Shown: positions 1 to 64,000 of the stretch, one piece after another | Layout: each line of letters begins with the position of its first letter | How positions within the stretch are numbered: the first letter of the stretch is position 1 | DNA from: Candidatus Saccharimonadota bacterium | GTDB lineage: Bacteria; Patescibacteriota; Saccharimonadia; Saccharimonadales; JACDBH01 | Reading direction: 5' to 3' | Length of the DNA stretch: 64,000 nucleotides | Assembly (NCBI GenBank): GCA_013694995.1 | Contig: JACDBH010000006.1 | Coordinates: forward strand, 21,435-85,434 | Position numbers and translations under genes: made by a program | The notes under the pieces: generated by a model | Told to the model about the DNA's origin: nothing | Database searches by the model: none | The model's input: only the letters and a program-made list of their open reading frames with translations

Positions 1-483
1 CTTGGGTACGTTCAGTAGTGGCCTATAGATACCATTGCCGGCTTTCAGTGATGCCAGGCCTTTACGGCCGGTGCCCCTAAGCAGGTTCAAAACCGCCGTC
101 TCAGCGCTGTCGTCTAGATGATGGGCGGTAATAATTCCGTCCGCACCGGCGTGTTTTTGTACTTTACGCAGAAAGTCATAGCGAGCCTCCCGGGCTGCCG
201 CCTCGCTCGCTTTACTACCTAAATTCCCTTCCTTGTACACAAAAGGCAATTTATTTTCTAAAGAAACTTCATGCACCAATTTACGGTCGATATGGGATGC
301 CTCACGGATACCATGGTCAAAATGAGCTACGATAAAAGACAAAGATTGAGGGTGAAGGGTTGAGGGTGAAGGGTTTTTCGCAAGTTTGGTGAGCAAATCC
401 AGTAGCACCATCGAATCGACGCCGCCACTGACGGCGACGACATAGCGCCCAGGCGCCAGCCGGATTGTCTTTGCAATATCCAT
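1..483 (-). CDS. tilS: tRNA(Ile)-lysidine synthase TilS, N-terminal PP-loop part (C-terminus runs off the window)
   Basis: Manual translation from ATG at 483: MDIAKTIRLAPGRYVVAVSGGVDSMVLLDLL...IVAHFDHGIREAS...AREARYDFL...IITAHHLDDSAETAVLNLLRG. SGGxDS PP-loop and HH(L)DD motifs. Absent from the ORF track because there is no in-window stop. Confidence 0.8.
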   Translation of the reverse strand, partial: MDIAKTIRLAPGRYVVAVSGGVDSMVLLDLLTKLAKNPSPSTLHPQSLSFIVAHFDHGIREASHIDRKLVHEVSLENKLPFVYKEGNLGSKASEAAAREARYDFLRKVQKHAGADGIITAHHLDDSAETAVLNLLRGTGRKGLASLKAGNGIYRPLLNVPK

Positions 484-508
484 AGGTTCTATTTTAATCT
501 AATAGTAA

Positions 509-1066
509 ATGAAAAGCTTATACTTTATCCGCCATGGCGAGAGCCAAGCCAATGTCGATGATGTCTGGGGAGGTCAAATTGAAACCCCATTGACCCAAGT
601 TGGCATAGCCCAAGCACAACACGCTGGCCGCAAAGCCAAATTAGAAGGCCTTAAGTTTGATATTATCATTAGCTCCCCCCTCTCTAGGGCTACTGATACG
701 GCAAAATTTGTAGCTCAAGAGATCGGCTATCCTAAGGAGTCAATCGTTTACAATAAACTGCTTCTAGAAAGAAGTTTCGGCATACTGGACGGCACACCAA
801 ATGCTAAAAGTTTCTTTGATTCGCATGAATATAAAGATTTAGACAATGTGGAAGAAGCCGAGACGGTTGAGGAGCTTCAAAATAGAGCCGAAAAATCCCT
901 GCATGTGATAATGAAAAGACCTGAAGATTCCATCTTGGTTGTGGGACACGGAGCTTTCGGTAGGGCATTGCGTCGAGTCGTTAACAAACAGCCTTATACC
1001 GATGAATTCACCAAGGATTGGTCTTCAAGCTATATTCCCAACGCCGAAATCTTTCAGCTGATATAA
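509..1066 (+). CDS. histidine phosphatase family protein (phosphoglycerate mutase-like)
   Basis: N-terminal FIRHGESQAN (RHG catalytic motif) and a distal VVGHGAF motif. 185 aa. Confidence 0.75.
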   Translation: MKSLYFIRHGESQANVDDVWGGQIETPLTQVGIAQAQHAGRKAKLEGLKFDIIISSPLSRATDTAKFVAQEIGYPKESIVYNKLLLERSFGILDGTPNAKSFFDSHEYKDLDNVEEAETVEELQNRAEKSLHVIMKRPEDSILVVGHGAFGRALRRVVNKQPYTDEFTKDWSSSYIPNAEIFQLI

Positions 1067-1151
1067 ATTTGCTAAAACAGGAAATTCAACTCCTCCTTAT
1101 CTAGCCAACAGATAATAACTATGCTATATTGACCCCTGTCTATTGTTTTAC

Positions 1152-1268
1152 CAATCGGCTAAACCAAGAACTTGTTCTGTTTAGACGATTGAGAGGAGCA
1201 ACCGACCAAAAAGTGAAGTTTTGGAACAAACTTGTTACAAAACAAGCTAAATAGTAGGGTTGCGACGA
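1152..1268 (+). repeat. 117-nt conserved tRNA-upstream leader element, copy A
   Basis: Aligns by eye with 41590..41706 with about 5 mismatches. It ends exactly at the 5' end of the tRNA. It contains three hairpins (AATCGgCTAAAC...GTTTAGaCGATT, CCAAAA...TTTTGG, CTTGTT...AACAAG). Confidence 0.85.
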
Positions 1269-1345
1269 GGCGATGTAGCTCAGTTGGTTAGAGCACAGGA
1301 CTCATAAGCCTGGGGTCACTGGTTCAAATCCAGTCATCGCTACCA
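1269..1345 (+). tRNA. tRNA-Met (anticodon CAT), elongator type, CCA encoded
   Basis: Cloverleaf GGCGATG/TAGCTCAGTTGGTTAGAGCA/CAGGA-CTCATAA-GCCTG/GGGTC/ACTGGTTCAAATCCAGT/CATCGCT-ACCA. The D arm and variable region closely resemble E. coli elongator tRNA-Met. There is an A31:G39 mismatch. Confidence 0.8.
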
Positions 1346-1619
1346 AGTCAGCATCAAAAACAACCCCCGCCTATTTTTTGCGCAATCAAGTAGCACAAAA
1401 TTTGACGGGGTCTAATATTGTTCTTCCTTTCCATTTTGCAAATCCTCTCCTAGATTATTATGTAAGAGCTTTTTATTTTCTACACTTTAAGATAAAGTCC
1501 TTCAATTTATTGCCCTACCCCCTTATAATTCCTAGAGTACGGAGCTATATACTTAAATATATGTAATTCGGTTCGCAGCGCTGGGTCAAAGCCAGATTTT
1601 AAAGGGGTTAGTTTTTCTC

Positions 1620-2507
1620 ATGGGACTGTTTGATAAAATCAAAGACAATGCCAAAGATCTTAGTATTAAGGCAATTGAATCTTCTCAGACTGAAGAAGTA
1701 TATGCGCGTCCAGTAACCGAACTTCTTTCTGCTGCTGCCCAAAAAGAAACCGCAACACCGACTCATACTGCCGCTTCTGTAATAGAACCTGTTGAAAAGG
1801 TTGAAGTCAAGACTGCTCCCAAGCCAAAAGAGCCCGAGCACCAAAAACTTGCAACCGTCAAAATTTTCCCGAGTGAAGTTGATGAGCCGGCAGATGAAGA
1901 CAAATTCCTCGAAATGCCCGTTAAGGTTAGGCGGGATCCTGATAATAAAGCTGTGCCCGTCAGTAGAGCCATGATGCGTAACCTAAAAGTAATAGACGTT
2001 ACGCCATTAAGAGGCGTCGATCCTATCAAGCGCATGTCTTATGAGCGCGAGCGAGCCGCCCTAGCTGCACTTAATGCCCAGAGGCGCATGAACGGCACCA
2101 TTCCGCTTTATATCACGAGCCATATGAGTTTTAAAACGCGAATATTCATAAACCGCATCGAATACAGCGGCACTTTTGGCAAAACCGTCATTCCTATCAA
2201 CCAGGTTGGGTGGGTCAAGCTGCGGGCCTCCGGTACCGGAGTCATAGTCGAAACCACAACCGGCAAAAAAGTCGTTATGGTAGTCAAACCAAAAGACCGG
2301 CTAAGCTTTGCAGAGGCCGTTATGAAGGTCCAATCCTTGCAGCCTAAACGTACTAAGCCCAAAGACACTTTGACAATTAGAATTGATGAACTTGACCGCG
2401 TCTCTGAAGGCATTGAAGAAATTGAAAAACTGGCGGGGTTAGTAAAAAAAGGCTACATCACCGAAGAAGAATTCAACACCAAGAAACGTCAAATCCTCGG
2501 ACTATAG
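1620..2507 (+). CDS. SHOCT-domain protein with a bacterial PH-like central region
   Basis: The C-terminus LAGLVKKGYITEEEFNTKKRQILGL matches the SHOCT short C-terminal motif. The middle region resembles bPH/DUF4429-type domains. The N-terminus is disordered. Confidence 0.6.
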   Translation: MGLFDKIKDNAKDLSIKAIESSQTEEVYARPVTELLSAAAQKETATPTHTAASVIEPVEKVEVKTAPKPKEPEHQKLATVKIFPSEVDEPADEDKFLEMPVKVRRDPDNKAVPVSRAMMRNLKVIDVTPLRGVDPIKRMSYERERAALAALNAQRRMNGTIPLYITSHMSFKTRIFINRIEYSGTFGKTVIPINQVGWVKLRASGTGVIVETTTGKKVVMVVKPKDRLSFAEAVMKVQSLQPKRTKPKDTLTIRIDELDRVSEGIEEIEKLAGLVKKGYITEEEFNTKKRQILGL

Positions 2508-2939
2508 ATACTGGGGTACTTTTGGTAAACTGCAGCTTTAGGTACATTGCATACAGTAAGTTTTTTACTATTTCCTAACTTATATTTTCTAATTGCTAAA
2601 AACTCCCCGAGGTTCTTTGGAGAGTTTTTAGGAGAGTTACATTTTACAAACTGGCGATTACTTCATCTATTGCCAAGATTGAATTATCGCTAGTCGGTAA
2701 AAATTCATAATTGATATTGTTGAACATTTTGCTTTTCCTTTTTTACTGTTTGTTTTGTCATGACAGTAATTATCATTATACACGCTTTTGCTTTTTTGTC
2801 AACTTTGTTTATGCTTATTATTTTCAATAACAGGGGTAAAGATTTGAATAAAAACTTGCTCTTTCTGGCTTAACATGCTTTACTTATGCTTGCAGGTAAT
2901 ATCTGTTCTAATCTAGTAATAATGAATGTTCGCCTTTTG

Positions 2940-3011
2940 GTTAAACGCCGTAGGATGAGTTCGGGAACACTAGCGGGACGGAAGAAAGTTGGTCGATCAA
3001 CTGCGTTTAAC
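2940..3011 (+). promoter_or_regulatory. structured 5' leader upstream of the RRM gene (9-bp long-range stem)
   Basis: GTTAAACGC (2940-2948) is the exact reverse complement of GCGTTTAAC (3003-3011). It encloses the small hairpin GTTG-GTCGAT-CAAC. A further hairpin GGTTCT-TAAAT-AGAACC lies just before the SD. Confidence 0.3.
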
Positions 3012-3048
3012 ATAGTGGTTCTTAAATAGAACCGACAAAAGGATTTTA

Positions 3049-3357
3049 ATGTACAAATTATTTGTAGGCGGTTTGCCGTTTTCTACTACCGAAGATGAGC
3101 TTCGCGACATGTTCGCAGCTCATGGTACTGTAGCATCAGCAATCGTCGTCAAAGACCGCGACACCGGTCGTAGCAAAGGATTCGGCTTTGTCGAATTCGA
3201 GAGCGACGACGAAGGAAAAGCTGCTGAAAAGGCCCTAAACGGCTCTGACATGGGCGGCCGATCTATCACCGTTAACGAGGCTCGTCCTCGTGAGGAGCGA
3301 CCTCGTCGTGACTTCGGCGGCGGTGGTGGTGACCGTGGTGGCAACCGAAGCTGGTAA
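3049..3357 (+). CDS. RNA-binding protein, single RRM domain with Gly/Arg-rich tail
   Basis: RNP-2 LFVGGL and RNP-1 KGFGFVEF motifs. C-terminal tail RRDFGGGGGDRGGNRSW. SD AAGGA upstream. Confidence 0.85.
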   Translation: MYKLFVGGLPFSTTEDELRDMFAAHGTVASAIVVKDRDTGRSKGFGFVEFESDDEGKAAEKALNGSDMGGRSITVNEARPREERPRRDFGGGGGDRGGNRSW

Positions 3358-3382
3358 TCCAGTTTTAGGTGCTAACCAAAAA

Positions 3383-3409
3383 CACCCCTCATCCGAGGGG
3401 TGTTTTTTT
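3383..3409. terminator. bidirectional rho-independent terminator between convergent genes
   Basis: CACCCCTC-ATCC-GAGGGGTG stem, flanked by an A-run upstream and TTTTTTT downstream. Confidence 0.8.
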
Positions 3410-3422
3410 ATGAATAGCTAGG

Positions 3423-4364
3423 CTATTGCTTTTTACTAGAAATTACCTTTGCTTTTTCGGCTCTAGCAGCTACAAAACAGCGCTCTAATGACTTTGTAAC
3501 AAATTCAGCATCATGGGTTTTGCCTAAGATACTCTGGACGGCGGCTTCAACCCTAGGGGCAAAGCGGCTGTAATGTCTTACAGCCCTAATAATAAGCTGG
3601 TCATCTAGTTCATCATTAAAAAGTTCTTGGCTAATCTGCTCAACCGGACGCGAGAAAACAGTCATATCACCGCCAGTTAATAACGCTGCTACTCGTCCTA
3701 GTTGGGCGCGGTGTCCATCGTTGCCGACTCCGACAACTTCATAAGTTAATCTATTCAGTACCCTGGAAAATATCCGCTCAGCCGGTGACATTTGGGCGTC
3801 CATCATTTCTGTAACAGTGCGGCTGAAGTCTAGGTGACGGCCTTCTTGCTGTAAAATCCTCGGTCCCGCGGTCTCAACGAAACCAACTTCCCCGTCCGCT
3901 TTTAATTCACTGAATAAACGTCGATAGACTGTAGCGGTTAGGCGCTCATGAGAGGCATGCCTACCAAAAACAAGCTTTGTCTGTGCCCTGCGTATTGAAG
4001 GAATTACAGAAGAGATGCCGCCAATTTTAAACTTGAGGCTCACAACTTCTTTTTCAGGAAGCAGTGGTTCAACACCAATCCGGCGCATAAATTCGCCTGC
4101 TATTCTTTCGTGGCCTGTTTCTTCCTGGACCCAAGGGCCATTTAAGAATTTGGTTATTACTGGGTGCAAATGCGGGCTGATAGTGGTTATTTGCTCGATG
4201 TTCAAGGGAACACTGCCCTCAATCCTATGTATTGTCTGTTGGGTCGGGCCATATTTCTCGGCTAGGTAGTCTGATGAATTTTTAAAGCCAAAGTCTATGC
4301 TATCAATAGGAATAGCGCCATCCATTTTATCGATTTTTCGCTCTAGCTCGGCAATCGTGCTCAT
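3423..4364 (-). CDS. ferritin-like di-iron carboxylate protein (acyl-ACP desaturase-like)
   Basis: Two ExxH motifs about 90 residues apart (QEETGHE and QQEGRHL), as in FA_desaturase_2-type di-iron enzymes. 313 aa. Sits immediately downstream of marR on the same strand. Confidence 0.45.
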   Translation of the reverse strand: MSTIAELERKIDKMDGAIPIDSIDFGFKNSSDYLAEKYGPTQQTIHRIEGSVPLNIEQITTISPHLHPVITKFLNGPWVQEETGHERIAGEFMRRIGVEPLLPEKEVVSLKFKIGGISSVIPSIRRAQTKLVFGRHASHERLTATVYRRLFSELKADGEVGFVETAGPRILQQEGRHLDFSRTVTEMMDAQMSPAERIFSRVLNRLTYEVVGVGNDGHRAQLGRVAALLTGGDMTVFSRPVEQISQELFNDELDDQLIIRAVRHYSRFAPRVEAAVQSILGKTHDAEFVTKSLERCFVAARAEKAKVISSKKQ

Positions 4365-4380
4365 ATATACTGCTTTACTT

Positions 4381-4842
4381 CTAGTCTATAGACTCCAATT
4401 TGAATAATACTTTAACATAAATCTGGAATTCTGACGGATCAACGTGCCGGTAAACGGCCTGGCGCAAGCCGTTTCTAAGCTCTGTTTCAATTTCCTTGGT
4501 TATAGGTATGAACTTGGGGTTTACGGTCACATATTTCGAACGGCTGTCTTCCTCATCAGTTTTACGCGACAGCATTTTTTTTGATTCCAGTAAGTTGATG
4601 GTGTTAGTGAGATAGGGCAGGGTCGTACTTACCTGCTCGGCCAGCTCGCTGATCCGGATGCCTTTTTTGCCGGCATCAAGTACTGTACCGATAATCAGCC
4701 ATTGGGTTTTAGATATTCCGAATGGCTCTAAGATACCATCACTGATTTTTTGCAGCCGGCGATTAACAGAGGCTTGTAAAACTCCAGCCTGATATGTGGT
4801 AATATGAGCTATATCGTAGGTTTGTTTAGGTTTAGATATCAT
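4381..4842 (-). CDS. MarR family transcriptional regulator
   Basis: 153 aa. Winged-HTH pattern: ISKTQWLIIGTVLDAGKKGIRISELAEQVSTTLPYLTNTINLLESKKMLSR...D.R. Confidence 0.8.
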   Translation of the reverse strand: MISKPKQTYDIAHITTYQAGVLQASVNRRLQKISDGILEPFGISKTQWLIIGTVLDAGKKGIRISELAEQVSTTLPYLTNTINLLESKKMLSRKTDEEDSRSKYVTVNPKFIPITKEIETELRNGLRQAVYRHVDPSEFQIYVKVLFKLESID

Positions 4843-4868
4843 GTAGGGAGTCTAACACATTAACTTAG

Positions 4869-4899
4869 TAAAGTAAACTATTATAGTATTTAGTATTTG
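4869..4899. promoter_or_regulatory. AT-rich repeat/palindrome cluster upstream of marR, candidate operator
   Basis: TAAAGTAAACTATTATAGTATTTAGTATTTG contains ACTAT-T-ATAGT inverted repeats and the AGTATTT tandem. It lies 27-57 nt upstream of the marR ATG. Confidence 0.3.
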
Positions 4900-4998
4900 T
4901 ATTGAAAATTCTAAATTTTAAGAAATCAACTCATTACCACTATCGTGGTTATGGATTTTAAAACTTGTTCCCATAACTCTCACAACTAAAACCCCTGC

Positions 4999-5634
4999 TC
5001 AAGCTTGATCTTTTTTCTTCAGCATCAGCGCAAATGCAATTTGCGCAATACCCAAAAGAATAATAAGCAGTACAATAAAAGGCTTGCTGTAGAGTATGGC
5101 GATAAGAGCCGTTACCAGTAAGGCAATACCACTCAGCATGAATGTCTGATAAGGTTTGGGTTCGACAGAAGTCGGTCCAGATTGGATATTGTCTAAAATA
5201 GAGTTGGTCATTGATGATGGTGTATTGTCTTGTGCAAGCGATTCGGCTGGTTGTTCATTTTTCCTAGCTGTCTGCAGCTTATTTGCTTCGGCCATCCTAT
5301 ACTGGGCTTCTTTAAGCTGAGTGTTGGCTTCTTGCTGGGATTTCTGAATCTGTTCAGCCCGCTCCTTAATGGCTTCTAATTGCCTTTTTTGAGACTCGGC
5401 GTTTTTTTTCTGCCTGGCTAAAACTTCTTCTGTCACTGGTAATGTCAGTGGCTGCGCCGGTGTAGACAATGTTTTAATTGGAGTGGATTGAGACGGTGTC
5501 TGATCGATCTGCACCGGGCCAGTCGGTTCGTCTAGCGCAATATGAACAAAACCCTGAGAATCTTGGGTGGGTTGATATGTAGTGTCTTTTTTAGCCATAA
5601 AACTCCTTATTCTTGCCCTGGATTTTACGCTCAA
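4999..5634 (-). CDS. tail-anchored coiled-coil protein, unknown function
   Basis: Disordered Pro/Gln-rich N-terminus. Coiled-coil stretch (QKRQLEAIKERAEQIQKSQQEANTQLKEAQYRMAEANK). Hydrophobic C-terminal segments. Confidence 0.5.
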   Translation of the reverse strand: MSVKSRARIRSFMAKKDTTYQPTQDSQGFVHIALDEPTGPVQIDQTPSQSTPIKTLSTPAQPLTLPVTEEVLARQKKNAESQKRQLEAIKERAEQIQKSQQEANTQLKEAQYRMAEANKLQTARKNEQPAESLAQDNTPSSMTNSILDNIQSGPTSVEPKPYQTFMLSGIALLVTALIAILYSKPFIVLLIILLGIAQIAFALMLKKKDQA

Positions 5635-5896
5635 TAGATTAACATAGCTGTAATGTATTTAACATAAGTTATGGCACTAAAAGGCCAGTGGATTAGCCAC
5701 CGGCTCAAACCTGCTAATTATATAGATAGATATTCTTGCCAGAATTATTTATTATTTATGTAACTTCTTTATCTGGTCTTTGCCGCCAAAATGTAGTTTC
5801 ATGCTGTTCCCTCTTTAGTCCCTACTGTTTACGCTTACAAACTCGCATAAATTATAAGTAAAATAACAAAACATAAGCACTAGATCCAAATAACTT

Positions 5897-7003
5897 TTAA
5901 GTAGGTCTGGAAGGAAGAGTTACGCGAAAAGTAGTACCTACTTTATAGATGCTATGGAAAGTAATTTTGCCGCCGAGGAGTTCTACGAGGTGCTTAACTA
6001 GGTATAAGCCTAATCCAGTACCAGGTCGGGCGGAGTCAACAGCGTTCTCTGCCCTAAAGAACTGTGTAAATATTTTATCTTGGGATTTTTTAGGTATACC
6101 TATGCCGTTATCTTTGACTTCGACAGTTACAACCTTTTGGCTTTGAATTAATGATATGGATACCTCACCTCTATGAGCAGTGTATTTAATAGCATTAGTA
6201 ATAATATTGGAAAATACTTCATGTAGCATGTAAGCATCACTTATTACTGGCTGCAAATCTGTTGGTATTTCAATTTTAATCGCCAACTCTTTTTCTTTTA
6301 CTTTACCTTTATTTTCAGTAAGGATGCGTTGAATAATTTCTTCAATATACACCGACTCCATGTGCCTCACATACCTGTTACTGTCCAGTTTAGATATATC
6401 TATTAACATGCTAAGAAGTTCATTCATATGATTAGCGGCGTCTAAAATGGTTGTGCTTGAATCTTGTTGGACTGTGTTTAGTTTACCCAAGTATCCATCG
6501 CTGAGCATATGGGCGTGTGTTTTTATGGCTGTTAGCGGGGTGCGTAGTTGATGTGAGGCAAGATGGGTAAAGTTACGGCTAATTTCTTCCAATTCAAATT
6601 CGTTTGTTATGTCCTGAAGCATAATTACGACTTGCTGGGTAGGCTCAATATAATGCGTAGTCAACCTAACTGATACAGAGTCTTGGTTTACAATTTGCCA
6701 TTCATAGATACCTAGTACTTTCTCCCTTTTATTCTTAGGTTTTTGTAATGGAAATGGCTTGGGAAAGGAATTAGTTTTAGGTTTTAATAAAAGAACCTTT
6801 TCTATGTTTTGGCCTATCAAGTATAACCTTGGCTTGTTTAGAATTTCAGCGAGGGAATCATTTACAAATATGACTACACCGTCACTATTAACAACGCACA
6901 CAGAATCAGAAATATTAGATAAGACTATATCCATCCAGGCTAAAGTTTGCCTTAACTCCTTAATATTATATTCGTATTCATTTTTTTCCTTTGACACTAT
7001 CAA
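5897..7003 (-). CDS. cytoplasmic sensor histidine kinase (PAS + HisKA + HATPase_c)
   Basis: H-box HLASHQLRTPLTAI. N/G boxes NIITNAIKYT, DNGIGIP, GTGLGLYLV. No TM segments. Confidence 0.85.
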   Translation of the reverse strand: MIVSKEKNEYEYNIKELRQTLAWMDIVLSNISDSVCVVNSDGVVIFVNDSLAEILNKPRLYLIGQNIEKVLLLKPKTNSFPKPFPLQKPKNKREKVLGIYEWQIVNQDSVSVRLTTHYIEPTQQVVIMLQDITNEFELEEISRNFTHLASHQLRTPLTAIKTHAHMLSDGYLGKLNTVQQDSSTTILDAANHMNELLSMLIDISKLDSNRYVRHMESVYIEEIIQRILTENKGKVKEKELAIKIEIPTDLQPVISDAYMLHEVFSNIITNAIKYTAHRGEVSISLIQSQKVVTVEVKDNGIGIPKKSQDKIFTQFFRAENAVDSARPGTGLGLYLVKHLVELLGGKITFHSIYKVGTTFRVTLPSRPT

Positions 7004-7383
7004 TCCATGAGGGGGTTAATTATTGCCGCAAACCGCCACTGCCCATCTTTCTTATCGGAAATAATAAACAGTTCTACATTCATAATTTCATTATTCTTAC
7101 AAACTATCGATACTCGTACAGGCTTGCCAATTATCCTGGGTTGTTCTGTTACTAGGAATCTAGAAAACCCGACCATATGAACATTGCGCATATGTTCCGG
7201 CATAATACGGGTAACGGCCTGACTTAATAGCTCATCCGAAGTCCATCCATAAGTTTTTGTAAACATTTCGTTTACAAATGTAAAAAAGGAATTATGATCA
7301 ATCGCTACAGCTGGCACTTGCTGTAACTTGACTACGTCATCAAAACTATTAGGATAAGCAAACTCCTCGGACATACACGACAT
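7000..7383 (-). CDS. stand-alone PAS domain protein
   Basis: 127 aa with a PAS-like fold pattern (FTFVNEMFTKTYGWTSDELLSQAV...). Its stop overlaps the start of the downstream kinase by 4 nt. Confidence 0.65.
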   Translation of the reverse strand: MSCMSEEFAYPNSFDDVVKLQQVPAVAIDHNSFFTFVNEMFTKTYGWTSDELLSQAVTRIMPEHMRNVHMVGFSRFLVTEQPRIIGKPVRVSIVCKNNEIMNVELFIISDKKDGQWRFAAIINPLMD

Positions 7384-7449
7384 TATAAACTAACTTTGTG
7401 GTAGATGAATATTTAAGAGTTTTTAATTTTTATCTTAACAGTACCTGTG

Positions 7450-7818
7450 CTAGGTTTCCAGCAACTGCTTGACGGCATCAATAAGTTCAGTCGGAGAGGT
7501 ACCAGCCTTCAATAAATACTTGGTTGCCCCTAACTTTTCAATTTGGTCGAGTGTTTTTGGGTCTGAAAGGTTGCTCAGTACCAGTATTTTCATCTTGGGA
7601 TACTTCTTCTTCACATCAACTTTTTCTAAAAATTCAATTCCGCCCATTACTGGCATCAATACATCCAGGATAATGATATCGGGTTTGACGGTATCTAGTT
7701 GCTCCAATGCCAATTTGCCATGAGGCGCTTCATATACTTTGAATTTCTGCATATTAAAGAGCATCACATAGACTTTACGTAATGCGGCTTCATCTTCTAC
7801 AATTAGTACCTTTTTCAT
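7450..7818 (-). CDS. response regulator, receiver domain only (CheY-like)
   Basis: KVLIVEDE..., DIIILDVLMP (phospho-acceptor Asp), LSNL...K. 122 aa with no output domain. Confidence 0.85.
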   Translation of the reverse strand: MKKVLIVEDEAALRKVYVMLFNMQKFKVYEAPHGKLALEQLDTVKPDIIILDVLMPVMGGIEFLEKVDVKKKYPKMKILVLSNLSDPKTLDQIEKLGATKYLLKAGTSPTELIDAVKQLLET

Positions 7819-8945
7819 GTATGCACTTCTATTGGTAAAATCACTGAAAACGTCGTTCCCTTGCCTAATTCTGACGACACGCTGATATCACCCTGGTGTA
7901 ATTCTACGAGTTTTTTTGCCCAGTACAAGCCTAACCCGGTGCCGCTAGTAGTTGAGTTAACATTTTCGATGCGGGTAAATTTAATAAACAACCTTGATAT
8001 ATCTTTAGGATCTATGCCGATACCCTCATCTTTTACCTGAACAATGACTCTATCGGGCTCGGTTTTTAGTATTACACTGACTGTACTATTTGGGGAGCTG
8101 TACTTCATTGCATTATTAATTAGATTTTCAAAAACCATCTGCATCTGGAGCGGATCGATACTACATACAACCTTTTTTTCTTTAGAGATGAACAGTAAAG
8201 TCATATTATTTTTCTTATAATCCGGTTTTTGGCTTGTAACAATCTTGTTAAGTAATTGAACCATATCCGTTTCTTTTCTTACGGCTTTAACTTTATCGGC
8301 ATCAGCTAGGGCGATCTTAAGTAAATCGTTTATGATATCCAACTGATTGTTATTGTGCTCGTAAGCCAGCTTTAACATTTCTGCTTGCTCTTCAGTTATG
8401 TCTCCTATGTAACCGTCGATTATCATACCTAGGTATTGTTTGACTACGGTCGCCGGAGTTCGCAACTGATGCGATGCGATTGAAATAAATTCATCCTTGG
8501 CGTGCTCGAGCTTCATTTCTTCGGTAATATCCCGGAAAATTTCAATTGCCCCCATCGGCCTTTCATTGAGCATCACGGGTGATACTGTCAATGCTACCTG
8601 TACTCGAGAGCCGTCTTTTCTTCGGTAATAAATACGTTTGAATACTGGTTTGCCGCTTAAGAAAACTTCTATCACTGGACGCTCTATGTTAGGTATTTCA
8701 CTGCCGTCTTCATACTCGGCTCTAACGGTATCGGGATACCATTTCCCTATTAAATCCTTCGGGTTGTAGCCTAGAATATCAAGTGCAATTTTATTAACGC
8801 GCGCTATATTTCCACGTTCATCGATTACGATTGCACCCTCCCCAATGCTCATAAATAATACATCGGAAACCGCACTTTTACGGTCTAGCCGATCCTCTTT
8901 GGTTTTGGTTTGGTCTGCAGAGAATAGTAGTTGCTTGCGCGCCAC
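7815..8945 (-). CDS. cytoplasmic sensor histidine kinase (PAS + HisKA + HATPase_c)
   Basis: H-box SIASHQLRTPATVV. NLINNAMKYS, DEGIGI, GTGLGLYWA. Overlaps the receiver gene by 4 nt. Confidence 0.85.
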   Translation of the reverse strand: MARKQLLFSADQTKTKEDRLDRKSAVSDVLFMSIGEGAIVIDERGNIARVNKIALDILGYNPKDLIGKWYPDTVRAEYEDGSEIPNIERPVIEVFLSGKPVFKRIYYRRKDGSRVQVALTVSPVMLNERPMGAIEIFRDITEEMKLEHAKDEFISIASHQLRTPATVVKQYLGMIIDGYIGDITEEQAEMLKLAYEHNNNQLDIINDLLKIALADADKVKAVRKETDMVQLLNKIVTSQKPDYKKNNMTLLFISKEKKVVCSIDPLQMQMVFENLINNAMKYSSPNSTVSVILKTEPDRVIVQVKDEGIGIDPKDISRLFIKFTRIENVNSTTSGTGLGLYWAKKLVELHQGDISVSSELGKGTTFSVILPIEVHT

Positions 8946-8953
8946 GATAAAAA

Positions 8954-9229
8954 TTATTTGCCGTTCAGGATCAACGATCTTAAATCATTTGTAAAAGCTT
9001 CAATAACTTTGGGATTATTAGTAAGCAGAGCAAAAGCAATACTCGACCAATTTATGAGTTTGGGCAGGTTCTTCTTACTAAGCTGTTCTGGCTCTATATT
9101 AAGATGAGTATTAATCTGTCGCCTCAAGAACCGCTCGCCAGCTGGGCCTAGGTATTCTTCGGTCACTAAAACAGCTTTTTCATAAAGGGTAATTCTCTTG
9201 GTGGCTATCATTAACTTAAACTTCTTCAA
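8954..9229 (-). CDS. hypothetical protein in the signalling operon
   Basis: 91-aa ORF, co-directional with its neighbours. The upstream membrane-protein gene overlaps it by 14 nt. No motif recognised. Confidence 0.5.
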   Translation of the reverse strand: MKKFKLMIATKRITLYEKAVLVTEEYLGPAGERFLRRQINTHLNIEPEQLSKKNLPKLINWSSIAFALLTNNPKVIEAFTNDLRSLILNGK

Positions 9230-10115
9230 TCAATTTAAGTTTTATGGACCCGCGAGCAACCAGTCCGTAACCTAGAGCGTACAAAGCTACTAAAAAGTAA
9301 ACGATCCCAAGTAAAGGCGTCAGGTTAAGACGGTTGAGCTGTTCGTTCATGGTTGTAATCATTTGGACAAATACTGAGATGATTATGATAACGCCAATAC
9401 CTTTTGCCAGGTTATCAAATGCGCGTTTGTAGACTATGCCCTTGACACTATCTTTATAGATATATAAATGAAGTGCTGCCTTTAAACCTATACACCACAC
9501 AAATACGTAAGGGATTGCCAGAGTTGCCACTTTCAACCAATCTGGCAGATAATACGCGCTTTTAATCCCTCCGCTGTCTTGGGTCGTTAACAGCCAGGTA
9601 TATATACATGCCAGCACTATGGGCCCCAGTAGCAGTAGTGTTGCAGGAATATTAATCTTCCTATTTTTTAGCGTTCCAAAAAGTCCATCTGCGCCCTTTG
9701 CAATCCAATATAATGCTACCGCTGCAAAAAGCAACGTCAGGTAGTTGCGGAAAATTGTTGTTAGCGGGACGATATCGGGCTGTTTAAATTTCAGATAATT
9801 TATGAGGGAGCCAACTATTGAACCAATCGGCAAATAAAACGCTAGTACCATTAACCCATTGGCCAATTCCTTGAGATGCTTGCCTTCTTTAGTGCGCCGT
9901 ACACTATCGGCGTATAACCTAAACCGCAGGTAACCGTAAAGAGCCGAGAAATAGATGATTGAAAACGGAATGACGATAGTCAGACTCAGCATTTTTGCTT
10001 GGCTCTGTGTGATTTGATACTTCTCAAGTACCGATGGATCGGATGGTAATAATAAAGCCAGCGAGATGTAACCAAGCACCAACAGTACGAATATTATGAC
10101 CTGTGGTTTCTTCAT
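9216..10115 (-). CDS. polytopic membrane protein (about 8 TM), first gene of the signalling operon
   Basis: 299 aa with repeated hydrophobic helices. No catalytic motif recognised. Confidence 0.6.
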   Translation of the reverse strand: MKKPQVIIFVLLVLGYISLALLLPSDPSVLEKYQITQSQAKMLSLTIVIPFSIIYFSALYGYLRFRLYADSVRRTKEGKHLKELANGLMVLAFYLPIGSIVGSLINYLKFKQPDIVPLTTIFRNYLTLLFAAVALYWIAKGADGLFGTLKNRKINIPATLLLLGPIVLACIYTWLLTTQDSGGIKSAYYLPDWLKVATLAIPYVFVWCIGLKAALHLYIYKDSVKGIVYKRAFDNLAKGIGVIIIISVFVQMITTMNEQLNRLNLTPLLGIVYFLVALYALGYGLVARGSIKLKLIEEV

Positions 10116-10310
10116 GCCTGCTCTCTTTTTACTTAAATGACACCAGAGACATTAGTATGAATAGATTATAAACCACATACCTGTTATCAACTACAAAAAA
10201 TTGGTACATACAAGATTTTACTATGATGTTTATTTCAAAATAAAGGTGTGAGAGATTAAATGACTTATCATAGATGTTTCAAAGGTTTATTTAAGTGGTA
10301 AGATTAACAG

Positions 10311-11045
10311 ATGGACCCAACCTTGCCTAAACTTTATACAACCCTATCTGGCTGGTGGCAGCTGTTTTCGCCTACATCTGATTACGCGGACGAGGCTGAG
10401 TTTTTAAAAAAATTGTTTATGGATGCCGGTGTAAAAACAGTTTTGGAATTGGGTGCCGGCGGCGGAAATATCGCCTGGTATCTAAAGAAAGACTTTGAAC
10501 TGACTCTCACTGACTTATCATCTGAGATGCTAAAAATGAGCAAAAAACAGAATCCAGAATGTGAGCACTTTGAGGGCGATATGCGCACTCTCAATCTCAA
10601 CAAATCCTTCGACGCAGTTTTTATCCATGACGCTATCATGTACATACTTAATGAGAAGGACCTACTAACTACATTTAAAAACGCTGCTAAGCACTTAAAA
10701 ACTGGCAGTCTAATAGTTATTGCCCCTGACTGCACCAGAGAAACATTTAAGGAAACGACCGATTACGAAGGCCATGATGATAATGAGCGCAGCGTTCGTT
10801 ATATGCAATGGACTACTGATCCTAACCCGAACGACACTGAATTTAATTATGATTTCATTATTGCACTGAAGGAGCGTGATAAGCTGCGAACCGTCGTTGA
10901 CCGGCAGGTATGCGGCTTGTTCCCACGTCAAACTTGGCTTGATTTGCTTGATAAAACAGGCTTTAAAGCAAAAGCCATTACTGATTCTTCAACCGCCGGT
11001 GAAGCCAATGAACGCATAGAAATTTTTGTAGGTATAAAAAGTTAA
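10311..11045 (+). CDS. class I SAM-dependent methyltransferase
   Basis: Motif I VLELGAGGGN, followed by an acidic loop (LTDLS) and DAVFIHDAIMY. A TAAGAT -10-like hexamer lies 6 nt before the ATG. Confidence 0.75.
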   Translation: MDPTLPKLYTTLSGWWQLFSPTSDYADEAEFLKKLFMDAGVKTVLELGAGGGNIAWYLKKDFELTLTDLSSEMLKMSKKQNPECEHFEGDMRTLNLNKSFDAVFIHDAIMYILNEKDLLTTFKNAAKHLKTGSLIVIAPDCTRETFKETTDYEGHDDNERSVRYMQWTTDPNPNDTEFNYDFIIALKERDKLRTVVDRQVCGLFPRQTWLDLLDKTGFKAKAITDSSTAGEANERIEIFVGIKS

Positions 11046-11285
11046 AAACAACATAATAATCTATCTAATTTGCGCATTGCCCAGCCTGTTAAGCAGCAAG
11101 CACTTGATCGACTACATCTAAAAGCTGCAGAGCCGAAAGAGACGCTTTTATTTCATAGCGACTGACGCCAAGTGCCTTGGCCTCAGTCTCATCAGTCTTT
11201 TCACACACTTAGACTAGCATAAGTTGAGGATGATTCGCTGATAAATTGTCTACTGGTGGGGACAGGTAGCATAGCCATAACGAGG

Positions 11286-11639
11286 CTAATTAGGCAATAT
11301 ATCTGAAACAAAGACGTAATCGTGTTTCATTCTTAGAGCAAATTCCGGATTATTAGCTAGATTAATTATACGTTCACTAATGCGTTTTATGTCGTCTTTA
11401 CGTTCTTCTTCTGCCGTATTTGGACGTGAAGATTGTGCAATAAAAACTGACAATGTTTCAGTATTGGCGACAAGACCGAGCGATATATGCGCTGGATTAT
11501 TTCCTAATATTACTTTATTGAATTGCTCGCCAGTAACAAGCCTAGGTCTCACTTCAATAATTCCAGAGGTAACAGCAAAACCTTCTACAGCTTGCTCTTC
11601 CCAAAATTCTTTTGTTTCACATTCATATATTGCTGTCAT
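11286..11639 (-). CDS. hypothetical protein
   Basis: 117-aa ORF. The antisense ORF 11380..11667 looks like a shadow. No motif recognised. Confidence 0.5.
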   Translation of the reverse strand: MTAIYECETKEFWEEQAVEGFAVTSGIIEVRPRLVTGEQFNKVILGNNPAHISLGLVANTETLSVFIAQSSRPNTAEEERKDDIKRISERIINLANNPEFALRMKHDYVFVSDILPN

Positions 11640-11701
11640 TAATTATAGTATCCCGCAGAAGTCGTAAGTATCGCAAGCATGAGCAAAATTGATTTTCTGC
11701 T

Positions 11702-12085
11702 ATGATATTCTATAGAGGTCAGTTAAACAAAACTACTATGACTAAATATACTAACAAAAAACTAAAACCCAGCCCAGGATTACGAAGGATCGGTCTTTGG
11801 GCGACCTGGTGGTGGACTATTTCTTGGGTCTATCTTCTACTATTAGTCTGGCAAAGCAGAGATTTCTATGTTAATAGAGCCGCCACTATCAGCTCGACTG
11901 GGTTTTTCTCGGATTGGTTAGCCTCAATGAATAGCACATACCGAAGTTCTGCACTTTTGCCTAGTTTGCTGGCACTCATTATTATCGTCTGGGCTATAGG
12001 CGGCTGGATGTGGTTGCGCGAATTAAAACGTTCGAATAATAGCTTCGTGGTGGGTCTGAAAGATTTGTTTTTTACTATTCGTTAA
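11702..12085 (+). CDS. membrane protein, Trp-rich TM helices
   Basis: 127 aa with three hydrophobic segments (IGLWATWWWTISWVYLLLLVW...). Confidence 0.5.
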   Translation: MIFYRGQLNKTTMTKYTNKKLKPSPGLRRIGLWATWWWTISWVYLLLLVWQSRDFYVNRAATISSTGFFSDWLASMNSTYRSSALLPSLLALIIIVWAIGGWMWLRELKRSNNSFVVGLKDLFFTIR

Positions 12086-12138
12086 TAACTAGTCATCTTA
12101 AAGTCAGCTACCCTAAGCAAAAAACAAACTCGATGTTG

Positions 12139-12369
12139 TTAAGGTGTGGCTTTTAGCGTAGCAGCTGTTTCTAAAGGAGTAACAAACTTATCGACAACGC
12201 TATATTTAGTTTTTTTGGATACTACATTTTCAATTGACGGAACTTCATGTTCTGGCATTACTATGAATCGGCTTCTATCTGAATGTATTTCTTTATATTT
12301 ACTAAGAGGTAAAGCTATCCTTTCGTGACAATCTTCATTCGAACATTCACAATAAAAATGTAGTGTCAT
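12139..12369 (-). CDS. hypothetical small Cys/His-containing protein
   Basis: 76 aa. N-terminal HFYCECSNEDCHERI could be a small metal-binding knuckle. Confidence 0.45.
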   Translation of the reverse strand: MTLHFYCECSNEDCHERIALPLSKYKEIHSDRSRFIVMPEHEVPSIENVVSKKTKYSVVDKFVTPLETAATLKATP

Positions 12370-12390
12370 ATCTTCATTTGGTAATAAAGA

Positions 12391-12540
12391 TTACAAATCT
12401 TCTTCTTTGGCCATTTTTTCGATTTTAATAAGTTCGTTTTGTATTTGTTCGTTAGCTTTTCTGAACACGACTTCATTTTCAATCTGACGACGTTCCGTCA
12501 GCGACAATTCCTTAATCTTATGCTTTTTATGAATTTTCAT
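12391..12540 (-). CDS. small charged helical protein (49 aa), below the ORF-track cutoff
   Basis: Manual translation: MKIHKKHKIKELSLTERRQIENEVVFRKANEQIQNELIKIEKMAKEEDL. SD GAGGAA lies 8 nt upstream. The ORF sits 22 nt upstream of 12139..12369. Confidence 0.35.
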   Translation of the reverse strand: MKIHKKHKIKELSLTERRQIENEVVFRKANEQIQNELIKIEKMAKEEDL

Positions 12541-12733
12541 TCATTCTGTTCCTCATTTAGCCACAGACATTGTAGCATTTAACTTAATGTTCCTTGTAAC
12601 TTAGGTAAATCAAAATTGTTAAAAGATGTTCCTTCTAACAGAAATCCATAAACCAGTCAGCTTGACTGCTGTAGGATGAGTCTTAAAGCATATACATATT
12701 GACTTTTAGGGGCCATCGGAGCATTGTAAAATT

Positions 12734-13303
12734 ATGAATGACGAAACTGTTCAATCAACACCTCCGCAAAGTTCAAATGAATTTAAAGTGCCTCCACCGG
12801 CTAAAGAGCGAAAAAGCCCGTTACTGCTCATCCTGGTACTGCTTGTACTACTGGTGCCTATTGCAGCGATAACCGGCTACAAGATGTCCGACCAAAAAGC
12901 TAAAAAAGATATAGCAGTTATTAACAACCAGTTAGCCGTTCTGCAGTCCAACGCCCATGAACTGCCAGAGGGCGCATTTAAAGTCTCCGATTGTATCCCC
13001 AACATGGGTTCTCACTACCTAACCCCTACATCAGATCCAGAATACGGGCCATTCTACCTAGTCAGTAAAGCCGGCAAAGTGATCGGAGTCGAGTATATGG
13101 CTAGTGAAGATATGTACACGGCTATCCCCGAAACAGATCCACCGGTTGAATTGATTACCAAAGACAGCCCTTTATTTGGTTGGAAATTCGACCATACAGA
13201 AGTTAGCCATATGAAAGAGGGCCACGAAGGCCTATTAGAGGACCACGTCGACGTACATTACTATACGGTCAACCCTGAACAACAGTCACAGGCTTGTATC
13301 TAG
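12734..13303 (+). CDS. membrane-anchored extracytoplasmic protein, unknown function
   Basis: N-terminal TM (PLLLILVLLVLLVPIAAITGY), then a soluble His-rich domain. Confidence 0.55.
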   Translation: MNDETVQSTPPQSSNEFKVPPPAKERKSPLLLILVLLVLLVPIAAITGYKMSDQKAKKDIAVINNQLAVLQSNAHELPEGAFKVSDCIPNMGSHYLTPTSDPEYGPFYLVSKAGKVIGVEYMASEDMYTAIPETDPPVELITKDSPLFGWKFDHTEVSHMKEGHEGLLEDHVDVHYYTVNPEQQSQACI

Positions 13304-13400
13304 TAGTTTAGCTTAATTAAATTTTGGAATAGCGTGACGCAATATTAAGAAGTTAGTGCTATTCCCAATTGTTTGCTAATCTTACCGCTTACGTTTACCA

Positions 13401-15668
13401 TTGAAGTATATGTGGTCAAGTCTAGGTATCCGGCAAAAAGTATTTGCATTGTTTTCTGTAATTGCGCTGTTGCCACTAGTTGTCATAAGTATAATATGGC
13501 TGCGTTCCACGCACGATCAACTTAAGCAGGCTGCTGTAAACCGACAGAATATACTTTTGAGTAGCTCTGCTCAAAGGCTAAATGATGCGTTAGAGACAGA
13601 AATAAACAGTGTTATAACTCATTCCCAAGAATCCAGTGTCACTGGGTTAAACATCGACCAGGCCAAAATTAACTTAATGCAGTATGCCAACCAGGATAGT
13701 GATGTGCTCCGTATTACTTTAGTCGATAACAACGGTAATGAAAAAATCGTTATTAATAATCATGAATTTAGCACTAGTTTAAATAACATCAAATCAAGTG
13801 AGGAATTTAAGGTTGTAAGCCAAGTTAGCAATGAAGTGTCAGTTAGTGATGTTATATATACTAACGAACAACCTAGGATTATTATTGCTGTACCCCTACT
13901 TAGTTTTAGCAAACTAGGTGACCAAAACCTAACTTCCGCCGAAGCTTTAGCCCGACGCTTTGGTTCAGACGTTAAAGGCGCACTTATAGTAGATATTAGT
14001 TTGGATAATCCTTTCCAGTCGGTATTAACAAGTGAAATTGGCGGAGATGGCTACACTTATATTGTAGATGCCGAAGGCCAGTTAATTGCCCATCCTGATC
14101 CTGAACTAATCAAAAACAATGCTAATCTAAGTTCTGTAAATCAAGTTTCGAGATTTCTTGCAGCCCCAGCTTCTATAGAAGTGCCTTCAGTAACTCTGTC
14201 TGAAAAAAACTCCGAAGTATTGAGCTCGCACTACCGCATCAAACGCACTGGCTGGGCCATCATCGGCCAGGAGCCGATTAATAGTATTTATGCTCCTTAT
14301 AACCAAGTTGTTAGGCTGGCAGTATTTATTATAATTTTCGCGGGCATTGTCTCCACATTACTTAGCCTCCTATTCAGCCGAAACTTGACTCGTCCTATCC
14401 GTAGCCTAATGGCTGGTACATACCAAGTAGCACAAGGTAACTTAGATCTTCAGATAGCCAAGGAATCCAAAGATGAAATAGGCGTGCTGGCTGAACGCTT
14501 TAATACTATGACCGGCAATCTCAAACAAATGATCACCAACTTAAAAACCGAAGGCACTAAACTAAACGTCGTACTCAACAGCGTCGGTGAGGGTATTGTC
14601 GCAACCGATTCGTTGAACCACGTAGTGTTTGCTAATATATCCGCTGCGGTACTCGCTGGCCAACTGCCAAGCGATTTGACCGGGAAACCATTCAAACAAA
14701 TATTTACGCTTTCTAAAAATAACACTCCATTTCAAGTCGACCCTAATAGCACCGAAATAACCAAAGAGGTCGTATTCATTTCCCCAAACAAACGGCTGCA
14801 TTACCTGGATATTTTCGTGAACAAAATCGAAAACGATCCGGACGGTATAAAAAATATTATTACTCTAAGGGATCAGACGGATGAGCGGGAGCTTGAAATG
14901 ATGAAATTGGATTTTGTTTCTATGGCGGCGCATGAGCTGAGAACACCGTTAACAGCAATACGAGGTTACCTATCGCTATTGAAAACTGATGCTAATTCAA
15001 ACTTTTCTAACAATGGTGTGCAATCAATCGAGCGGGCACAATCGAGCACTGACCAGTTGGCAGGACTAATTAGCAATTTACTGAATGTTTCTAAGATCGA
15101 ACGTGGATCACTTAATTTGAGCTATAGCAAACTGGATTGGGTAAAAACAGTACGCGAAGCACTGGATGGACATAAATTCAGTGCATTGGAGAAGCAAGTA
15201 ACTTTACTATACGAAGGCCCAACTGAAAGTGTTCCACTACTTGCAGATGAGATATCAATAAAAGAAGTCATCAATAATTTAATCGCTAATGCTATTCACT
15301 ACACACCCGAGAACGGTCGCATTATTATTAGTGTAAGAGAAGAAGGTGATAAAGTCATTACCTCCATAAAAGACAGTGGCCTAGGTATTCCGGCAAATGC
15401 ATTGAGTCGCCTATTCGCAAAGTTTTACCGAGTTAAGGGTGGTATGGCAAGTGGTAGTGGCGGAACAGGCCTAGGTTTATACATTTCAAAATCAATTGTC
15501 GAGCTACATAAAGGCAAGATATGGGTGGAATCCGAAGAAGGTCAAGGTTCGACTTTTACATTCTCGCTTCCGAGCTACAATGAGGTACAATACGATGAGT
15601 TAGTAAGAACAAAAGATATGGGAGTAAATAAACGCCGTGGCTGGATTACCAAAAATACTGCTCGTTGA
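13401..15668 (+). CDS. membrane sensor histidine kinase (extracellular Cache-like + HAMP + PAS + HisKA + HATPase_c)
   Basis: Two TM segments flank a ~270-aa extracellular region. HAMP (RPIRSLMAGTYQVAQGNLD), H-box SMAAHELRTPLTAI, GTGLGLYISK. TTG start in the track; ATG at 13410 is an alternative. Confidence 0.85.
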   Translation: MKYMWSSLGIRQKVFALFSVIALLPLVVISIIWLRSTHDQLKQAAVNRQNILLSSSAQRLNDALETEINSVITHSQESSVTGLNIDQAKINLMQYANQDSDVLRITLVDNNGNEKIVINNHEFSTSLNNIKSSEEFKVVSQVSNEVSVSDVIYTNEQPRIIIAVPLLSFSKLGDQNLTSAEALARRFGSDVKGALIVDISLDNPFQSVLTSEIGGDGYTYIVDAEGQLIAHPDPELIKNNANLSSVNQVSRFLAAPASIEVPSVTLSEKNSEVLSSHYRIKRTGWAIIGQEPINSIYAPYNQVVRLAVFIIIFAGIVSTLLSLLFSRNLTRPIRSLMAGTYQVAQGNLDLQIAKESKDEIGVLAERFNTMTGNLKQMITNLKTEGTKLNVVLNSVGEGIVATDSLNHVVFANISAAVLAGQLPSDLTGKPFKQIFTLSKNNTPFQVDPNSTEITKEVVFISPNKRLHYLDIFVNKIENDPDGIKNIITLRDQTDERELEMMKLDFVSMAAHELRTPLTAIRGYLSLLKTDANSNFSNNGVQSIERAQSSTDQLAGLISNLLNVSKIERGSLNLSYSKLDWVKTVREALDGHKFSALEKQVTLLYEGPTESVPLLADEISIKEVINNLIANAIHYTPENGRIIISVREEGDKVITSIKDSGLGIPANALSRLFAKFYRVKGGMASGSGGTGLGLYISKSIVELHKGKIWVESEEGQGSTFTFSLPSYNEVQYDELVRTKDMGVNKRRGWITKNTAR

Positions 15669-16035
15669 AGATACTGTTCAGATTGCCGACATTTATATGC
15701 AGGTGCTAACAAATGGAGGCTTCACTGTAAAACTTGTTAATAATGTCGATGAATTGCTTAAAATAGTCCCAGAATATAATCCCGACATTATCTTCCTAGA
15801 TATTATGCTGCCAGGTGGCAAGACAGGCCTGGATGCATTGAAGATTCTACGTAACGATCCTCAATACGGTGCTGCCAATACCCGTATTGTGTTGGTAACT
15901 AACTTAGGTCAAAATGACGAGACTCAAAAGTTATGGGAAAAATACGCCGACGGCTATGTCATCAAAGCAGAAATAGACCCGCATGAACTATTCGATATCA
16001 TCGAGTCCTTCGGCTATGAAATGCCAAAAGAATAA
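15637..16035 (+). CDS. response regulator, receiver domain only
   Basis: KILLVEDT, DIIFLDIMLP, VTNL...K. 132 aa with no output domain. Overlaps the kinase 3' end. Confidence 0.8.
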   Translation: MAGLPKILLVEDTVQIADIYMQVLTNGGFTVKLVNNVDELLKIVPEYNPDIIFLDIMLPGGKTGLDALKILRNDPQYGAANTRIVLVTNLGQNDETQKLWEKYADGYVIKAEIDPHELFDIIESFGYEMPKE

Positions 16036-16192
16036 GATTATCAAGCTCCCCTGGCTAAATCCACCGGTGTTTGATGCCTCGTTCTCGGTTTGCCGTGCGA
16101 AAGCTGATAAATATATCTGCTCATATAATTGAATCGGGCAAAATAGATAAATTGTAAGATATTTTACAAAAGTATAAATTTAAGTATATTAT

Positions 16193-16654
16193 ATGGTTAT
16201 GGTTACCCCTCATGAGATGTCTGTTTCTGCTGTGGGTACAGTGTTTGATCCAATAAGGCCAGACTATGCCGACTTCAGTATTGACGTGGGGGATAGTTTT
16301 AACTGGCCGGGAATCTTAAGTAACTTAGAAATTAAAATAGGAAAACAAGTTGCATTTTATGCATTTCGCTCAGAACTAAAACCAGATGCTGACCCCGCAG
16401 TGCTTGCGGCTTTGGACGAAAAAGCTCTGATTGCCGCGGAAAATGCAAACGGATTCATTTATTACCAACCACTTAATAGATTATCTTTTTGCTTATGGGA
16501 AAGTACTTTGGACGCCAAAGTCGCAACTAGTAGCCCGGAGCACCGTGAAGCTGCTAAGTATGTCGACAAAGCCTATAAGAGATGGGAACTTGTCAGAAGG
16601 ATGGTAGCCAGAACAGCTGTAAACCAGGTTGAATTTACCGAAGTAGTTAAATAG
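16193..16654 (+). CDS. hypothetical protein
   Basis: 153-aa ORF. No motif recognised. Confidence 0.5.
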   Translation: MVMVTPHEMSVSAVGTVFDPIRPDYADFSIDVGDSFNWPGILSNLEIKIGKQVAFYAFRSELKPDADPAVLAALDEKALIAAENANGFIYYQPLNRLSFCLWESTLDAKVATSSPEHREAAKYVDKAYKRWELVRRMVARTAVNQVEFTEVVK

Positions 16655-16683
16655 CTTCTGGTTTTAAAGTCATATATAGTAAA

Positions 16684-17805
16684 TTGCATATGGTTAAAAA
16701 GAAAAAACCTGTTCAGCAAAAACAGATGCTTAAAGTTTATGTAATTGTCGCCGCACTACTTATTGTAAGTGCTATTGCCGCCAAATCTAGGCAAATCAGT
16801 ACGCCTGGGCTTCCTTCTCCGTCGCTTAAAGATTTGGCAGCCAGGCATGAGATTGCCCTTGGTAATTTCGCCATTCTTAACCATCTTGATGATAAACCGT
16901 ACACCGATATTCTGAGCTCTCAGTTTAATTTTGCTTTGGCTGATAACACACCCAACTGGTACTTTACCGACGGTGGCTTACACCCCAGCCGTACCACCTA
17001 CAACTACAAGCAAATGGATGAAGTTATGGCTTTTGCGGAAGCTCACGGCATGCCGGTGGAAGCCCACCATTATGTGTGGGGCGAGGCAAAGTGGCTGCCG
17101 GATTGGCTGAAAGACGGTAATTTTACTAAACCAGAACTTATGGATATTTTGCGCGATCACATTATGAATGTTGGTAGTAATTATAGGGGTCGGATTGCCC
17201 AATGGACAGTAGTAAATGAAGCCTTTACGCGCGCCCAGCACCTGTATGACTTAAACGATTGGTGGGCGGACAATACCAAGGGCTTGGACTATATTGACCA
17301 GTCGTTTATTTGGGCTCGGCAAGCTGATCCTAGCAGCAAATTAATACTTAATGATTTTAATAATGAAAGCATCAACGATACTTCCAATGCTATGTATGAT
17401 TATTTAAAAGGTGCGCTGGCGCGTGGGGTGCCTATTGACGGCATAGGTATGCAGATGCACCTAGACGGTGGCCATCCGCCTTTTAAAGACGAAGTTATTT
17501 CTAACATGAAACGTTTTGCGGATTTAGGGCTTGAGGTTTACGTTACCGAATTCGACGTTAACATGAACGACGTTAAGGCTGATGCCAAAGACAAGAATAG
17601 AATTCAGGAAAATATTTATTACGAAATGATGCGGGCCTGTATAGAATCAAAAGTCTGCCATAGCTTTGCATTCCTAGGTATTACAGACGATGAAACGTGG
17701 TACAAGCATATTGGCTTGAAAGACCCAAGGCCGCTAATGTTCGACGAAAGATACAGGCCAAAACCGGCTTTTTACGGCGTACGCACTGCGTTAGAACAAG
17801 AATAA
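16684..17805 (+). CDS. glycoside hydrolase family 10 (endo-1,4-beta-xylanase-like), membrane-anchored/secreted
   Basis: N-terminal TM/signal. GH10 catalytic signatures WTVVNEAF (acid/base Glu) and VYVTEFDV (nucleophile Glu). Confidence 0.85.
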   Translation: MHMVKKKKPVQQKQMLKVYVIVAALLIVSAIAAKSRQISTPGLPSPSLKDLAARHEIALGNFAILNHLDDKPYTDILSSQFNFALADNTPNWYFTDGGLHPSRTTYNYKQMDEVMAFAEAHGMPVEAHHYVWGEAKWLPDWLKDGNFTKPELMDILRDHIMNVGSNYRGRIAQWTVVNEAFTRAQHLYDLNDWWADNTKGLDYIDQSFIWARQADPSSKLILNDFNNESINDTSNAMYDYLKGALARGVPIDGIGMQMHLDGGHPPFKDEVISNMKRFADLGLEVYVTEFDVNMNDVKADAKDKNRIQENIYYEMMRACIESKVCHSFAFLGITDDETWYKHIGLKDPRPLMFDERYRPKPAFYGVRTALEQE

Positions 17806-17820
17806 ATTTAAAAACAAAAA

Positions 17821-17843
17821 GAAGCCCTTGCGGACTTCATTTT
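17821..17843 (+). terminator. possible terminator after the GH10 gene
   Basis: GAAGCCC-TTGC-GGACTTC imperfect stem, followed by ATTTT. Confidence 0.35.
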
Positions 17844-18097
17844 GCTCGCAACGTTTCGGCTTTTAACGGCTTCCGGTTGCTGAAACACCTCACGATGTTC
17901 TGATCACTACTTTATGCCATACCCCGAGTCTTGTCAATACAATAATATTATTATATAACATGCTTATGTTTGGTAGCCCTAGTACATTCGAACTGGAACC
18001 TACTTCTTGGGGAACTTAGTCGCTGGGTGAGTCTTCAACGTGTGCAGTAGAGGTTAAATACTCTGCCGGAACAGCATTATCTTACTTAGGGTAAATA

Positions 18098-20569
18098 TTA
18101 ACGGTAAACCGATAGGCTTGCGACACCGGCATTGTTTGCAGCGTCATAAGCCTTAACGGTAATAGTATGGGTGCCCCGGGTAGCTTTTCTAGCATTCCAG
18201 GTTGTGCTGATCACCCCATTCGCTGAGGTAGCTTTTAGGCTGCCATCGATATATATTTCCATTTTAGTAACGCCTATATTATCTGTGGCGCTGGCATTGA
18301 TGGTAAGGTTTCGAGAAACCGTTATACCATTCATGGGTGAGGATATGGAGACAGCTGGCGCGCTAAGATCGCCGGTGGGGGGTGGGGGTGGAGAAGTAAT
18401 CGTCGTGGTGCTACGGTCACCTACGAATATCTCATCAAGGTAGAAGTAGCTGCCTGCAGCGCCGTTACCGGAGCTAAAATCAACGTGGGCAAATGATGCA
18501 CCAACTGGCGCGGTCACATCTGCCTTAGCCTGCTGCCAGGTAGTGCTGAGGCTGGAGATAACTACTTTATCTGTTTGAAGATCAGTACCTGCGGCGTCCC
18601 GCCAACGCACCAACATGGTGGCGCTATTGTTGCCGCTACCGTTTTTGCCCCAGAAACTGATTGTCTTATTGCCGGTAGAAGCGGCAAAGCCGGGATGGGT
18701 GCTTAAGGTAACACCCCAGCCATAAAGGGCATCTACATTGACTCTCAGGCTGTTTGCGCCAGTTTGGGCAGTGTCGGCAGACCGGGCAATCGTGGAAGAA
18801 TACCACGCTGTCCATTTACCGATTGTATTCTCGATAGTCTGCGTGTCGGTATCAAGATGGTTCCCTGAAATTGTCGAACTTGGAGGTGGCGGTAATGTCG
18901 TGCCGCCGCCAGTGCTACCGACGCTGCCGTTAAACGTACTGGAAGCGTCCTGGTTGTATGGGGCAGCTTGCCAGGCCGTAAAGTCGATAGTACGGCTGGT
19001 ATCGTGCACCAGGAACTTCCATGGCCCTTCATAGGAATTGTTGCTGAATACGTTTCCTTGAGAAAATGTTATGGCATCACTGATCTTGAAGGCTTTATAT
19101 GGCGACCATGAAGGATAGGTACCGTAGTTGGAAATGACTGACTGGCGCGAGCAGAAATCATTCGTGCAACCTATGTTCGCTGGGTTAATCTTAAAAATAT
19201 TGTTAAAGACTTTCACGTTCTGCGTTTTCCAACGACAATTCGAGTAGTAAGGCTCTGCGTTGATCTTACCCCCTGTAGCCGGGTCACCACAATCAGTTAT
19301 ATTGGTGATAAGCTTGGTAGTATACCCACCAGAGGTGTTGGCGCTACCGTCATTGCCAAAACGGTCAGCATTTTCCCAAAGGGATATGGTTCCCCAGTTG
19401 TCTTCAAAGTAATTGCCACTTATTTCAAGGTTAGACGTGCCGGTAAGAGTCGAGCCCACCCGGCTGTCCCCACCGGATTCGGAAATGTAAACAGCAGCCG
19501 TAGGGAAGTTATCGCCGCGTGCCGCAAACTGCTTACCCTTGACAATGTTATTCCGTTTGATGGTATTGTTGCGGATGACGGCATTGTAACTAACTTCGTA
19601 AAATATAGCCTCGGCATCATTATCATTGATATAGTTGCCTTCAAATAAGAAGTCGATATCGTTCGTATCTGCCCACAATCCGACACTTTTATTGTGGTGC
19701 ACCCAGTTATTAGTGACCCGCGCGCCTTTGACGTCCCAGAATTTGCCACCACCGGTACAACCGCAGCCACTGATTTTGGATTCCCAATCGAAGGTGTTAT
19801 TACCGGTAATTTCATTATTGTCTAGTGTAATGTTCGTAATAGCTGACTCACCTGCACCAGCAGCGAGCATAGGCTTATACATACTGAAGCCGTACTGGCC
19901 GTTATCTTTGAGGCAGTTACTGCGGACGACATTGTCACTACCCACAAATACTCCTGCTCCAGCACTATTTTGGATAGTATTATTTTCGATTATCCAGCCA
20001 GTTCCACTGTCGTGATTGACCACACTTTCATTGTTATTACCACCGTCAGGACCAAAATTCTGGATAGTCAGATACTTGATCGTTACATTCGGGGCCTTCT
20101 GGGTAAAAGCGTAACGGTTTATCTTTTGCCCATCCAAAATGGCCCCTGGCGCACCGATAAAAGTCGTGCTGCTGGCGGGGATAATTTGCCCATATTCTGA
20201 TGTGCCGAGTGTGTGGATACCACTTTCTAACCAGAAGGTAGCTCCAGGCTGGTTCCAATTAAACATACTGTTATCTCCGGCTGGCACACTGATAGCGCCA
20301 CTTGGTGCGGTGCTTGGGCCAGTCAAAACGCTTGAGTTACCACAAATTACTGCAAGAGGTACCGTTGGGTAGGTAGTCAATGCAAAGCTCCGGTACGTAA
20401 AATAGCTACCTATTACCGCGAATAGAAGTATTAAAGGAATCGTGCGTTTATTGAATAGTTTGGGGCGTGTCAGCAGGCTCCCCCTACTTACCTTTTTAAC
20501 AGGAATTTTACGGCGATTGCTGGTAGCCATCTTAGGTCCTTTATGTATTGGGCGCTTTTTTGAAATCAT
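18098..20569 (-). CDS. secreted right-handed beta-helix protein with CBM4/9-like and Ig-like C-terminal domains
   Basis: N-terminal TM anchor. Repeated NN(T/S)I..N beta-helix turns. PPPP linkers. A CBM-like block (WGVTLS...YFYLDEIFVGD). C-terminal Ig-like block (ATDNIGVTKMEIYIDG). Confidence 0.75.
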   Translation of the reverse strand: MISKKRPIHKGPKMATSNRRKIPVKKVSRGSLLTRPKLFNKRTIPLILLFAVIGSYFTYRSFALTTYPTVPLAVICGNSSVLTGPSTAPSGAISVPAGDNSMFNWNQPGATFWLESGIHTLGTSEYGQIIPASSTTFIGAPGAILDGQKINRYAFTQKAPNVTIKYLTIQNFGPDGGNNNESVVNHDSGTGWIIENNTIQNSAGAGVFVGSDNVVRSNCLKDNGQYGFSMYKPMLAAGAGESAITNITLDNNEITGNNTFDWESKISGCGCTGGGKFWDVKGARVTNNWVHHNKSVGLWADTNDIDFLFEGNYINDNDAEAIFYEVSYNAVIRNNTIKRNNIVKGKQFAARGDNFPTAAVYISESGGDSRVGSTLTGTSNLEISGNYFEDNWGTISLWENADRFGNDGSANTSGGYTTKLITNITDCGDPATGGKINAEPYYSNCRWKTQNVKVFNNIFKINPANIGCTNDFCSRQSVISNYGTYPSWSPYKAFKISDAITFSQGNVFSNNSYEGPWKFLVHDTSRTIDFTAWQAAPYNQDASSTFNGSVGSTGGGTTLPPPPSSTISGNHLDTDTQTIENTIGKWTAWYSSTIARSADTAQTGANSLRVNVDALYGWGVTLSTHPGFAASTGNKTISFWGKNGSGNNSATMLVRWRDAAGTDLQTDKVVISSLSTTWQQAKADVTAPVGASFAHVDFSSGNGAAGSYFYLDEIFVGDRSTTTITSPPPPPTGDLSAPAVSISSPMNGITVSRNLTINASATDNIGVTKMEIYIDGSLKATSANGVISTTWNARKATRGTHTITVKAYDAANNAGVASLSVYR

Positions 20570-20842
20570 ACAAATGTTTTAATTTATCTTGACGTTATAA
20601 TACGATTATGGTTAATCTTTGTCAATTTTCATCGTTCACTTTGGTGCGTGCGCTCAATAACGGCTGTGCATTTCAACTTTTATTGCTTAGGTAGCGTGGC
20701 CAGGGACGGCAACAAGTTACCCATATTGCATGGTGCTCGCCCGCCAGCTGGCGGACTGTGCGCTATGTTTCATTAACGCACTTGGGACTATTGTTCCGCT
20801 GGTTGTTGGACCAAGCACCCGAATCATGTCTTAGCATGTGAC

Positions 20843-20872
20843 CAAAATAAAACCCCCACCTTTCGGTGAGGG
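20843..20872 (-). terminator. rho-independent terminator downstream of tRNA-fMet
   Basis: The minus strand reads CCCTCACC-GAAA-GGTGGGGG followed by TTTTATTTTG. Confidence 0.6.
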
Positions 20873-20880
20873 ACTTATTT

Positions 20881-20955
20881 TGGTAGCGGGGCTAGGACTC
20901 GAACCTAGGACCTCTTGGTTATGAGCCAAGCGAGCTGCCGCTGCTCCACCCCGCG
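20881..20955 (-). tRNA. initiator tRNA-fMet (anticodon CAT), CCA encoded
   Basis: The reverse complement is CGCGGGGTGGAGCAGCGGCAGCTCGCTTGGCTCATAACCAAGAGGTCCTAGGTTCGAGTCCTAGCCCCGCTACCA. It has a C1:U72 mismatch and A11:U24. The 5' half is nearly identical to E. coli tRNA-fMet. Only two of the three G-C pairs in the anticodon stem are present. Confidence 0.85.
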
Positions 20956-21000
20956 TCATCGTCGCGAACGACGGTCGGCTTTTGCAAAAGAGCAATTTGT

Positions 21001-21029
21001 ATCTTATCCTAATCTGTTAAGTATGTCAA
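21001..21029 (-). promoter_or_regulatory. sigma-70-type promoter for tRNA-fMet
   Basis: The minus strand reads TTGACA (21029-21024), a 17-nt spacer, then TAAGAT (21006-21001). It lies about 45 nt upstream of the tRNA 5' end. Confidence 0.55.
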
Positions 21030-21105
21030 CGAGGCTCTGCCATAGCTAGTATTCATGGATGCTTTGATTTATGCTTAGTTTAGCTAAATAAAGCGAGGTG
21101 TAATT

Positions 21106-21867
21106 ATGAATCCGGATTCTCTTTCATTCATTCAACGCAGAAAAGTAATGCTTGGCGTTGTCGGCCTAATTATTCTACTGTGGCTCGTGTTTGCAACCAC
21201 CGTAACAATCGGTACCGGAAAGATAGCCGTAATGACACGCTTTGGCAAAGTTACGGGCCAAGAGCTTGGTGAAGGCTTTCATTTTAAAAGTCCGCTTGAT
21301 ACTGCTAACGAATACGACATCAAGGTTTTGAAAGAAGAGACCAAGGCCGCTGCCGCATCAAAGGATTTGCAAGACGTTGCCTCGACGCTTGTTATCAATT
21401 ACCGCCTTGAAGCTGGCAAAATCAGTGAGATCCACCGCACCGTCGGCGTGCTTTATAAGGAAAAGTTGATTGACCCTGCTGTGCAGGAAGTATTTAAGGG
21501 TGCGACCGCCAAATTTGACGCAACACAACTCATTACCGACCGCCCATCTGTTAAAGCCGACGCCTTCAATGAGCTTGTCAACCGTCTTGAGCGCTATGGC
21601 ATAATCGTCCAAGATCTTTCCATCACCGACTTTAGCTTTAGCCCGGAATTCACTAATGCTATCGAGGCCAAGCAGGTAGCCGCCCAAGAGGCCGAGCGCG
21701 CCAAGTTCAATTTGGACAAAGCTAATCTCGACGCTCAGTCCCAGAACGCCCAGAAAACCAGCCTCAGCCCAGAACTGCTGCAAAAATACGCCATAGACAA
21801 ATGGGACGGCAAAATGCCGCAGTACGTCGGCGGTGGCAGCGTTTTTAATATCCCCTTAGGCCAATAA
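21106..21867 (+). CDS. SPFH/Band-7 (prohibitin-like) membrane protein
   Basis: N-terminal TM, then an SPFH pattern (GKIAVMTRFGKV...GFHFKSPLD...) and a coiled-coil AQQ/EAER region. SD GAGGTG. Confidence 0.8.
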   Translation: MNPDSLSFIQRRKVMLGVVGLIILLWLVFATTVTIGTGKIAVMTRFGKVTGQELGEGFHFKSPLDTANEYDIKVLKEETKAAAASKDLQDVASTLVINYRLEAGKISEIHRTVGVLYKEKLIDPAVQEVFKGATAKFDATQLITDRPSVKADAFNELVNRLERYGIIVQDLSITDFSFSPEFTNAIEAKQVAAQEAERAKFNLDKANLDAQSQNAQKTSLSPELLQKYAIDKWDGKMPQYVGGGSVFNIPLGQ

Positions 21868-21998
21868 TAAATTCCTTGAGCTACCCTGTTATCTGTTAAT
21901 CATCTACTCATGGCTTAAAAGCATAAGAAGTGTAAGATTTTTTATATTTTTAAGTCAAACATAAGCATAAAGTAGGTGTTAGTAAATAGGGAGATAAC

Positions 21999-22082
21999 AT
22001 GAAATTGATTTTTAGAAGAAAGACAGAAGACCGCCAAGACATCAGCGACCGCGAATTCTGGCAAGAATTCATAACTATCTAA
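21999..22082 (+). CDS. possible 27-aa small protein
   Basis: MKLIFRRKTEDRQDISDREFWQEFITI. SD AGGGAG lies 5 nt upstream. A terminator hairpin follows directly. Confidence 0.35.
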   Translation: MKLIFRRKTEDRQDISDREFWQEFITI

Positions 22083-22095
22083 GAACCGTCGGTTT

Positions 22096-22134
22096 AAGAC
22101 CAGTAGTTAAAAATTAAGAACTGCTGGTCTTTTT
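22096..22134 (+). terminator. rho-independent terminator
   Basis: AAGACCAGTAG...CTGCTGGTCTT forms an 11-bp stem with one G:U pair, followed by TTTT. Confidence 0.5.
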
Positions 22135-22289
22135 GATTTCCTTAACCTACGTCTTTGGCGCATTTCCGGCAAAGCCTGCGACTTCGGTACTCAACGTATC
22201 TGGAGTACGCTTCCGTTCTGGTGCTCGGCTTTCGCCGGAACTACATCAAAAATGCATAAGGTTATTGTTTTATATTTGCAGTTACGTGT

Positions 22290-22802
22290 CTAAAGCACGG
22301 CCGGAGTATCTGGCAGGATATTAGTGCCAGCTTCAACTTCTATATCTTGCAATTCCAACTCCGGGGTGCAACCCTTGGCGGTAATAGCTTGTTCGTATAT
22401 TCGGTAGGCGGCACCAATTAAGTGGTTATAGGCCTCGACTTCGCCATTGTTTTTAGGGGTGCCAAATGAAGTTCTAGCTTTTTCTAGTAGCTTCCTGGCG
22501 TTGTTCTCAATCGCCTCGCAGCTTACGTTCGCACCTAAAGAACTTCCCTCTTGTTCGGGCTGCGAACTACTAGGGCTTTCGTTAGAATCAGGAACGGCCT
22601 CCTCCTGGGCCAGCGGCCGGTGTTCCTGGCTGGTAGATATCTCATTAGCATCGTTAGCCACCGTAATTTGGCCACGGCCTCTGTTGTAAGCGTATGACAG
22701 CGAGCCTGCCGCTGCCAGCAATAATAAAATAGTAACCAATATCGTCACGATATTGGACTTAATCCAGGATAATAATGAATCTGCTTTGGTTTTTTCCCGC
22801 AT
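22290..22802 (-). CDS. membrane-anchored protein, unknown function
   Basis: N-terminal TM (IVTILVTILLLLAAAGSLSYAY), a Ser/Glu/Pro-rich linker and a small C-terminal domain with 2 Cys. Confidence 0.5.
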   Translation of the reverse strand: MREKTKADSLLSWIKSNIVTILVTILLLLAAAGSLSYAYNRGRGQITVANDANEISTSQEHRPLAQEEAVPDSNESPSSSQPEQEGSSLGANVSCEAIENNARKLLEKARTSFGTPKNNGEVEAYNHLIGAAYRIYEQAITAKGCTPELELQDIEVEAGTNILPDTPAVL

Positions 22803-22872
22803 AGGTAAAATAGATTATGCCTATGCTCTAAAGAAAATGCAATATTAGTCTGCTCTAGTGAAACTACCCTTG

Positions 22873-23070
22873 TTAGACTTTGCGGCCACGCATAAGGGCA
22901 AGATATACACCTGCAAGTCCAACTAGTCCGAAAATAACTCGCGCAAATGTGCTGCCAAAGCCGAAAATTTCACTTACAAGATCATACTCAAAGAATGCAA
23001 TTAGACCCCAGTTGATTGCACCGACGATTACTAGAACAAAAGCTATCAGCTCTAAGTTTTTAGGTTTCAT
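22873..23070 (-). CDS. DUF378-like small membrane protein
   Basis: 65 aa with two TM helices. The INWGLIAFF..DLV pattern is typical of DUF378. Confidence 0.65.
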   Translation of the reverse strand: MKPKNLELIAFVLVIVGAINWGLIAFFEYDLVSEIFGFGSTFARVIFGLVGLAGVYLALMRGRKV

Positions 23071-23171
23071 GTTAACTCCTAATTTTAAAATTACTTAAGA
23101 TGCGAACCGTTGCTGCTTTTAAGACCCTCCCTTCGGCAGGTTTATACCTACCATTATGGTATTAATTGCTT

Positions 23172-23213
23172 CAATAATCAAACCCCTTGGTGAAGCCAGG
23201 GGTTTGATTATTG
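23172..23213. repeat. perfect 16-bp inverted repeat (hairpin) in an intergenic region
   Basis: CAATAATCAAACCCCT - 10 nt - AGGGGTTTGATTATTG, located between two minus-strand membrane-protein genes. No clear U-run on either strand. Confidence 0.8.
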
Positions 23214-23226
23214 AAACGTGTAATCT

Positions 23227-23622
23227 TTAGGAGTGTATAGCGTAACGCTGAGAGTCACGGGCACCAACGTAGGCCGCAAAAGCGCCGCTTAATAGATGGG
23301 ACATGATATCCAGTCCCGTAAACCCAGAAGGCAACACGCCGACTAAAGTAGGACTGATAAGGCCAAGGATTGCAAAGCCGATATAAATCAAGCCGACACT
23401 CAGCAGTGCAGTTTTGGCCATAATCGGATCTTTGGCCATAAATCCGACATATAGCAGATAGCCGGCCAAAACCAAGCGCAGAATATCAATTGCTATATCA
23501 GAATTCACAAGCTGAAGTATCTGACCGCTTAGAAATAAGCCAACTAGCCCAGTAGCTGCAATCAAAATCCCGTAAATTCTAACTAATCTAAGTTTCATAA
23601 TATTTCTCCCTACACGACTCAA
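23227..23622 (-). CDS. membrane protein (4 TM)
   Basis: 131 aa, hydrophobic throughout. Confidence 0.55.
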   Translation of the reverse strand: MSRVGRNIMKLRLVRIYGILIAATGLVGLFLSGQILQLVNSDIAIDILRLVLAGYLLYVGFMAKDPIMAKTALLSVGLIYIGFAILGLISPTLVGVLPSGFTGLDIMSHLLSGAFAAYVGARDSQRYAIHS

Positions 23623-23726
23623 TATAGCGCTTAAAGCAAAAAATCTCTGTCAAAAATGATACAGCCCGATGCAGCTTCGATTGCCTAGTAACTGCAGAGT
23701 CACTGGGCATCTGGTATCATGGCTGC

Positions 23727-24272
23727 ATGCTTAAGAGAATCTCAGGCCTTTATACTAAAAAACCAGCCTTTAGTTTCCACCCTGATTTTATTGCCGGTAC
23801 AGTAGAGGAAATTGATTTTATAAAGCTGTCTGAATACGGTATTAAAGCTTGTTTTGTCGATTTGGACGGCACGGTCGTACATAGGGGTAATTTTGAGGTA
23901 AGCCCGAAAGTTATTAGTGTCTTGCGCTCCGTCAAGCTCAAGGTCTATATAGCTACCAACCGCCCCAAAGGCCGTGACCTAAAAAACCTTAAAGAAGACT
24001 TGGCCGCCCAAGGTGTAGCCCATCCGCACGGCATATTCGCCAAACCAACCAAGCGCTATTTTGTGAATGCCCTACAAGACAAAAATTTAAATCCGCATGA
24101 AGCCGTCATGATCGGTGACCGTTTTATCCAGGATATCTTGGGTGCAAACCGCGCCGGCATGTATTCCCTGCTGGTTTACAAGCTCGATAAGCCTATCGGG
24201 CTGCCGGACAGGATATTATCGACAATTGAGCGACGGCTGACCCTGTGGATATCAAAAAAGTACTTCAAATAA
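23727..24272 (+). CDS. HAD superfamily phosphatase, YqeG-like (subfamily IIIA)
   Basis: DLDGTVV (motif I), ATNRP (motif II), MIGDRFIQDILGANRAG (motif IV). An extended -10 TGGTATCAT lies 6 nt before the ATG. Confidence 0.75.
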   Translation: MLKRISGLYTKKPAFSFHPDFIAGTVEEIDFIKLSEYGIKACFVDLDGTVVHRGNFEVSPKVISVLRSVKLKVYIATNRPKGRDLKNLKEDLAAQGVAHPHGIFAKPTKRYFVNALQDKNLNPHEAVMIGDRFIQDILGANRAGMYSLLVYKLDKPIGLPDRILSTIERRLTLWISKKYFK

Positions 24273-26673
24273 GACGTTTGCGACTCATATACTGATAGGC
24301 AATTAGGCTGAATGGAATCGGCAGCCAAAAAGTTGCCAACCGGTAGAGTACAACTACTGACAAGGCTTCTGGCTTGGCTGTACCTAGTCCTAGCATGGCA
24401 CTAACCATGGCGATTTCAAGTGGCCCCAGCCCACCGGGCGTCGGCACCACGCTTTTAGCGATGACGGCGGAGGCATACACCAGCACCGCTTCGGCAAATC
24501 CTAGGTTTAGTCCAAAAGCTTTAAAACAAGCGTACAAACATACTACATAAGCCAGCGAAAACGCTAATGCTGATGCACAGGCCAATGCTACTTCAAAAGG
24601 CGAGTTGGTAAATTCCCGGATACTGGTTGCAAAACTAGATACCGCCGATACGACTTTTCTTTTTATTTTTTTATTCATGGCAAGTATAAAGATGGCTACT
24701 AGCAGCAATATTACAGCAATAACCGCCTGTCTGAGAGTTATATTGATAGCTATAACCGATGAAATACTCTCACCTTTGAAGAGCAGGAAAATACTGAGCG
24801 GCACAATGAACATCGCAAAACCAATAACATTGCCGGCAGCCAATATAGCAGCGGAATCCGCCCGATCGTTGCCTGCGCGGTAAAGGTAGCGAGCATTCAG
24901 ACTGGCGCTGCCGACCCCACCAGGAATGATTTTACTCATAAACGAAGCCGCCAACTGGGCAATAGTAGTTTGGATTACCTGCAAAGGCACGCTGGAGAGA
25001 ATTACGAAGACAATGGCCGCAAGAATGTAGGTCACTGCTGAGGAAATTAAAATCGGCACCAGCCAAGCGGCGTTTAATGAGGATAATGAACCTAAGGCTC
25101 CACGGAACAAATTGAACTGCGGGATTATAACGTACAATAGTACGCCGACAAGTACGACGTTAAAGACTTTACGCCTGTTAATACGGATAATATCCGCATC
25201 ATCAAGGTCTTCTTCTATGGCCAGGCGGTCTTTTATTTCCGTCTTCAAATCCTCCAGGAGCGATTTGTGGGATTTAAGGCTTTTCGCGGTTGCACCGCTA
25301 AAGACTTCTCGTTTTAGGTAAGGCAGCACCCGGGTCATCCGTTCCGGGTCAACCACTTCCATAGCAGCGTCCACTGTTCGCTCGACACCGACCACTAATG
25401 ACATCGACATTAATAGCTCAGCAATGTCCATATGTTGACGTTGTTTTCGCGGCGATACTTCGGCAAAGCCGAAATCAATTATCCAGGCTTGTCCCTGTTT
25501 GTCTATCATAAGATTAGCCGCACGCAGATCGCGGTGGGCCATATTGGACTCATGCATGAGGTTGACCTGGCTCCAGGCGTCGACCAGGCTTTTTTGCAGT
25601 AGTTTGCCGTGACTGGATAGCGAAGTAGCCTCAATTTTTTCCTGAATCAGCATCCATGACGAACGGACCTTAACTAAATCAACAATAACAGGAACTCTGA
25701 CACCGGCATTGCGCGCCCACAAAGTCGCGAGCGATTCCATTTCTATGTTGCGCCGGCTGCTGATAAACGGTTCTTCGGCCTGCAAGTTTTTAAAACGGAA
25801 AAACCTATAGGTCTTAAATAGCCAGTCGGCAGCATGCTCCTGGACGCCAAAAATCTTAGCAAAATATTTCTGGCCCTCAAGACCGGTCAAAAAATACGGC
25901 CGTGATCCCCTGGCATCGACATCAGCCAGTTGGATGTGCCTCATTTTATAGCCCTTTTTCCGGAGCGCTGTCTTAATCTGCCTAATAGTCAGAGACTGGA
26001 CAGATACGCCAAACAACAGACAGACTGTTGCGCCGAGTAATGCACCAAGCGCCCAGCCGCCAATAACGTCCAGTGGAAAATGCGCGCCCAAATACATACG
26101 GCTGAAACCGACGGCAAAAACTGCCAGCAGCAAATATTTGCGGTATGCCCGGTCTAATTGGAAGTACAGCACAGTTACGCAAGCTGCCACGAAAGTCGAA
26201 TGCCCTGACGGGAAGCCGTAACCGCCGAACTTTTCATCGCCGAACAGGCGTAAGCTATCCAGCAGCTCTTCCGGCCGGCCGCGTGCCACCAGCGTCTTCA
26301 TAAGTCGGGCTATGTTCCAGGCAAATATACCTGTGCCGGCAACGGTTAAAGCTGCCCGGCGGTTGATGAAAAACCAGGCAATGCCAACCCATAAGAATAA
26401 TGCCCCGACACCACCTAGCTGGGTGATAGCATACATCGTACTATCCAAGAATGTCGGCAAGTTATTAACAGCATCGAATAGCGGCCGCTCGAGGCTGTCA
26501 AATAATCCAGCGTCTAGAGCTTGGAGCGTACTGATAATTAATACGGCCAAAGCAAAAATAAATACGAATACATAGCGCGTGTCGCGTGTCTGGTTAGCAA
26601 AATACTTCTTGAGCCTTCCTAATTTTTTAGAAGTGCTCCTAAAAAGCTTCTTCAGTGCACTAGTAACTGTCAT
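24265..26673 (-). CDS. triple-domain membrane protein: PAP2 lipid phosphatase + protein-kinase-like domain + LPG-synthase-TM/flippase-like domain
   Basis: PAP2 motifs KTLVARGRP, PSGHS, SRMYLGAHFPLDV. Kinase-like HRDLRAANLMI and IIDFGFAE. The C-terminal ~290 aa is polytopic with the IPGGVGS/PTPGGLGPLE motifs typical of UPF0104/LPG_synthase_TM. Confidence 0.75.
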   Translation of the reverse strand: MTVTSALKKLFRSTSKKLGRLKKYFANQTRDTRYVFVFIFALAVLIISTLQALDAGLFDSLERPLFDAVNNLPTFLDSTMYAITQLGGVGALFLWVGIAWFFINRRAALTVAGTGIFAWNIARLMKTLVARGRPEELLDSLRLFGDEKFGGYGFPSGHSTFVAACVTVLYFQLDRAYRKYLLLAVFAVGFSRMYLGAHFPLDVIGGWALGALLGATVCLLFGVSVQSLTIRQIKTALRKKGYKMRHIQLADVDARGSRPYFLTGLEGQKYFAKIFGVQEHAADWLFKTYRFFRFKNLQAEEPFISSRRNIEMESLATLWARNAGVRVPVIVDLVKVRSSWMLIQEKIEATSLSSHGKLLQKSLVDAWSQVNLMHESNMAHRDLRAANLMIDKQGQAWIIDFGFAEVSPRKQRQHMDIAELLMSMSLVVGVERTVDAAMEVVDPERMTRVLPYLKREVFSGATAKSLKSHKSLLEDLKTEIKDRLAIEEDLDDADIIRINRRKVFNVVLVGVLLYVIIPQFNLFRGALGSLSSLNAAWLVPILISSAVTYILAAIVFVILSSVPLQVIQTTIAQLAASFMSKIIPGGVGSASLNARYLYRAGNDRADSAAILAAGNVIGFAMFIVPLSIFLLFKGESISSVIAINITLRQAVIAVILLLVAIFILAMNKKIKRKVVSAVSSFATSIREFTNSPFEVALACASALAFSLAYVVCLYACFKAFGLNLGFAEAVLVYASAVIAKSVVPTPGGLGPLEIAMVSAMLGLGTAKPEALSVVVLYRLATFWLPIPFSLIAYQYMSRKRLI

Positions 26674-26705
26674 TAACTATATTATACCATTATTATTTAA
26701 TTTTG

Positions 26706-27449
26706 CTAATTTATCAGACGCCGCTCTAAGTTAGCAACCGGATCATACCACCCCTGTTCCAGTACATAAGCTTGCAGCTTTTTATCTAGGCCAAAGATAA
26801 CCATGAGCCCAACGACAATAAATAATACGCCAATTACCCGCTTAAACCAGCTTTTTGGGTTGCTAAGACGACGAAGATGGGATGTAAAGGCCTGGCCAAT
26901 ATATGCAATCGATAGCAGCGTCGCGCTCATGCCGACAGCGTACGCCACCAGATAAATAAATCCTTGGATAAATGAGGCCGGCAGAACTGTGGCAACAATA
27001 AAGGCATAGGTTGGGCTACAGCTAGAGAATACCGGCCCCAGTGCCGCCCCAATCAGGACAGCTCCTGCCAAGCCTTTTTGTTTGTAGGCCCTACTTAATA
27101 CTCTATTGGAGCCGGTAAATAAGCCAGATCGGGCCGACAACACTTCCCAGCCGTGAGGCCAAACAAAATAAATGCCAAGCCCCAACACTATAAACCCCGA
27201 TATAATCTGCCAGACAATTTGCGGCACGCCAATTAGCGCCGTCGTGGCTTTTATTAACAGCGTAAAAACTATCACTGACGCTGCTAAAGATAGGGCGATG
27301 ACAAAAGGCCGTAGCCACTGTCGTTCGGGCTTGTCCGAATCATCTCGCAGTAGCGAGCCGCCAATGATAACTGGCAGCAGAGGCAATATACACGGAGCCG
27401 CCACGGTCAAAGCACCAGCCACAAACGCTAGGATTAGTAGCGCCGTCAT
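26706..27449 (-). CDS. ccdA: cytochrome c biogenesis CcdA/DsbD-like thiol-disulfide transporter
   Basis: A Cys in TM1 (APCILPLLPV) and a second Cys (FSSCSPT). 6 TM. Confidence 0.75.
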   Translation of the reverse strand: MTALLILAFVAGALTVAAPCILPLLPVIIGGSLLRDDSDKPERQWLRPFVIALSLAASVIVFTLLIKATTALIGVPQIVWQIISGFIVLGLGIYFVWPHGWEVLSARSGLFTGSNRVLSRAYKQKGLAGAVLIGAALGPVFSSCSPTYAFIVATVLPASFIQGFIYLVAYAVGMSATLLSIAYIGQAFTSHLRRLSNPKSWFKRVIGVLFIVVGLMVIFGLDKKLQAYVLEQGWYDPVANLERRLIN

Positions 27450-27934
27450 CGGCTAAAGATACCGGCTTCAACCGCCTTCAGTGTCGGGTCGTTATAGGCA
27501 ACATGTTTACTTACCTCCTCGCCCTCATCGTTTACATGCACAATCGTCGTCTGGATAGTCACGCCATATTTTTTTCGAAGCGCTTGGTTGCTGTCGTAGT
27601 CGACTTTAATTATCGTCATTCCGTCGGGCACGCCTTTGGCTTCAATATCGTCTTCCAGGTCCCGGCACTGCGGGCACCATGGTGCGTGGAAAAATAATAG
27701 CTTGGTGCCTTGGGTCTCGGCAACAATACCCTCCCGGTAATCAACATACTGGCCCTTGCGGGTTGAACTGTCACTAGGCGCTACCGTCGACGACCCATCG
27801 GATGAAGTGTTTAGCGTAAAGCTTTCTTGCATGCCATTACGGGCCGTTTCGCCGCCGCTGCCAATTAAATAAGCTATTCCGCCCATAACGGCAACCAATA
27901 TAACTGCAATGATTATTAATGTTTTTTTACCCAT
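27446..27934 (-). CDS. membrane-anchored thioredoxin-like protein (TlpA/ResA-like)
   Basis: N-terminal TM and the WCPQC active site (FHAPWCPQCRDL). Overlaps ccdA by 4 nt. Confidence 0.8.
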   Translation of the reverse strand: MGKKTLIIIAVILVAVMGGIAYLIGSGGETARNGMQESFTLNTSSDGSSTVAPSDSSTRKGQYVDYREGIVAETQGTKLLFFHAPWCPQCRDLEDDIEAKGVPDGMTIIKVDYDSNQALRKKYGVTIQTTIVHVNDEGEEVSKHVAYNDPTLKAVEAGIFSR

Positions 27935-28138
27935 TCTTGCTTAATTATAATTCTAATTATGCAAAAACCATATACCATCCACATATTAAAACGGTGTTCT
28001 TAAGATAGCAAAAAATGGCCATTTAGAGTATAATAAGGAGTAACCGAGGCACTTCGACATTTATTATCTCTTGATACATCAAAAAATTGTTGTCGTGCTA
28101 GCAGTTGCAGTTAACATTTTATAGAAAGGGCAAAAATC

Positions 28139-28201
28139 ATGTCCAAAGACAGAGGCCGCAAAGAAACTAAGAAACCAAAAACACAAAAGCCGAAGGTCTA
28201 A
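28139..28201 (+). CDS. possible 20-aa Lys-rich peptide
   Basis: MSKDRGRKETKKPKTQKPKV. SD-like GAAAGGG lies 8 nt upstream. Below the ORF-track cutoff. Confidence 0.3.
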   Translation: MSKDRGRKETKKPKTQKPKV

Positions 28202-28205
28202 ATTT

Positions 28206-28454
28206 ATGCCGACATTTAAAAAGCGAGTCAATTTTTATCTCTCCGAAGAAGGCATCCAAATCCAAGAAATACTGCGCACTATGGCCTTGGACGAGAAATA
28301 CAATACGGTTTCAAGCTATAGCGCCAACACCGAATCGTACCCCGATAACCTCATTCCTTTCGTTAATAAGCACATGGATTACCTCAACGCCCACCCGACC
28401 ACCGACCCGCAGCACTACCTGTCAAATCTGCGCCTGATGTGCCGCATCAAGTAA
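28206..28454 (+). CDS. hypothetical protein
   Basis: 82-aa ORF. A further 73-codon open frame without an ATG follows in another frame (28460..28681). Confidence 0.5.
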   Translation: MPTFKKRVNFYLSEEGIQIQEILRTMALDEKYNTVSSYSANTESYPDNLIPFVNKHMDYLNAHPTTDPQHYLSNLRLMCRIK

Positions 28455-28677
28455 CGTAACTTTGTAATATTCTTAGCACCCACTACAGCCCGCTTACCGG
28501 CCAAGAAGACAATCCAAAGAACTACCATAAGATAGTGATTGAACTACTTAAAGAAGACCAGCGGACTATATTGAAACTAAGCCAGACTAATAATCCTGAT
28601 GCGGTCACAACCAGTCAGGTTACTGCTGTCTGGAACACGATTTTGCACAGGCTAAAAAAAACCGTCGAAAAGAAAGC

Positions 28678-29211
28678 CTAGACCCCATACTGTGTTGGGT
28701 CAATAGCCCGGATTGGAAATTCAGTCGCATTGCTAAAGAACCCAATTATTCTATTAAAAATTCTCGGCGGGCTTAAGCTCATATCAATTTCTGGTTTCTC
28801 GTTGAAATAACTCTTCACTTCACCCATTCTGCCGTAGACGTCGGCTACAAACTGGGCCGGCCGTAGGTCGTTTTCATACCAGAACTGTACATACCAAAGC
28901 ATTGGTTTATCCCAGCCCTGTAGCTCAAAACCGTCCTCAGAGTATCGGACTACACAGCGGTATTTCGAAATATCCTTATCGGGGACATAACCTTCGGACG
29001 TTTCCGTTTCGAAGGCGTATATTCGCGAATCAGAAAGCTGCAGGCCTTGGGTTGTCAGCGTATCGAGCTGTACATTCAGCGCCAAAACAGCAAAAGGGAT
29101 TGTATCGGAATTATAAAATTCAGGTTTATCAAACATGCTGTCGCGCAAGAACTCTATAAAATTCTGGAAATCCTTAATATCGTCTTGGGGACTCTCAAGT
29201 TCCGGATGCAT
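28678..29211 (-). CDS. hypothetical cytoplasmic protein
   Basis: 177-aa ORF. No motif recognised. Confidence 0.5.
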   Translation of the reverse strand: MHPELESPQDDIKDFQNFIEFLRDSMFDKPEFYNSDTIPFAVLALNVQLDTLTTQGLQLSDSRIYAFETETSEGYVPDKDISKYRCVVRYSEDGFELQGWDKPMLWYVQFWYENDLRPAQFVADVYGRMGEVKSYFNEKPEIDMSLSPPRIFNRIIGFFSNATEFPIRAIDPTQYGV

Positions 29212-29289
29212 AAATATATTTTACAATCTAACTAATTACATATCAAAAGAGTCGCTTAGTGGTTTGCCGGGCAGCCTCGTTGCAAACCA

Positions 29290-30459
29290 CTAGTCTGGGT
29301 GAATTAGGTTATCGTTAGGCGGGAGTTCAGGCTCGGGTTCAAGTGGGGCTGATTCGTCGCCCTGGAACTCTGGCTTTTCTATGTCAGGTACTATGAGCGT
29401 CGGCTGGGGAACATAAGTACTCTCTGATGTTTGGTATTGGGATTCCGGGGGTGCTAACGGCTGAACCAAAGTTTCAGGAATACCGGGGGTAGAAACGGCA
29501 GCATTACTTAGGGTAGTCAAAGCCATATGGCTTTTGACACGCCTATGCATTACTACGATTACCGCTGCAATAATAATAAATAATATGACTGGCAGAGCGA
29601 CAAACAAAAGTATTTTACTAGCGGTTTTCTTTTGGTTAAGTATCGGCTCGGCCGTAAGTGGCTTATAGAATTCCACTTCCCCACTTATAGCCGTCCCATC
29701 GGCAGTTGTGGCAGTCAACTTAGCTCTATAAACTTTAGTATTGTCTAAAGGATTTGCAAATGTTATGGCGTACTTGCGCGTTGTTTGGGGCAATATACCA
29801 CCGGTATTATTAGCGTCGATTTCGGTTACTACAGCGCCTCCTTCATCTAGAATTGCCAGTGTCAATTTTGGCACCGAATAGCTATTATCGGTATTTTTTA
29901 TCCTGGCACCAAATTCATACTCGGTTGTGCCGTCAGGGTTCAGGCTTAACCTATCGACAAGCAAGCTTTCTATTGCTATTTTTTCGGTAACGGCTCCGAC
30001 ATTTACGAATATCGGGCTCGAGGAGGAGCTGTCCACGACAGTCTTGTTATTTAGTACTACCCTACCCCAGTAGGTTCCGGCCGCTGCGTCTTTTGGTATA
30101 GTCACAGTTACTTTGTACTCTTTAGAGGCTTTAGCGCCCAGGCTTATTGTTGCGCTACCTTTCAGCCACGACTTGAGGCCGCCTTTTAGATTCGGGTCAT
30201 TATTAACTATCGGCTCGCCCGTTTCGCCTATCGTACCAAAATTTTCAAAGACAACGGCAAAATCATTCTTTTTATCAGCAGCATTAGACAGGTTAATCGT
30301 AACTGTTTTAGTTTCTCCTGGGTTGGCACTGATAATTGTTTGAGCCGGTGTAACTAACAAGGAGACACCTTGGGCGCTACTGTGCAACGGATGGCTGATT
30401 AGTACCGGTAACACCAAACTTAATAAGGCAAATGTAGCACTAGCCCACTTTGAAATCAT
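29290..30459 (-). CDS. cell-surface protein (signal peptide, Ig-like-fold region, C-terminal TM anchor, Pro-rich tail)
   Basis: N-terminal signal sequence ...SSAQG. A beta-rich body. TM ILLFVALPVILFIIIAAVIVV. Pro/Glu-rich C-terminal tail. Confidence 0.55.
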   Translation of the reverse strand: MISKWASATFALLSLVLPVLISHPLHSSAQGVSLLVTPAQTIISANPGETKTVTINLSNAADKKNDFAVVFENFGTIGETGEPIVNNDPNLKGGLKSWLKGSATISLGAKASKEYKVTVTIPKDAAAGTYWGRVVLNNKTVVDSSSSSPIFVNVGAVTEKIAIESLLVDRLSLNPDGTTEYEFGARIKNTDNSYSVPKLTLAILDEGGAVVTEIDANNTGGILPQTTRKYAITFANPLDNTKVYRAKLTATTADGTAISGEVEFYKPLTAEPILNQKKTASKILLFVALPVILFIIIAAVIVVMHRRVKSHMALTTLSNAAVSTPGIPETLVQPLAPPESQYQTSESTYVPQPTLIVPDIEKPEFQGDESAPLEPEPELPPNDNLIHPD

Positions 30460-30496
30460 AAGTTAATTTTAACATGTTTATGTTTGACTATTACAT

Positions 30497-30697
30497 TTAC
30501 TCATCTGGGACAACATCAGTTTCGGTTTGTCTTGCTTCCATGATATTTTCACATTCTTTGTCGCCAAACTCCTGTATGTATTGCAAGCTGCACTCCCTAT
30601 AGGTTTCGGGAGACTTTTTCCAAAAATAATTGAGCGCAAAATACGCAGCCACGGCTAGGACAATTAGAATTAAAAACTTTTTAAAATAGCTATCCAT
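30497..30697 (-). CDS. small membrane-anchored acidic protein
   Basis: 66 aa. N-terminal TM (FLILIVLAVAAYFALNYFW). Acidic C-terminal half ending ...TETDVVPDE. Divergent from the PafA/Dop-like gene. Confidence 0.45.
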   Translation of the reverse strand: MDSYFKKFLILIVLAVAAYFALNYFWKKSPETYRECSLQYIQEFGDKECENIMEARQTETDVVPDE

Positions 30698-30844
30698 GCA
30701 ATCAGTATACGCTTAAGCTTAATAAGCACTTCAATTCAGCTACTCTTAAGGTTGTATTACATAGAACCCATATCAGTACTACCTCTACTCCGGCTAATTT
30801 GCTTGTGCTTGCAAATTTAAAATTTTTATAGCAGGCTAAAGTCT

Positions 30845-32251
30845 ATGACTGAGAGAAATAACAGCCCTAACGTTTATGGTATTGAAACCGAATATACCTG
30901 CATGCTCACACTCCCCAATGATGTTGTTCACGAACTGGTTGGGAGCTGCCACTCGGTTGACGCGCGGATTGGGCTTTATGAAGCGCCGTCTGATAAAGGC
31001 AGCTCCGCAATACAAAGTCTAAGTATATCTCGCGCCCTAGAAAAAGTGGGAATATTCAGGAACTCAACCGGCATGCTCTCAAATGGTGGTAGGTTATACA
31101 TTGATCCAAGTGGCCCGGAGTACGCGACCCCCGAGACAACCACTGCCAAAGAAACCGTTTATCGATCGTTTGACGGTGATAAGATTTTACTGGGAATTTT
31201 TGACCGATTTCGCAACGACGGGATTCTCAAAGACTTCCAAGTTAACCGGCGGATCGTGGATCATAACCGTACTTCAAGAGGCATCCACTTGAATACTTTG
31301 ACTTCTTTAAACAACAGAGGACCCGATGACCTTGTGGCTAATTGGATTGCCACACTCAATGTCGTTAAGGGTGCAATGTTCGGATCGGGGGGATTGTTAG
31401 TTGACGATAAGGGTAAGACTGCCTACCACCATTCACCTAGGCTTTCTATAACAACCGATACGACCGCTAACTACAACAAGTATAAGCAAAGACCCCTGGT
31501 TAGAGGCCCGTTTAAAGGTGATGGTAATCAGTTTGCGCGGATAGAAACCGTAACTAGTGACGCCCTTAACTTTGGGTGGCCACTGCGCGCAAGCCTGGTT
31601 GCAACCAATGCTTTTGTCGGGATATTAGAGCTGGGATATGGTGATAAGTGCCCTCGCCTTAGGAATCCAGTTAGTTCCGCGCATTTTGTAGGCAGGCTTG
31701 GTAGTGAAGGTAAGGTAGAAATTATAAAAGGCGAAAGCACTGCCACTGCCCGCCCATTAGATATAATGCGTCAAATTTGTGAAATAGTTTTAGAAGTTGA
31801 TGATAAAGAAAAGTATTTAGATAAAGAGTCGGATCAGGTAATCGGCGAGATAATCGATACGGCAGACAAAATGAGCACCGATATTTATAGCGTTGCCGAC
31901 CAAGTAGAATCCGTGGGCAGATTGGTCGCAATGCAGAGGAAAATGGATAAAGCCAAGATCGCACTAGATTCAGAAAGAATGTGTCGGTTTGATTATGCGT
32001 GGGACTGGTTAAGGGGCGGCATAGCCGAGACTTTAAGAGATAAGAGGTTAGCTGGCTGGCAGGGCTTTGGGGACACTCCGTCTGTGGCGACTGTACGCAG
32101 GAGGCTAACTACCCCTCCTCAAGACACACGAGCTAAAGTCAGGGGCGAAAATATAAAATTGAGTCATGGTACTAATGATTCCACATGGGATCAGATCGAT
32201 TTTGGTACCCACCAGCAATACGTTCATCCGTTAGATTCCCACAGATCTTAG
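30845..32251 (+). CDS. Pup ligase/deamidase (PafA/Dop) family carboxylate-amine ligase homolog, divergent
   Basis: N-terminal VYGIETEYTCM (the GxETE[FY] signature) and NGGRLYIDPSGPEYATPE (compare NGARLY.D..HPEY[AS]TPE). The GCHENY-type motif is degenerate (RGIHLNT). 468 aa. Confidence 0.7.
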   Translation: MTERNNSPNVYGIETEYTCMLTLPNDVVHELVGSCHSVDARIGLYEAPSDKGSSAIQSLSISRALEKVGIFRNSTGMLSNGGRLYIDPSGPEYATPETTTAKETVYRSFDGDKILLGIFDRFRNDGILKDFQVNRRIVDHNRTSRGIHLNTLTSLNNRGPDDLVANWIATLNVVKGAMFGSGGLLVDDKGKTAYHHSPRLSITTDTTANYNKYKQRPLVRGPFKGDGNQFARIETVTSDALNFGWPLRASLVATNAFVGILELGYGDKCPRLRNPVSSAHFVGRLGSEGKVEIIKGESTATARPLDIMRQICEIVLEVDDKEKYLDKESDQVIGEIIDTADKMSTDIYSVADQVESVGRLVAMQRKMDKAKIALDSERMCRFDYAWDWLRGGIAETLRDKRLAGWQGFGDTPSVATVRRRLTTPPQDTRAKVRGENIKLSHGTNDSTWDQIDFGTHQQYVHPLDSHRS

Positions 32252-32320
32252 ATTAGGTGCTGTACAAAAAAACTGCTACTTAGCATAACTTTTTCGTAAA
32301 AGACTTAGCCTCGTGCACTC

Positions 32321-32683
32321 TTATTCGTGAGAGTCTTGCGTGACATCGGCTTCATAACCCCAATCACTTTGCCACTGTTTCATTTGGGCGATTTCTTGTT
32401 CTTGTGCGGTAATGATATTGCGTGACAATTCTTTGATTTCTTCATGCTTTGCCTGCCCTTCGGCTAATTTGGCCATTCCTACCGCGCCTTCGTGGTGGGC
32501 AATCATAGAGTTAATAAATTCTTCATCAAATTCATCGCCGCGCTTATTAGTTAAAGACTCTGTCATGGACTGCATGCTATCGCTGCTAGCAACCGGTTTT
32601 TCGATTGTGGTTGCAACAATTGAGACTAGTAGACCGCCTGCCATAAAGCTGATGATTCCGATAAGCAAAGACTTGGTATTCAT
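32321..32683 (-). CDS. DUF305 family protein (copper-stress associated), membrane-anchored
   Basis: N-terminal TM. FDEEFINSMIAHHEGAVGMAKL and ITAQEQEIAQMKQW match DUF305 repeats. Confidence 0.75.
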   Translation of the reverse strand: MNTKSLLIGIISFMAGGLLVSIVATTIEKPVASSDSMQSMTESLTNKRGDEFDEEFINSMIAHHEGAVGMAKLAEGQAKHEEIKELSRNIITAQEQEIAQMKQWQSDWGYEADVTQDSHE

Positions 32684-32704
32684 TTCTGTTTCCTCCTGAT
32701 TAAG

Positions 32705-32989
32705 TTAACGTGACAGCATCCGGCTGACGGCCGTTACTAGTTCTTCGGCTTTGGCTTCAGTTCCCTTTGGCCCGATGTTGTCGTTAGCAAGACAATGCCG
32801 GGCGTGTTCGCCGAGCAACTCCAAGGCGACTTTATCAAGGGCAGCCTGGGCAGCGTTGATTTGGGTCAGAATATCCACGCAGTATTTATCTTCCACGACC
32901 ATCCGAGTTACGCCGCGCACTTGGCCTTCTACCCGGTTTAACCGCTTCACTATCTGCTCTTTGTTCTTGGTGTAACCGTATGTGTTCAT
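32705..32989 (-). CDS. csoR: CsoR/RcnR family metal-sensing transcriptional repressor
   Basis: RLNRVEGQVRGVTRMVVEDKYCVDILTQINAAQAALDKVALELLGEHARHCL contains the Cys...His-x3-Cys Cu(I) ligand pattern. Confidence 0.85.
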   Translation of the reverse strand: MNTYGYTKNKEQIVKRLNRVEGQVRGVTRMVVEDKYCVDILTQINAAQAALDKVALELLGEHARHCLANDNIGPKGTEAKAEELVTAVSRMLSR

Positions 32990-33474
32990 GCTGTTTCCTT
33001 ATGAGTGTGGTGATGGGCTTCAGCTTCGTCAAGCTCATGCATTTCATGCATTAGTGCGTGGCCTTTGCCGCGTTTTAGCAAATATAAGTTTACTGGGTAC
33101 GAGGCAAAGTACGCTGCCGTTAACGCTAAGGCCATCCCTAGCCAAAAGATAGGGTTAACCAGCCCAGCTTCCATGGCGCCGGGTATAACTGCCATAACGG
33201 TATTATCGACCAGCTCCATAGTCGCAATTGATAAAGTATCGGCCGCAAACACTAGGCTTAGAGCTGCCCCCAAAGCTATGCCCGATTTAACCAGCGGCAA
33301 AGCCGACAGCGAATAACCAAAGATAAATGACAACCCAACTGCCAGAGCAATTGTAGGCAGTGTGCTAAGTCCTATGGCCGTGCCGATAATTAGACCCAGT
33401 ATTTCGCCGATAGCACACCCTGTCAGACAGTGGAGAGTAGCGCTTTTTGCTAAAGATTGGATGTTATTATGCAT
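32986..33474 (-). CDS. DUF4396 membrane protein, first gene of the CsoR operon
   Basis: LHCLTGCAIGEILG motif. 4 TM. His-rich C-terminus (EAEAHHHTH). Overlaps csoR by 4 nt. Confidence 0.7.
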   Translation of the reverse strand: MHNNIQSLAKSATLHCLTGCAIGEILGLIIGTAIGLSTLPTIALAVGLSFIFGYSLSALPLVKSGIALGAALSLVFAADTLSIATMELVDNTVMAVIPGAMEAGLVNPIFWLGMALALTAAYFASYPVNLYLLKRGKGHALMHEMHELDEAEAHHHTHKETA

Positions 33475-33486
33475 GTTAATTCTCCT

Positions 33487-33526
33487 TATACCCCCCTAGG
33501 GTATACAAAAACAAAAATCGTGTCAA
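33487..33526 (-). promoter_or_regulatory. promoter of the copper operon with an overlapping CsoR-type operator
   Basis: The minus strand reads TTGACA (33526-33521), 17 nt, then TACCCT (33503-33498). The inverted repeat TATACCC-N5-GGGTATA (33487-33505) covers the -10. SD GGAGAA follows. Confidence 0.6.
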
Positions 33527-33558
33527 TAAAAAAGAGTCCCTGAATCAAAGACTCTTTT
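33524..33558 (-). terminator. rho-independent terminator after the 41-aa ORF
   Basis: AAAAGAGTC - 11 nt - GACTCTTTT forms a 9-bp stem. The minus strand continues TTTTTATTG. Confidence 0.6.
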
Positions 33559-33575
33559 GTTTAGTAAACTTTTAT
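33557..33575 (+). repeat. 19-bp direct repeat, copy A (TTGTTTAGTAAACTTTTAT)
   Basis: Identical to 34646..34664. Both copies sit between a minus-strand stop codon and its terminator hairpin. The core GTTTA-G-TAAAC is palindromic. Confidence 0.7.
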
Positions 33576-33590
33576 CTTATTAGGTTGGCT

Positions 33591-33716
33591 TTATTCCTCG
33601 TTAAAAGACCTGTTTTCAGACTGTTTTATCAATTGCTCCAGGCGGGCTTGGTCTTCGCTTTTCTTTACATAAGCCGTGGTTTCAATCTTGTTATATTTTC
33701 TTTTTTTGTCAGCCAT
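33591..33716 (-). CDS. small highly charged protein (41 aa), below the ORF-track cutoff
   Basis: MADKKRKYNKIETTAYVKKSEDQARLEQLIKQSENRSFNEE. Strong SD AAGGAG lies 7 nt upstream. A terminator lies downstream. Confidence 0.5.
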   Translation of the reverse strand: MADKKRKYNKIETTAYVKKSEDQARLEQLIKQSENRSFNEE

Positions 33717-33862
33717 GGTAAAGCTCCTTTTACTTACTACTCTTTTACCATAAACTTTTAATCATTATCAAACAGTAAGGAATCTAACATATAGCAATCC
33801 CAAAACAAAATGACGCTTTTTGGCCGCGACCAAAATGAATGGTTTCTTATAATGATTACAAT

Positions 33863-33934
33863 TTAGAAAACGAACATTATAACTGCTATCAAACCTATCA
33901 CCGCAAGAATGGTAATAATTGTGCTGCGACCCAT
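33863..33934 (-). CDS. 23-aa hydrophobic mini-ORF (type I toxin-like or small membrane peptide)
   Basis: MGRSTIITILAVIGLIAVIMFVF. SD-like GAAAGG lies 8 nt upstream. A TACAAT -10-like box lies about 30 nt upstream. It sits just downstream of the terminator at 34011-34046. Confidence 0.35.
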   Translation of the reverse strand: MGRSTIITILAVIGLIAVIMFVF

Positions 33935-34010
33935 ATAGTTGGCCTTTCGTTATTAATTTCACTCCCAATTGTAGAAAAATTAAAAGCTAATAACCGTAAA
34001 ATAGCTTACA

Positions 34011-34046
34011 TTAAAAAACCTTGCGGAGGTCAGACCTCCGCAAGGT
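34011..34046 (-). terminator. strong rho-independent terminator (minus strand)
   Basis: ACCTTGCGGAGG-TCTGA-CCTCCGCAAGGT forms a 12-bp stem, followed on the minus strand by TTTTTTAA. Confidence 0.6.
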
Positions 34047-34618
34047 ACTACGGTTAGTAAGTATATGAATACTTAAATAAAATAGAACCATATGTCATCA
34101 GTTAGGTCATTTCGCGCATTCCTTCGGAATGCCGAGCGAGTATCTTTTGGACCGCCAAAAGATACCAAAAACTCTCTGGCTGCGTTTTTTCTTGATAGAG
34201 CCACCAGTCATAGCAAACAACAGGGCTTCGGAACTCGCTAGCGCTCAAACAGCCTAGCCCTATTTTGTTGTTTGTATGACGTGGCTCTTCAGGAAAAAGC
34301 CGATGCCAAGTAGCCCCCATGGATACGGCCCAACTGGCCGATATTTTATACGTGCTCGCTCCAAGGAGCGAGCTTCTGCTTTAAACCCCAGCATCTGAAA
34401 AGTCCGGTGAATATTGTGGCAAAAGGAGCGAATCAAGCAAAAGTGTGCTCGAATGCCTACTTAAAGTTAAAGTATTCGAGCCGCTTGCCGTTCTTTTGCG
34501 CGCTCTCTTTTGCTACAATTTTCAGCCGTGACTTTTCAGCCGCTGGTCAGTTTTTTGGCTTCTTTTTTGCTGAACCAAAAAAGAAGCGACTTGGTTCTTG
34601 GTCGCAAGAACAAATAAA
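34047..34618 (-). ncRNA. candidate structured non-coding RNA region, unclassified (strand tentative)
   Basis: About 570 nt between two minus-strand terminators, with no credible ORF. Stable helices: 34116-34132 (7 bp), 34140-34165 (11 bp), 34214-34274 (9+3 bp enclosing), 34354-34373 (8-9 bp), 34388-34546 (rod), 34558-34587 (12 bp). Confidence 0.3.
34388..34546. repeat. 159-nt imperfect long hairpin (rod-like inverted repeat)
   Basis: Nested complementary pairs: CCAGC/GCTGG, CTGAAAAGTC-CGG/CCG-T-GACTTTTCAG, ATTGTGGCAAAAGGAGCG/CGCTCTCTTTTGCTACAAT, GCAAAAG/CTTTTGC, CTCGAAT/ATTCGAG. Confidence 0.7.
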
Positions 34619-34646
34619 ATAGAGCCCCTGTACTGTGGGGCTCTAT
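34611..34646 (-). terminator. rho-independent terminator after 34667..34975
   Basis: ATAGAGCCCC - 8 nt - GGGGCTCTAT forms a 10-bp stem. The minus strand continues TTTATTTG. Confidence 0.6.
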
Positions 34647-34664
34647 TGTTTAGTAAACTTTTAT
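34646..34664 (+). repeat. 19-bp direct repeat, copy B (TTGTTTAGTAAACTTTTAT)
   Basis: Identical to 33557..33575, 1089 bp away, in the same position relative to a stop codon and terminator. Confidence 0.7.
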
Positions 34665-34666
34665 AT

Positions 34667-34975
34667 TTAGAAAATGCTACGTAGCAAGTTTGCGATTGGA
34701 TTGCCCCTAGCTTTGCCTTGGCTTGCAATGAAGCTTACACAATCACCTTGATTCTTGAAGGTTGGGTTATTAAATGTCTTCCAACCATCCTTTTTACACT
34801 GATCTTTGTTAGTGGGAGTAGTAAGCGATTCCTGTAGTTCAAAATCGAATGTTGTGCTATTGAACGTTACAGAGTCTAGGTAAGTAATATAGCTAGGATT
34901 GTACGTGCCCTGAAATACTCCATACTCTGTCACAACACCTTGGGGTGCTTGCACTTTTGCATCGGTAAGGTTCAC
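34667..34975 (-). CDS. C-terminal part of a secreted protein (possibly split from 34972..35520)
   Basis: GTG start overlapping the upstream stop. Contains the Cys-motif DQCKKDGWKTF...FKNQGDCVSF. Its frame stays open upstream of the GTG to about codon -14. Confidence 0.5.
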   Translation of the reverse strand: MNLTDAKVQAPQGVVTEYGVFQGTYNPSYITYLDSVTFNSTTFDFELQESLTTPTNKDQCKKDGWKTFNNPTFKNQGDCVSFIASQGKARGNPIANLLRSIF

Positions 34976-35520
34976 TGTAGGAGGGCCAGCGATGTTACAT
35001 GTAACGCGCCGAATGGACTAGTACACCAAAGCATACCTGTAGCAACGTCACCGGTTTGCCAAATATTACGCTCCACAGGCGCATTGTTGGGCGATCCATC
35101 GCTCCAATATGGCTCATAAACTAAATATGTACTATCGGATGTAGTTAGATTGCCATCTATATCAATCTTAAGGTAAAAGCTTAATGCCCCAGCGTCCACA
35201 TTTGCTGTTTCTACTTTTGATACATACGACACATTATTTAAAGCCCCTAAAGCAAGTGGGGTAGACAATGCATAGGATAGTGCAGCGTTTGATTCGTTTG
35301 TTTCGTTTGTTGTTAGTCTAGCAGAACCCACTCCCATAGGCGCAGTGGCGTCAGCGACAAAATTTACTACGCCCCCTGCACCGACATCAATTACCCAACC
35401 ATTTGGATTTGTTGGCGTGACAACTGTAGTTGCAGCACTTGCCATTGGCGCGAAGGCCAAAATTGGTAGAGCGAGCAAAGCCGATAAACCAGCTGCCAGC
35501 CTTTTTATTGTTTTTATCAT
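34972..35520 (-). CDS. secreted protein, N-terminal part (signal peptide)
   Basis: Signal peptide MIKTIKRLAAGLSALLALPILAFAPMASA. SD AGGAGA. Ends within the palindromic TTACATGTAA region next to the start of the following ORF. Confidence 0.6.
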   Translation of the reverse strand: MIKTIKRLAAGLSALLALPILAFAPMASAATTVVTPTNPNGWVIDVGAGGVVNFVADATAPMGVGSARLTTNETNESNAALSYALSTPLALGALNNVSYVSKVETANVDAGALSFYLKIDIDGNLTTSDSTYLVYEPYWSDGSPNNAPVERNIWQTGDVATGMLWCTSPFGALHVTSLALLQ

Positions 35521-35840
35521 GCATTCTCCTAATTAATTTTTTGACAAAAAAAATAAACTGCCGGGGTGCGACAGTTTATAGACTACTTACCTACTGTTAC
35601 GTGTACTTGCGATAGGTACAAGAACATAAGCTGGTTTACGTGAAAGGCTAACCATGTATCTTTTCAATAAGTTTCTTAACATAAACCCCCTTATATTCTT
35701 AATAGTCATAACCAGTATAAGTCCGTCCTAAAACCAATACTACCGCCATCACCTTAGTGCGATGTTAATAACACATCAATAACACTTTAGGAGAATTGTC
35801 GAATTTCTTACACAACAACAGCTTTGGGAGAGGTTTGGGG

Positions 35841-36005
35841 TCACAAAGAGCGGCGGTATTTGCGTATAACGATGGCGCCCAAAATGACGGCCAACAGCAA
35901 TATACCAAACACCAACGTAAAGTCCACCGGGTTTTCTTTCTTAAGGGACAGGGTCTCGCCCTCGCTGGTCTGGATTTCGTAACCGGCTGTTTGTTCTTCT
36001 GTCAT
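35841..36005 (-). CDS. possible 54-aa tail-anchored membrane protein
   Basis: Manual translation: MTEEQTAGYEIQTSEGETLSLKKENPVDFTLVFGILLLAVILGAIVIRKYRRSL. The antisense track ORF 35796..36008 looks less protein-like. No clear SD. Confidence 0.4.
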   Translation of the reverse strand: MTEEQTAGYEIQTSEGETLSLKKENPVDFTLVFGILLLAVILGAIVIRKYRRSL

Positions 36006-36034
36006 TAATGTCAGTATACTCGTCTAATTAACAG

Positions 36035-36847
36035 ATGGGTAATACTTATGCTTTAATGGGCACCACCTATAAATTACTTGCTTTCTTAAAAATAGAGGAC
36101 TATGTTGGAATTATGAATAATTATCCCGGGGTAGAACCTGGGAAGTTTCGATCCGCTGCAATCGAGAGCGGAGATCACATAGAACAGCTACCGGAAGCTG
36201 TTTATAATGAATTACTGGAAAATCCCAGGACTGTTTCTCCGGTACGCGAACAACTTGCCGTTTCTATACGAGCTGACGCCGTACGGATAAAAGATCGTCT
36301 TGTAAACTACAATATCCAGCCTAATGCGGTGCTTGTCCTGAGTGAAACCCAAACTGTTACCCGTTCCAAGAAGTTAATAAAGCGTTTAATGGATATACCG
36401 GACGTCGAAATAAAAACTGAAACGGTAAGAGCGTGGGTTGTAAATGCACGAGCTAAGCGCGAAGCAGTACAGACAAATAACTTTTGGGATTATGGGGCTC
36501 TGCCTCAGATAAAAATTAGTCATAACGGCTTAGCAATCGATGAAAATGGACTAATCCATTATTATACGGATAAGCCGCATATAATTAGGCAGGATCAATC
36601 TGCTAATGGAGAACCGAGGCAACAGTATTTTTCTCAGGTACCTGCATCAACATCAGAATTACAAACCCCCTTACGATCACTACAGCTCGCAAGCGATTAC
36701 AATCTTATAGGTCTGCACGCTATTAACTCCTCTATCCCGGATATGTTTTTTCAGCCTGCCTATATGGAATGGCACCGAGATACAGCAAGATTGTTTAACT
36801 CTATCCCGTTAAGCGCTGGGCATACTAGACCTCAAGACGCGGCGTAA
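36035..36847 (+). CDS. hypothetical protein
   Basis: 270-aa ORF (an internal ATG at MNNYPG is possible). No motif recognised. Its 3' end overlaps a convergent gene by 23 nt. Confidence 0.5.
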   Translation: MGNTYALMGTTYKLLAFLKIEDYVGIMNNYPGVEPGKFRSAAIESGDHIEQLPEAVYNELLENPRTVSPVREQLAVSIRADAVRIKDRLVNYNIQPNAVLVLSETQTVTRSKKLIKRLMDIPDVEIKTETVRAWVVNARAKREAVQTNNFWDYGALPQIKISHNGLAIDENGLIHYYTDKPHIIRQDQSANGEPRQQYFSQVPASTSELQTPLRSLQLASDYNLIGLHAINSSIPDMFFQPAYMEWHRDTARLFNSIPLSAGHTRPQDAA

Positions 36848-37319
36848 CACCCGGCTCGTAGACAATAACTGTAACAAACAGGTCGGGATTGTAGTGGTCG
36901 TGCATGTAAAAGACGCCGGTTTGATTAAACTGGACGCGCCAAGCCTCGTCGGCCTCGAAATCGCCAGATTGGTATTCGCCTTCGTGTTGGTGCGATACAT
37001 CGGCGTGGGCTCCGTGGCCATCATCTTCTTGGCCGTGCTTGCCCTCACCCAGTGACATGTTGTGCACCCTGCCATCGGCTGAATTAAACTGGACGAATTC
37101 GCCTAATTTAACACTGATGTTATCGGGCTTTATGCCAGTTTCGGTGAGTGCAAGGCAAACATTGGCATTGCAGTTCTGGTTACTTACTTGCTTGTTCTGG
37201 TTGTTACTTAGCGCTTGGACACCGGCAAATCCAGTGCCAAGGGCCATTAGTGCCACCAGGCCGAAGACTAAAAAACTGTTTTTGCTGGCCTTTTTAACTG
37301 AATCTTTTATACGGCTCAT
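36825..37319 (-). CDS. secreted His-rich cupredoxin-like protein (no Cys ligand)
   Basis: Signal/TM at the N-terminus. Beta-rich. His cluster KHGQEDDGHGAHADVSHQHEGE and YMHDHYNP. Directly follows the cupredoxin gene. Confidence 0.5.
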   Translation of the reverse strand: MSRIKDSVKKASKNSFLVFGLVALMALGTGFAGVQALSNNQNKQVSNQNCNANVCLALTETGIKPDNISVKLGEFVQFNSADGRVHNMSLGEGKHGQEDDGHGAHADVSHQHEGEYQSGDFEADEAWRVQFNQTGVFYMHDHYNPDLFVTVIVYEPGVTPRLEV

Positions 37320-37724
37320 TTATTCGGTAACCTCGACTACGCCCTTCATGTACGGGTGTGGAGAGCAGTTATAGCTGTAGCTACCTACTGTATTGAAGGT
37401 AACACTGTATGTTTCGCCTTTAGCAAGCAGTGGGCCTTCTTTGAAATCGTCTGTGGCATCTTCGGGAGTTACGTTGTGCTTGGCATCATCGTTATTGGTC
37501 CAGGTAACAGTAGTGCCCTTTTTAACTGAAATGTTGGCTTGCTTGAAGGCAAAGTCTTCGATTGATACTGCGTTCGGGGCTGTTGCTGTCTCTGTATCTG
37601 CTGTCTCGCTGCTGTTCATGTTCATTGTGCTCATGTCATCGCTGCCTTTATCTTTTTTGAGAAGACTTGAGATGCCAACCACAGCTATGACAGCGATGAG
37701 TGCAATAATAATAAATTTTTTCAT
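37320..37724 (-). CDS. type-1 copper (plastocyanin/amicyanin-like) cupredoxin, membrane-anchored
   Basis: N-terminal TM. VTWTNNDDAKHNV (His ligand) and YSYNCSPHPYMKG (Cys-x2-His-x2-Met ligands). Confidence 0.8.
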   Translation of the reverse strand: MKKFIIIALIAVIAVVGISSLLKKDKGSDDMSTMNMNSSETADTETATAPNAVSIEDFAFKQANISVKKGTTVTWTNNDDAKHNVTPEDATDDFKEGPLLAKGETYSVTFNTVGSYSYNCSPHPYMKGVVEVTE

Positions 37725-37804
37725 GGTTGCTCCTTTTTTAGTAGATTTATGGTGTGGAGCACCCGCTTATATCGGGTGCTCCACTAATATTTTTTTTAAG
37801 TTAC

Positions 37805-38488
37805 TTAGAACTTTTCTGGGTATTGCTTGACGATAGCACCGGCTAACGTGTCAGCGACCTTGGTTGTAACCTGGGTACGCGTACGCATTTGGGCATCGTA
37901 TGAACCAGCATAGTCACCAGCACCGTGCTTGTCGACTGTTTCTTTAAGCAAACCGACGTGCTCAGTAATCAAAGCTGCAACCGCTTCTTTTGGAAGATTT
38001 GGGTTAGCACCGCTTAGAAAAGCAGAGATGGCTTCAACGTAACCGTTGAGGTTCTCGACAGCCTTGGCCATACCAGCCGTGTTACCAGCTTTTGCAGCGA
38101 CAGTGTAGTCTACAAAGAATCCGATGTGGCTAGCCCAAATTTCTTTGAACTGAGCACCGGCTTCTTCGCCGTAAACACTAGCAACTGCTGCTGACAAATT
38201 GTCAGTGTTGGTGCCAAGTGATGCGGCAGCGGCCGTAAACATTGGCGAGCCATCAAAGCCTGCCCTTGTGGCTGCAGACGCCAAATCAACGTGCTCTGCC
38301 TCTAGGTTGTTAAGGACGGCCCGCAAATCTGCAGGTTTCGTATCTGTTGCTTTTATAGATGACTGCGCAGAGTTTTCCTGGCCATCATCATTATCGTTAC
38401 TGTTCATGGCATAACCGATTCCACCACCGACTAACAAGCCGACGGCAAGAGTAACGGCAGCCATACCGAGTCTGGATTTATTCTCCAT
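37805..38488 (-). CDS. membrane-anchored helical protein, first gene of the cupredoxin operon
   Basis: N-terminal TM, then an Ala-rich helical domain. No motif recognised. SD GGAGGA. Confidence 0.5.
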   Translation of the reverse strand: MENKSRLGMAAVTLAVGLLVGGGIGYAMNSNDNDDGQENSAQSSIKATDTKPADLRAVLNNLEAEHVDLASAATRAGFDGSPMFTAAAASLGTNTDNLSAAVASVYGEEAGAQFKEIWASHIGFFVDYTVAAKAGNTAGMAKAVENLNGYVEAISAFLSGANPNLPKEAVAALITEHVGLLKETVDKHGAGDYAGSYDAQMRTRTQVTTKVADTLAGAIVKQYPEKF

Positions 38489-38522
38489 ACTATTGTCCTC
38501 CTTAGAACTTATTTATAATTGT

Positions 38523-38565
38523 GAGGTTTACTTAATAAAGTAAACTATTAATTAATATAAACCTC
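38523..38565. promoter_or_regulatory. nested palindromes upstream of the cupredoxin operon, candidate operator
   Basis: GAGGTTTA...TAAACCTC (8-bp arms) encloses TTTACTT-AATA-AAGTAAA (7-bp arms). It lies 35-77 nt upstream of the ATG at 38488. Confidence 0.35.
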
Positions 38566-38744
38566 CAGATACTATATGTCAACACTTTTTGCTTTGATGT
38601 CATAATTCTTACAATATGTTAGACGATTATCACCTAATTATAGCTAATTATGTTAGCCTTTATTTGCTACGCCGGACTTATCCTTCTCTGTGGAAAGCCT
38701 AATGACTTACCCGTTAGTCATGCCAACTTTGCTATACTGCTGAC

Positions 38745-39155
38745 ATGAACAGCTATACGCTTTGGGAGAACGATATTTTTATCGTAAGCACCCCCTATAA
38801 CCCACACTTACCTTACCGTGAAGGCATGCATATCGTAGCCGCACCAAAAAGAAAAATGGCTAATGCCTGGACAGATGTAGACCTAGCTGCAGATACTTTT
38901 AGACTGGCGGCTATGGTCTGCAAGTTGATTGAAAAGTTGCAACTTTCTCCGTGGTTTAATCTGCAGGCAAACGGGAACTGGGGATTATTGCCTGGTGCAG
39001 AGCCATTTTTTCACATCCACATTTATAGCAGAAACAAGACGGAGACATGGGCCAAACCCCTGGTCTTGCCCGAAGCACCGCGAACCTACCAAAACGACCC
39101 AATGCCAAAGGCAGACCGCATAATACTCATAGAAGCATTCAAAGCCTTAAAATAA
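38745..39155 (+). CDS. HIT-like (histidine triad superfamily) protein with a degenerate triad
   Basis: FFHIHIYSR resembles HxHxHxx with the last His replaced by Tyr. 136 aa. TATACT lies 6 nt upstream of the ATG. Confidence 0.55.
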   Translation: MNSYTLWENDIFIVSTPYNPHLPYREGMHIVAAPKRKMANAWTDVDLAADTFRLAAMVCKLIEKLQLSPWFNLQANGNWGLLPGAEPFFHIHIYSRNKTETWAKPLVLPEAPRTYQNDPMPKADRIILIEAFKALK

Positions 39156-39160
39156 GATGC

Positions 39161-39613
39161 CTACCCCTCCCGGCGGAAGAGAAACTCTAGCCAAGCGTTG
39201 AAGTTGCGCTCGTACCACGGGCCGGTGTCCTCGAGACCGGTACTTTGGCCTCTGACCTCCGGAAGCTCAACGTCGACAGTATGTGACATAGCAACGGTTT
39301 TGGGTACAATTAAAAGCTTTTCGCCAGGGCTAGCCTTATTGTATTGGCGGCGCACCACCAGCTCGATATATTGGTCGGTCTCTAAGTAAAGGTTTTTGAG
39401 CGCTAAGTTAGAATTCTCCAGCTGACGGACCTGATTGCGCTGTTGCATGGCCGACATCTGCTTTTGCAGGTCATAATTAGTCTGGACCACCTTAATGCCA
39501 CTCCAGGTAACTAGCAGCGCCATAATCGTAAATACAATCAGACCCAAAGTACGGACGTCAGTGAGGGTGTAATACAGGGAAGATTGTTGTAGTTTTTTTA
39601 TTTTTGATAACAT
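39161..39613 (-). CDS. septum formation initiator family protein (FtsB/DivIC-like)
   Basis: N-terminal TM, a coiled coil (NYDLQKQMSAMQQRNQVRQLENSNLALKN), then TDQYIELVVRRQYNKASPGEKLLIV, typical of DivIC/FtsB. Confidence 0.65.
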   Translation of the reverse strand: MLSKIKKLQQSSLYYTLTDVRTLGLIVFTIMALLVTWSGIKVVQTNYDLQKQMSAMQQRNQVRQLENSNLALKNLYLETDQYIELVVRRQYNKASPGEKLLIVPKTVAMSHTVDVELPEVRGQSTGLEDTGPWYERNFNAWLEFLFRREG

Positions 39614-39628
39614 TTTGTAATGCTAGTA

Positions 39629-39643
39629 TAGCAAACTTTGCTA
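39629..39643. promoter_or_regulatory. perfect palindrome in the ftsB-like/wbl divergent region
   Basis: TAGCAAA-C-TTTGCTA, flanked by GTATAG direct repeats (39626-39631, 39648-39653). Confidence 0.3.
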
Positions 39644-39705
39644 CTCTGTATAGTAAGAGTAAGTGGAGGAGTCTTAATATTTATTTAATCGGAGATTTGT
39701 AATTA

Positions 39706-40182
39706 ATGGGAATTAGAGCAACCAGCGGCCACGAATTTGGTGAACCCACCCCGCATGTAATGCGCGCGGCGGCATTTGCGCAGATAAACCAGTTTGTCCT
39801 AAATTCGGGACGCAAAGAGCAAGTTACTGAGATAATCCCGCTCGAAACCGAGCCAGAAATTGATATTGACCGACCCCCTATTAATACCGCATCGTCAACG
39901 GCACTACCGCCACTCAATTGGGACTCTGAAGCAATACAAAAACTGCGTAACTGTATTGATAAGCCACGTGGGCTATTTTTCCCCGAACCTGGCCCTAACC
40001 TCAAGGATCGTCAAAAGCTGGCTAAAGCCATCTGCGCGGAGTGTATCATTAACGACCTTTGCCTTGATGAAGCCCTGAAGAACAGTCAAAATGTTGGCAT
40101 TTGGGGCGGTACAACAAAAGGCGAACGCAAAAAGATTATCAATGCTCGCAGCCAAGCCGCCCAGGAAACTGAGGTGGCATGA
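39706..40182 (+). CDS. WhiB-like (Wbl) Fe-S transcription factor paralog 1, long N-terminal extension
   Basis: Four Cys: RNC...AKAICAECIINDLCLDEAL...VGIWGGTTKGERKKI (C-x2-C-x5-C, GIWGG turn, basic tail). SD GGAG upstream. Confidence 0.8.
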   Translation: MGIRATSGHEFGEPTPHVMRAAAFAQINQFVLNSGRKEQVTEIIPLETEPEIDIDRPPINTASSTALPPLNWDSEAIQKLRNCIDKPRGLFFPEPGPNLKDRQKLAKAICAECIINDLCLDEALKNSQNVGIWGGTTKGERKKIINARSQAAQETEVA

Positions 40183-40198
40183 ATATTAGGTATATCAA

Positions 40199-40711
40199 AT
40201 GAGCATTGAGACAGTGAACGATTGGCAGAGCAAGGAACCGACTGCTGAGGAGCTTCAACAAGTCGAATTACAAGCAATACTCGAAGCCAGGATAAAACAA
40301 ATGGATCCCGGAGACTTGAGGTATTGGCACAGCGCAATTTTGGATAGAGATTTCGAGGCAGACATTGAATTTGAAACTGAGGATCGTGTTAAGGAAGCCG
40401 CTGTATATTCAGATAATCCAATACCTACTGGAAAAACCACTGACTCCTACTGGAGGAGTAAGGGTTCTTGCCTAGGAGCAAACCTAAAATTATTTTATCC
40501 CGATAAAACCGGCAGATACGCTAGAGCAAATAACTACAACATAGTGTTACAAGCAAAAGCAATCTGCGAGACATGCGTGGTTCGTGTTGAATGCCTGGAA
40601 AATGCGCTAGAAAACAACGAGCAGTACGGCATATGGGGCGGGAAGACTGAAGATGAGCGTGACGAGCTTCTTAGGCGACAAGGTCATTCTGAACGAAACG
40701 TAAGTGCATAA
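40199..40711 (+). CDS. WhiB-like (Wbl) paralog 2
   Basis: GSCLG...AKAICETCVVRVECLENALENNEQYGIWGGKTEDERDELLRRQ. The ~100-aa acidic N-terminal extension is unrelated to that of paralog 1. Confidence 0.8.
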   Translation: MSIETVNDWQSKEPTAEELQQVELQAILEARIKQMDPGDLRYWHSAILDRDFEADIEFETEDRVKEAAVYSDNPIPTGKTTDSYWRSKGSCLGANLKLFYPDKTGRYARANNYNIVLQAKAICETCVVRVECLENALENNEQYGIWGGKTEDERDELLRRQGHSERNVSA

Positions 40712-40730
40712 ATAGGTATAATATGGCTTA

Positions 40731-41120
40731 ATGAGCCCAAACCGGATCCCAAGAGGTGATTATTACCTAGAAACCAACCCAAATGGCGAAATAAAGCCCG
40801 ATAGTTCTCAGGTGTCGATAGGCAACAGCGACAGGCGTTTAGGAGAATTTGCTTTAGGGTTAGGGCTTTGGGCTTTCGAGGAGTGGCGGGCTTATGCGGC
40901 CTGCGCGGGGCTGAATCCTGATATATTTTTCCCTACGACAGATTATGACATAGAAGTAGCAAAAGCAATTTGTGCCGACTGTGGCGTTAGTCAAGAGTGC
41001 CTCAACTATTCCCAAGAACGCCCAGAGGTATACGGCATATGGGGGGGTAAAAATAAAGCTGAACGTCGGGCCTTACGGCACAGAGAGTCCGGCCATCCAC
41101 CTGAGAAATTGGTTGTATAA
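40731..41120 (+). CDS. WhiB-like (Wbl) paralog 3
   Basis: AACAGLNPDIFFP...AKAICADCGVSQECLNYSQERPEVYGIWGGKNKAERRAL. TATAAT (40717-40722) lies 8 nt before the ATG. Confidence 0.8.
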   Translation: MSPNRIPRGDYYLETNPNGEIKPDSSQVSIGNSDRRLGEFALGLGLWAFEEWRAYAACAGLNPDIFFPTTDYDIEVAKAICADCGVSQECLNYSQERPEVYGIWGGKNKAERRALRHRESGHPPEKLVV

Positions 41121-41129
41121 TATATCCTA

Positions 41130-41453
41130 ATGAGGAAAGAAACCCCATCTTCAATCGAAGCAGATCCGCCGCTTCATCCAGCCCAGGCAGCAGAACTTGC
41201 AAATGCCAGAGAGGCCTTTGAACTAAATAAAACTGATGAGTTGTGGAAGGAATTTGGATACTGCGCAGGCAAGCAAAAAGAGTTTATGAAAAACAGTATA
41301 GCCGCAACAGCTATGTGCGATGTCTGTTTGGTCAAAGTTGAATGTCTGGAATTCGCAATTGAGAATAATCAGAATTTTTATATTTGGGGCGGCAAAACAC
41401 CTTCAGAACGCAAACGCCTGATCAAACGGCGTAACCAGGCCCCCAAGAAGTAA
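41130..41453 (+). CDS. WhiB-like (Wbl) paralog 4
   Basis: GYCAG...ATAMCDVCLVKVECLEFAIENNQNFYIWGGKTPSERKRLIKRR. TATAAT (41116-41121) lies 8 nt before the ATG. Confidence 0.8.
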   Translation: MRKETPSSIEADPPLHPAQAAELANAREAFELNKTDELWKEFGYCAGKQKEFMKNSIAATAMCDVCLVKVECLEFAIENNQNFYIWGGKTPSERKRLIKRRNQAPKK

Positions 41454-41589
41454 ACTTCTGTCCATACCAGACCTAATCTGCTATAATTTCCCTGTTAAAA
41501 ACAGCTTTTAGCCAAAATACCAAACCAGTTCGCTTGTCGAATGTTTTTGGATTTTGAGAGGAGATGGCTTGTAGGGTCTGTAGTTTTAA

Positions 41590-41706
41590 CAATCGGCTAA
41601 ACCAAGAACTTGTTCTGTTTAGACGATTGAAAGGAGCAACCGACCAAAAAGTGAAGTTTTGGAACAAACTTGTTACAAAACAAGCTAAAAGGTCGGGTTG
41701 CGACGA
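41590..41706 (+). repeat. 117-nt conserved tRNA-upstream leader element, copy B
   Basis: About 95% identical to 1152..1268 and ends exactly at the tRNA 5' end. The track ORF 41473..41667 (minus) lies within it and is rejected. Confidence 0.85.
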
Positions 41707-41782
41707 GGGGGCGTAGCTCAGTGGTTAGAGCAGAGGACTCATAATCCTTTGGCCGTTGGTTCAAGTCCAACCGCCCCCACCA
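41707..41782 (+). tRNA. tRNA with CAT anticodon, probably tRNA-Ile2 (lysidine-modified), CCA encoded
   Basis: GGGGGCG/TAGCTCAGTGGTTAGAGCA/GAGGA-CTCATAA-TCCTT/TGGCC/GTTGGTTCAAGTCCAAC/CGCCCCC-ACCA. The D arm, anticodon loop, variable loop and T arm closely resemble E. coli ileX. The Ile2-versus-Met assignment is inferred only. Confidence 0.8.
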
Positions 41783-41839
41783 AGCATAAGCACAATGGCT
41801 TCAGAGACTGGAGTCATTTAATTTTGTTATAGTTAGCAT

Positions 41840-42754
41840 ATGAATAAAGACCAGTATTTTATAAGCGAAAAGATGCTTGATGTTGGTGAAGGTCACACGC
41901 TGTACATTCAAGAGTGGGGCAAGCCCGATTCATCTAACCCTATTGTCTTTCTACACGGCGGACCAGGAAGCCAAGTTAAAGATAAGCATAAAGGGGCGTT
42001 TGACCCGAAAACCCAGCGCGTAATCTTCTTTGACCAGCGCGGCTGTGGCAAAAGCACTCCTTATGGCTCACTTGAGAACAATACTACCGACAAGCTGATT
42101 GAAGACATATCAAAAATAGCAGACACTTTTAATGCAAAAACTTTTGTTCTTCACGGCAGCTCTTGGGGGTCAACGCTCGCGCTGGCTTACGCGCTTGCAC
42201 ATCCTGAGCGCGTACACGCCTTAGTCATCGGTGGCATATTTACTGGCTCAAAAGCAGAGGCAAACTGGATTGATAAAGGGCATTTCAAAACATTCTTTCC
42301 TGATGTCTGGCAAGACTACCTTGATAGAACCCCAGCCGAACACCACAATGACCCAAGCAAATACCACTTTGATAAAGTCGTTAATGGTACGACTAAGGAA
42401 CAGAAGTTATCGGGTTACGCGTATGATTGTCTTGAGGCGGGCGTTATCCAGCTTAGTGACCGATACGAGGCAGAGGATTTCGGGGAATACGACCCCACAG
42501 GTATACGACTTGAGATGCACTATCTATCAAATGGATGCTTTCTACCAGACCGTCACATACTAGATAAGGCTGACAAGCTAAGTATGCCCGTTCATATTGT
42601 GCAAGGTCGCTATGATATGGTCTGCCCACCTCATACCGCTTACGAACTAAATGCTAAGTTACCAAACAGTAAATTGTATTGGACCTTGAGCGGTCATAAG
42701 CACGAACACGAAGGCGAGAATATCTTTAGAAGTATCTTTGCCTCTCTTGTCTAA
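41840..42754 (+). CDS. pip: prolyl aminopeptidase (proline iminopeptidase), alpha/beta hydrolase
   Basis: HGGPGS oxyanion motif, the GSSWGS nucleophile elbow and a C-terminal GH. 304 aa. Confidence 0.8.
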   Translation: MNKDQYFISEKMLDVGEGHTLYIQEWGKPDSSNPIVFLHGGPGSQVKDKHKGAFDPKTQRVIFFDQRGCGKSTPYGSLENNTTDKLIEDISKIADTFNAKTFVLHGSSWGSTLALAYALAHPERVHALVIGGIFTGSKAEANWIDKGHFKTFFPDVWQDYLDRTPAEHHNDPSKYHFDKVVNGTTKEQKLSGYAYDCLEAGVIQLSDRYEAEDFGEYDPTGIRLEMHYLSNGCFLPDRHILDKADKLSMPVHIVQGRYDMVCPPHTAYELNAKLPNSKLYWTLSGHKHEHEGENIFRSIFASLV

Positions 42755-42997
42755 TGGAGGTATAGTAGTTAGCTGTTTCAAACGCTTTCGTCTTATACAC
42801 TAGCCACCTTAGAGTACATAGCTAACCTCAGTTAGCGTACTGGCTCTAATCCTTCCCAGACAACGGCGTGTACTGTCCCAGCCCTCTGCAATATCTGCTA
42901 GGATATCTCAAGCGGGCGTGTTTCAAATAAGCTAAGATCATTCCCACCATAACCAATTTCAAACGATTTAACGAGTCTCGCTTCGGGTAAAATTCAC

Positions 42998-43960
42998 TTA
43001 AATTCGGGCTTGGCGGCGCTTGCGGTAGAACATTGTCAGTACGCCGTTTGCATAGACAATAGTAATGACTGCCATGATGCCAAAAGACAAGACTTTGTGT
43101 ATGCCAACTGAGTGTTGAATCGCGCGAGATAGTAAAAATTCCGCGGTTAATACAACGGATAAAATCCCATATACAGCTGTTAGAAACAGTTTGCCTTTGC
43201 TGCTAAGGAGTTGGCGGGTGCGTTTAATAACCTGCTTGTAGGACAAGTTTCGTTCAAACAGCGCGACCAGAGGCATAAGGCCATAATTTACAAGTACATA
43301 AAAGCTGATAGCTACGGCCGCAATAATGTAATAAGGCAACAGCTTAAGCGTTTCCTCTTGAGTAGTTTTGAACGCAAGGAAGTGTATCAGCCCAATAACA
43401 GCTATAGCCAATACCGGTACGGCAATCATCGATAAAAGCATCAGCCAAGAAACGGTGGTCCTGCCAATATTGTGCAGGCCGTCGTAAAGAGTGGCGCGAA
43501 CAGAGCGGATTCTTTTACTATTTGCACCCTGCATGATGGCAACCGACATAGAGTTAAGGATAAAAGCCAGGACCCACGCGAAGGCTGCGGTTAGCGAGCT
43601 GGCGGCAATAAGTGAAATTAAAAACATGTTTGCCCCGCTGGCTTCGGATATGAAGTAAGCTGTCATGAAGAATGCATAAGTCATCTCTGTGGCAATCATG
43701 ACATAGACATAGCCTAAGATTGCGGCAATTACGGTAACCGCTATAAATATATCCTCATTACGACGGATTGACTGCTTTAAATCACCGTTGGCGGTAGCTA
43801 GAAAATACTGGCGGCGATACCACGACAAACTTAGGCGTTTTGTTCTACGGACGTTGGCTTTAGTTAACCGCTGAGCCCGCAATTTGAGCGCTTTAATATT
43901 ACGGCTTGTGGGCAGCCGGGTTAACCTGGTTAGATATTCAGCTTGTAACTGCGTGATCAT
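42998..43960 (-). CDS. polytopic membrane protein, unknown function
   Basis: 320 aa with a basic N-terminus and about 7 TM helices. Confidence 0.55.
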   Translation of the reverse strand: MITQLQAEYLTRLTRLPTSRNIKALKLRAQRLTKANVRRTKRLSLSWYRRQYFLATANGDLKQSIRRNEDIFIAVTVIAAILGYVYVMIATEMTYAFFMTAYFISEASGANMFLISLIAASSLTAAFAWVLAFILNSMSVAIMQGANSKRIRSVRATLYDGLHNIGRTTVSWLMLLSMIAVPVLAIAVIGLIHFLAFKTTQEETLKLLPYYIIAAVAISFYVLVNYGLMPLVALFERNLSYKQVIKRTRQLLSSKGKLFLTAVYGILSVVLTAEFLLSRAIQHSVGIHKVLSFGIMAVITIVYANGVLTMFYRKRRQARI

Positions 43961-44159
43961 CTATTTTTAGTCTCCTTAGGTGGAGATGCTTGTAAGTTGC
44001 TTACAAGAACCCACACCAATTGTTCCACATTATTTTGATACATTATAGCATATATTGTTACTAGAGTCAATATTAACTGATCACAATGTTCCCTGCAGCT
44101 ATTCAAATATGAAATAAGGGAATATAATAGCTGCAATATTTAAACAAAGGCTCATTAAA

Positions 44160-44480
44160 ATGGGTGAAAAAGCAGAATTTCCTAAGGAAATGTATTATCC
44201 AGAGGAGATAAAGGAATATCAAGCTATTGTAGACGAAAGAATTGCATCGGGTGCACCAACCTGGATAGAAGAAGGGATTGGCGACAATGAAGGACGCATC
44301 TTATATTTTTTCAAAAATAAGGATCTCCAGGGTTGTATAGCTCAATTAAATGAATCCAGGAAGTGCGAAGTCTATAGAACTATAGTCCGCGACGACAGTA
44401 TAATTAGAGAGTCTCTTAGCGAAGAGCAGGTTGTATTTGAAGAGGCTGTGCGGCTTTTACAGGATGCTATAGCTGCCTAA
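44160..44480 (+). CDS. hypothetical cytoplasmic protein
   Basis: 106-aa ORF. No motif recognised. Confidence 0.5.
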   Translation: MGEKAEFPKEMYYPEEIKEYQAIVDERIASGAPTWIEEGIGDNEGRILYFFKNKDLQGCIAQLNESRKCEVYRTIVRDDSIIRESLSEEQVVFEEAVRLLQDAIAA

Positions 44481-44498
44481 AAGACTTGTGTTGGTAAC

Positions 44499-45332
44499 TT
44501 AAACGTTTTTAATCGTACCGGCGAGTTGCTGAAGAATTAAAAAGCGTGAGTCGGTTTTCTTGAACAATTGGCTCAGGTCGGCGTCTTCGAGCTTTTCGTA
44601 ATCGGTCAGGCCATCTTCGGTTTCAAACTCTGCACCCAGCGGGTCGCCGTCTTGGTAGAACTGTATGACTTCATAGACAGTGTTGCCAGGAATTGTAACC
44701 GTATATAGCAGTCTGGTTTTCGGGACATCACTGCACATATCAGCACAGTACGTTACATATGCAAATTGAGTATTGGTGTCTACGAAAATATTAGTAGCAG
44801 GTGCGTTTTCTTTTGCCTGTTTAGCATCATCGAGACTTTTGATTCCGGCTTCACCAAAACCACCATGGCCCATCTCAGGGTCATGCGTCCAGTCAACCGA
44901 CATAATTCCTGCTACAACCGTATCATTTTGGCTGAATGTTAATATTTTCTGACTGCCCTTGGTTAGGTGTTTCATCCGCTCTTCTTCACCTTGCTTAAAT
45001 ATAACTTCACCCCATGTTTCTGGGTAGGCAAAACTTAGGCTAGCGGCTTCGTTTTTGTACTCCTTAAAGCCGGCGGGAATTGTATCGGCTTCTATTAGGG
45101 GCAAGTCTGAAGCATTCTGTTCGGACTGGTTAGCTGCCGGTGGTACTTCATCATCTTGCTTAACTGCCAGCACGGCGATAAATGCTCCGGCAATAAAGAG
45201 CACAAAAAGCACAAGGGCTATGATTAACGGTGTTAGGAAGCTTTTCTTCGGGGGCAGTATTACTTGTTTGGGTTCTACGGGCGGTGTTGCCGGCTCTACC
45301 GGACGACTTGGTTCATGTTCATCGGGGTTCAT
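44499..45332 (-). CDS. membrane-anchored extracytoplasmic protein, unknown function
   Basis: Pro-rich N-terminus, a TM (LIIALVLFVLFIAGAFIAVLAV) and a soluble domain. Confidence 0.5.
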   Translation of the reverse strand: MNPDEHEPSRPVEPATPPVEPKQVILPPKKSFLTPLIIALVLFVLFIAGAFIAVLAVKQDDEVPPAANQSEQNASDLPLIEADTIPAGFKEYKNEAASLSFAYPETWGEVIFKQGEEERMKHLTKGSQKILTFSQNDTVVAGIMSVDWTHDPEMGHGGFGEAGIKSLDDAKQAKENAPATNIFVDTNTQFAYVTYCADMCSDVPKTRLLYTVTIPGNTVYEVIQFYQDGDPLGAEFETEDGLTDYEKLEDADLSQLFKKTDSRFLILQQLAGTIKNV

Positions 45333-45382
45333 TAGATTCTCCTCACTTATACTTAAATTATACGCTAAAGCTACTAGCTAAT

Positions 45383-46267
45383 TTAAATAATCGTCGCCAG
45401 GGCCTTATGGGCGGATTCCACAGTTACTTCACTGCCGCCTTTGAGTTCCATGACTTCCCCATCCAGCTGCATCGGCATCTTGCGGATAGCGATAAACACG
45501 TAGCTAGTCTCCCGCCGAGTGGTATTTAGGTTACTAACAGCGGCTTTCACCAGTTTTTTGACCAGTTTACGTTTGTGGCTGCTGGGGAATGTCACCACCT
45601 CGAACTTACCATCATCTGGGCGGTTTTCTGGTGCAAGTGTCAGGACTTTAGCCATCTGATTAATATTGCCAAATAGCAAACTGTCTAGCCGAAAAACCTT
45701 GCCTTTATGCTTGATCCTAAAAGGACGGTACTTGCGGAATGTTTTTAGAACCAAAAGTATTTCTTTGAATGCATTCAGTGTGTGCTTATTGAGTTCAGTT
45801 GCAATCACAGGCGTCAGGCCAAGTCCAACGTAGGAATGCGCGTAACGGGTTACCGGTTCCAGTTTTGGACCTTTGGCAGTGACTTTTATGAGATCTATTT
45901 GGGTGACTATACCCTTTTTTATTTCCACCGAAAGGGGATTATCCTGCATGGTACGGCTATGGTCATTGGCATTGCCGGCAGGTAGTACAGCCGTGATTGC
46001 GCTCGGGTTGCCAGCGTCCATGACGCCGTTCACCACCTCGTTATAGCCACCGTCGCCGCTTGATGAAACGATAAGCGGGCATTTTGCCGACTTGGCAATT
46101 TGGCAGGCCAGCTCGCGGGCATGGCCGACATACTTGGTTGGTATCCGCTCAATTTTAAGATCGGGGAATTTAGGCCGCAACGATTTTTGCAGTTCTGCGG
46201 CCATTGCTTTGCTGTTCCCGGTGCTGTTGGGATTATAAATAATACTGATACGCGAATAATTTACCAT
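45383..46267 (-). CDS. diacylglycerol kinase family lipid kinase (YegS/DagK-like)
   Basis: The DAGK_cat pattern: IIYNPNS..., PLIVSSSGDGGYNEVVNG (a GDG[TG] motif variant) and LPAGNANDHSR. Confidence 0.75.
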   Translation of the reverse strand: MVNYSRISIIYNPNSTGNSKAMAAELQKSLRPKFPDLKIERIPTKYVGHARELACQIAKSAKCPLIVSSSGDGGYNEVVNGVMDAGNPSAITAVLPAGNANDHSRTMQDNPLSVEIKKGIVTQIDLIKVTAKGPKLEPVTRYAHSYVGLGLTPVIATELNKHTLNAFKEILLVLKTFRKYRPFRIKHKGKVFRLDSLLFGNINQMAKVLTLAPENRPDDGKFEVVTFPSSHKRKLVKKLVKAAVSNLNTTRRETSYVFIAIRKMPMQLDGEVMELKGGSEVTVESAHKALATII

Positions 46268-46324
46268 TACCTCAACATAATAGCTGTGATTTGTACAGAT
46301 TAATAGGGTAAATCTTACTTTCCA

Positions 46325-47080
46325 TTAATTAGCGTCGCGTTTCAAAAAGAGATACCAGCCAATTGCCCAGCCGACTATAAGATATACCGCAAATAGCGCT
46401 GCAGCCCTAAGCGGCGTCATTGCGCCATCCTCAATACGGGCAGAACCTAAAACTTGATGGAGTGTTGTGAGTGGCAAATAGATATTGTTGTGTTTTAGTA
46501 GCAGACCTAGCAGGGCCTCGACTGTTCCTAGCCCAAAGAGCAATAGGACAATAGCAGCGGCAAGATTGCGGGTAAGAACTGCAAATAGTGCGCCAAGAAG
46601 ACTGTAACCTACCGTATAGAATACCGACTTACCAATGGTTGCGAGTGGCGAGAAAACTTGTGGCGCCAATGTGCCGCCACGCAGAGACACGCCAAGCAGA
46701 TACATCAGTAGTCCAACTCCAATCATAAGTAGGGCAAAAACGGCGCTGTAGGCAGCTGCAGCTAGTAATTTTGCAGCCAGCGCCTTGGTGCGGCTGTTGG
46801 TAGCAGTCAAAGTGTGCATAATGGTGTTATAGCGATATTCGTGGACAAAGAATAAGATTAAAACAACGGCTGCAAAGCTGGCGGTAATATTACCGACATT
46901 TGGGATAAGTTCTGTAAAAGCGTCCTTACTCAAAGCCGATGTGGCCATTTCGCCTTCACCCTTGTACCCTTCTACATACAGGGCAAAGAAAGTGGTTATA
47001 ATTGCTGCGATAAGAGCCAAAACATAAGTTGAGCGGACAGTTGCAAGCTTCAGAAATTCTGATTTTAAGCTGTTGCGCAT
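46325..47080 (-). CDS. ABC-2 type transporter permease
   Basis: 251 aa, 6 TM. Its start overlaps the stop of the ATPase gene. Confidence 0.7.
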   Translation of the reverse strand: MRNSLKSEFLKLATVRSTYVLALIAAIITTFFALYVEGYKGEGEMATSALSKDAFTELIPNVGNITASFAAVVLILFFVHEYRYNTIMHTLTATNSRTKALAAKLLAAAAYSAVFALLMIGVGLLMYLLGVSLRGGTLAPQVFSPLATIGKSVFYTVGYSLLGALFAVLTRNLAAAIVLLLFGLGTVEALLGLLLKHNNIYLPLTTLHQVLGSARIEDGAMTPLRAAALFAVYLIVGWAIGWYLFLKRDAN

Positions 47081-47991
47081 TACGCGTTGACCTTTCCTTT
47101 GCCCTGGTATTCCTGTGCTCCAGCTGTGAGTTCCAAGAAAGCTTCCTCTAGAGTGGCAGTATGCTTAGTTAATTCCAGAATTGGTACACCAGATTCATAT
47201 GCCAATTTGCCGATGTCGTCTATCTTCATATTCTGAACAGTAAAACCGCCATTTAGCTTTTTGTATAAAGCCTTTTGCTGTTTAAGTACTCTCTCCAGCT
47301 TGGACTCGGCACTGGTTCGGACAAACACGCCGGCATGACCACTGCCAGAAACTAGACTGTCCATCGAAGTGCTTGCAATCAGTTTGCCTTTGCCGATGAC
47401 AACGACGTCGTCAGCCATTTGCGCCATTTCGCTTAATAAGTGCGACGAAACAAAAACTGCGTTGCCCTTATCGGCGTAGCTTTTTAGGAATTCGCGCAGC
47501 CAAGCAATACCCTCTGGATCCAAGCCGTTGGCGGGTTCATCTAATACTAGGTACTTGGGGTTGCCGAGGATTGCAGCCGCAATACCAAGCCGCTGGCTCA
47601 TGCCCAAGCTAAATTTGCCGGGCCTTTTTTTGGCTACTTCCGTAAGGCCAACTAGTTCCAGCACGTCATCAACGCGTTTTTCACTGACACCTCCGGCTGC
47701 GGCTAATACTCTCAGGTGGTTTCGGGCGGTACGGGTCGGATGAAAGGCTTTGGCTTCCAGCAAAACACCAACGACATGGGCCGGATTTGCAAACTTATGC
47801 AATCGCTTGCCGTCAAAAGTCGTCCGACCTGGGCCGTTGTCGAGTCCAAGCATTAGGCGCATTGCCGTAGATTTACCGGCACCGTTGGGACCCAAGAACC
47901 CCGTGACTTTTCCAGTAGCAACTTCAAACGACACGTCATCGACCGCCTGCTTTTTGCGGTAGCGTTTACTGAGGTGTTCCGCCTTGATCAT
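47080..47991 (-). CDS. ABC transporter ATP-binding protein
   Basis: Walker A GPNGAGKST, signature FSLGMSQRL, Walker B LVLDEP. Start reassigned to MIKAEHLSKRY (ATG at 47991). The track's longer ORF to 48153 overlaps dus. Confidence 0.85.
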   Translation of the reverse strand: MIKAEHLSKRYRKKQAVDDVSFEVATGKVTGFLGPNGAGKSTAMRLMLGLDNGPGRTTFDGKRLHKFANPAHVVGVLLEAKAFHPTRTARNHLRVLAAAGGVSEKRVDDVLELVGLTEVAKKRPGKFSLGMSQRLGIAAAILGNPKYLVLDEPANGLDPEGIAWLREFLKSYADKGNAVFVSSHLLSEMAQMADDVVVIGKGKLIASTSMDSLVSGSGHAGVFVRTSAESKLERVLKQQKALYKKLNGGFTVQNMKIDDIGKLAYESGVPILELTKHTATLEEAFLELTAGAQEYQGKGKVNA

Positions 47992-48008
47992 TTGTATTAA
48001 ATTATAGC

Positions 48009-49043
48009 TTATTGCTGCAGATGTTGGTATAGCTCGGTGATTGTTTGGCAGTTCATGAGTTTTTCGCGCATTTCCTTGGCACCGTCGAAGCCACTGATGT
48101 ACACCTTGCAGAATTTGTTGAGGGTGTGGAGAGGCCGCTCGCCTTCTCGCCACGTATCAGCAAACAGCTCAACATGCTCCCTAAACAACTTAATTTTACC
48201 TATTACATCATAATTTTCCCATTTCCGAGGTCCGTCCTCGGAAAGACAGAAGGGGTTTTCGAAGAGGCCGCGGCCGATCATAATTCCGTCCAAGTCATAC
48301 TCTTTTGCAAGTTTACGGCCTTGTTGCTTAGTTAGAATGTCCCCATTACCAATAATAAGTGTGTCTTTTGCAATTTTGTCGCGAATCTTGACGATTTCGC
48401 CTATAGCATCCCAGTGCGCTGGTACTTTGCTCATTTCCCTTCTGGTACGGCCATGGATTGTAAGCATATCAAGATTGTGGCCAAGTAAAAATTCATGCCA
48501 GCTATAATCAATCTCACTCCATCCGAGCCGTGTCTTGACCGATACGGGCATCTTGCCCGCCCCACGCTTGGTGGCTTTGATGATTTCGTGCGCTAAGGGT
48601 CGGTTATTCATAAGGGCGCTGCAGGTGCCATTTTTTACTTCTGATTTGGCAGGACATCCCATATTTAAATCGACACCCTTAAAGTTGATGCCACTAGGCA
48701 AACCAAGTTCGCGCGCAAATGTGCCGTCGGCAATCTCACTGGCTGTTTTCTCAAAGTTTTCAGGTATAAGTCCCCACAGCTGGGCAATAAGCGGGCCTTC
48801 TGTTGCTGCAAACCTAAGCTTTTTGAGCAATTTTGGACGACCTGGAGATTGCAAGCCGTCAACATTCACAAACTCTGTAAAGTATAAATCGGCGGGCGCA
48901 TTGGTATGAACTACCTGGCGGAAAACTGTATCCGTCACGTCATCCATCGGAGCCAATGCGAAGAATGGCTTAGGCAATGTATTAAGTATCAACTTACTCT
49001 GTTTTGGCACGGCCAAGAATATCGTCAAACCCGCCTTCAACAA
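48009..49043 (-). CDS. dus: tRNA-dihydrouridine synthase
   Basis: FALAPMDDVTDTVFRQ, DLNMGCP (catalytic Cys) and the HGRT motif. A TTG at 48992, just after the upstream stop, is a plausible alternative start that avoids the 50-nt overlap. Confidence 0.8.
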   Translation of the reverse strand: MLKAGLTIFLAVPKQSKLILNTLPKPFFALAPMDDVTDTVFRQVVHTNAPADLYFTEFVNVDGLQSPGRPKLLKKLRFAATEGPLIAQLWGLIPENFEKTASEIADGTFARELGLPSGINFKGVDLNMGCPAKSEVKNGTCSALMNNRPLAHEIIKATKRGAGKMPVSVKTRLGWSEIDYSWHEFLLGHNLDMLTIHGRTRREMSKVPAHWDAIGEIVKIRDKIAKDTLIIGNGDILTKQQGRKLAKEYDLDGIMIGRGLFENPFCLSEDGPRKWENYDVIGKIKLFREHVELFADTWREGERPLHTLNKFCKVYISGFDGAKEMREKLMNCQTITELYQHLQQ

Positions 49044-49788
49044 TTGGTTTAAGTTTTGGATAGTGCTTGCTTATCTCTGATAGCCGCTCGGCAAAAAATA
49101 TATACCGATTTGCTTCAGATTCTTTTGCGTAGCTTAGAACCTTTTTGGCCTGGTGCACTCGCCAACTGGCAATTGCTTCATCGACATAGAACATTATGCC
49201 GCCATTCTCTGAATCATATACCACGCTTTGTGGATCGTAGCCAATCTCCTTGATACCGTTCATGCCAGAATGTCTTAGCATTGCTAAATCATAAAATCTT
49301 AATAACGGTAAAAGACCTGACTGATCCCTCGAAACAACAAGGTTGAGAACGAGCTCAGGGTTTGCAACCTCGAGTATAAGGTCAAGTTCGTACAGTGACG
49401 CCCCGCTACACTGCGCATCTTTAGCGTAATTAATATAATCTCTTGTCAGTTTGCGAGCTGTCCGCATGGGATCTTCCATTTTTATTTTTCTTTGACGAGC
49501 AACGACTTCTGCAAGATGCTTAGCGGCTCCGCCCGGCTTGCCAATAAAACTCTCCAGTCCCATCGCTTCGACTTGTTCAGGCTTTGAGGCAGGCAAAAAA
49601 CCCTCTACCCTATAAATAACCTCAATCCGCTGAAATCTATCTAGTTCAGAATAACCATAAAATGGTAAGGCAGGCTCAAGAGTTATGCCAGCCTTCGCTG
49701 CTACACCCATTTTAAAAGGACGATCCAGGATTGGATGAATATCTGGTGCAATATCAAAAAGTTGGGGGTCAGTATTTGGTGACGCCAT
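48994..49788 (-). CDS. hypothetical protein
   Basis: 264-aa ORF in a co-directional block. No motif recognised. Confidence 0.5.
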   Translation of the reverse strand: MASPNTDPQLFDIAPDIHPILDRPFKMGVAAKAGITLEPALPFYGYSELDRFQRIEVIYRVEGFLPASKPEQVEAMGLESFIGKPGGAAKHLAEVVARQRKIKMEDPMRTARKLTRDYINYAKDAQCSGASLYELDLILEVANPELVLNLVVSRDQSGLLPLLRFYDLAMLRHSGMNGIKEIGYDPQSVVYDSENGGIMFYVDEAIASWRVHQAKKVLSYAKESEANRYIFFAERLSEISKHYPKLKPIVEGGFDDILGRAKTE

Positions 49789-49797
49789 ATTTATTCC

Positions 49798-50247
49798 CTA
49801 CTTGTTACGAGGATTTTTATAGGCAGATGGGTGGCGTGGGCGGGCATCAGCGGCACGGCGAGCGCGCTCTGCAGCATATAAATCTGCGCTCAAGACTTCA
49901 TGCTCCCGTCGACGTGATGGATTGCTCCGTTTAGGATCACCAAAGTTGGCATTATAATCAACTACAGCATCGGTAGACGCCTCGCCTACTTCAAACCTAG
50001 CTTGGCCGGCTTTTGCTCGACTGCCAAGTTCAGCTCGTTGTGGGATAATCTCAGGCTCTAAATGGGTAACTGCGACTTCGCCTATCGTGCCATATTCATC
50101 ATGAATTAATCTTAGTGCCCGCTCATTCGCCTTTTTTTGCACAAAGCTTAACTCTGTATCATGGGGTATATCATCAAGGTGCACGACATCACCATCCTCA
50201 TTGACGGGGACCTTGCTTGGATCAAGATAAAGGGGATTTTCAGCCAT
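49798..50247 (-). CDS. hypothetical protein with a basic C-terminal tail
   Basis: 149-aa ORF. Arg-rich C-terminus (RRREHEV...ERARRAADARPRHPSAYKNPRNK). Confidence 0.5.
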   Translation of the reverse strand: MAENPLYLDPSKVPVNEDGDVVHLDDIPHDTELSFVQKKANERALRLIHDEYGTIGEVAVTHLEPEIIPQRAELGSRAKAGQARFEVGEASTDAVVDYNANFGDPKRSNPSRRREHEVLSADLYAAERARRAADARPRHPSAYKNPRNK

Positions 50248-50295
50248 ATATAACCATTATATCACACTTATGGCTATTTGTCTATAGATGACGAG

Positions 50296-51396
50296 CTACT
50301 CCCAGCGAAAGACATGGAAAGCAACGATATAAATTACCACTGTCCAGACCGCGATCAGTCCAAGCTGTGGAGTAATGTCAACTAGGTGCTTGCCTTCTGT
50401 CGCAATCAAACGTATACCATCAATAATAGGTGTTAGCGGCAAATAGTCCGACACTTTTTGCAACCAATCGGGCATAGCGTAACGCGGGAAAAAGGTGCCC
50501 GATAAAAACATCATCGGAAAGACAATTATATTAGCTAAAGGAGCAGCCTGACGCTCGTTCTTAGCCCAACCACCAATGGCAAGGCCAATACCGTAGATTG
50601 AAATGATGCCTAGGGCGATAAAGGCAGCAAGCTCAAGCCAGTTACCAACTACATTCAGGTCAAAAACCACTATAGCCACGATGAAAGAAACACTTATAGT
50701 TATCAGGCCGACTATAGCCTGTGACAGTACATTGGAGATAAAATACTGGGATACTTTGAGCGGCGTAGTGTGCAGACGGCGCAAAATACCCTGTTTCTTA
50801 AGTTCCGGAAAGACATTGATAGGACCAAAAATACCCAAGCCAATAATCGAAAAGCCGAGCAGCCCGGCAAAGGTGTAGTCGAAGCGCGACAAGCTGCGCT
50901 CGTTTAGCTGCTCAGTCTCTACCGTAAATGGTTCGCTAACAGCCACTAACTGACTGTTGATAGCTTTAAACTGGCCTTCGAGCACGGAAGTTAGCGCCCG
51001 GACGGATTGCTCATTATTGGCAGTATAAATTACCCGCGCCTGCCCATTAGGCGACCCACCACTTACTGCTCCAAAGTCGGCCGGCAACAAAATGGTGGCG
51101 TCAATTTCACTTCGTTTCATTTTCTCATTGGCCAACTCAAGGTTCTGCACTTCTTTGTCTATCTTAAATAGCTTGTTATTATTGGCATCTTCGACATATT
51201 GTTTGGCAAACTCGGACTGCGACTCATTAATGATGGCAACCTTAAACGACAAGTCACCCCCGCGGCTGATAGCGCCAAAGATGAAAAGGAAAATAAGTGG
51301 GAAGATTACTGTAAAAAATAGCGCCAGCCGGTCACGGAAGAAGCGTCGGGTGTTGAGTTTCGCAAAAGTCAGAATAGTGAAAAGATTCTTCTTCAT
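50296..51396 (-). CDS. ABC-2 type transporter permease with a large extracytoplasmic loop
   Basis: 366 aa. TM1, then a ~150-aa loop, then 5 TM, the typical ABC-2/YadH-like layout. Confidence 0.75.
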   Translation of the reverse strand: MKKNLFTILTFAKLNTRRFFRDRLALFFTVIFPLIFLFIFGAISRGGDLSFKVAIINESQSEFAKQYVEDANNNKLFKIDKEVQNLELANEKMKRSEIDATILLPADFGAVSGGSPNGQARVIYTANNEQSVRALTSVLEGQFKAINSQLVAVSEPFTVETEQLNERSLSRFDYTFAGLLGFSIIGLGIFGPINVFPELKKQGILRRLHTTPLKVSQYFISNVLSQAIVGLITISVSFIVAIVVFDLNVVGNWLELAAFIALGIISIYGIGLAIGGWAKNERQAAPLANIIVFPMMFLSGTFFPRYAMPDWLQKVSDYLPLTPIIDGIRLIATEGKHLVDITPQLGLIAVWTVVIYIVAFHVFRWE

Positions 51397-51398
51397 TT

Positions 51399-52166
51399 TT
51401 AATCCCTTAGATGCTTCCCTGTTAAGTCTATAAAAACATCCTCTAAGTTGGCTTGCTCGACAAGCTGTGTCTTCTTGAAGCCCTTGCCTAGTAGCTGTTT
51501 TACGAGGTTTTTAGGTGTATCGATAGCTATTATCTTACCGTTGTCCATAATAGCTACGCGGTCGCAAAGCAGCTCGGCCTCTTCCATATAGTGAGTAGTC
51601 ATGATAACCGTAATACCCCTGTCTCGGATATCAGAAACCAACTCCCACAAATTACGGCGGGCCTGCGGATCCAAGCCAGTGGTCGGTTCGTCCATAAAGA
51701 ATACCTTCGGGTTATGTACGAGGGCGGCGGCAATGCTGAAGCGCTGCTTTTGGCCACCGGAAAGCTGCTCGATATAACTATTGGCCTTATCAAGCAAGTT
51801 AACATCCTCCAAAAACTCCTTGGCATTAACCCGCTCACCATAAGCCGCAGCAAACATTTCCAACAGTTCAGTTAGCTTTGTCTTATCCTGGAAGGCCGGG
51901 CTCTGTGGCTGCACACCAATAATCTGGCGGATGCGGTCCGGGTCTTCGGCTACATTTATACCGTCAAGCAAGGCCTTGCCACCGTCAATCGGGCGCATAG
52001 CTTCAATCATCTCGAGCGTGGTTGTCTTGCCCGCGCCATTAGGGCCAAGGATTCCAAATATCTCTCCTTGCTTAACCTCAAAACTGATACCTTTAACGAC
52101 CGTTTTAGAGCCGTATTTTTTAGTCAGCTTATCAACCTTAAGAATATAGTCCGTTTTCTTCACCAT
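51399..52166 (-). CDS. ABC transporter ATP-binding protein (DrrA-like)
   Basis: Walker A GPNGAGKTT, signature LSGGQKQRF, Walker B FFMDEPTTGLD. Confidence 0.85.
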   Translation of the reverse strand: MVKKTDYILKVDKLTKKYGSKTVVKGISFEVKQGEIFGILGPNGAGKTTTLEMIEAMRPIDGGKALLDGINVAEDPDRIRQIIGVQPQSPAFQDKTKLTELLEMFAAAYGERVNAKEFLEDVNLLDKANSYIEQLSGGQKQRFSIAAALVHNPKVFFMDEPTTGLDPQARRNLWELVSDIRDRGITVIMTTHYMEEAELLCDRVAIMDNGKIIAIDTPKNLVKQLLGKGFKKTQLVEQANLEDVFIDLTGKHLRD

Positions 52167-52208
52167 GTATTAGCTTTAGTATAGCCTACAACATCAGTCA
52201 TTAGCCAA

Positions 52209-52236
52209 ATAAAAAAGCCCCAGGACGGAGCCTTTT
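52209..52236 (-). terminator. rho-independent terminator after 52252..52449
   Basis: The minus strand reads GGCTCC-GTCCT-GGGGCT (the stem includes G:U pairs), followed by TTTTTTATTTGG. Confidence 0.5.
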
Positions 52237-52251
52237 TATAAAAAACTAACC

Positions 52252-52449
52252 CTAGACTTTGCGCTTGACTGTCAAGAAACCATTGCGTGGGTTTTCGTTG
52301 ACTTCCATACCGTTAGGAAGGTCTGTTGCCTCTGGGCGCTGGTCTTTGCTGAAGTAATAGATTGTCTGCTCTTTACCGCCACGAAGAACAACTGCCTTTG
52401 AATTAAGATGATATGTTACACCTTTTGAGTTTGTGTGCTTATATGCCAT
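52252..52449 (-). CDS. small basic hypothetical protein
   Basis: 65-aa ORF, followed by a terminator. No motif recognised. Confidence 0.45.
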   Translation of the reverse strand: MAYKHTNSKGVTYHLNSKAVVLRGGKEQTIYYFSKDQRPEATDLPNGMEVNENPRNGFLTVKRKV

Positions 52450-52703
52450 TGTTGTTTAACTCCCTCTCTTTAGCATTACTGATGGTACCCCTAACATACG
52501 CCTGAGAGAAATTGTTTGTCAATAGGTTATAGTTGCTTTTATAACTCTTTTCAATCAGTTAACAGGGGTAGAGAAAATAAAATAAAAATAAATCCACATG
52601 CTTAAGCACCTGACAGAAAAAGCAGGTTGATTCTTTATATATTTTTGCGATACACTGGTAAGCGTAACAATTATCAGATAAATAATAAGGTGGAAGAGGG
52701 TCT

Positions 52704-53249
52704 ATGGATTTTACTACTCGCGGTGGCCAACAGCCAGCTGCACCAGTTGCCACTCCGCAACAACCAAAAACATCTAAAAGGTTCCGAGACAGCAGGGGTA
52801 TGCGTATTATTTCGTCAGTACTTTTGGTTTCGGTCGCATTACTATTAGCAGCACTGGCGGTGTTCGTCGCAACCGGCGGCAGCAACCCCCAGAGCAATTT
52901 CATTAAAAAAGACAAGTTCCAGGCTGTCTTCTTAAACGGCGGCCAAGTGTATTTTGGCAAGATTAGAAATTTGAACGACAAGTATCTAACTATGGATAAC
53001 ATCTATTACTTGCGCGTCAACGAACAGGTCCAGCCGAATACCAACACCGACGCCAATGCCGCACAACAAGACATCAGCCTAGCCAAGCTTGGCTGTGAGT
53101 TGCACGGTCCTGATGACGCTATGGTAATAAACCAGGATCAGGTTACCTTCTGGGAGAACCTCAAGGACGATGGACAGGTTGTAAAAGCAATCACCGAATT
53201 CGTCAAAGCCAATCCAGATGGCCAGAAGTGTACTGAAGCTACTACCTAA
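52704..53249 (+). CDS. membrane-anchored extracytoplasmic protein, unknown function
   Basis: Disordered N-terminus, a TM (IISSVLLVSVALLLAALAVFVA) and a soluble domain with 2 Cys. SD AAGGTGG. Confidence 0.55.
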   Translation: MDFTTRGGQQPAAPVATPQQPKTSKRFRDSRGMRIISSVLLVSVALLLAALAVFVATGGSNPQSNFIKKDKFQAVFLNGGQVYFGKIRNLNDKYLTMDNIYYLRVNEQVQPNTNTDANAAQQDISLAKLGCELHGPDDAMVINQDQVTFWENLKDDGQVVKAITEFVKANPDGQKCTEATT

Positions 53250-53265
53250 AGTCTAAGTAGTTATT

Positions 53266-53297
53266 AAAAACAACCCCGGTCAAACGGGGTTGTTTTT
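53266..53297. terminator. bidirectional rho-independent terminator
   Basis: AAAAA-CAACCCCG-GTCAAA-CGGGGTTG-TTTTT, located between convergent genes. Confidence 0.75.
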
Positions 53298-53925
53298 AAT
53301 TATGTAGGCGGAGTTGCTGGTGCAGAATATATTCACTGACTATCCAGATTACAAATAATCCGAAAAACAATGCTGCTAATACCAAGCTCCAGCCGGCTAG
53401 ATCCGGTGACCAGCTTGGGGAAGCAAAGTCGAACTTGTAGGCATCCTCAGGGATAGTAACTGCCTTACCTTCCGGGGTGCCGTGAGTATCGACGTACTCC
53501 TGGATGCATGGGATACGGCCGCGGCCTGAGAATCCCGAGGCTATCTGTTGCTCGCAATAATCCTGGGCATCTGTATAGACTTGGTCATTCGTATTTTGAT
53601 TCTTGGCTTTTTCAGCCGCTACCAGCCGCTCATAGCGGTATTTGAGCTGTATCGGAGGCTTGATAGCATTATCACCAGCGGCCAAATCGGTGTTCATGTG
53701 TTTATAGACATGCTCCCTTAACGCCCGTAAAGCGCCTTCTACGTCACCGTCCTGCTCATCGGCGACAAATACTGCCGCCCGCAGTTCGATCATACGCTGG
53801 TTATTAGCCCTCAGCGCAAAAACGGCAATGATTAAGAAGAATATACTGGCTGCAAGCAGGATCCAGTTGGGTAGCTTGCGTAAAAAACCAAGCAAATGCT
53901 GCGCTTCGCGCTTATCCATAGCCAT
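53296..53925 (-). CDS. membrane protein (N- and C-terminal TM), unknown function
   Basis: Start moved to MAMDKREAQ (ATG at 53925). The track's 12 extra N-terminal codons fall in the GTAC-repeat region and read LCTLYYLLCTI, so they are probably non-coding. Confidence 0.55.
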   Translation of the reverse strand: MAMDKREAQHLLGFLRKLPNWILLAASIFFLIIAVFALRANNQRMIELRAAVFVADEQDGDVEGALRALREHVYKHMNTDLAAGDNAIKPPIQLKYRYERLVAAEKAKNQNTNDQVYTDAQDYCEQQIASGFSGRGRIPCIQEYVDTHGTPEGKAVTIPEDAYKFDFASPSWSPDLAGWSLVLAALFFGLFVIWIVSEYILHQQLRLHN

Positions 53926-54011
53926 AATAGTACAGAGTAAATAGTACAGAGTACATAGCATGGTTGCAGGCTGCTCTGTACTTTGTACTCAGTACTTTGT
54001 ACGCTAGTAGT
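53926..54011. promoter_or_regulatory. divergent control region with GTAC-core direct and inverted repeats
   Basis: ATAGTACAGAGTA occurs twice (53927-53939, 53941-53953). The inverted CTCTGTAC lies at 53974-53981. GTACTTTGTAC occurs twice (53978-53988, 53992-54002). Confidence 0.45.
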
Positions 54012-55319
54012 ATGCATATTTTCTTTTCTGGGATAGGGGGTACGGGCATCGGCCCGCTGGCACTAATTGCCAAGCAAGCCGGGCTTACGGTCAGCGGCTC
54101 CGACAAACAAGACAGCCAATACATCCAGTACCTTAAAAAACACGGCATAGAAGACATTTACATCGGCCAATCTCGTGAAGCCATCGAGAATTACCATAAC
54201 GTTAAGCCCATCGATTGGTACGTGTATTCGTCAGCTATCCAAAAAGAAAATCCTGACCATCCTGAGCTTCTGTTTGTTACTGAAAAAAATATTAAAAACA
54301 GCAAGCGCGACACTTTGCTTAATTACATAATTGAAGACAAGCAGCTTAAGCTGATTGCCGTTGCCGGCACCCATGGCAAGACCACGACCACGGCCATGAT
54401 GATATGGCTGATGAAGTCCTTAGGCCTGCCACTAAGTTATTCGGTAGGTGCCAAGATTGATTTTGGTGATATGGGGCACTACGATACCAGGAGCGAATAC
54501 TTTGTACTGGAGTGCGACGAGTTCGACCGCAACTTTCTTTCTTTTAAGCCTTACATGGCGTTAATAAGCGGCATCGGCTACGATCACCACGAGATTTATC
54601 CGACAATCCAAGCTTACCGCGAAGCTTTCCGCGAATTTTTGGGTAAGAGCGCCTGGCGATTCTTATGGCAAAGCGACATGGATCAGCTGACCCTAGACCT
54701 CGACTCTTCTTACATCCCCCTTGATGACAAATCGCCTGAGCTTCAGAAGCTGCACCTCTATGGCAGCGTCAACCGGCGTAATGCCTGGTTAGTCATTCAG
54801 GCAGCCAACAACATCACCAAGGAGCCGGTGGAGCGCCTAATAGGCATCATGAACAGGTTCCCCGGCGTCTCACGCCGCATGGAGCCCATTAAAAAACGCT
54901 TGTTTACCGATTACGCCCATACGCCGGACAAAATTAAAGGCGCCGTAGAAATTGGCTTGGAAATAGCCCGTGAACAAGGCCGCGACCTTGTGGTTGTTTA
55001 TGAACCACTGACTAACCGCCGCATGCACCACACACGCGAGGAGCACCGCGATATATTTAATGGCGTAAGTAAGCTCTACTGGGTGCCAAGCTACCTGGCG
55101 CGCGAAGATCCCGCCCTACCCGTGCTGACTCCTACAGAACTAATTACGAACCTCTCACCTGAACTTCAGGCGATTGCAGAGCCGGCTGAACTCAACAGTC
55201 AGCTTAAAAAAGCTATCAAACATCACCGCCGGCACAATATTGTCGTTTGCTTAAGTGGAGGCGGAGGTGGGTCTTTGGACGAATGGTTGAGGAAAGAATT
55301 CTCGGGCTTATTCAGCTAA
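54012..55319 (+). CDS. murC: Mur ligase family, UDP-N-acetylmuramate--L-alanine ligase-like
   Basis: MHIFFSGIGGTGIGPLA (MurC-type N-terminus), the GTHGKTTTT P-loop and the GVSRRME motif. Start placed at ATG 54012 rather than the track's TTG at 53964. Mpl-type ligase is not excluded. Confidence 0.65.
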   Translation: MHIFFSGIGGTGIGPLALIAKQAGLTVSGSDKQDSQYIQYLKKHGIEDIYIGQSREAIENYHNVKPIDWYVYSSAIQKENPDHPELLFVTEKNIKNSKRDTLLNYIIEDKQLKLIAVAGTHGKTTTTAMMIWLMKSLGLPLSYSVGAKIDFGDMGHYDTRSEYFVLECDEFDRNFLSFKPYMALISGIGYDHHEIYPTIQAYREAFREFLGKSAWRFLWQSDMDQLTLDLDSSYIPLDDKSPELQKLHLYGSVNRRNAWLVIQAANNITKEPVERLIGIMNRFPGVSRRMEPIKKRLFTDYAHTPDKIKGAVEIGLEIAREQGRDLVVVYEPLTNRRMHHTREEHRDIFNGVSKLYWVPSYLAREDPALPVLTPTELITNLSPELQAIAEPAELNSQLKKAIKHHRRHNIVVCLSGGGGGSLDEWLRKEFSGLFS

Positions 55320-55387
55320 CCAGCCTAATTCCCCATACATCTCGCCTTTAGAAATAGGGACGCGCGGTATTGTAAATATCCTTGAAT

Positions 55388-55732
55388 TTATCGGTTATCA
55401 CCGCTGCCGTGGGAAGCGCCGCGGGCTTTTCGATCGAGCACTTTGTCCAGATTTAATTGGGCGACTTCCTCGAGTGACAAACCCAAGTAATTACACATCG
55501 CTTGTAGGTACCATAAGACATCTCCCAGTTCTTTTTCTATGTCTTTTAATTGTCCTGCATCAAGATTACTCTGGTTGTCACGGTATATTTTTTTGAATTT
55601 TTCTGCAACTTCCCCACACTCACCAACCAAGCCGAGTAATTTGCTAATAAAAGCCGGCGAAGTAATTGGCTGCGACTTGCCACCAAATGTGTCAGTTGTG
55701 ATTGCCAGCTTTTGATAATCATCAAATGTCAT
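55388..55732 (-). CDS. MazG-like nucleotide pyrophosphohydrolase
   Basis: ECGEVAEKFKKIYRD and ELGDVLWYL (ExxE...ExxD). Start moved to the second ATG (MTFDDYQ) because GGAGG lies 5 nt upstream of it. Confidence 0.75.
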   Translation of the reverse strand: MTFDDYQKLAITTDTFGGKSQPITSPAFISKLLGLVGECGEVAEKFKKIYRDNQSNLDAGQLKDIEKELGDVLWYLQAMCNYLGLSLEEVAQLNLDKVLDRKARGASHGSGDNR

Positions 55733-55767
55733 AAAAACCTCCATTCAAACCTAATTGTACCGCGCCG

Positions 55768-57477
55768 TTAGCGAAGGATGCCGACAACAAACAAAAGCAC
55801 AACAACTACTAGGGCAGCAACCCATGTCAGCGGCCGAGTGGTGTAATGAATGACCTGCTGCGCAGCAGGATTCTGTAAGAGTGACTGGACGGGTGTTTTA
55901 GGCTTGGTTTCTTTGAACGGGCTTACAGTAACAGACTGAGCTGGCATAGAATTATCCTGTAAAACCGTTTGCCCAACCTGGAAGGCAATTTGTGGCTGCA
56001 AAGCCTCACGCTGCAATCGTTCCTGGCGCTGTTCATTGATGAATTCCTTGCCGTATGCAAGTTCCGGATTTTCAACGACTTTGCCGGTTTTTGCATCTTT
56101 TTCGATGCGGTGCCAGACACTGGTTTCTACCCGATGGCCGGGCTGAGTTTCGTAGGTTTCTTCGGTGATTGGCTGGTCTTCTGGTAGTTTTTTAGACTGT
56201 AGTTCGGGTTTTTCGGCATAAATTGTAGATTTCTCAGATCCGTTAGACCTCGCCTTTTCTGTAAGGGCTATTGGCTTTTCGACATTTGCAGCCGCGCCCA
56301 TTGTTTCAAAAGGCTTCGCAAGCGCACTAAACCCTCGCCGAGGCATTTCATAAACTAGTGGTGGTGGAACGCTTGGCGCGGCTTCATTGGTGTGCACCTT
56401 AGGTGCTTCCTGGCCGTTTTTAAAGAATTTTAAGCGCTCATCAACTGTTGCTAGGTTGGATTTTAGTTGTTCGAGCTTATTGTCTCGTTTCTTAAGCTCA
56501 ATTTTTGCCTTGGTTTCAGCTCGACGTTCACCGCGACGCCTACCTAACCACAAACCAACTAGGCCGCCGGATAGCACTCCACGCCTGAGGCCGCCTCGTT
56601 CGGCACGATATAAATCATCACTAGTATATTCATACTCTTTACGATCGCTAGAGGCACCGGCAACAGCGGCCCGTTCATAGCCGGCGTTTTCAATAGCTGG
56701 GTGGTTCAGACGGTCGATAACCTCAGTTTCAAGCGTAGTTTTATTAATGGGTTCAGTCGGCAAAGCTTCAGGAGTAACGGGCGCGCTAGAACTAGATACT
56801 GGTACTTCAGTAGGGTTTGCATCTACAGTTTCATTGGGAAATTTTTCGGCATGAGTTGGGCTATCCAGTTTAAAGGATTCGGGCTTTTTTGTTTGGTCAG
56901 GACCAACTTCGGTTGCCGTTAGCTGCGGATTCTCTTCCGCGCTTGAAACCGGTTCGCTTTCTGTGACCTTGCTAGCCTCGGGTACTTCAGGCAGCGTTAA
57001 TTCGGGCAGGCGAGCAGACTGAGCCTCCACAGGGGACTGAAAATCTGCATCCTCCTGCCTATCAGTTTCCGGCTGAGTTTCGGCCCGCGTTATAATCACG
57101 TCTTCTTCTGCAAATTCACCTTCCAGGTTTTGGGGGAGAGTTTTTTCTAATTTGAATTTATTCTTATCTAGATCCTTGTCTAGATCTTCTGCTCTAGTCT
57201 CATCTTCTAATTTAGTGTCAAGCTTATATGCTGGAGCTTTGAGCGATTTTTTATCTTTAACTTCTGGAGTTTCTTCTGCTTTTTTTCCGAATAATTCATC
57301 AAGTGGCTTTTCTTTAATATCCGCTGATTTTTTATCCGGTTTCGCAGACTCAGTTTTAACAGGCAACGGAATACGGGTGGTTTTCTTTTTCTTTTTTTTG
57401 CCCGTTTCGCTATCACCAGTTTTTTCTGGTTTTATACTTGATTCTGATGGTGACAACGGAAAATTTTCCATAGGCAT
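55768..57477 (-). CDS. large low-complexity (Lys/Glu/Pro-rich) tail-anchored protein
   Basis: 569 aa, mostly disordered and charged. An internal GLVGLWLGRRRGERR segment. C-terminal TM LTWVAALVVVVLLFVVGILR. Confidence 0.55.
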   Translation of the reverse strand: MPMENFPLSPSESSIKPEKTGDSETGKKKKKKTTRIPLPVKTESAKPDKKSADIKEKPLDELFGKKAEETPEVKDKKSLKAPAYKLDTKLEDETRAEDLDKDLDKNKFKLEKTLPQNLEGEFAEEDVIITRAETQPETDRQEDADFQSPVEAQSARLPELTLPEVPEASKVTESEPVSSAEENPQLTATEVGPDQTKKPESFKLDSPTHAEKFPNETVDANPTEVPVSSSSAPVTPEALPTEPINKTTLETEVIDRLNHPAIENAGYERAAVAGASSDRKEYEYTSDDLYRAERGGLRRGVLSGGLVGLWLGRRRGERRAETKAKIELKKRDNKLEQLKSNLATVDERLKFFKNGQEAPKVHTNEAAPSVPPPLVYEMPRRGFSALAKPFETMGAAANVEKPIALTEKARSNGSEKSTIYAEKPELQSKKLPEDQPITEETYETQPGHRVETSVWHRIEKDAKTGKVVENPELAYGKEFINEQRQERLQREALQPQIAFQVGQTVLQDNSMPAQSVTVSPFKETKPKTPVQSLLQNPAAQQVIHYTTRPLTWVAALVVVVLLFVVGILR

Positions 57478-57522
57478 GATATAGAGTAAATACTATACAA
57501 CTTTTTAGTATTTAATACAATA

Positions 57523-58176
57523 CTATTCTAGTGTTAGACTGATTGTTTGGCCATCGGTAGGCTTTAGAAAAGATATACCCTTGCCGGCGAAGTAAACCTC
57601 ACAACGCTCGTACATACTGATACGCCAATGGTCATTCCACATCCAGTCGTGGATTGGCATAATATATTTGGGATGCAGTTTATCGGATAATTTTATTCCA
57701 TCAATAGCAGAACCCCAGGGCCCCGCTAGAGGTAGAGCAAAAATTGCTTTGGATTTATCAACCTGGTAACTATCGCCAGGATGCGTCAATACCCCTAGTA
57801 CATCAACCAGAATATTATCCGCTGTAACGCCGCCACTTAGTGGTTCCATGCTTTCATGTTGGGCATGCTGGGCATGAATAAGTTGCGTGCTGTTATCGAC
57901 GTGGATGCCGCTGGCTGTCAGCTGGGCTTTTAAGGATGATGGGCTAACAATCTTTACATGCGGAAACCACTGAACCAGCTGCTGCACGAAGGGCAAGTAA
58001 AAATGGTCGAAGTGCTCATGAGTGATGGCGATTGCATCCAGGCGCTGCAAAGAGTTAGCCGTAAACAGCCCGGATTCAAAAGACATCTGGCCCGGGTCAA
58101 TCAGTACCGTGGCTTTCTCTGACTCCAATAACAGGCAGGCATGGACGTATTTGGTCAGCTTAAACTGTAGTGGCAT
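57523..58176 (-). CDS. MBL-fold metallo-hydrolase
   Basis: The ITHEHFDH (HxHxDH) motif plus downstream His/Asp ligands. 217 aa. Confidence 0.75.
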   Translation of the reverse strand: MPLQFKLTKYVHACLLLESEKATVLIDPGQMSFESGLFTANSLQRLDAIAITHEHFDHFYLPFVQQLVQWFPHVKIVSPSSLKAQLTASGIHVDNSTQLIHAQHAQHESMEPLSGGVTADNILVDVLGVLTHPGDSYQVDKSKAIFALPLAGPWGSAIDGIKLSDKLHPKYIMPIHDWMWNDHWRISMYERCEVYFAGKGISFLKPTDGQTISLTLE

Positions 58177-58181
58177 TATAC

Positions 58182-58490
58182 TTACCCGCCAAAGGCAAAA
58201 TAAGCAGCAGCAGCCAGTACCACGACTATAACGATAACTAGCATGATAAGCATAGCGGGACCTTGCTTTTTAGCTGTAGCAACCGGTGCAGCTACGGGAG
58301 CTGGTGCTGACGAAATGGCAGTCTGGTCCCCTTCAGGAGCTTCTGGTGCCGGAGCTGGCGCAACCGGTTCGCTGGTGACAGGTGGCTGAGGGCCTTCTAC
58401 CGAAGCTTCTGTTGGTGCTGGTGCCACTGGTGGCACAGTAGATTCTGGTGGGTTGTTATTTTCCGATGGCGTGTTGTTGGATGGATCCAT
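58182..58490 (-). CDS. Pro/Ala-rich tail-anchored protein
   Basis: 102 aa. Repeats of the PAPxPEAP type. C-terminal TM MLIMLVIVIVVVLAAAAYFAF. Confidence 0.45.
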   Translation of the reverse strand: MDPSNNTPSENNNPPESTVPPVAPAPTEASVEGPQPPVTSEPVAPAPAPEAPEGDQTAISSAPAPVAAPVATAKKQGPAMLIMLVIVIVVVLAAAAYFAFGG

Positions 58491-58629
58491 ATATTTTCCT
58501 TATAGTTATATTGATTATTATCTTCTTACATTATACAGCATAAGCGTACCTCGAAGAGTCTGTAGATATAGCTTATGCAGTCGGAATTTTAATAGCTGCA
58601 TCTGTTATGCTATTAGGTAAGTATTAATC

Positions 58630-59466
58630 ATGATAGCTTGGTTTATCCGCCTCCTGAAACGTTTGGTCGTCCTGCTACTCGGTGGGGTATTTGTTTACGT
58701 TGCAGTCCGGAAAGTCTTCCCATTTTTTGACAACCGGGCTCCGGCCGCCTTGGCATTATTCGCAACCTATGTATTTACCGCCTATTTTCTCATTCCTGCA
58801 ACTGCACGCGTGTACCGGATCTTTGTGCGTGCCAAACATATTCCGCTGTACTGTGTTACGCCCGACGGCTATGCCAGCGACCCGATTAATATTGGCTTGA
58901 TTGGCACGCACGAACAGATTGAGAGCTCAATGCAAAAGGCTGGCTGGTTCACGACTGATAAGCGTACTATCCGCAGTTTAAGCCGCATGCTTATGGCATT
59001 GGTATTCCGCCGCCCTTACCCTACAGCACCTTTTAGCAACTTGTATTTGTTTGGCCGAAAGCAAGACCTGGGCTTCCAAAAACCAGTCGGCAGCAGCCCT
59101 TCTCATCGACATCATGTGCGTTTTTGGGCTTGCCACTTGGAAGGTCCCGAGGCTTTTCATCAGGATGTACGGTTCTGGCAGCGATTTCACCGCCCTAGTC
59201 GGGACAAAAGTAGCCGCCAGCTATGGGTTGGGGCAGCATCGCGGGATATCGGCATCGTACCGATCAGGCATAACGCCCAGCTGACTCACTCGATTGCGCC
59301 CGACACCAACGCTGAGCGCGAATTGATAGTGGAGGACCTACGCAACGCTCACAAGGTCGAAAAGACCCTCACTGAGCGGTTAGGAGAAGCCTACAAGCTC
59401 CGCAATAGAGCCTTCGGCGGCTACCTCCACACCGACGGCAAAATCCGAATTTGTATTTTGAAATAA
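58630..59466 (+). CDS. LssY-C-terminal-domain-like membrane protein
   Basis: Two N-terminal TM helices, then a domain with PSHRHHVRFW and RQLWVGAASRDIG that resembles the LssY_C family. Recognised from memory only. Confidence 0.45.
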   Translation: MIAWFIRLLKRLVVLLLGGVFVYVAVRKVFPFFDNRAPAALALFATYVFTAYFLIPATARVYRIFVRAKHIPLYCVTPDGYASDPINIGLIGTHEQIESSMQKAGWFTTDKRTIRSLSRMLMALVFRRPYPTAPFSNLYLFGRKQDLGFQKPVGSSPSHRHHVRFWACHLEGPEAFHQDVRFWQRFHRPSRDKSSRQLWVGAASRDIGIVPIRHNAQLTHSIAPDTNAERELIVEDLRNAHKVEKTLTERLGEAYKLRNRAFGGYLHTDGKIRICILK

Positions 59467-59532
59467 AATGAGAGAACCATTCCAGAAAATACCTTAAGCT
59501 TTGCTTGGGCCGCGCATGTCTGTCTCAATTAT

Positions 59533-61713
59533 TTAGTAGTAGAACCAACGGTCGACGCCATTCGTGTCAGTGACATCCCCAATCTTCCTAGCCTCGCCGC
59601 CATCAGTATTCAGAACATAATCTGCTGTCTCTTTACCGTCATTAATCCTATAGATGATGTACTTTTCATTCAACCAATAGACCGGCGTCTTGAGTCCACT
59701 CCGGTTGGCAATTGTTATTTCATTCTTTGTGGACTTGTCATAGTTTAGTAGCACGCCTTTGCCGTCACGAGTGTCTACCCAGAGACTAAAGTTATTACTG
59801 GGGTTATCGGCAAACACCCGGCTGTACTGCGAACTCGGGGCCGTGCCTACTTTAGCCCCTTCGGCTGAACCGATTGTGTAGGTGTACCAGGACGCGCCGG
59901 TGCTGATATCGAGAATATCGTATGAACTACGGAAGATGTTATAGACTTCTTTATCGAGGATAGTCTTAAGATTTGCTCCGTCCGGGTCGGCTACATAAAG
60001 CCCAGTGGCAGTATTTTCCTGGAAGATGTTCGACGGGGCGTAATACACCTTGTCTGCCACCATCATAACGTCATTGAAGGAATTTGAACTGGCTAGCTCT
60101 TTGACATCAGTGTAGTCCTTGTTATTAAAACTCATCAGCCGGTGGCGCTTAGGATCGGATCCGCTCGCCCCAGCCGCTATTTTTACATAAACCAATTGTC
60201 CAACTTTTGACCAGCCGACTATCTGTATCTGCTCCGACTGGTCAATCTTGACCAGTTCACCGTCTTTTGTGTCAACAACATAAAGTGTTGATAGTAGATA
60301 TCCACTGCCATTACGGACGTTCTCCCTCGAGGCTACGAATGCAGCGATGTTATCCTGCTGGTGCGACACCAGCGTAATGTCGTCGCGTTCCAGTCCGGTG
60401 CCAGGGACGATCTTGGTTTCGTTCTTGCCGTCGATATGGGCAGTGTAGACATCATACTTGCCGGAGCGCTTGGATACGAAGACGTGCTTACGATCCGGCA
60501 CCATATTGACACTCTGGGCTTCTTTATTGCTGACAGTTAGTTTGACGGTTTCGGTCCGATAATCCTTAGCGCTCAGATCTACAGAAATCTCGGCATCGTC
60601 CGCTTCTTCCCCCGTATCAAGTGTCAGAACAATTTTGCCTTCATTATCGGCGCTAGCATTACCATCACCCGATGTAGCTTCGACATTCTCGAGCGGTTTG
60701 TCGCTTAAATAATCTTTAACGTAAAAGGTATACTGGCTACCGACAGCACTAACCGTAAAGTCGCCAATCGGGTTGCTACCCCAGCCAACTATAATAAACT
60801 GCTCGCTGCTTGAAAATGCCCGCTTTTCAATTAAAAGCTTCGTGCGGCCTAGGCGAAGGTTTTCGAGTTTTACTTGGCCGTCACTGTCAGTCTGCCCACT
60901 GACCCGTGCGGCGCTGACCTTAACATTCTTGAGTGGCTGCATCGTACCGCCGTCAATCACCCGGACCTGCAACGATGACCTGACGCCCACTGTATTAAGG
61001 ACAAAATACCGGCTGTATGGCACCACAATTACTGCCAGAAGTAAGATAATAACGCTACTGATTACTCCCCAGCGTCCCGCCGGATTGGCCCAGATACTTC
61101 TAAAAAAGTTTCTAAGTCGGCCCTTTTGGGGCGACTTAGGCTCTACCTCTTCTTCGTCCAGGGCTTTTTCTAAATCGTCGGCGTCGAGTAACTTGTCACT
61201 CTCTTCGGCTACGATGTCGTCAATCGCCTTATCAGTAACGGCATCTTCTAAGACGTTGGCTTCATTATCCTCAGGAATAGGCTGTTCGGCCGGCTCTTCC
61301 TGGCCTATACCCTCAGCATCTTCAGTTTCATCAGTGTTTACAAGCCCGTCTGCTTCGTCAGATTCAGCGAGTTCTGTCTCTCCTGCCTCATCTAACTCTT
61401 CCGTTGCCTGCAAGGCATCTATAAGTTCATCACTAACCGGCGCATCGGGGTCAATGGCTTCTTCCAAAGCCTCGTCTTGATTGTTGCCAATCGGAATTTC
61501 GGTTTCAGTTTCCTCAGCACTCTCCACAGTTATTTTGGTCTTGCCTAAATCTGGAGCCATCTTTTTAAGCGACTCGTTGGTTTCTTGGGCAACAGCCGAA
61601 ATATCCTTCTCCGCTTCATCAAGGGACGAGGTAACTTTGATTGATTTAGGGGGCTTTATTGCTTCCTGAGCGTCTTTATCCGGCAACTCAGGAGTGCTTG
61701 CTGCACGTTTCAT
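59533..61713 (-). CDS. large single-pass membrane protein: acidic cytoplasmic N-terminus, extracellular beta-sandwich and beta-propeller-like regions
   Basis: A ~200-aa Asp/Glu-rich N-terminus, a TM (WGVISSVIILLLAVIVV), carboxypeptidase-regulatory-like segments, then TolB/PD40-like repeats. Confidence 0.6.
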   Translation of the reverse strand: MKRAASTPELPDKDAQEAIKPPKSIKVTSSLDEAEKDISAVAQETNESLKKMAPDLGKTKITVESAEETETEIPIGNNQDEALEEAIDPDAPVSDELIDALQATEELDEAGETELAESDEADGLVNTDETEDAEGIGQEEPAEQPIPEDNEANVLEDAVTDKAIDDIVAEESDKLLDADDLEKALDEEEVEPKSPQKGRLRNFFRSIWANPAGRWGVISSVIILLLAVIVVPYSRYFVLNTVGVRSSLQVRVIDGGTMQPLKNVKVSAARVSGQTDSDGQVKLENLRLGRTKLLIEKRAFSSSEQFIIVGWGSNPIGDFTVSAVGSQYTFYVKDYLSDKPLENVEATSGDGNASADNEGKIVLTLDTGEEADDAEISVDLSAKDYRTETVKLTVSNKEAQSVNMVPDRKHVFVSKRSGKYDVYTAHIDGKNETKIVPGTGLERDDITLVSHQQDNIAAFVASRENVRNGSGYLLSTLYVVDTKDGELVKIDQSEQIQIVGWSKVGQLVYVKIAAGASGSDPKRHRLMSFNNKDYTDVKELASSNSFNDVMMVADKVYYAPSNIFQENTATGLYVADPDGANLKTILDKEVYNIFRSSYDILDISTGASWYTYTIGSAEGAKVGTAPSSQYSRVFADNPSNNFSLWVDTRDGKGVLLNYDKSTKNEITIANRSGLKTPVYWLNEKYIIYRINDGKETADYVLNTDGGEARKIGDVTDTNGVDRWFYY

Positions 61714-61755
61714 CTAAGAGTTAGCATAACAGAAATCAACCTCTGTTAGCTAGTG

Positions 61756-62208
61756 CTAGCGGCGTTTTGCTGACTTCTTGCGCTTTTTACCGGCCGCGGA
61801 TTTTTTGCCGGAAGTTTTCTTTACTGGTTTCTTGGCAGCTATAGCTTTAGTACTTGCCTGGCTTGCGGGAGCCGCAACGACAGCGTCAGAAGATACACCG
61901 GCTTCATCCTGGATTAGTTTCCTAGCTACTAGTATGACAAAAATAAGGACGGCCAAGGCAATACCGCCCCACATGAATGCAGAAGAGAAGTTATTGTCGA
62001 CAGCTCGGTTTACACCTGTAACCCGTTCGCCGGTTTCGGTAACGTTCAGATCGGTTGCTTGCTGCTGGTTCAATACTTCATCGGTTGCGGCTGACTGGAA
62101 ATCACTTGCATTAGAGGAGCCGGGGTATTCGGTTGCGGCTTGAGGATTATCAGTCTCGGTGACGTTCTGAGTACTGTAAATTGCATCGTTAGATTGATTT
62201 TGTTCCAC
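61756..62208 (-). CDS. single-pass membrane protein with a Lys-rich histone-H1-like C-terminal tail
   Basis: A central TM (GIALAVLIFVILV). C-terminus AAKKPVKKTSGKKSAAGKKRKKSAKRR. Confidence 0.5.
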   Translation of the reverse strand: MEQNQSNDAIYSTQNVTETDNPQAATEYPGSSNASDFQSAATDEVLNQQQATDLNVTETGERVTGVNRAVDNNFSSAFMWGGIALAVLIFVILVARKLIQDEAGVSSDAVVAAPASQASTKAIAAKKPVKKTSGKKSAAGKKRKKSAKRR

Positions 62209-62233
62209 TTTATATAATTCCTTTTACTTGCCC

Positions 62234-62695
62234 TTATTGTACCGTAAGTATGCCTTCATGTGAGGATAATAAATGATTATGGAAACCCCACTCCCCAGTT
62301 TTCTCCACACTAAAGGTCATTGTCTGGCCAGCCCTTACAACACCAACATTCAGTTCCGAGTTGCCGGTGTGGATAGGGTGCTCGTCGGATGCGAAATCAA
62401 GTGAGCGAGAAGAATCGTTCTTTATAGTAATCGTCTTGCCTGCAGTGACCGAATATGTATCCTCCTCAAAACCGCTATCGGTGTAGATTATGGTCAAGGC
62501 AGCCATTTCGGTGCTTGTCTCGGTGGATGTTTCGGCTTCAGATCCAAGTTCCTGGCCGTCGGCAGATTGTTCCGCCGTTTCAGTATTGATTGTAGGCGTT
62601 ATGCTTGCATCATCATTGTCATCTGGGCGCAGGGCAAAAACAGTCACCGCGCCTATAATAATTAGCCCGGCGATAATTATAACTGCTTTTTTCAT
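62234..62695 (-). CDS. membrane-anchored cupredoxin-fold-like protein
   Basis: N-terminal TM, an acidic linker and a beta-domain (KTITIKNDSSRSLDFASDEHPIHTG...GFHNHLLSSHEGILTV) with His residues but no Cys. Confidence 0.5.
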   Translation of the reverse strand: MKKAVIIIAGLIIIGAVTVFALRPDDNDDASITPTINTETAEQSADGQELGSEAETSTETSTEMAALTIIYTDSGFEEDTYSVTAGKTITIKNDSSRSLDFASDEHPIHTGNSELNVGVVRAGQTMTFSVEKTGEWGFHNHLLSSHEGILTVQ

Positions 62696-63399
62696 GTCTT
62701 CTCCTTTATTGTTCTATTATTCATTTGCTTAAAATTATGAAAGTACTGATACATTAGGCAACTTAAAAGAATAATCGCGTAGAAAATCCATACAACTCGA
62801 AACCAGCCGGACTGGAGATGTTGCCCCAAGGCAAAGCCATGGATAAGAATCAGCACCATGGCTAAATCGCTCAAGGCTTGCAGCCACGGCTTCCAACGCT
62901 TACCGATATCAAACCGCGTCAATTCGTAACTGAGAAACAAAAAGAAGCTTAAAGTCCCAAGTAATGCCGCCCACTTCAGCATTGGGTCGACATAATTATT
63001 AAGGAAACTGCCCGGAGGCGGACCGAATCCATCGAGAAATAATCGGCCTATTAACAAGCTGGGGTGCAGCAGCAGGACTGCCAGCGCAACCCAACTTGTA
63101 ATTTTAAAGTACTGTTTAGTCAGTCCTTTTTCCATCCCTAAAACTTGGCGCAAAACCGAAACAATATAGTGGCTCAAAAAAATACTAAAAGCCAGCAGTC
63201 CAAATAGCGGGAAAAGTTTATACGCACTGAGACGGCTCAAATCCCAATCAATTCCTTGCAGAAAAACCAATACAGCAACCAGGCACAACGTGCTAGTAAT
63301 AAACCATGCTGTCCTCTGGAATTGGCTTGCGGTAAGTCTCATACCTACAAGGTATAATATCAAAGATAATGGTAAGAAAGGTGAAAAACGCAGTTGCAT
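62692..63399 (-). CDS. polytopic membrane protein with conserved-looking intramembrane His residues
   Basis: About 6 TM. His residues in FLSHYIV, LLLHPSL and LILIHGFALGQHL, reminiscent of ferric-reductase/cytochrome-b-like heme ligands. Overlaps the downstream cupredoxin-like gene by 4 nt. ATG at 63342 is an alternative start. Confidence 0.5.
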   Translation of the reverse strand: MQLRFSPFLPLSLILYLVGMRLTASQFQRTAWFITSTLCLVAVLVFLQGIDWDLSRLSAYKLFPLFGLLAFSIFLSHYIVSVLRQVLGMEKGLTKQYFKITSWVALAVLLLHPSLLIGRLFLDGFGPPPGSFLNNYVDPMLKWAALLGTLSFFLFLSYELTRFDIGKRWKPWLQALSDLAMVLILIHGFALGQHLQSGWFRVVWIFYAIILLSCLMYQYFHNFKQMNNRTIKEKT

Positions 63400-64000
63400 C
63401 AGAAGACACAGCCCGCCTGGCTGCCAATCATCTTGCTAAAAACGACCCCGTGTTAGCGCCGCTCATCGAACAATTTGGGCTGTGCACCATCCGCCCGCAT
63501 CAGGATTATTACCGAGAACTGGTCGAGAGTATTGTCGGACAGCAACTTAGCGTCAAGGCTGCCGCTAGCATTCGTAAGAAGTTCCTAGAGCTGTTCGGCG
63601 GCACATTCCCAGAACCTGAACTTTTATTACAAAAATCCGTTGAAGAGCTACGATCGGTCGGCTTTTCGGGCGCTAAAGTCCGATATGTGCAGGACCTGGC
63701 CCAGAACGTCTTGGAGGGCAAAGTGAAATTCGAAGAGATAGATGAATTAAGCAACAAGTCTGTCGTGAGTGAACTGACTGCCGGTAAAGGCATTGGCGAG
63801 TGGACGGCACATATGTTTTTGATGTTCTGCATGGGACGTTTGGACGTACTCCCAGTTGGTGACTTAGGTATCAGAAACGGCATCCAGCGGCTGTATGGAT
63901 TATCCACCTTGCCTGGCCCAGACGAGATTAAAGCGGTCGCCATTCAAGGCAATTGGCACCCTTATGAGTCCATAGCTGCTTGGTATATCTGGCAGTCGCT
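63369..64000 (+). CDS. alkA: DNA-3-methyladenine glycosylase II (AlkA-like, HhH-GPD), 3' end runs off the window
   Basis: Manual translation: ...LIEQFGLCTIRPHQDYYRELVESIVGQQLSVKAAASI...GKGIGEWTAHMFLMFCMGRLDVLPVGDLGIRNG... (HhH motif plus catalytic Asp). Start uncertain (ATG 63369 or GTG 63381). Confidence 0.75.
   Translation, partial: MVRKVKNAVASEDTARLAANHLAKNDPVLAPLIEQFGLCTIRPHQDYYRELVESIVGQQLSVKAAASIRKKFLELFGGTFPEPELLLQKSVEELRSVGFSGAKVRYVQDLAQNVLEGKVKFEEIDELSNKSVVSELTAGKGIGEWTAHMFLMFCMGRLDVLPVGDLGIRNGIQRLYGLSTLPGPDEIKAVAIQGNWHPYESIAAWYIWQS

Follow-up and report, generated by a model that had tools for sequence, protein, structure and literature searches.

The closest described counterparts of the locus analysed here are the STAB-SD elements and 5' hairpin stabilisers of B. 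thuringiensis cry3A and of B. subtilis aprE and hbs, which combine a strong, untranslated Shine-Dalgarno-like (SD-like) sequence, without a usable start codon, with a 5'-proximal hairpin; a STAB-SD is bound by the 30S subunit and acts as a barrier to RNase J1 (PMC4113751). The leader described below is predicted to share these features and belongs to a clade that keeps RNase J; unlike the known stabilisers, this putative one precedes a tRNA rather than an mRNA, has a second, long hairpin after it and can occur as two or three modules in tandem. A second parallel is the 3'ETS-leuZ of E. coli, a tRNA spacer that reportedly acts as a sponge, together with other ETS-derived small RNAs; the element described here is likewise a conserved non-tRNA part of a tRNA primary transcript that processing enzymes could release, but it lies on the 5' side and in a different phylum. 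The leaders of rrn transcripts present a hairpin (boxB) and then a short conserved unpaired motif (boxA) just past a stable-RNA promoter, a layout that recurs here, although the motif, compared by eye, shows no evident match to boxA and the transcript is very short. REP, BOX and Correia-type repeats and MITEs resemble the element in being hairpin-rich units (here about 130 nt) with more than one near-identical copy; in contrast, the element has no terminal inverted repeats or target duplication, its two copies in 64 kb lie at the same position relative to a tRNA, and its stems covary between lineages. To our knowledge, there are few descriptions of single bacterial tRNA genes with long 5' leaders of conserved structure, and we are aware of almost no study of RNA metabolism in CPR bacteria. 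In this report, we describe such an element. It is a genuine tRNA 5' leader with a conserved structure and without an Rfam entry; it is restricted in lineage and is dispensable.

The stretch of DNA that was analysed (the window, 64,000 nt) contains only three tRNA genes, all with the anticodon CAU (ARAGORN and Rfam), and this anticodon is shared by every tRNA in the window and in all relative loci that were fetched. The initial annotation had reported a gapless repeat of 117 nt (1152-1268 and 41590-41706) with about five mismatches, both copies ending at position -1 of a tRNA. The repeat is real, with exactly 4 mismatches in 117 positions, but it does not start at 1152 and 41590: the homology extends 13 nt further 5', so that 1139-1268 (copy A) and 41577-41706 (copy B) align without gaps and with 7 mismatches in 130 positions (1142, 1144, 1151, 1193, 1252, 1253 and 1256 in copy A; 95% identity). 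Both copies do terminate at position -1, since ARAGORN and Rfam place the starts of the CAU tRNAs at 1269 and 41707, and the Met-like and Ile2-like identities proposed for these tRNAs hold because their best annotated E. coli matches are tRNA-Met (84%, copy A) and tRNA-Ile (87%, copy B). A 38-nt piece of the element matches the window exactly twice, an outcome given by none of 100 dinucleotide shuffles. Logan contigs from the same sample end within each copy (L002 at about window position 1181, and L004 beginning at about 41660) because unique k-mers are exhausted there, which lends independent support to a true two-copy repeat. With filters off, a covariance model applied to the 64 kb found the two copies, a tandem module upstream of copy B and one weak hairpin (23160-23263), and no further full copy within the window. 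The features are as follows.

1102 to 1130, + strand: predicted tRNA-Met promoter (TAGCCA, 17 nt, TATATT, with a TG extension; promoter scan)
1139 to 1151, + strand: unpaired 5' end of the leader, copy A (start of homology with copy B; fold)
1152 to 1191, + strand: first hairpin (HP1), copy A (fold; compensatory changes against L016)
1192 to 1198, + strand: AGAGGAG, an SD-like motif abutting the 3' side of HP1 (motif search)
1198 to 1263, + strand: HP2, copy A, a long hairpin with imperfect pairing, GCAACCGACC...GGGUUGC (fold)
1264 to 1268, + strand: GACGA linker between HP2 and the tRNA, common to all family members
1269 to 1345, + strand: elongator tRNA-Met, CAU (ARAGORN, Rfam, E. coli comparison)
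20881 to 20955, - strand: initiator tRNA-fMet, CAU (ARAGORN, Rfam; begins CGCGGGG, as initiator tRNAs do)
20956 to 21029, - strand: tRNA-fMet promoter and short leader (TTGACA at 21029-21024, 17 nt, TAAGAT at 21006-21001)
41479 to 41487, + strand: extended -10 box TGCTATAAT of the tRNA-Ile2 unit, with TTCCCTGTT next to it (read by eye and from alignment with the tRNA-Met promoter of L013)
41494 to 41576, + strand: additional module 5' of copy B (weak match to the covariance model at 41501-41567, 18.4 bits; manual stem check; motif)
41577 to 41706, + strand: leader copy B (unpaired 5' part, HP1 at 41590-41629, AAAGGAG at 41630-41636, HP2 at 41636-41701, GACGA at 41702-41706)
41707 to 41782, + strand: tRNA-Ile2, CAU, lysidine type (ARAGORN, Rfam, E. 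coli comparison)
41794 to 41818, + strand: terminator-like hairpin after tRNA-Ile2

The arrangement of predicted promoters and terminator-like hairpins places the element at the start of short transcription units. The extended -10 box of copy A, TGCTATATT at 1122-1130, is followed by the C-rich GACCCCTG, and the homology between the copies begins 8-9 nt past this box, at the predicted transcription start; the same arrangement of -10 box and CCCCTGT recurs at the tRNA-Met genes of the relatives L016 and L013. The -10 box of copy B precedes the shared part by about 90 nt, and the consensus scan, which called no sigma-70-type site before copy B, is silent at this box because there is no -35 match. 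Terminator-like hairpins lie downstream of the tRNAs; the one 3' of tRNA-Ile2 indicates a single-gene transcription unit, and each of the tRNAs looks like a unit of this type. tilS and ftsH lie immediately before the window. Identical proteins assign the window, which derives from a Saccharibacteria MAG, to record JAITZI010000001.1 of GCA_020063845.1, and the homologues carry the annotation Candidatus Saccharibacteria or Saccharimonadaceae. It is highly probable that, in a sub-lineage of Saccharibacteria, the element forms the entire transcribed 5' leader of tRNA(CAU) units with one gene each; from the sequence we infer the transcription start (about 1137 for copy A and about 41494 for copy B), the RNase P cleavage site and the binding of the leader by 30S subunits.

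A further feature of these tRNA promoters is the sequence (A)ACAGA(T/C), which lies about 10-11 nt 5' of the -10 box, often with CCCCTGT 3' of the box, at 1110-1130, 21019-21001 (minus strand) and 41468-41487 in the window, at 679-705 and about 2840-2865 in L013 and at 1828-1850 in L007. It may be a lineage-specific stable-RNA promoter element; a search for AACAGAT as a shared promoter motif was undiscriminating, with the loose pattern matching elsewhere in the window as well.

From 5' to 3', the order of parts is the extended -10 box, 13 unpaired nucleotides, an HP1 with a bulged CA, the motif A(G/A)AGGAG, an HP2 of about 66 nt, GACGA and the tRNA, and the same fold layout is predicted for copies A and B (z-scores of -3.7 and -4.5). 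In copy A, HP1 is built from a lower stem CAAUCG/CGAUUG, a middle stem CUAAAC/GUUUAG, a 5' bulge CA, an upper stem AGAA/UUCU and a loop CUUG. HP2 spans 66 nt and is closed by the stem GCAACCGACC/GGUCGGGUUGC; its base is an intact stem of 10 bp in copy B, and its lower stem is weakened in copy A by three substitutions (1252, 1253 and 1256). The element had previously been thought to fold into three hairpins. The first of these is HP1 and stands; the second and third are an alternative to one long HP2, which we prefer because folding predicts the long hairpin and because it fits the substitutions seen in a relative. Upstream of copy B, the extra module contains a diverged HP1 at 41513-41556 (CAAAAU..CCAAAC-CA-GUUCG..AUUUUG), followed by AGAGGAG at 41557-41563. 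The leader is modular, with one or two units of HP1 and A(G/A)AGGAG, then HP2 and then GACGA.

To determine how far this architecture extends, the window can be compared with two other lineages, represented by the MAG Candidatus Saccharibacteria RYN_425 (L013; contig JAQGHE010000015.1) and by the Logan-assembled contigs L016-L020. A peptide-seed scan of 185,579 species genomes found a single locus, that of RYN_425, the seeds being blind to leaders with a differing HP2, such as that of L016. In RYN_425, UUGAGAGGAG and the 5' strand of HP2 match the window at every one of 40 nt, the 3' strand of HP2 has 7 changes and a 1-nt deletion, GACGA is kept, and the initiator tRNA follows GACGA after 3 nt. 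The position of HP1 is taken there by a different hairpin, whose lower stem is that of the upstream module of copy B, and a second tandem upstream module contains a clear HP1 homologue, recovered by the covariance model, and then CAAGGAG. In L016-L020, the synteny of tilS, HisPhos and tRNA-Met is as at copy A, with 61% identity of HisPhos, and the leader of about 140 nt consists of HP1, UUUUGAGAGGAG, a long hairpin with a different interior, CCGACGAG and tRNA-Met. The element is thus conserved in relatives, an absence of which had been named beforehand as an argument against function: versions occur at the orthologous tRNA-Met of the Logan-assembled relative and at the initiator tRNA of RYN_425. 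The same comparison does not support the proposal that the element is attached specifically to the elongator CAU tRNAs, since in RYN_425 the same 3' domain precedes the initiator tRNA and in the window the fMet leader resembles a remnant of it. This fMet leader is about 39 nt long and ends GCCGACC-GUCGUUCGCGACGA-UGA, its promoter and trailer are common to L013, and the GCGACGA noted earlier 3 nt upstream of the fMet tRNA is indeed present at 20959-20965; judged by its sequence, the leader looks like an HP2 from which the interior was deleted.

The leader is not found at all CAU tRNAs. In L007, where the neighbouring abhydrolase has 80% identity and tRNA-Ile2 is positioned as at copy B, a TATAAT lies only about 9 nt before the tRNA and tRNA-fMet has a very short leader, so that the element is absent from both tRNA-Ile2 and tRNA-fMet. 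Because of this absence, and because the window fMet leader lacks the interior, the leader is not universally required. The idea of a conserved, co-transcribed 5' leader is sustained by the homology that starts 8-9 nt after the predicted extended -10 box and by the structure kept in relatives, with the amendment that the leader is dispensable. Synteny walks from the abhydrolase and HisPhos homologues led in most relatives to other neighbours, and only L007/L009, L028 and L016-L020 were informative. Among JGI metagenomes, an exact 22-mer of the invariant block had no match; the pattern GCGACGA-NNN-fMet had a single match there, in a high-GC organism without a related leader, which we took as chance.

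Several observations point to selection on the RNA structure. Folding z-scores range from -3.7 to -7.0 across the leaders. Between the window and the orthologous L016 leader, 5 of the 16 pairs of HP1 are changed on both sides and none is broken, and the closing stem of HP2 carries a C-G to G-C swap (RNAalifold, six sequences). L016 and L017 differ by two population SNPs within HP2, G.U to G-C and U.G to U-A. Of the 7 positions in HP2 at which L013 departs from the window, each lies in a loop or bulge or preserves its pair. In a manual table of five distinct HP1 versions, the stems differ and are fully paired except for one imperfect pair, in the middle stem of the module upstream of copy B; the lower stems read CAAUCG/CGAUUG, CAAAAC/GUUUUG, CAAAAU/AUUUUG and CUAAUU/AAUUAG, and the core AAAC-CA...GUUU is present in 4 of the 5, the hairpin of the L013 second module keeping only the lower stem, without core or bulge. 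The SD-like motif lies directly 3' of the hairpin in all five. Taken together, the compensatory changes and pair-preserving SNPs are good qualitative evidence, from three lineages rather than from R-scape-type statistics, that selection probably acts on RNA pairing.

The conserved unpaired motif resembles a ribosome-binding site. A(G/A)AGGAG could pair over 7-8 nt with CUCCUUUC, the canonical bacterial 16S tail, taken here in place of the organism's own 16S rRNA, which lies outside the window, and the A/G difference between the copies (GAGAGG against GAAAGG) keeps this pairing through a G.U. The motif is present in every long-form leader, namely the two window copies, the fMet leader of L013 and L016-L020; in the window, TTGAGAGGAG is confined to these leaders by motif search, and AAGGAG is a genuine Shine-Dalgarno sequence for some window genes. 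Fold prediction makes it partly accessible, with a mean unpaired probability of 0.62 for AGAGGAG of copy A and a range of 0.4-0.7 for the motif, and the predicted promoter puts it about 55 nt from the start of the copy A transcript. The nearest start codon lies at 14 nt (GUG) or at 0 nt (AUG, copy B upstream module), and the motif thus has no start codon at a working distance and no conserved ORF.

This bears on the idea of a small protein gene, which would consist of a 41-aa or 50-aa ORF across the element or of an inner GTG ORF and which we consider the least probable of all the explanations. One frame is open over the whole element in both copies, and the ATG of copy B follows GAGAGGAG. The GTG ORFs of 13 and 21 codons noted at the outset are present as described in copies A and B, each forming the last part of a longer, in-frame ORF (1129-1254, 41 aa; 41564-41716, 50 aa). 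However, start and stop positions differ between the copies, the SD spacing is 0 or 14 nt, and substitutions track RNA pairing and not codon positions. Protein coding was rejected because none of 5.8 billion clusters shares even three 5-residue words with the translated 50-aa frame and because in L013 a 1-nt indel breaks the frame, the ORF there continuing through the tRNA; the earlier judgement that coding is unlikely was sound.

A leader that senses a ligand or a tRNA, in the manner of a riboswitch or T-box, and so tunes the supply of CAU tRNAs is only slightly less improbable. It would account for a compact, conserved 5' leader fold associated with all three CAU tRNAs of the genome, yet no terminator or expression platform lies between leader and tRNA, and the interior of HP2 is not conserved in L016. 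The repeated 130-nt leader contains no AUG that could serve as a T-box specifier. The search of Rfam 15 suggested in the initial annotation returned no leader family, only the three tRNAs reaching the gathering threshold, and at E up to 10 the window and L013 leaders gave nothing plausible, with neither a riboswitch nor a T-box. By-eye comparison of the leader with the T loop, D loop and anticodon of the tRNA gave only short, inconsistent matches, and such pairing was set aside.

Recent copying of the leader from one CAU-tRNA gene to a neighbouring one, with gene conversion as the most likely route, best explains why the two copies are nearly identical. The paralogues in the window are 95% identical while the orthologous L016 leader has diverged far more, so the window copies were homogenised recently; judged from these sequences, the 95% identity would reflect recent copying and not constraint on each base. 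The copied unit runs from about the predicted transcription start to tRNA position -1. Gene conversion among the CAU tRNA genes is plausible because they neighbour one another in these genomes, at spacings of 20 kb in the window, 2.2 kb in L013 and 1.6 kb in L007. The genes span 1269-41782 in the window, and pairs of them span 809-3166 in L013 and 175-1933 in L007, which suggests that the CAU tRNA genes of Saccharibacteria share a conserved neighbourhood. We infer that the leader is a mosaic, in which HP1 of copy A is orthologous to that of the L016 Met leader and HP2 resembles that of the RYN_425 fMet leader, with the shared UUGAGAGGAG as a possible recombination joint. The L016-L020 contigs pass through the leader and stop only within the tRNA, which fits a single leader copy in that organism. 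All five of these contigs (Logan, samples SRR336962xx) stop about 60 nt inside tRNA-Met, a common end that suggests a repeat or a strain junction within the 3' half of this tRNA gene in that organism.

Copying of this kind raises the question of whether the leader is a functionless spacer or small palindromic repeat, spread by gene conversion between similar adjacent tRNA genes, with hairpins kept as self-maintaining palindromes. Its patchiness (absent at Ile2 and fMet of L007, interior-deleted at the window fMet, at other tRNAs in other lineages), the very high paralogue identity and an HP1-like hairpin without a tRNA at 23171-23212 would all be expected of such a spacer. We nevertheless regard it as unlikely, because compensatory changes and pair-preserving SNPs indicate selection on pairing, the SD-like motif and GACGA are retained while stems change, and 3 of 3 full long copies abut a CAU tRNA. 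Scattered copies, which would have marked the element as a generic repeat or MITE, were not found: the 64 kb contain no other copy, and blastn against phage and plasmid collections gave no match. The ends, GUCUAUUG... and ...GCGACGA, are not complementary, so there are no terminal inverted repeats, and no flanking target duplication is visible at either copy. Scans of viral contigs for the hairpin, the peptide seeds and the HP1-SD pattern were all empty, and with the phage, plasmid and viral collections empty, a mobile or phage origin is unsupported. The weak model match at 23160-23263 was judged a terminator-like hairpin and rejected as a family member, since it lacks the CA bulge and has neither an SD-like motif beside it nor a tRNA. 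Within it, 23171-23212 is a near-perfect 42-nt hairpin, CAAUAAUCAAACCCCUUGG...CCAGGGGUUUGAUUAUUG, directly after the stop of the minus-strand ORF 23227-23622; it scores weakly with the leader model (22.7 bits) and is probably a terminator.

For the function of the leader, we rank first a 5' protective, 30S-docking module of the STAB-SD/aprE-leader kind, made up of HP1 and the untranslated SD-like motif, because A(G/A)AGGAG is the most conserved unpaired feature, follows a hairpin near the predicted 5' end and has no usable start codon. By analogy, the 5'-proximal hairpin and a docked 30S subunit would block 5'-end-dependent decay by RNase J, which could give a longer-lived pre-tRNA or a longer-lived released leader. 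HP2 would keep the leader as a closed domain and leave only GACGA single-stranded for RNase P, whose predicted cleavage site the linker would abut. CPR genomes retain rnj, rnc and pnp (PMC12641178). We put this module forward tentatively, as a possibility that ranks first and is still more likely to be wrong than right: a stabiliser is less obviously sensible on a fast-processed tRNA precursor than on an mRNA, and it does not explain the invariance of the HP2 5' strand over 40 nt between the window and RYN_425. The combined account, of a leader that was copied recently and acts as a stabiliser, is the best explanation as a whole, and we hold it with somewhat less than even confidence. If the HP1 and SD module does protect or regulate a pre-tRNA, a Gram-positive mRNA-stability device would extend to a stable RNA in reduced-genome CPR bacteria; a restriction of the leader to the three CAU tRNAs would argue for coordinated control of the AUG- and AUA-reading tRNAs; and if neither holds, the locus is a tidy case of gene conversion between neighbouring tRNA genes.

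After the protective module, we rank second a trans-acting leader, then the non-functional conversion product, an antitermination or RNase III signal, the sensor and the small ORF. For a trans-acting leader, RNase P would free a stable RNA of about 130 nt, which would act through the SD-like motif or the HP2 5' strand and, as a sponge or decoy, could titrate the anti-SD of the 30S subunit, an SD/GGA-binding protein or some other RNA. The HP2 strands differ in their conservation between the window and RYN_425 (0 of 40 positions changed on the 5' strand, 7 of 45 on the 3' strand; Fisher p = 0.013), and this asymmetry hints at a possible additional sequence-specific partner. A 40-nt strand that is 100% identical in two lineages whose tRNAs and HP2 3' strands differ fits such a partner, the copied unit is the predicted RNase P product, each leader carries one to three SD-like motifs, each after a hairpin, in a sponge-like layout, and the compact hairpins would shield a free RNA. 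At the orthologous L016 site, however, the HP2 sequence is different, so an HP2 seed is not conserved across the family, and we judge the trans-acting leader rather unlikely.

A transcription or processing signal could take the form of boxB/boxA-like loading of Nus factors or of RNase III sites that order pre-tRNA maturation. The first form draws on the hairpin and conserved unpaired motif right after a stable-RNA promoter, as in rrn leaders, and the second on HP1 and HP2 helices of about 16 bp or more in a group whose genomes keep rnc. Compared by eye, however, A(G/A)AGGAG has no evident match to the boxA consensus, which is GCUCUUUAACAA-like, and transcripts of 200-300 nt should need no antitermination; such a signal appears improbable to us. 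A more far-reaching proposal has about the same low standing: the leader might be a previously undescribed structured RNA class that serves only the CAU tRNAs, namely the initiator, the elongator Met and the Ile2 tRNA. Through contacts of its SD mimic and its invariant HP2 strand with the 30S subunit or a specific partner, it would tie the supply or maturation of the tRNAs that decode AUG and AUA to the translation machinery. Under this proposal, the unit may also spread between tRNA genes as an RNase P-released RNA, given that the copied stretch begins at the transcription start and ends at tRNA -1.

Other features of the window were recorded alongside the leader. Fragments resembling the 3' end of tRNA-fMet (...GCTACCAA) occur at 17963-18041 in the window (minus strand), about 2.9 kb downstream of the fMet gene, and downstream of that of L013 at 3320-3340, 4163-4191, 4877-4906 and 5812-5849; they resemble remnants of att sites left by elements that integrated at tRNA-fMet, and a gene of 823 aa (18098-20569) lies between the window tRNA-fMet and its fragment. 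About 40% of long ORFs have no Shine-Dalgarno match, and in several of them only 6-10 nt separate a TATAAT-like box from the ATG (e.g. 41840, 26673 on the minus strand and 47991 on the minus strand), which suggests frequent leaderless mRNAs in the window. Directly 5' of copy B lie four tandem WhiB-family genes (158, 170, 129 and 107 aa; 39706-41453), which are absent from this position in L007, and together with a Pup-ligase homologue at 30845-32251 they form a set of Actinobacteria-like features.

Follow-up and report, generated by a model that had tools for sequence, protein, structure and literature searches.

Pupylation is taught as an actinobacterial process that depends on Pup, on two paralogous enzymes and on an AAA unfoldase, in most cases together with a proteasome. 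The locus described here raises the question of what a single gene with the signatures of these enzymes does in a genome of the Saccharibacteria, and whether it belongs to such a system at all. We addressed this question by analyzing the gene, its product and its surroundings in the window, i.e. the whole 64-kb stretch of DNA under study, and by comparing them with related loci.

A full-length Pup_ligase-family protein

The gene under investigation occupies the following position:

30845-32251, plus strand: gene for a Pup_ligase-family (Dop/PafA-like) enzyme of 468 aa, assigned from the ORF, PF03136, the AF2 model and Foldseek

The encoded protein matched the Pfam profile PF03136 (Pup_ligase) with 109.2 bits (E = 3e-31), which is far beyond chance given the cutoff of 25, and the alignment ran from end to end, with residues 10-441 of the protein placed on positions 2-429 of the 441 in the profile. 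The profile search suggested in the earlier note thus returned a full-length match, and its description of the product as a divergent but genuine PafA/Dop-family protein held. The equivalog cutoffs were reached for neither Dop (TIGR03688, 75.3 bits versus a cutoff of 492.3) nor PafA (TIGR03686, 61.7 bits versus a cutoff of 551.3), leaving the scores 6- to 9-fold under both. The protein is a full-length Pup_ligase-family member that is neither PafA nor Dop, and the identical NCBI entry is named [quoted passage not shown]. All three signatures reported previously for the 468-aa ORF, GIETEY (residues 12-17), NGGRLYIDPSGPEYATPE (residues 80-97) and RGIHLNT (residues 145-151), were present. The span of 30497-32251 originally given for the feature is too wide, as it takes in a divergent 66-aa ORF that is not tied to the enzyme by evidence.

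The AF2 model of the enzyme (pLDDT 89, pTM 0.91) displayed a two-domain fold consisting of a glutamine synthetase-like beta-sheet cradle and a small C-terminal domain. In the Foldseek comparison this model aligned to Dop (4b0r) with a TM score of 0.79 and to PafA (4bjr) with 0.75 over about 480 columns, C-terminal domain included, while only 0.45 was obtained for GCS2/YbdK and about 0.3 for glutamine synthetase. Similarly, the Pfam and NCBIfam profile search of the enzyme returned no match to GCS2 or glutamine synthetase families. A better fit to these families, named beforehand as the result that would overturn the assignment, is ruled out by these values (0.79 and 0.75 versus at most 0.45). 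The protein lacks an N-terminal signal peptide or other recognizable secretion signal, and the strand carrying the GhExE motif already starts at residue 12.

A gene without conserved neighbors

Members of the proteasome, AAA+ unfoldase and Pup families were absent among the scanned ORFs of the 64-kb window, which included all ORFs of at least 500 aa and nearly all of 200-400 aa, in agreement with what had been noted before. The immediate neighbors were also as previously listed, namely a surface protein in which a WxL-interacting-protein domain was weakly matched, a copper-type cluster (CsoR/DUF305/DUF4396) and small orphans. We surveyed the neighborhood of the gene in the window, in 16 clade loci and in four outgroup loci over up to 10 kb on each side. 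The orphan status claimed for the gene was borne out, as no Pup, proteasome or Mpa gene adjoined it in the window and the same was true of the 16 clade and four outgroup loci, where the homologs in the latter were solitary too. Only one Pup_ligase-family member was present per surveyed locus, and the called genes of the six annotated loci included no mpa/arc, pup/UBact or prcB/prcA.

An all-against-all BLASTP comparison of ORFs of at least 30 aa revealed no neighbor shared across the 17 clade loci. The recurring ORFs in these loci were exclusively shadow ORFs within the ligase gene and generic two-component paralogs, and the ORFs of about 500 aa that converge on the 3' side of the ligase gene in several loci are not related among themselves (one metallophosphoesterase, one DUF1996 protein and others without a family). 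A scan for promoters and terminators yielded sites no more frequently than in shuffled controls, and the Rfam scan of the window detected three tRNAs only.

An origin from a defense system or a phage was considered and rejected, with no PADLOC match and no relative of the enzyme clade in IMG/VR. A distant Pup_ligase-family member was present in a single, unrelated phage. The window also holds four WhiB genes, a family that is regarded as actinobacterial.

Search for a small protein modifier

Two small ORFs had been proposed as speculative modifiers on account of their size or C-terminal residues:

30497-30697, minus strand: 66-aa ORF, judged to lie outside the system (singleton cluster, no Pup family match)
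33591-33716, minus strand: 41-aa ORF ending in NEE, judged to lie outside the system (singleton cluster)

Both ORFs exist with the C-termini described, but neither stood up as a modifier. The 66-aa ORF has an N-terminal hydrophobic membrane anchor (hydropathy 2.17 over the 19 residues 8-26), is called in one of two annotations and has no counterpart in the other loci. The 41-aa ORF, located past the three-gene copper-type cluster of the opposite strand, gave no tblastn match in other loci even at E = 10. An 82-aa ORF (28206-28454) that is found near the ligase gene in locus L008 as well was also rejected, as it was present in only two of the 17 loci, matched no family and has a C-terminal residue other than Glu or Gln.

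A phmmer search with M. tuberculosis Pup, the query sequence having been checked against PDB 7px9, covered 331 kb in six frames and had a best E of 1.8, and none of 150 flanking small ORFs matched the Pfam Pup family. When C-termini of the types GG[Q/E] and G[Q/E] were sought in the window and the flanks of its relatives, no free small ORF with a G[Q/E] end was encountered, and neither the window nor the 10 kb flanking the enzyme gene on either side in related loci contained a gene for a Glu/Gln-ending Pup substrate. Both a conserved neighbor and a recognizable Pup or UBact are absent near the gene. Within the literature library searched, no paper joined Saccharibacteria or Patescibacteria with pupylation, and the search on UBact gave no relevant match.

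Conserved motifs and a remodeled catalytic cradle

The conservation of the enzyme was analyzed in an alignment of 47 clade sequences with 36-66% identity to the window protein. The following elements of the catalytic core and the C-terminal domain were delimited:

30878-30895, plus strand: GIETEY, residues 12-17, GhExE nucleotide/Mg motif (G12, E14 and E16 at least 94% in the clade)
31082-31135, plus strand: NGGRLYIDPSGPEYATPE, residues 80-97, strands beta2 and beta3 with catalytic Asp87 and metal ligand Glu92
31280-31294, plus strand: G146-I-H148-L149-N150, the "GxHEN" strand, with Leu in place of Glu, from clade conservation
31538-31561, plus strand: R232-I-E234-T-V-T-S-D239, the "RLHxxxGD" strand, with Glu in place of the phosphate-contacting His, from clade conservation
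32114-32143, plus strand: PPQDTRAKVR, residues 424-433, motif of the small C-terminal domain, from clade conservation

With 40 invariant and 61 nearly invariant columns over the 47 sequences, the alignment indicates that the enzyme clade is under purifying selection. The enzyme retained 31 of the 59 positions that are conserved in both PafA and Dop, including G12/E14/E16, N80/G81/R83/Y85/D87, E92/Y93/E97, H148, R199, R232 and D239 as well as P425-TRA-R433 and W448. Residues G12, E14, E16, N80, G81, R83, Y85 and D87 were conserved at 94-100% in the clade, and N80, G81, Y85, D87, E92 and E97 were invariant in its 47 members. The first three of these residues are identical to the PafA/Dop consensus, the role of the GhExE motif being taken from PMC7947786. 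Judged from this alignment, the nucleotide/metal motif, catalytic Asp and phosphate-holding arginines are conserved throughout the clade. The same applies to the C-terminal domain, where P425, R429, A430 and R433 were invariant, T428 and W448 reached 98%, and all matched the PafA/Dop consensus. This domain occurs in PafA and Dop and is not known from the GCS2 structures matched here.

Closer examination of the cradle revealed where the clade departs from both enzymes. The spacer between the catalytic Asp and PEY comprises three residues (D-PSG-PEY), which is Dop-like and not PafA-like, and the residue before PEY, Gly90 in 98% of the clade, is a His in PafA and Dop. In the "RLHxxxGD" strand R232 and D239 were invariant and 98% of the clade had E234, where PafA and Dop carry His; in Dop this residue (H241, Acel) holds the active-site phosphate mimic (PMC8599861). 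In the "GxHEN" strand H148 and N150 were invariant, and L149 was found in 83% of the clade. The weight placed earlier on the degenerate HEN motif was misplaced, as replacement of its Glu by V, I, L, M, A or T recurs in several other branches of the Pup_ligase family, and by strand geometry the side chain of residue 149 should point away from the catalytic cradle. The clade-specific changes within the cradle are instead His to Gly90 and His to Glu234. In a sample of the family, all 25 core clade members had G at position 90, L, I or H at 149 and E at 234, and Glu at 234 was seen in only two other sequences of this sample.

The altered positions could be read as signs of a dead pseudo-enzyme or decaying gene, a scaffold or relic left after loss of the Glu and His residues. 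At three positions the clade departs from a residue common to PafA and Dop, and the relative at locus L010 has a split copy. However, the ORF is intact in 16 of the 17 loci, 40 columns that include all nucleotide and metal ligands and the catalytic Asp stayed invariant even though the most divergent sequences are only about 36% identical to the window protein, and the replacements themselves are near-invariant (98% each for G90 and E234), which indicates selection for a new configuration and not drift. We consider a dead enzyme or a decaying gene scarcely credible.

The remodeled cradle also bears on a possible recruitment to small-molecule chemistry, in which the enzyme would ligate or hydrolyze an amide of some metabolite or precursor of the cell wall in the manner of GCS2, glutamine synthetase or Mur enzymes, with no protein tag. 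Such a role would be in keeping with alteration of the cradle at two positions conserved in both PafA and Dop, with a gene that stands alone and has no partner, with the use of small molecules in the wider superfamily (GCS2, GS and GCL), and with outgroup locus L018, where the homolog directly follows a Mur ligase and a D-Ala-D-Ala ligase. This Mur/Ddl adjacency was confined to the one outgroup locus and observed in none of the 17 core loci, though, and an intact PafA/Dop-type C-terminal domain with its PPxDTRAxxRG/W448 motif as well as the TM scores of at most 0.45 to small-molecule ligases argue against it. We regard recruitment of this kind as unlikely.

A clade-specific Cys-His loop

A further element that sets the clade apart precedes strand beta2:

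30929-30988, plus strand: conserved loop, residues 29-48, motif hE[IL]VGxCHSxDxxLGLYxxP, at the Dop-loop position

The insertion at this site amounts to about 25-30 residues in the enzyme, is missing from PafA and has an unrelated sequence in Dop. E30 was conserved in 44, G33 in 46, C35 in 46 and H36 in 45 of the 47 sequences, and in the AF2 model residues 29-34 and 42-48 had a pLDDT below 50. According to PMC8599861, the Dop-loop spans 40-65 residues ahead of beta2 and contains an acidic stretch as well as a conserved Trp; the loop of the enzyme is shorter, and the loop region of the window protein contains no Trp. Taken at the level of the alignment, the clade thus combines a specifically remodeled cradle with a conserved Cys-His loop at the position of the Dop-loop.

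The three-residue spacer after the Asp, the insertion loop before beta2 and the slightly better Dop scores make the architecture lean towards Dop, that is, towards a hydrolase or deamidase. Since two histidines of the cradle have been exchanged, among them the phosphate-contacting one of Dop, the chemistry could differ from that of PafA and Dop.

A coherent clade in Saccharibacteria

The relatives of the enzyme formed about 103 sequence clusters with 35-67% identity, all named ones being Saccharibacteria, and all 15 loci from GTDB species belonged to Saccharibacteria or to MAGs labeled "bacterium". An exhaustive search across the family yielded 1,694 Pup_ligase representatives at 50% identity, and many of the best-scoring ones were neither PafA-like nor Dop-like by motif. 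The mean distance of the clade was 2.42 to PafA and 2.46 to Dop, compared to 1.38 between PafA and Dop. In the phylogeny against PafA and Dop that had been recommended, 98 of 100 bootstraps placed the clade and the CPR-type stand-alone homologs in a group of their own, apart from both PafA and Dop, and none joined the clade to Dop alone, in a distance tree that may, because it has no outgroup, formally accommodate the clade as a fast-evolving Dop derivative as well. Stand-alone sister branches of the enzyme clade occur in other CPR-type genomes. All divergent branches checked for context were solitary and from small genomes, and the Saccharibacteria and CPR2 examples among them are CPR organisms.

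These results can be set against the idea of an ordinary detached pafA or dop gene, with a conventional pup (or UBact), mpa and prcBA located elsewhere in the genome. The protein shares its fold and catalytic core with Dop and PafA, the NCBI pipeline chose a proteasome accessory factor name, the genome was read over 64 kb only, and UBact-type clusters have reportedly been found in some candidate phyla, including CPR lineages. On the other hand, the scores fall far below both equivalog cutoffs, the clade is equally far from PafA and Dop and groups with neither, and there is one family member per locus versus the two enzymes of the canonical system. Furthermore, dop, pup and prcBA usually lie close together, yet 21 loci read over up to 10 kb on each side had no gene for Pup, a proteasome or an AAA+ protein, and bacterial proteasomes are essentially restricted to Actinobacteria (PMC6466877; PMC7947786). 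A displaced but otherwise conventional gene is improbable on this evidence.

The tree also affects the view that the enzyme is a depupylase or deamidase directed at the Pup or the pupylated proteins of a host. The hosts of Saccharibacteria are typically Actinobacteria, the main users of Pup, and the four WhiB genes in the window and the apparently Dop-leaning architecture would fit such a role. The epibiotic lifestyle is described as obligate in two reports (PMC8764695; PMC11659515). Against this view, the enzyme has no signal peptide or recognizable secretion signal, similar stand-alone homologs are present in other CPR-type genomes, and the clade is deeply diverged (23-26% identity) and not a recent actinobacterial acquisition; a recent transfer from an actinobacterial host was rejected on this divergence and on the position in the tree. 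A host-directed activity appears very improbable.

Proposed function and its implications

Taken together, we favor, with a probability of roughly 0.55, an active, cytoplasmic, ATP/Mg2+-dependent enzyme of the PafA/Dop fold that represents a deep, Saccharibacteria-confined branch and is encoded outside a Pup-proteasome gene cluster. Its most likely activity, as far as motifs and fold can indicate, would be that of an ATP-dependent Dop/PafA-type amide-bond enzyme. We infer that it performs the core chemistry of the family: ATP would generate an acyl-phosphate intermediate, and the enzyme would make or break amide bonds involving a side-chain carboxyl or carboxamide group, which in known family members belongs to a Glu or Gln at the terminus. 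As a peptide or protein, the substrate would be either encoded elsewhere in the genome or acquired extracellularly. This protein- or peptide-directed mechanism is proposed from homology at 17-26% identity, as the search for a substrate, modifier or partner found none.

A more far-reaching interpretation, which we put forward tentatively, would make these proteins a third class beside PafA and Dop, with single-enzyme, proteasome-independent tagging, untagging or deamidation of proteins or peptides that involves a non-Pup modifier, a Glu-for-His active site and a mobile Cys-His loop in a catalytic or regulatory role. It would cover the Saccharibacteria clade and the wider stand-alone CPR-type homologs, and in a rarer version the actinobacterial host's own Pup system would be the target of the enzyme.

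The enzyme is an uncharacterized variant within the PafA/Dop family. If it is active, as conservation suggests, the PafA/Dop scaffold would be used independently of the proteasome and of known Pup, in organisms whose reduced genomes keep little that is dispensable. With one gene, a confident model and D87, E234 and C35/H36 as mutational targets, the clade offers a tractable entry point and opens the question of an ancestral or alternative function of the PafA/Dop fold. Given that Actinobacteria are the hosts of Saccharibacteria, one may also ask whether the enzyme affects the host pupylome.

Comparison with known systems

Among solved structures Dop (TIGR03688; PDB 4B0R, 5LRT, 7OXV-7OYH, 9CKU), a depupylase and Pup deamidase with the same two-domain fold, was the best sequence match of the enzyme (E about 1e-9, about 18% identity). 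Both share GhExE, the catalytic Asp of NGxRxYxD, PEY, the His and Asn of GxHxN, the arginines and PPxDTRA with the Trp, as well as the Asp-PEY spacing and an insertion before beta2. They differ in the loop, which features a conserved Trp and acidic residues in Dop and the Cys-His motif in an unrelated sequence in the enzyme, in the HAH before PEY of Dop, which is PSG in the enzyme, in H241 of Acel Dop, which corresponds to Glu234, and in the lack of adjacent pup, mpa and prcBA.

The Pup ligase PafA (TIGR03686; PDB 4B0T, 4BJR) has the same fold and shared catalytic core, and Ala-Thr follows PEY in both proteins. However, PafA has an extra residue (D-VGSH-PEY), whereas the enzyme carries neither the inserted Val nor VGSH (D-PSG-PEY). 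PafA also lacks the insertion of about 25-30 residues before beta2, and the enzyme lacks a pafBC or proteasome context.

The PafA/Dop C-terminal domain kept by the enzyme is not known from GCS2/YbdK and glutamine synthetase. These proteins have the beta-sheet cradle in common with the enzyme and follow the same superfamily scheme of an acyl-phosphate formed with ATP and Mg2+ (PMC8599861), but their structural likeness to the enzyme is much weaker (TM 0.45 and about 0.3, respectively).

Lone PafA/Dop homologs outside the Actinobacteria, in Planctomycetes and sporadic phyla, have been described with 29-31% identity, about equal to PafA and Dop; they align partly with the Dop-loop and served only as an outgroup (PMC7947786). 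Compared with these, the Saccharibacteria clade is more divergent (23-26%) and has cradle substitutions and a loop motif of its own.

Family membership and fold

The ORF carrying the motifs quoted in the earlier note was located as follows.

30845-32251 (+): Pup_ligase-family gene, 468 aa (ORF and PF03136)

Its assignment to the family of PafA (Pup ligase) and Dop (depupylase/Pup deamidase) was borne out by the Pfam model PF03136 (Pup_ligase), which covers the protein end to end with 109.2 bits against a gathering cutoff of 25. The NCBIfam equivalog models scored 75 bits for Dop (cutoff 492) and 62 bits for PafA (cutoff 551). Dop (E ~1e-9) and PafA (E = 2e-5) were the sole sequence matches among solved structures, both aligning over almost the full length. 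An AlphaFold2 model built on 47 sequences of the clade, i.e. the Saccharibacteria homologues of this protein, was confident except for residues 29-48 (pLDDT 89, pTM 0.91) and in Foldseek matched Dop (4b0r, TM 0.79) and PafA (4bjr, TM 0.75) best. The possibility raised in the earlier note that GCS2 or glutamine synthetase would fit better came out negative, as YbdK/GCS2 reached only TM 0.45 and glutamine synthetases about 0.3, ruling out either identity. Based on the PF03136, PDB and Foldseek results, the gene is a genuine member of the PafA/Dop family; it is an orthologue of neither characterized member.

Distribution and phylogeny

The window protein has an exact match at NCBI, in a Candidatus Saccharibacteria MAG (JAITZI010000001.1, GCA_020063845.1, 340 kb). 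Approximately 103 clusters at the 90% identity level are 35-67% identical to it, and all named ones belong to Saccharibacteria or Saccharimonadales. Scores drop at the clade boundary, from 255 to 76 bits; the family members that come next include PafA and Dop of Actinobacteria, with 23-26% identity. A pattern-based scan of GTDB with one genome per species, which may miss loci, yielded 15 loci, all from Saccharibacteria or MAGs labelled 'bacterium' from environmental samples; on this evidence the gene seems to be accessory, present in some environmental lineages and not universal. The clade was not found among IMG/VR viral contigs and had no PADLOC match.

When 1.84 billion representatives were searched exhaustively with a profile, 1,694 Pup_ligase family members (representatives at 50% identity) were recovered, including graded intermediates (300 to 125 bits) that lie between the core clade and the scores typical of PafA/Dop, one of them from a 'Saccharibacteria bacterium CPR2' genome. 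In a neighbour-joining tree of 171 sequences, with PafA and Dop reference sets defined by motif and not by curated annotation, the clade lay at a distance of 2.42 from PafA and 2.46 from Dop, compared to 1.38 between PafA and Dop. The phylogeny proposed earlier set the clade and its intermediate neighbours apart from both enzymes in 98 of 100 bootstraps of this distance tree without outgroup, and a grouping with Dop alone occurred in none. These distances and bootstraps argue for an old, separate branch rather than a recent capture from an actinobacterial host; that the protein is a host-directed depupylase is considered very improbable.

Uncharacterized diversity in the family reaches well past this clade: 119 of the 171 analyzed sequences (among the best-scoring 150) fell outside both the PafA and Dop motif classes, many with GTEME-type first motifs or with GYH[VIL]N replacing GxHEN. 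A distant family member unrelated to the Saccharibacteria clade is encoded at 42231-43349 of the unannotated phage MT835496.1 (159 kb, human faeces; 24% identity over 80% of the query, E = 1e-7).

Gene context and search for Pup partners

Comparison of 10 kb on each side of the ligase gene in 17 clade loci revealed no gene family recurring next to it. The only multi-locus groups were shadow ORFs within the ligase gene and generic histidine-kinase/response-regulator paralogues, and synteny was limited to closely related genome pairs. The gene is likewise solitary in four more distant homologues (outgroup loci L017, L018, L020 and L021). Confidence in the family, clade and stand-alone statements, which cover the 64-kb window and 10 kb on each side in relatives, is high (about 0.9).

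The absence of Pup-system partners from the window claimed in the earlier note was upheld. No proteasome subunit or AAA+ unfoldase was detected by Pfam among all window ORFs of at least 500 aa and nearly all of 200-400 aa. A six-frame search of 331 kb (window and loci) with M. tuberculosis Pup, its sequence checked against PDB 7px9, gave a best match of only E = 1.8; among the 150 non-overlapped small ORFs nearest to the ligases, none matched Pfam Pup, and no credible small ORF ending in GG[Q/E] or G[Q/E] was present in the window and related loci. That the gene is a detached canonical component, with a Pup system elsewhere in the genome, is judged improbable. Neither ORF suggested as a modifier held up: the 66-aa ORF (30497-30697, -) is a singleton with an N-terminal membrane anchor, present in one of two annotations, the 41-aa ORF (33591-33716, -) is a singleton as well, and no counterpart of either was found in any other locus compared.

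An 82-aa ORF without family match (28206-28454, +) has a homologue in locus L008 (7959-8210, 41% identical, E ~1e-25). Both lie about 2 kb upstream of the ligase gene; the ORF occurs in two of the 17 loci only and ends in neither Glu nor Gln. In L018 (7269-11380) the homologue directly follows Mur ligase and D-Ala-D-Ala ligase (Ddl) genes and precedes leucyl-tRNA synthetase, a single case and the only hint of a cell-wall link. The ligase gene of locus L010 (65-1500) falls into two ORFs that overlap (65-1015 and 1003-1500), owing either to a frameshift, which would make it a pseudogene, or to an error in the assembly.

Other features of the window include:

1269-1345 (+), 20881-20955 (-), 41707-41782 (+): tRNA-Met (CAT anticodon)
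24265-26673 (-): 802-aa fusion protein
32321-33474 (-): copper/metal-homeostasis cluster (DUF305, CsoR-type metal-sensing repressor, DUF4396)
37320-37724 (-): cupredoxin gene, 4 kb beyond the copper/metal cluster
39706-40182, 40199-40711, 40731-41120, 41130-41453 (+): four tandem WhiB-domain ORFs (39706-41453)

The copper/metal cluster lies immediately downstream of the ligase gene in convergent orientation and was not found adjoining it in the other loci compared. Between this cluster and a pair of secreted-protein genes, about 1 kb (~33717-34666) contained no convincing ORF or Rfam match. All four WhiB ORFs carry PF02467 in precomputed Pfam data (the first, scanned directly, 59.7 bits against a cutoff of 23.6), and in L017, a CPR2-type locus, a WhiB gene lies 1.4 kb from the homologue; Wbl proteins are described as exclusive to Actinobacteria and actinophages in a 2026 paper. 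The fusion protein joins a PAP2 phosphatase to a protein-kinase-like domain and a transmembrane region of the lysyl-phosphatidylglycerol-synthase type. The three CAT tRNA genes, the only tRNAs in the 64 kb, may include initiator, elongator and tRNA-Ile2-type genes.

Active-site residues

Alignment of 12 PafA-type and 11 Dop-type sequences defined 59 columns that have the same residue in the two groups at 90% conservation or more, 31 of which are retained in the clade.

PafA/Dop shared columns retained in the clade
G12, E14, E16: GhExE (nucleotide/Mg motif)
N80-G81-x-R83-x-Y85-x-D87: includes the catalytic Asp, D87
E92, Y93, E97
D139, G146, H148
S197, R199, R216-P217, R232, D239, E262
P425-x-x-T428-R429-A430-x-x-R433, and W448: C-terminal-domain motif

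N150, on the same strand as H148, is outside the 59 columns and invariant within the clade. Altogether 40 columns are invariant although identity to the window protein falls to only ~36% in the most divergent members, which indicates purifying selection on what would be an active enzyme; a pseudo-enzyme is given marginally less credence still than the host-directed depupylase.

Three positions conserved in both PafA and Dop are consistently changed: the His preceding PEY to Gly90 (98% of the clade), the Glu of GxHEN to Leu149 (83%) and the His of RLH to Glu234 (98%). The Dop equivalent of position 234, H241, hydrogen-bonds the active-site phosphate mimic (PMC8599861). All 25 sampled core-clade sequences have G at 90, L/I/H at 149 and E at 234; beyond the core clade, Glu at 234 occurred in only two sampled sequences, and other branches lacking the GxHEN Glu retain the His. 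Side chains alternate along beta-strands, neighbouring residues facing opposite sides. In the modelled strand 147-153, with H148 and N150 facing the cradle, Leu149 should thus point away from it. The degenerate GxHEN-type motif emphasized in the earlier note is real, and for this reason probably matters less than the other two changes, G90 and E234, which are predicted on the cradle face.

Proposed function

On the most likely reading, the window protein would be an active cytoplasmic ATP/Mg2+-dependent amide-bond enzyme of the Dop/PafA type, with a predicted acyl-phosphate chemistry at a side-chain carboxyl or carboxamide and a substrate that has no gene beside the ligase gene. We tentatively favor a peptide or protein over a small molecule as substrate, at somewhat less than even odds; recruitment to small-molecule chemistry is unlikely, though it carries the most weight of the rival readings, ahead of the detached canonical component.

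Comparison with known systems

At the PafA/Dop-discriminating positions listed by Hecht et al. (PMC7947786) the window protein is mixed, its three-residue spacer after the Asp and Pro96 being Dop-like and its Ala94 PafA-like. Its beta1-beta2 region is ~25-30 residues longer than in PafA, an insertion at the site occupied by the Dop-loop, and is disordered in the AlphaFold2 model (pLDDT below 50). The loop motif hE[IL]VGxCHSxDxxLGLYxxP is among the most conserved sequence of the clade (E30 in 44, G33 in 46, C35 in 46 and H36 in 45 of 47 sequences). It does not resemble the Dop-loop, in which a Trp and acidic residues are conserved. The Dop-loop is likewise conserved and mobile, moves into the active site when this is empty and modulates ATP hydrolysis (PMC8599861); the Cys-His loop may, in a similar way, gate the remodelled active site or complete it. 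The architecture is slightly but consistently closer to Dop, the hydrolase/deamidase, as seen in the scores (NCBIfam, PDB, Foldseek), the spacer and the loop.

Bacterial proteasomes are described as essentially actinobacterial (PMC6466877), and our literature search found no paper linking Saccharibacteria or Patescibacteria to pupylation. Sporadic PafA/Dop homologues outside Actinobacteria, including single-copy Planctomycetes homologues that align partly with the Dop-loop, have been described by Hecht et al. (PMC7947786), which tempers part of the surprise. The existence of the protein is not new, since annotation pipelines already label it by Pfam family. The clade opens a genuine, clean route into a part of the PafA/Dop family that is unexplored; what is new is its description as a distinct, conserved and solitary subfamily that has an active-site configuration and a loop of its own.

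Follow-up and report, generated by a model that had tools for sequence, protein, structure and literature searches.

The hairpin-dense block at 34108–34614 of the window (the whole stretch of 64,000 nucleotides that was analyzed, which belongs to a Candidatus Saccharibacteria MAG) was found to consist of two inverted, tail-to-tail copies of one type of non-coding unit of ~200 nt. The first copy, unit 1, genuinely belongs to a widespread hairpin family outside Rfam. Judged from its sequence, the element is most likely a non-autonomous, REPIN/MITE-like repeat that would be copied as single-stranded DNA. The annotation of the segment thereby changes from a large structured RNA candidate to two repeat units plus a previously unannotated gene for a 23-aa membrane peptide.

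The original prediction had described a ~570-nt run of consecutive helices here, and every helix in that description exists. When the whole window was folded in sliding windows of 160 nt, 34050–34650 was the longest run of outlying windows, and folding of this interval against shuffled sequences gave z = −10 for the minus strand and z = −17.8 for the plus strand. Both copies of the unit share one architecture: a small GC hairpin is followed by hairpin A, after which a CAAAAA(A)C linker leads to a long rod with imperfect pairing. Hairpin A pairs a pyrimidine-rich with a purine-rich strand, and the linker repeats the purine strand. The features of the block are as follows.

34112–34133, minus strand: small GC hairpin h0 of unit 1, with a C-GAA-G triloop on the minus strand.
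34140–34172, minus strand: hairpin A and CAAAAAC linker of unit 1, GTATCTTTTGG/CCAAAAGATAC, pyrimidine strand against purine strand.
34177–34308, minus strand: rod 1 of unit 1, an imperfect hairpin of ~50 bp, with the cap AACTCGCTAGCGCTCAAACA at 34232–34251 as read on the plus strand.
34326–34373, plus strand: inter-unit spacer with small hairpins at 34326–34340 and 34354–34373, both terminator-like on the plus strand.
34388–34546, plus strand: rod 2 of unit 2 (inverted), a 159-nt hairpin with a different apical loop.
34547–34614, plus strand: linker, hairpin A2, and h0′ of unit 2, mirroring unit 1, with GTTTTTTG on the plus strand, A2 at 34558–34587, and h0′ at 34591–34614.

The claim that the hairpins share no sequence, and hence are not a REP family, was the one most clearly contradicted: the two units have a common architecture, and unit 1 belongs to a repeat family found in multiple organisms. 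A structured non-coding RNA on the minus strand had also been proposed. This held in so far as rod 1 is conserved and covarying and asymmetries within the family favor the minus strand, but the block is not one RNA of ~570 nt. Rod 2 is without the conserved loop of rod 1, and no relatives were found when rod 2 and the small hairpins were compared with all fetched loci.

Scanning with Rfam (4227 models, E up to 10) showed that only three tRNAs in the whole window reach gathering thresholds, and the best scores in 33400–34800 were 10–24 bits compared with thresholds of 34–88. The classes suggested earlier (6S, ROOL, GOLLD, raiA, and OLE) gave no match in these scans. The original prediction had found no match to RNase P, tmRNA, or SRP RNA, in agreement with the Rfam scan and with ARAGORN, which finds no tmRNA. 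A scan of 30 member loci likewise returned no family matches, the family is not in Rfam 15, and a literature search by sequence and by concept returned nothing relevant on this loop element. Several known sites that match the element only as partial words (LexA, parS, dif, DnaA-box, the Tn3 inverted repeat, and retron msr (UAGCGAG)) were rejected, their defining context being absent; in a sigma-E-like reading of the loop as GGAACT...TCAAA, also a partial word match, the spacing is far too short.

The apical loop of the family is 19–21 nt long and nearly invariant, reading (A)AACTCGCT(N)GCGCTCAAACA(G), whereas the rod sequence varies freely yet stays paired. Position N is G in 41, A in 35, and T in 33 members. 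A loop-pattern scan of metagenomes matched at least 120 stretches; among the matches listed, ~110 of 128 sit on hairpins with 15–78 enclosing base pairs within ±90 nt. Five viral-contig matches were discarded, as they represent the start of a phage gene (MKLASAQT...) without an enclosing stem, at roughly chance level. In more than 100 environmental bacterial contigs that differ widely from one another, long hairpins carry the 20-base tip of rod 1 without any change. Over the 9-bp apical stem, 71% of the cells were paired in 47 dereplicated members compared with 41.5% after shuffling, and none of the 500 shuffles reached the observed value. The covariation score of this stem was 0.70 compared with 0.21 in shuffles, every slid register gave at most 0.37, and nearly every position showed all four Watson-Crick pair types.

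As for unit 1, the covariance model R1, built without the window, gave a single window match at 34210–34277 (41.9 bits, E 2.4e-10). Rod 1 carries the exact family pattern AACTCGCT(N)GCGCTCAAACA at 34232–34251 with 50 enclosing pairs within ±90 nt and a TAT bulge 3′ of the apical stem. As in the family, its covarying stem is extended by a long rod, in which most of the extra bases are on the 3′ arm. The 5′ module of the family, hairpin A plus purine linker, lies ~60–95 nt before the loop; that of the window lies 66 nt before it (34140–34165 plus CAAAAAC). This module was present upstream, in forward orientation, in 12 of 49 members compared with 1–3 at control positions. The 80 loci compared through the DUF4396 gene are mostly from Nocardioides and were of little help for the intergenic region. 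One exception, L018, supplied a homologue of rod 1 at 4–181 that matches the window in the same orientation, its stem covarying and its loop conserved (nhmmer E 1.4e-4). The first bases of L018, AAC-CAAGAAAC, correspond to the linker and the end of hairpin A.

Members are often multi-copy per contig. Within-contig copies align end to end in L100, L202, and L145, further copies in member loci (with the exact loop not required) show 0–2 loop-base differences, and in Ralstonia sp. RRA.1 (NZ_CP146092.1, about 797.2–797.6 kb) two copies stand in inverted orientation, each with hairpin A on its outer side. The window has one canonical copy in 64 kb. In PLSDB, with two loop variants, the only true match was on a Ralstonia chromid; the other matches were incomplete and, for the most part, within coding genes. 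Across these 7.3 Gb of plasmids the element is rare, and it is absent from the small plasmids there. Bacterial intergenic hairpin repeats such as REP, MITEs, and attC are normally lineage-specific or conserved at the stem base. The conservation observed here is unusual: the tip hardly changes across member loci of 26–68% GC and two or more distant phyla, and the stems covary freely. Therefore, a conserved partner that reads the single-stranded loop is implied.

The genes flanking the members were arranged ++ in 18 cases, +− in 16, −− in 15, and −+ in 2, such that members lie 3′ of genes in either orientation and almost never between divergent genes. The block in the window agrees with this location, being downstream of the minus-strand 102-aa gene. 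A shared neighbor gene was sought, and no protein cluster occurred in more than 8 of 110 loci. Within the 64-kb window there was no transposase, integrase, or other mobile-element enzyme, and the ends of within-contig copies (L100, L187, and L123) showed no terminal inverted repeats or target duplications. For the PafA homologue, a well-conserved flanking protein, the nearest relative was 67% identical and non-syntenic, its neighborhood being different, so that no empty site was available for comparison. Counted against mobility are the single canonical copy in 64 kb, the rarity on plasmids, and the lack of a mobile-element enzyme, of terminal inverted repeats and target duplications, and of an empty site.

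The strand of action was assessed from asymmetries among the members. Isolated mismatches were A·C in 26 cases and G·T in 12, and extra bases numbered 307 on the 3′ arm compared with 92 on the 5′ arm. C-GNA-G triloop hairpins inside the elements were on the reverse strand in nine cases and on the forward strand in one, compared with 26 and 24 elsewhere in the loci. Such triloops characteristically stabilize DNA and not RNA, as in the d(GCGNAGC) mini-hairpins. These asymmetries are modest (p about 0.02–0.03 per test), and the folding strand is likely the one opposite the AACTCG reading, i.e., the minus strand of the window for unit 1. Against the minus strand, rod 1 has five G·U pairs when read on the plus strand compared with one on the minus, and unit 1 is followed by two hairpins that are terminator-like on the plus strand. 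An argument for a plus-strand RNA from two cUUCGg tetraloops was rejected, as the register shows UUC triloops, which are C-GAA-G on the other strand.

As the leading explanation, which we hold tentatively and with slightly less than even confidence, we propose two inverted, REPIN/MITE-like repeat units that act as single-stranded DNA and are recognized by the loop. Each unit would act single-stranded on the strand reading TGTTTGAGCGC(N)AGCGAGTT, which is minus for unit 1 and plus for unit 2, and the long stem would hold out the loop to an enzyme whose gene lies elsewhere in the genome. The loop itself may form a central GC-G(N)NA-GC mini-hairpin between direct AGCG repeats. The element would persist only at gene 3′ ends, where a hairpin is presumably harmless, and transcribed copies may, as a side effect, stop read-through or exonucleases. 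Counted against this explanation, related contigs with a copy at one and the same locus (L091/L179 compared with L107, and the window compared with L018) differ compensatorily, which fits a host function, for example as RNA, better than a decaying selfish insert. It appears unlikely, in our estimation, that the 20–21-nt loop on its freely evolving hairpin is a docking site for a conserved cellular or mobile-element machine. Candidate partners for the loop would be nucleases or recombinases of single-stranded DNA, primases or polymerases, and RNA-binding proteins. If true, this would be a new phylum-spanning class of structured single-stranded DNA/RNA element, from CPR Saccharibacteria to Betaproteobacteria. 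The family also gives a handle on what binds or cuts TGTTTGAGCGC(N)AGCGAGTT, with Ralstonia sp. RRA.1 as a cultivable carrier.

Alternatively, unit 1, perhaps with unit 2, may be a stable, independently transcribed small RNA on the strand reading UGUUUGAGCGC, an explanation that we regard as doubtful, yet the most plausible of the alternatives. Its loop would bind a conserved protein or another RNA, loop-loop pairing via the self-complementary NGCGCU core being possible, and its several copies would represent sRNA paralogs. The strong covariation around an invariant single-stranded loop, the compensatory changes between same-locus copies, and the strong minus-strand terminator directly 3′ of unit 1 in the favored orientation are all in line with such an RNA, from which a one-strand excess of G·U would likewise be expected. 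On the favored strand, the U-rich linker and the U-rich and A-rich strands of hairpin A are also ordered in a way that might permit a 3′-end triple helix. However, no sigma-70-like promoter was found in 33400–34800, no Rfam family was matched, and the C-GNA-G triloops favor DNA over RNA. The members are oriented independently of their neighbors and avoid divergent (promoter) regions, which is typical of repeats and not of sRNA genes. Furthermore, the central GCNA is not a GNRA tetraloop because its third base is mostly C or U.

The remainder of the 1.1-kb segment contains the following features.

33525–33578, minus strand: terminator module A, comprising a 3′ UTR, 19-mer copy A (33557–33575), a hairpin at 33530–33558, and a T-run.
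33591–33716, minus strand: charged ORF of 41 aa preceded by the ribosome-binding site AAGGAG, an orphan.
33863–33934, minus strand: gene of a 23-aa hydrophobic protein, MGRSTIITILAVIGLIAVIMFVF, conserved.
33940–34013, minus strand: conserved upstream region of the 23-aa gene, with SD GAAAGG, −10 TACAAT at 33968–33973, and the block TAATGTAAGCTATTTTACGG.
34018–34046, minus strand: strong intrinsic terminator, a 13-bp stem with 8 GC pairs, then TTTTTTAATGT.
34613–34667, minus strand: terminator module B, with a hairpin at 34618–34647 and 19-mer copy B (34646–34664), which closes the 102-aa ORF.

The direct repeat TTGTTTAGTAAACTTTTAT that had been reported at the two ends of the segment occurs exactly twice, at 33557–33575 and 34646–34664, with no more copies in the window at up to 3 mismatches. 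The pair is as improbable by chance as claimed: 0.04 matches were expected, and none of 100 shuffles contained two or more copies. Each copy does lie between a minus-strand stop codon and a terminator hairpin followed by a T-run, copy A starting 15 nt past the stop of the 41-aa ORF and copy B 2 nt past that of the 102-aa ORF. The similarity around the 19-mer spans ~55 nt (33525–33578 compared with 34613–34667, 80% identity) and takes in the terminator hairpins, whose stems differ compensatorily (AAAAGAGTC/GACTCTTTT compared with ATAGAGCC/GGCTCTAT). The 19-mer is the best-kept core of a duplicated ~55-nt module of stop codon, 3′ UTR, and terminator. It belongs to two paralogous terminator modules; it neither marks where the hairpin elements end nor abuts them. 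Module A closes the unit of the 41-aa ORF and is located immediately upstream of the CsoR-operated DUF4396 promoter.

The very strong minus-strand terminator described earlier is present at 34046–34018 (13 bp, 8 GC, T-run TTTTTT) and stands between the hairpin block and the 23-aa gene. A GC-rich stem-loop with a U-run, characteristic of intrinsic terminators, was found on the minus strand at 34046–34018, 34647–34618, and 33558–33530. Both small minus-strand ORFs of the original prediction exist. Among 5.8 billion protein clusters, the 41-aa ORF (33591–33716) matched only itself, and its coding status is doubtful because it is an orphan. The 23-aa ORF (33863–33934) differs from its counterpart at 1306–1377 of L018 by 10 synonymous and 2 V/I codon differences, and a 20-nt block upstream, TAATGTAAGCTATTTTACGG (33994–34013), is identical in L018. 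As judged from sequence comparison, this ORF is a genuine conserved gene, evidently under purifying selection. In L018, it stands alone between ordinary terminators, without the 19-mer. The non-hairpin rest of the segment is ordinary: besides terminators, it holds the gene of the 23-aa membrane peptide, which has a promoter of its own, and the orphan ORF of 41 aa.

These data bear on the possibility that the 1,089-bp interval is a non-autonomous insertion or cassette-like duplication with the 19-mer as att core or target duplication, by which the small ORFs and the hairpin units would have arrived together. We consider it improbable. An exact 19-mer direct repeat is unlikely by chance, and removing the interval with one copy would leave a tidy junction of gene, UTR, terminator, and next operon. 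The neighborhood is also mosaic, in that synteny is not kept in relatives and the adjacent copper/DUF4396 operon looks horizontally acquired, since its homologous loci are mostly from Nocardioides. A distance of ~1.1 kb likewise separates the 23-aa gene from the rod-1 homologue in L018, although their relative orientation differs. However, the 19-mer is part of a 55-nt terminator module whose two copies are 80% identical and differ by compensatory changes in the stem, and at this identity over 55 nt a clean 19-nt run is not very surprising. There is also no recombinase nearby, the interval is made up of separate transcription units with their own terminators and not of one coherent element, and the 23-aa gene of L018 lies alone between ordinary terminators without the 19-mer.

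Still less probable is that the hairpins are host cis-acting RNA, i.e., extra terminators or insulators and 3′-end protectors, which would stop read-through of the 182/102-aa genes into the small hydrophobic-peptide gene. This would agree with the position of family members at gene 3′ ends, with the U-rich tract after each rod on the favored strand, with the number of terminator-like sites (seven in 1.4 kb, where 1.2 were expected), and with the strong terminator immediately ahead of the promoter of the peptide gene. However, orientation to the upstream gene is random (++ 18 compared with −− 15), and half the copies would therefore face the wrong way as terminators. Moreover, an invariant 20-nt loop from Saccharibacteria to Ralstonia is not needed by a terminator, and the 102-aa gene has a good terminator of its own. 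Finally, a decayed pseudogene or chance structure, suggested by the ORF-poor region with its short overlapping ORFs, is effectively refuted by the fold z values of −10 and −17.8, by the place of rod 1 in a covarying family, by the loop, which cannot be coding because N varies freely and the 19-nt variant shifts the frame, and by the lack of a protein gene at the equivalent place in any fetched locus.

Among known systems, REP/REPIN elements, mobilized by RAYT Y1 HUH transposases in E. coli and Pseudomonas, are similar in being non-coding, multi-copy hairpins whose inverted doublets make long hairpins. They too are confined to gene 3′ ends, where the flanking genes converge or run in the same direction and the repeat may point either way, and they lack target duplications. 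Their recognition as single-stranded DNA by an enzyme encoded elsewhere would be a further likeness. However, REP units are 20–40 nt long, species-specific, and marked by GTAG at the stem foot, whereas the rods here are 130–200 nt with free stems, the conserved part is a cross-phylum apical loop, and copy number is low; no RAYT/Y1 transposase was found among the annotated ORFs of the 64-kb window. MITEs such as Correia, ERIC/IRU, RUP, and BOX are likewise long imperfect intergenic hairpins of 100–200 nt, which are co-transcribed with neighbors and can affect termination and mRNA stability. Unlike the family here, conserved at the hairpin tip, they are genus-restricted and conserved at their ends, with terminal inverted repeats and target-site duplications, neither of which was seen at the ends of within-contig copies.

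The ssoA origins of rolling-circle plasmids are also imperfect hairpins of ~150–200 nt that act as single-stranded DNA in one orientation, with CS-6 (TAGCGT) in the terminal loop, where the N=A variant here reads CTAGCGC. However, TAGCGC is found only in this variant, the 'A' of TAGCG varies, and the element is rare in PLSDB. Moreover, sso elements reside on plasmids or ICEs beside Rep or relaxase genes with an RSB site, whereas the element here is chromosomal, beside housekeeping genes. Integron attC sites resemble the family as imperfect hairpins of variable sequence and conserved structure that act as folded single-stranded DNA, with the strand chosen by asymmetric extra-helical bases, and can occur in integrase-less clusters (CALINs). 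In attC, the R/L boxes (RYYYAAC/GTTRRRY) are conserved at the stem base and the tip is variable, the opposite of the family here; by eye, neither rod 1 nor rod 2 had such boxes at its base, and the window has no cassette array or integrase. The large RNAs 6S, ROOL, GOLLD, OLE, raiA, and HEARO are alike in size range and in rod-like or ornate predicted folds, but the block is two inverted units and not one RNA, and it has no Rfam match. 6S RNA shares the long hairpin of conserved shape and variable sequence, but its central bubble is absent here. If the loop were indeed the docking site of a conserved machine, the family would be comparable in kind to REP/RAYT, attC/IntI, and 6S/RNAP, except that recognition would depend on the loop.

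The region 34050-34650 folded much more stably than shuffled sequence, with z-scores of -10 (minus strand) and -17.8 (plus strand), and in a 160-nt sliding fold of the whole window it gave the longest unbroken run of outlying windows. The perfect 11-12-bp stems described in the original prediction were present, as were both long rods. Per-hairpin folds indicated that the hairpin block (34108-34614) is built of two like units, inverted and placed tail-to-tail. Parts of unit 1 are listed in plus-strand order, and unit 2 is its mirror image.

34112-34133 (unit 1) and 34614-34591 (unit 2): small GC hairpin h0
34140-34165 (unit 1): hairpin A, GTATCTTTTGG-ACCG-CCAAAAGATAC
34587-34558 (unit 2): hairpin A, GCTTCTTTTTTG...CAAAAAAGAAGC
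CAAAAAC (unit 1) and CAAAAAAC (unit 2, 34557-34550): linker
34177-34308 (unit 1) and 34546-34388 (unit 2): rods 1 and 2, rod 1 tipped by the conserved loop at 34232-34251
34326-34340 and 34354-34373 (between the units): small hairpins, both terminator-like on the plus strand

A relative of rod 1 was found by nhmmer as a weak match (34166-34338 versus 4-181, E = 1.4e-4) in L018, a contig of another MAG fetched for its DUF4396 gene. The apical loop was almost identical, CCCATGGATRCGGCC after the rod was conserved, and the stem carried double compensatory changes (GAGCCAC/GTGGCTC versus GAGCAGC/GCTGCTC). L018 starts with AAC-CAAGAAAC, which is the end of hairpin A plus the linker, truncated by the contig end. 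The loop pattern AACTCGCTNGCGNTCAAACA was scanned over the metagenome collection and returned at least 120 matches. About 110 of the 128 loop matches listed, loci from other searches included, were hairpin tips, enclosed by 15-78 pairs within ±90 nt; the few outside hairpins were visibly coding, as in a xylose-isomerase gene or at a phage gene start. Loci among the matches listed ranged from 26% to 68% GC, and one named organism, Ralstonia sp. RRA.1 (from PLSDB), has a chromid with two inverted copies and hairpin A at both outer ends. The hairpin block, once judged not to be a REP family, does hold a member of a repeat family. Rfam held no family for the 30 member loci scanned, 10 of which were also scanned at a permissive threshold, and searches of the literature, both by sequence and by concept, did not find the family.

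Selection on the stem was analyzed by aligning, without gaps, 47 dereplicated members among the matches listed. The nine loop-proximal pairs were 71% paired, compared to 41.5% in column shuffles, and none of the 500 shuffles reached the observed value. The covariation score was 0.70 versus 0.21 in shuffles, with all slid registers at or below 0.37, and all four Watson-Crick pair types occurred at nearly every stem position of the members listed. A covariance model from which the window was withheld gave exactly one significant match in it (34210-34277, 41.9 bits, E = 2.4e-10). Extra copies in the same loci, for which the exact loop was not required, were at most two bases off the loop consensus or had the N missing. 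This N was G in 41, A in 35, and T in 33 members listed, and a 19-nt variant exists, indicating that the loop cannot be coding.

No protein cluster neighbored more than 8 of the 110 loci listed, and the neighbors were ordinary housekeeping genes. Among the 51 flanking-gene cases listed, 18 were ++, 15 were --, 16 were convergent, and only 2 were divergent, with neither element orientation preferred. Many loci had 2-3 tandem or inverted copies within 0.2-3 kb. Copies within a contig aligned over ~215 nt and then diverged abruptly, and those compared lacked both terminal inverted repeats and a target duplication at their ends. Of the 49 dereplicated members listed, 12 had a pyrimidine/purine hairpin A with a purine linker ahead of the rod, compared to 1-3 in control positions or orientations; other subfamilies had different 5' modules. 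A high-GC subfamily (L089, L100, L102, L160, L164, L171, and similar loci) had extra conserved sequence outside the rod, namely GCTTCTCGAAG 5' of it and CTGCGATGCTCGGCGCG...ACAAAGGGGA...AAAACC 3' of it, pointing to a conserved core of greater complexity in that lineage. Other carriers also showed hairpin-dense intergenic arrays (L136 250-950, L097 4350-4850, L145 4050-6100, and L214 2880-3400), where tandem or inverted conserved-loop copies lie beside unrelated long perfect hairpins, and once, in L136, by a tRNA gene.

The surroundings of the block contained the following genes.

32321-33474 (region 32321-33510), minus strand: copper-type operon (DUF4396, CsoR-family repressor, DUF305), left of the segment
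33863-33934, minus strand: 23-aa hydrophobic peptide gene, conserved in L018
34667-35520, minus strand: ORFs of 182 and 102 aa overlapping by 4 nt, right of the segment

Of the small ORFs claimed in the segment, the 23-aa one proved to be a real gene, absent from the gene calls of the source annotation. L018 encodes the peptide MGRSTIITILAIIGLIAVVMFVF at 1306-1377, and the 12 differing codons comprise 10 synonymous changes and 2 V/I exchanges. An identical 20-nt block, a TACAAT -10 element, and a GAAAGG ribosome-binding site are kept upstream, and in L018 the gene is isolated, with ordinary terminators on both sides. The product may be a small membrane protein or type I toxin. The 41-aa ORF does have a good ribosome-binding site, and its search among 5.8 billion protein clusters found only itself. 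The copper-type operon, with a GC of ~0.50 versus 0.34-0.40 in the flanks, has its closest relatives in Nocardioides and other Actinomycetota (66-76% amino acid identity), and looks like an acquisition by transfer from that phylum, on which Saccharibacteria typically live. Between its promoter region and start codon, at ~33487-33505, is a CsoR-type operator palindrome, TATACCCCCCTAGGGTATA. The 182-aa ORF has a signal-peptide-like N-terminus and, like the 102-aa ORF, matched no Pfam or NCBIfam family; they are either a translationally coupled pair or one frameshifted secreted protein. Several window ORFs were without any Pfam match. A PafA/Pup-ligase-family protein (30845-32251, plus strand) had a nearest relative only 67% identical among the 5.8 billion clusters, indicating that the window lineage is poorly sampled; gene neighborhoods of its relatives were not conserved. 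A 147-nt direct repeat (1138-1284 and 41576-41722, 93% identical, 40.4 kb apart) overlaps in each copy with the start of a tRNA-Met (CAT) gene by ~16 nt, and could be a duplicated tRNA promoter/leader or island borders. The window has three tRNA-Met genes in all (1269-1345, 20881-20955 on the minus strand, and 41707-41782), and four tandem WhiB-family genes (39706-41500, plus strand) lie directly ahead of the second repeat copy.

Strand asymmetries, each only modestly significant (p ~0.02-0.03), were observed relative to the AACTCG orientation, the loop strand that is the window plus strand for unit 1: among 57 dereplicated members listed, isolated stem mismatches were A.C in 26 and G.T in 12 cases, which are wobble pairs on the opposite strand, and unpaired extra bases numbered 307 in the 3' arm versus 92 in the 5' arm; C-GNA-G triloop hairpins in the elements favored the opposite strand over the AACTCG strand by 9 to 1, compared to 26 and 24 in the remainder of these loci. 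The opposite strand reads GC-GCNA-GC at the loop center (GC-GCA-GC in the 19-nt variant) and has a U/T-rich tract after each rod. C-GNA-G triloops are exceptionally stable in DNA, as established with d(GCGNAGC) mini-hairpins. An RNA GNRA loop was rejected because GCNA mostly has C or U at its third position. Taken together, these asymmetries, the DNA-stable triloop, and the non-GNRA loop incline us to a role as single-stranded DNA for the strand that reads TGTTTGAGCGC(N)AGCGAGTT, which for unit 1 is the window minus strand. In the window itself, G.U pairs of rod 1 were commoner on the plus strand, the two terminator-like hairpins after unit 1 are on the plus strand, and a scan of 33400-34800 found no promoter-like sites on either strand. 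Of the original prediction of structured RNA, the conserved structured non-coding element was retained, probably on the minus strand for unit 1, and one large RNA was abandoned.

The best explanation, which we favor tentatively, is that the element is non-autonomous and copied as single-stranded DNA. It would have no enzyme of its own, and an enzyme encoded elsewhere would recognize it via the loop. The main rival, a stable small RNA whose loop is bound by a conserved partner, fits well with the compensatory evolution between same-locus copies; we consider it possible but rather doubtful. A 1.1-kb insertion bracketed by the 19-mer is improbable, and is compatible with the other readings. As claimed, this direct repeat (33557-33575 and 34646-34664) has exactly two copies in the window, with none further at up to three mismatches and a chance expectation of 0.04. 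The similarity, however, spans ~55 nt at 80% identity (33525-33578 versus 34613-34667), within which a clean run of 19 nt is not very surprising. It includes the terminator hairpins, whose paired changes keep the stem in both copies, indicating two paralogous modules of stop codon, short 3' UTR, and intrinsic terminator. The strong minus-strand terminator was likewise found, at 34046-34018. No transposase or integrase family was matched among the window ORFs scanned or carrying precomputed annotation. A pure terminator or insulator role is slightly less probable than the insertion, being weakened by the random orientation and by a loop conservation that it would not need. The segment is almost certainly neither a pseudogene nor a chance structure.

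The finding is thus more interesting than the window alone suggests, as it concerns a hairpin family that is widespread, has an invariant loop, and appears to be undescribed. The element proposed here, putatively copied as single-stranded DNA, shares with REP/REPIN- or MITE-like repeats that it is multi-copy, non-coding, hairpin-forming, strand-asymmetric, without a gene of its own, and, whatever its orientation, tolerated only downstream of genes. In contrast to those repeats, its conserved determinant is the apical loop, which is common to more than one phylum.
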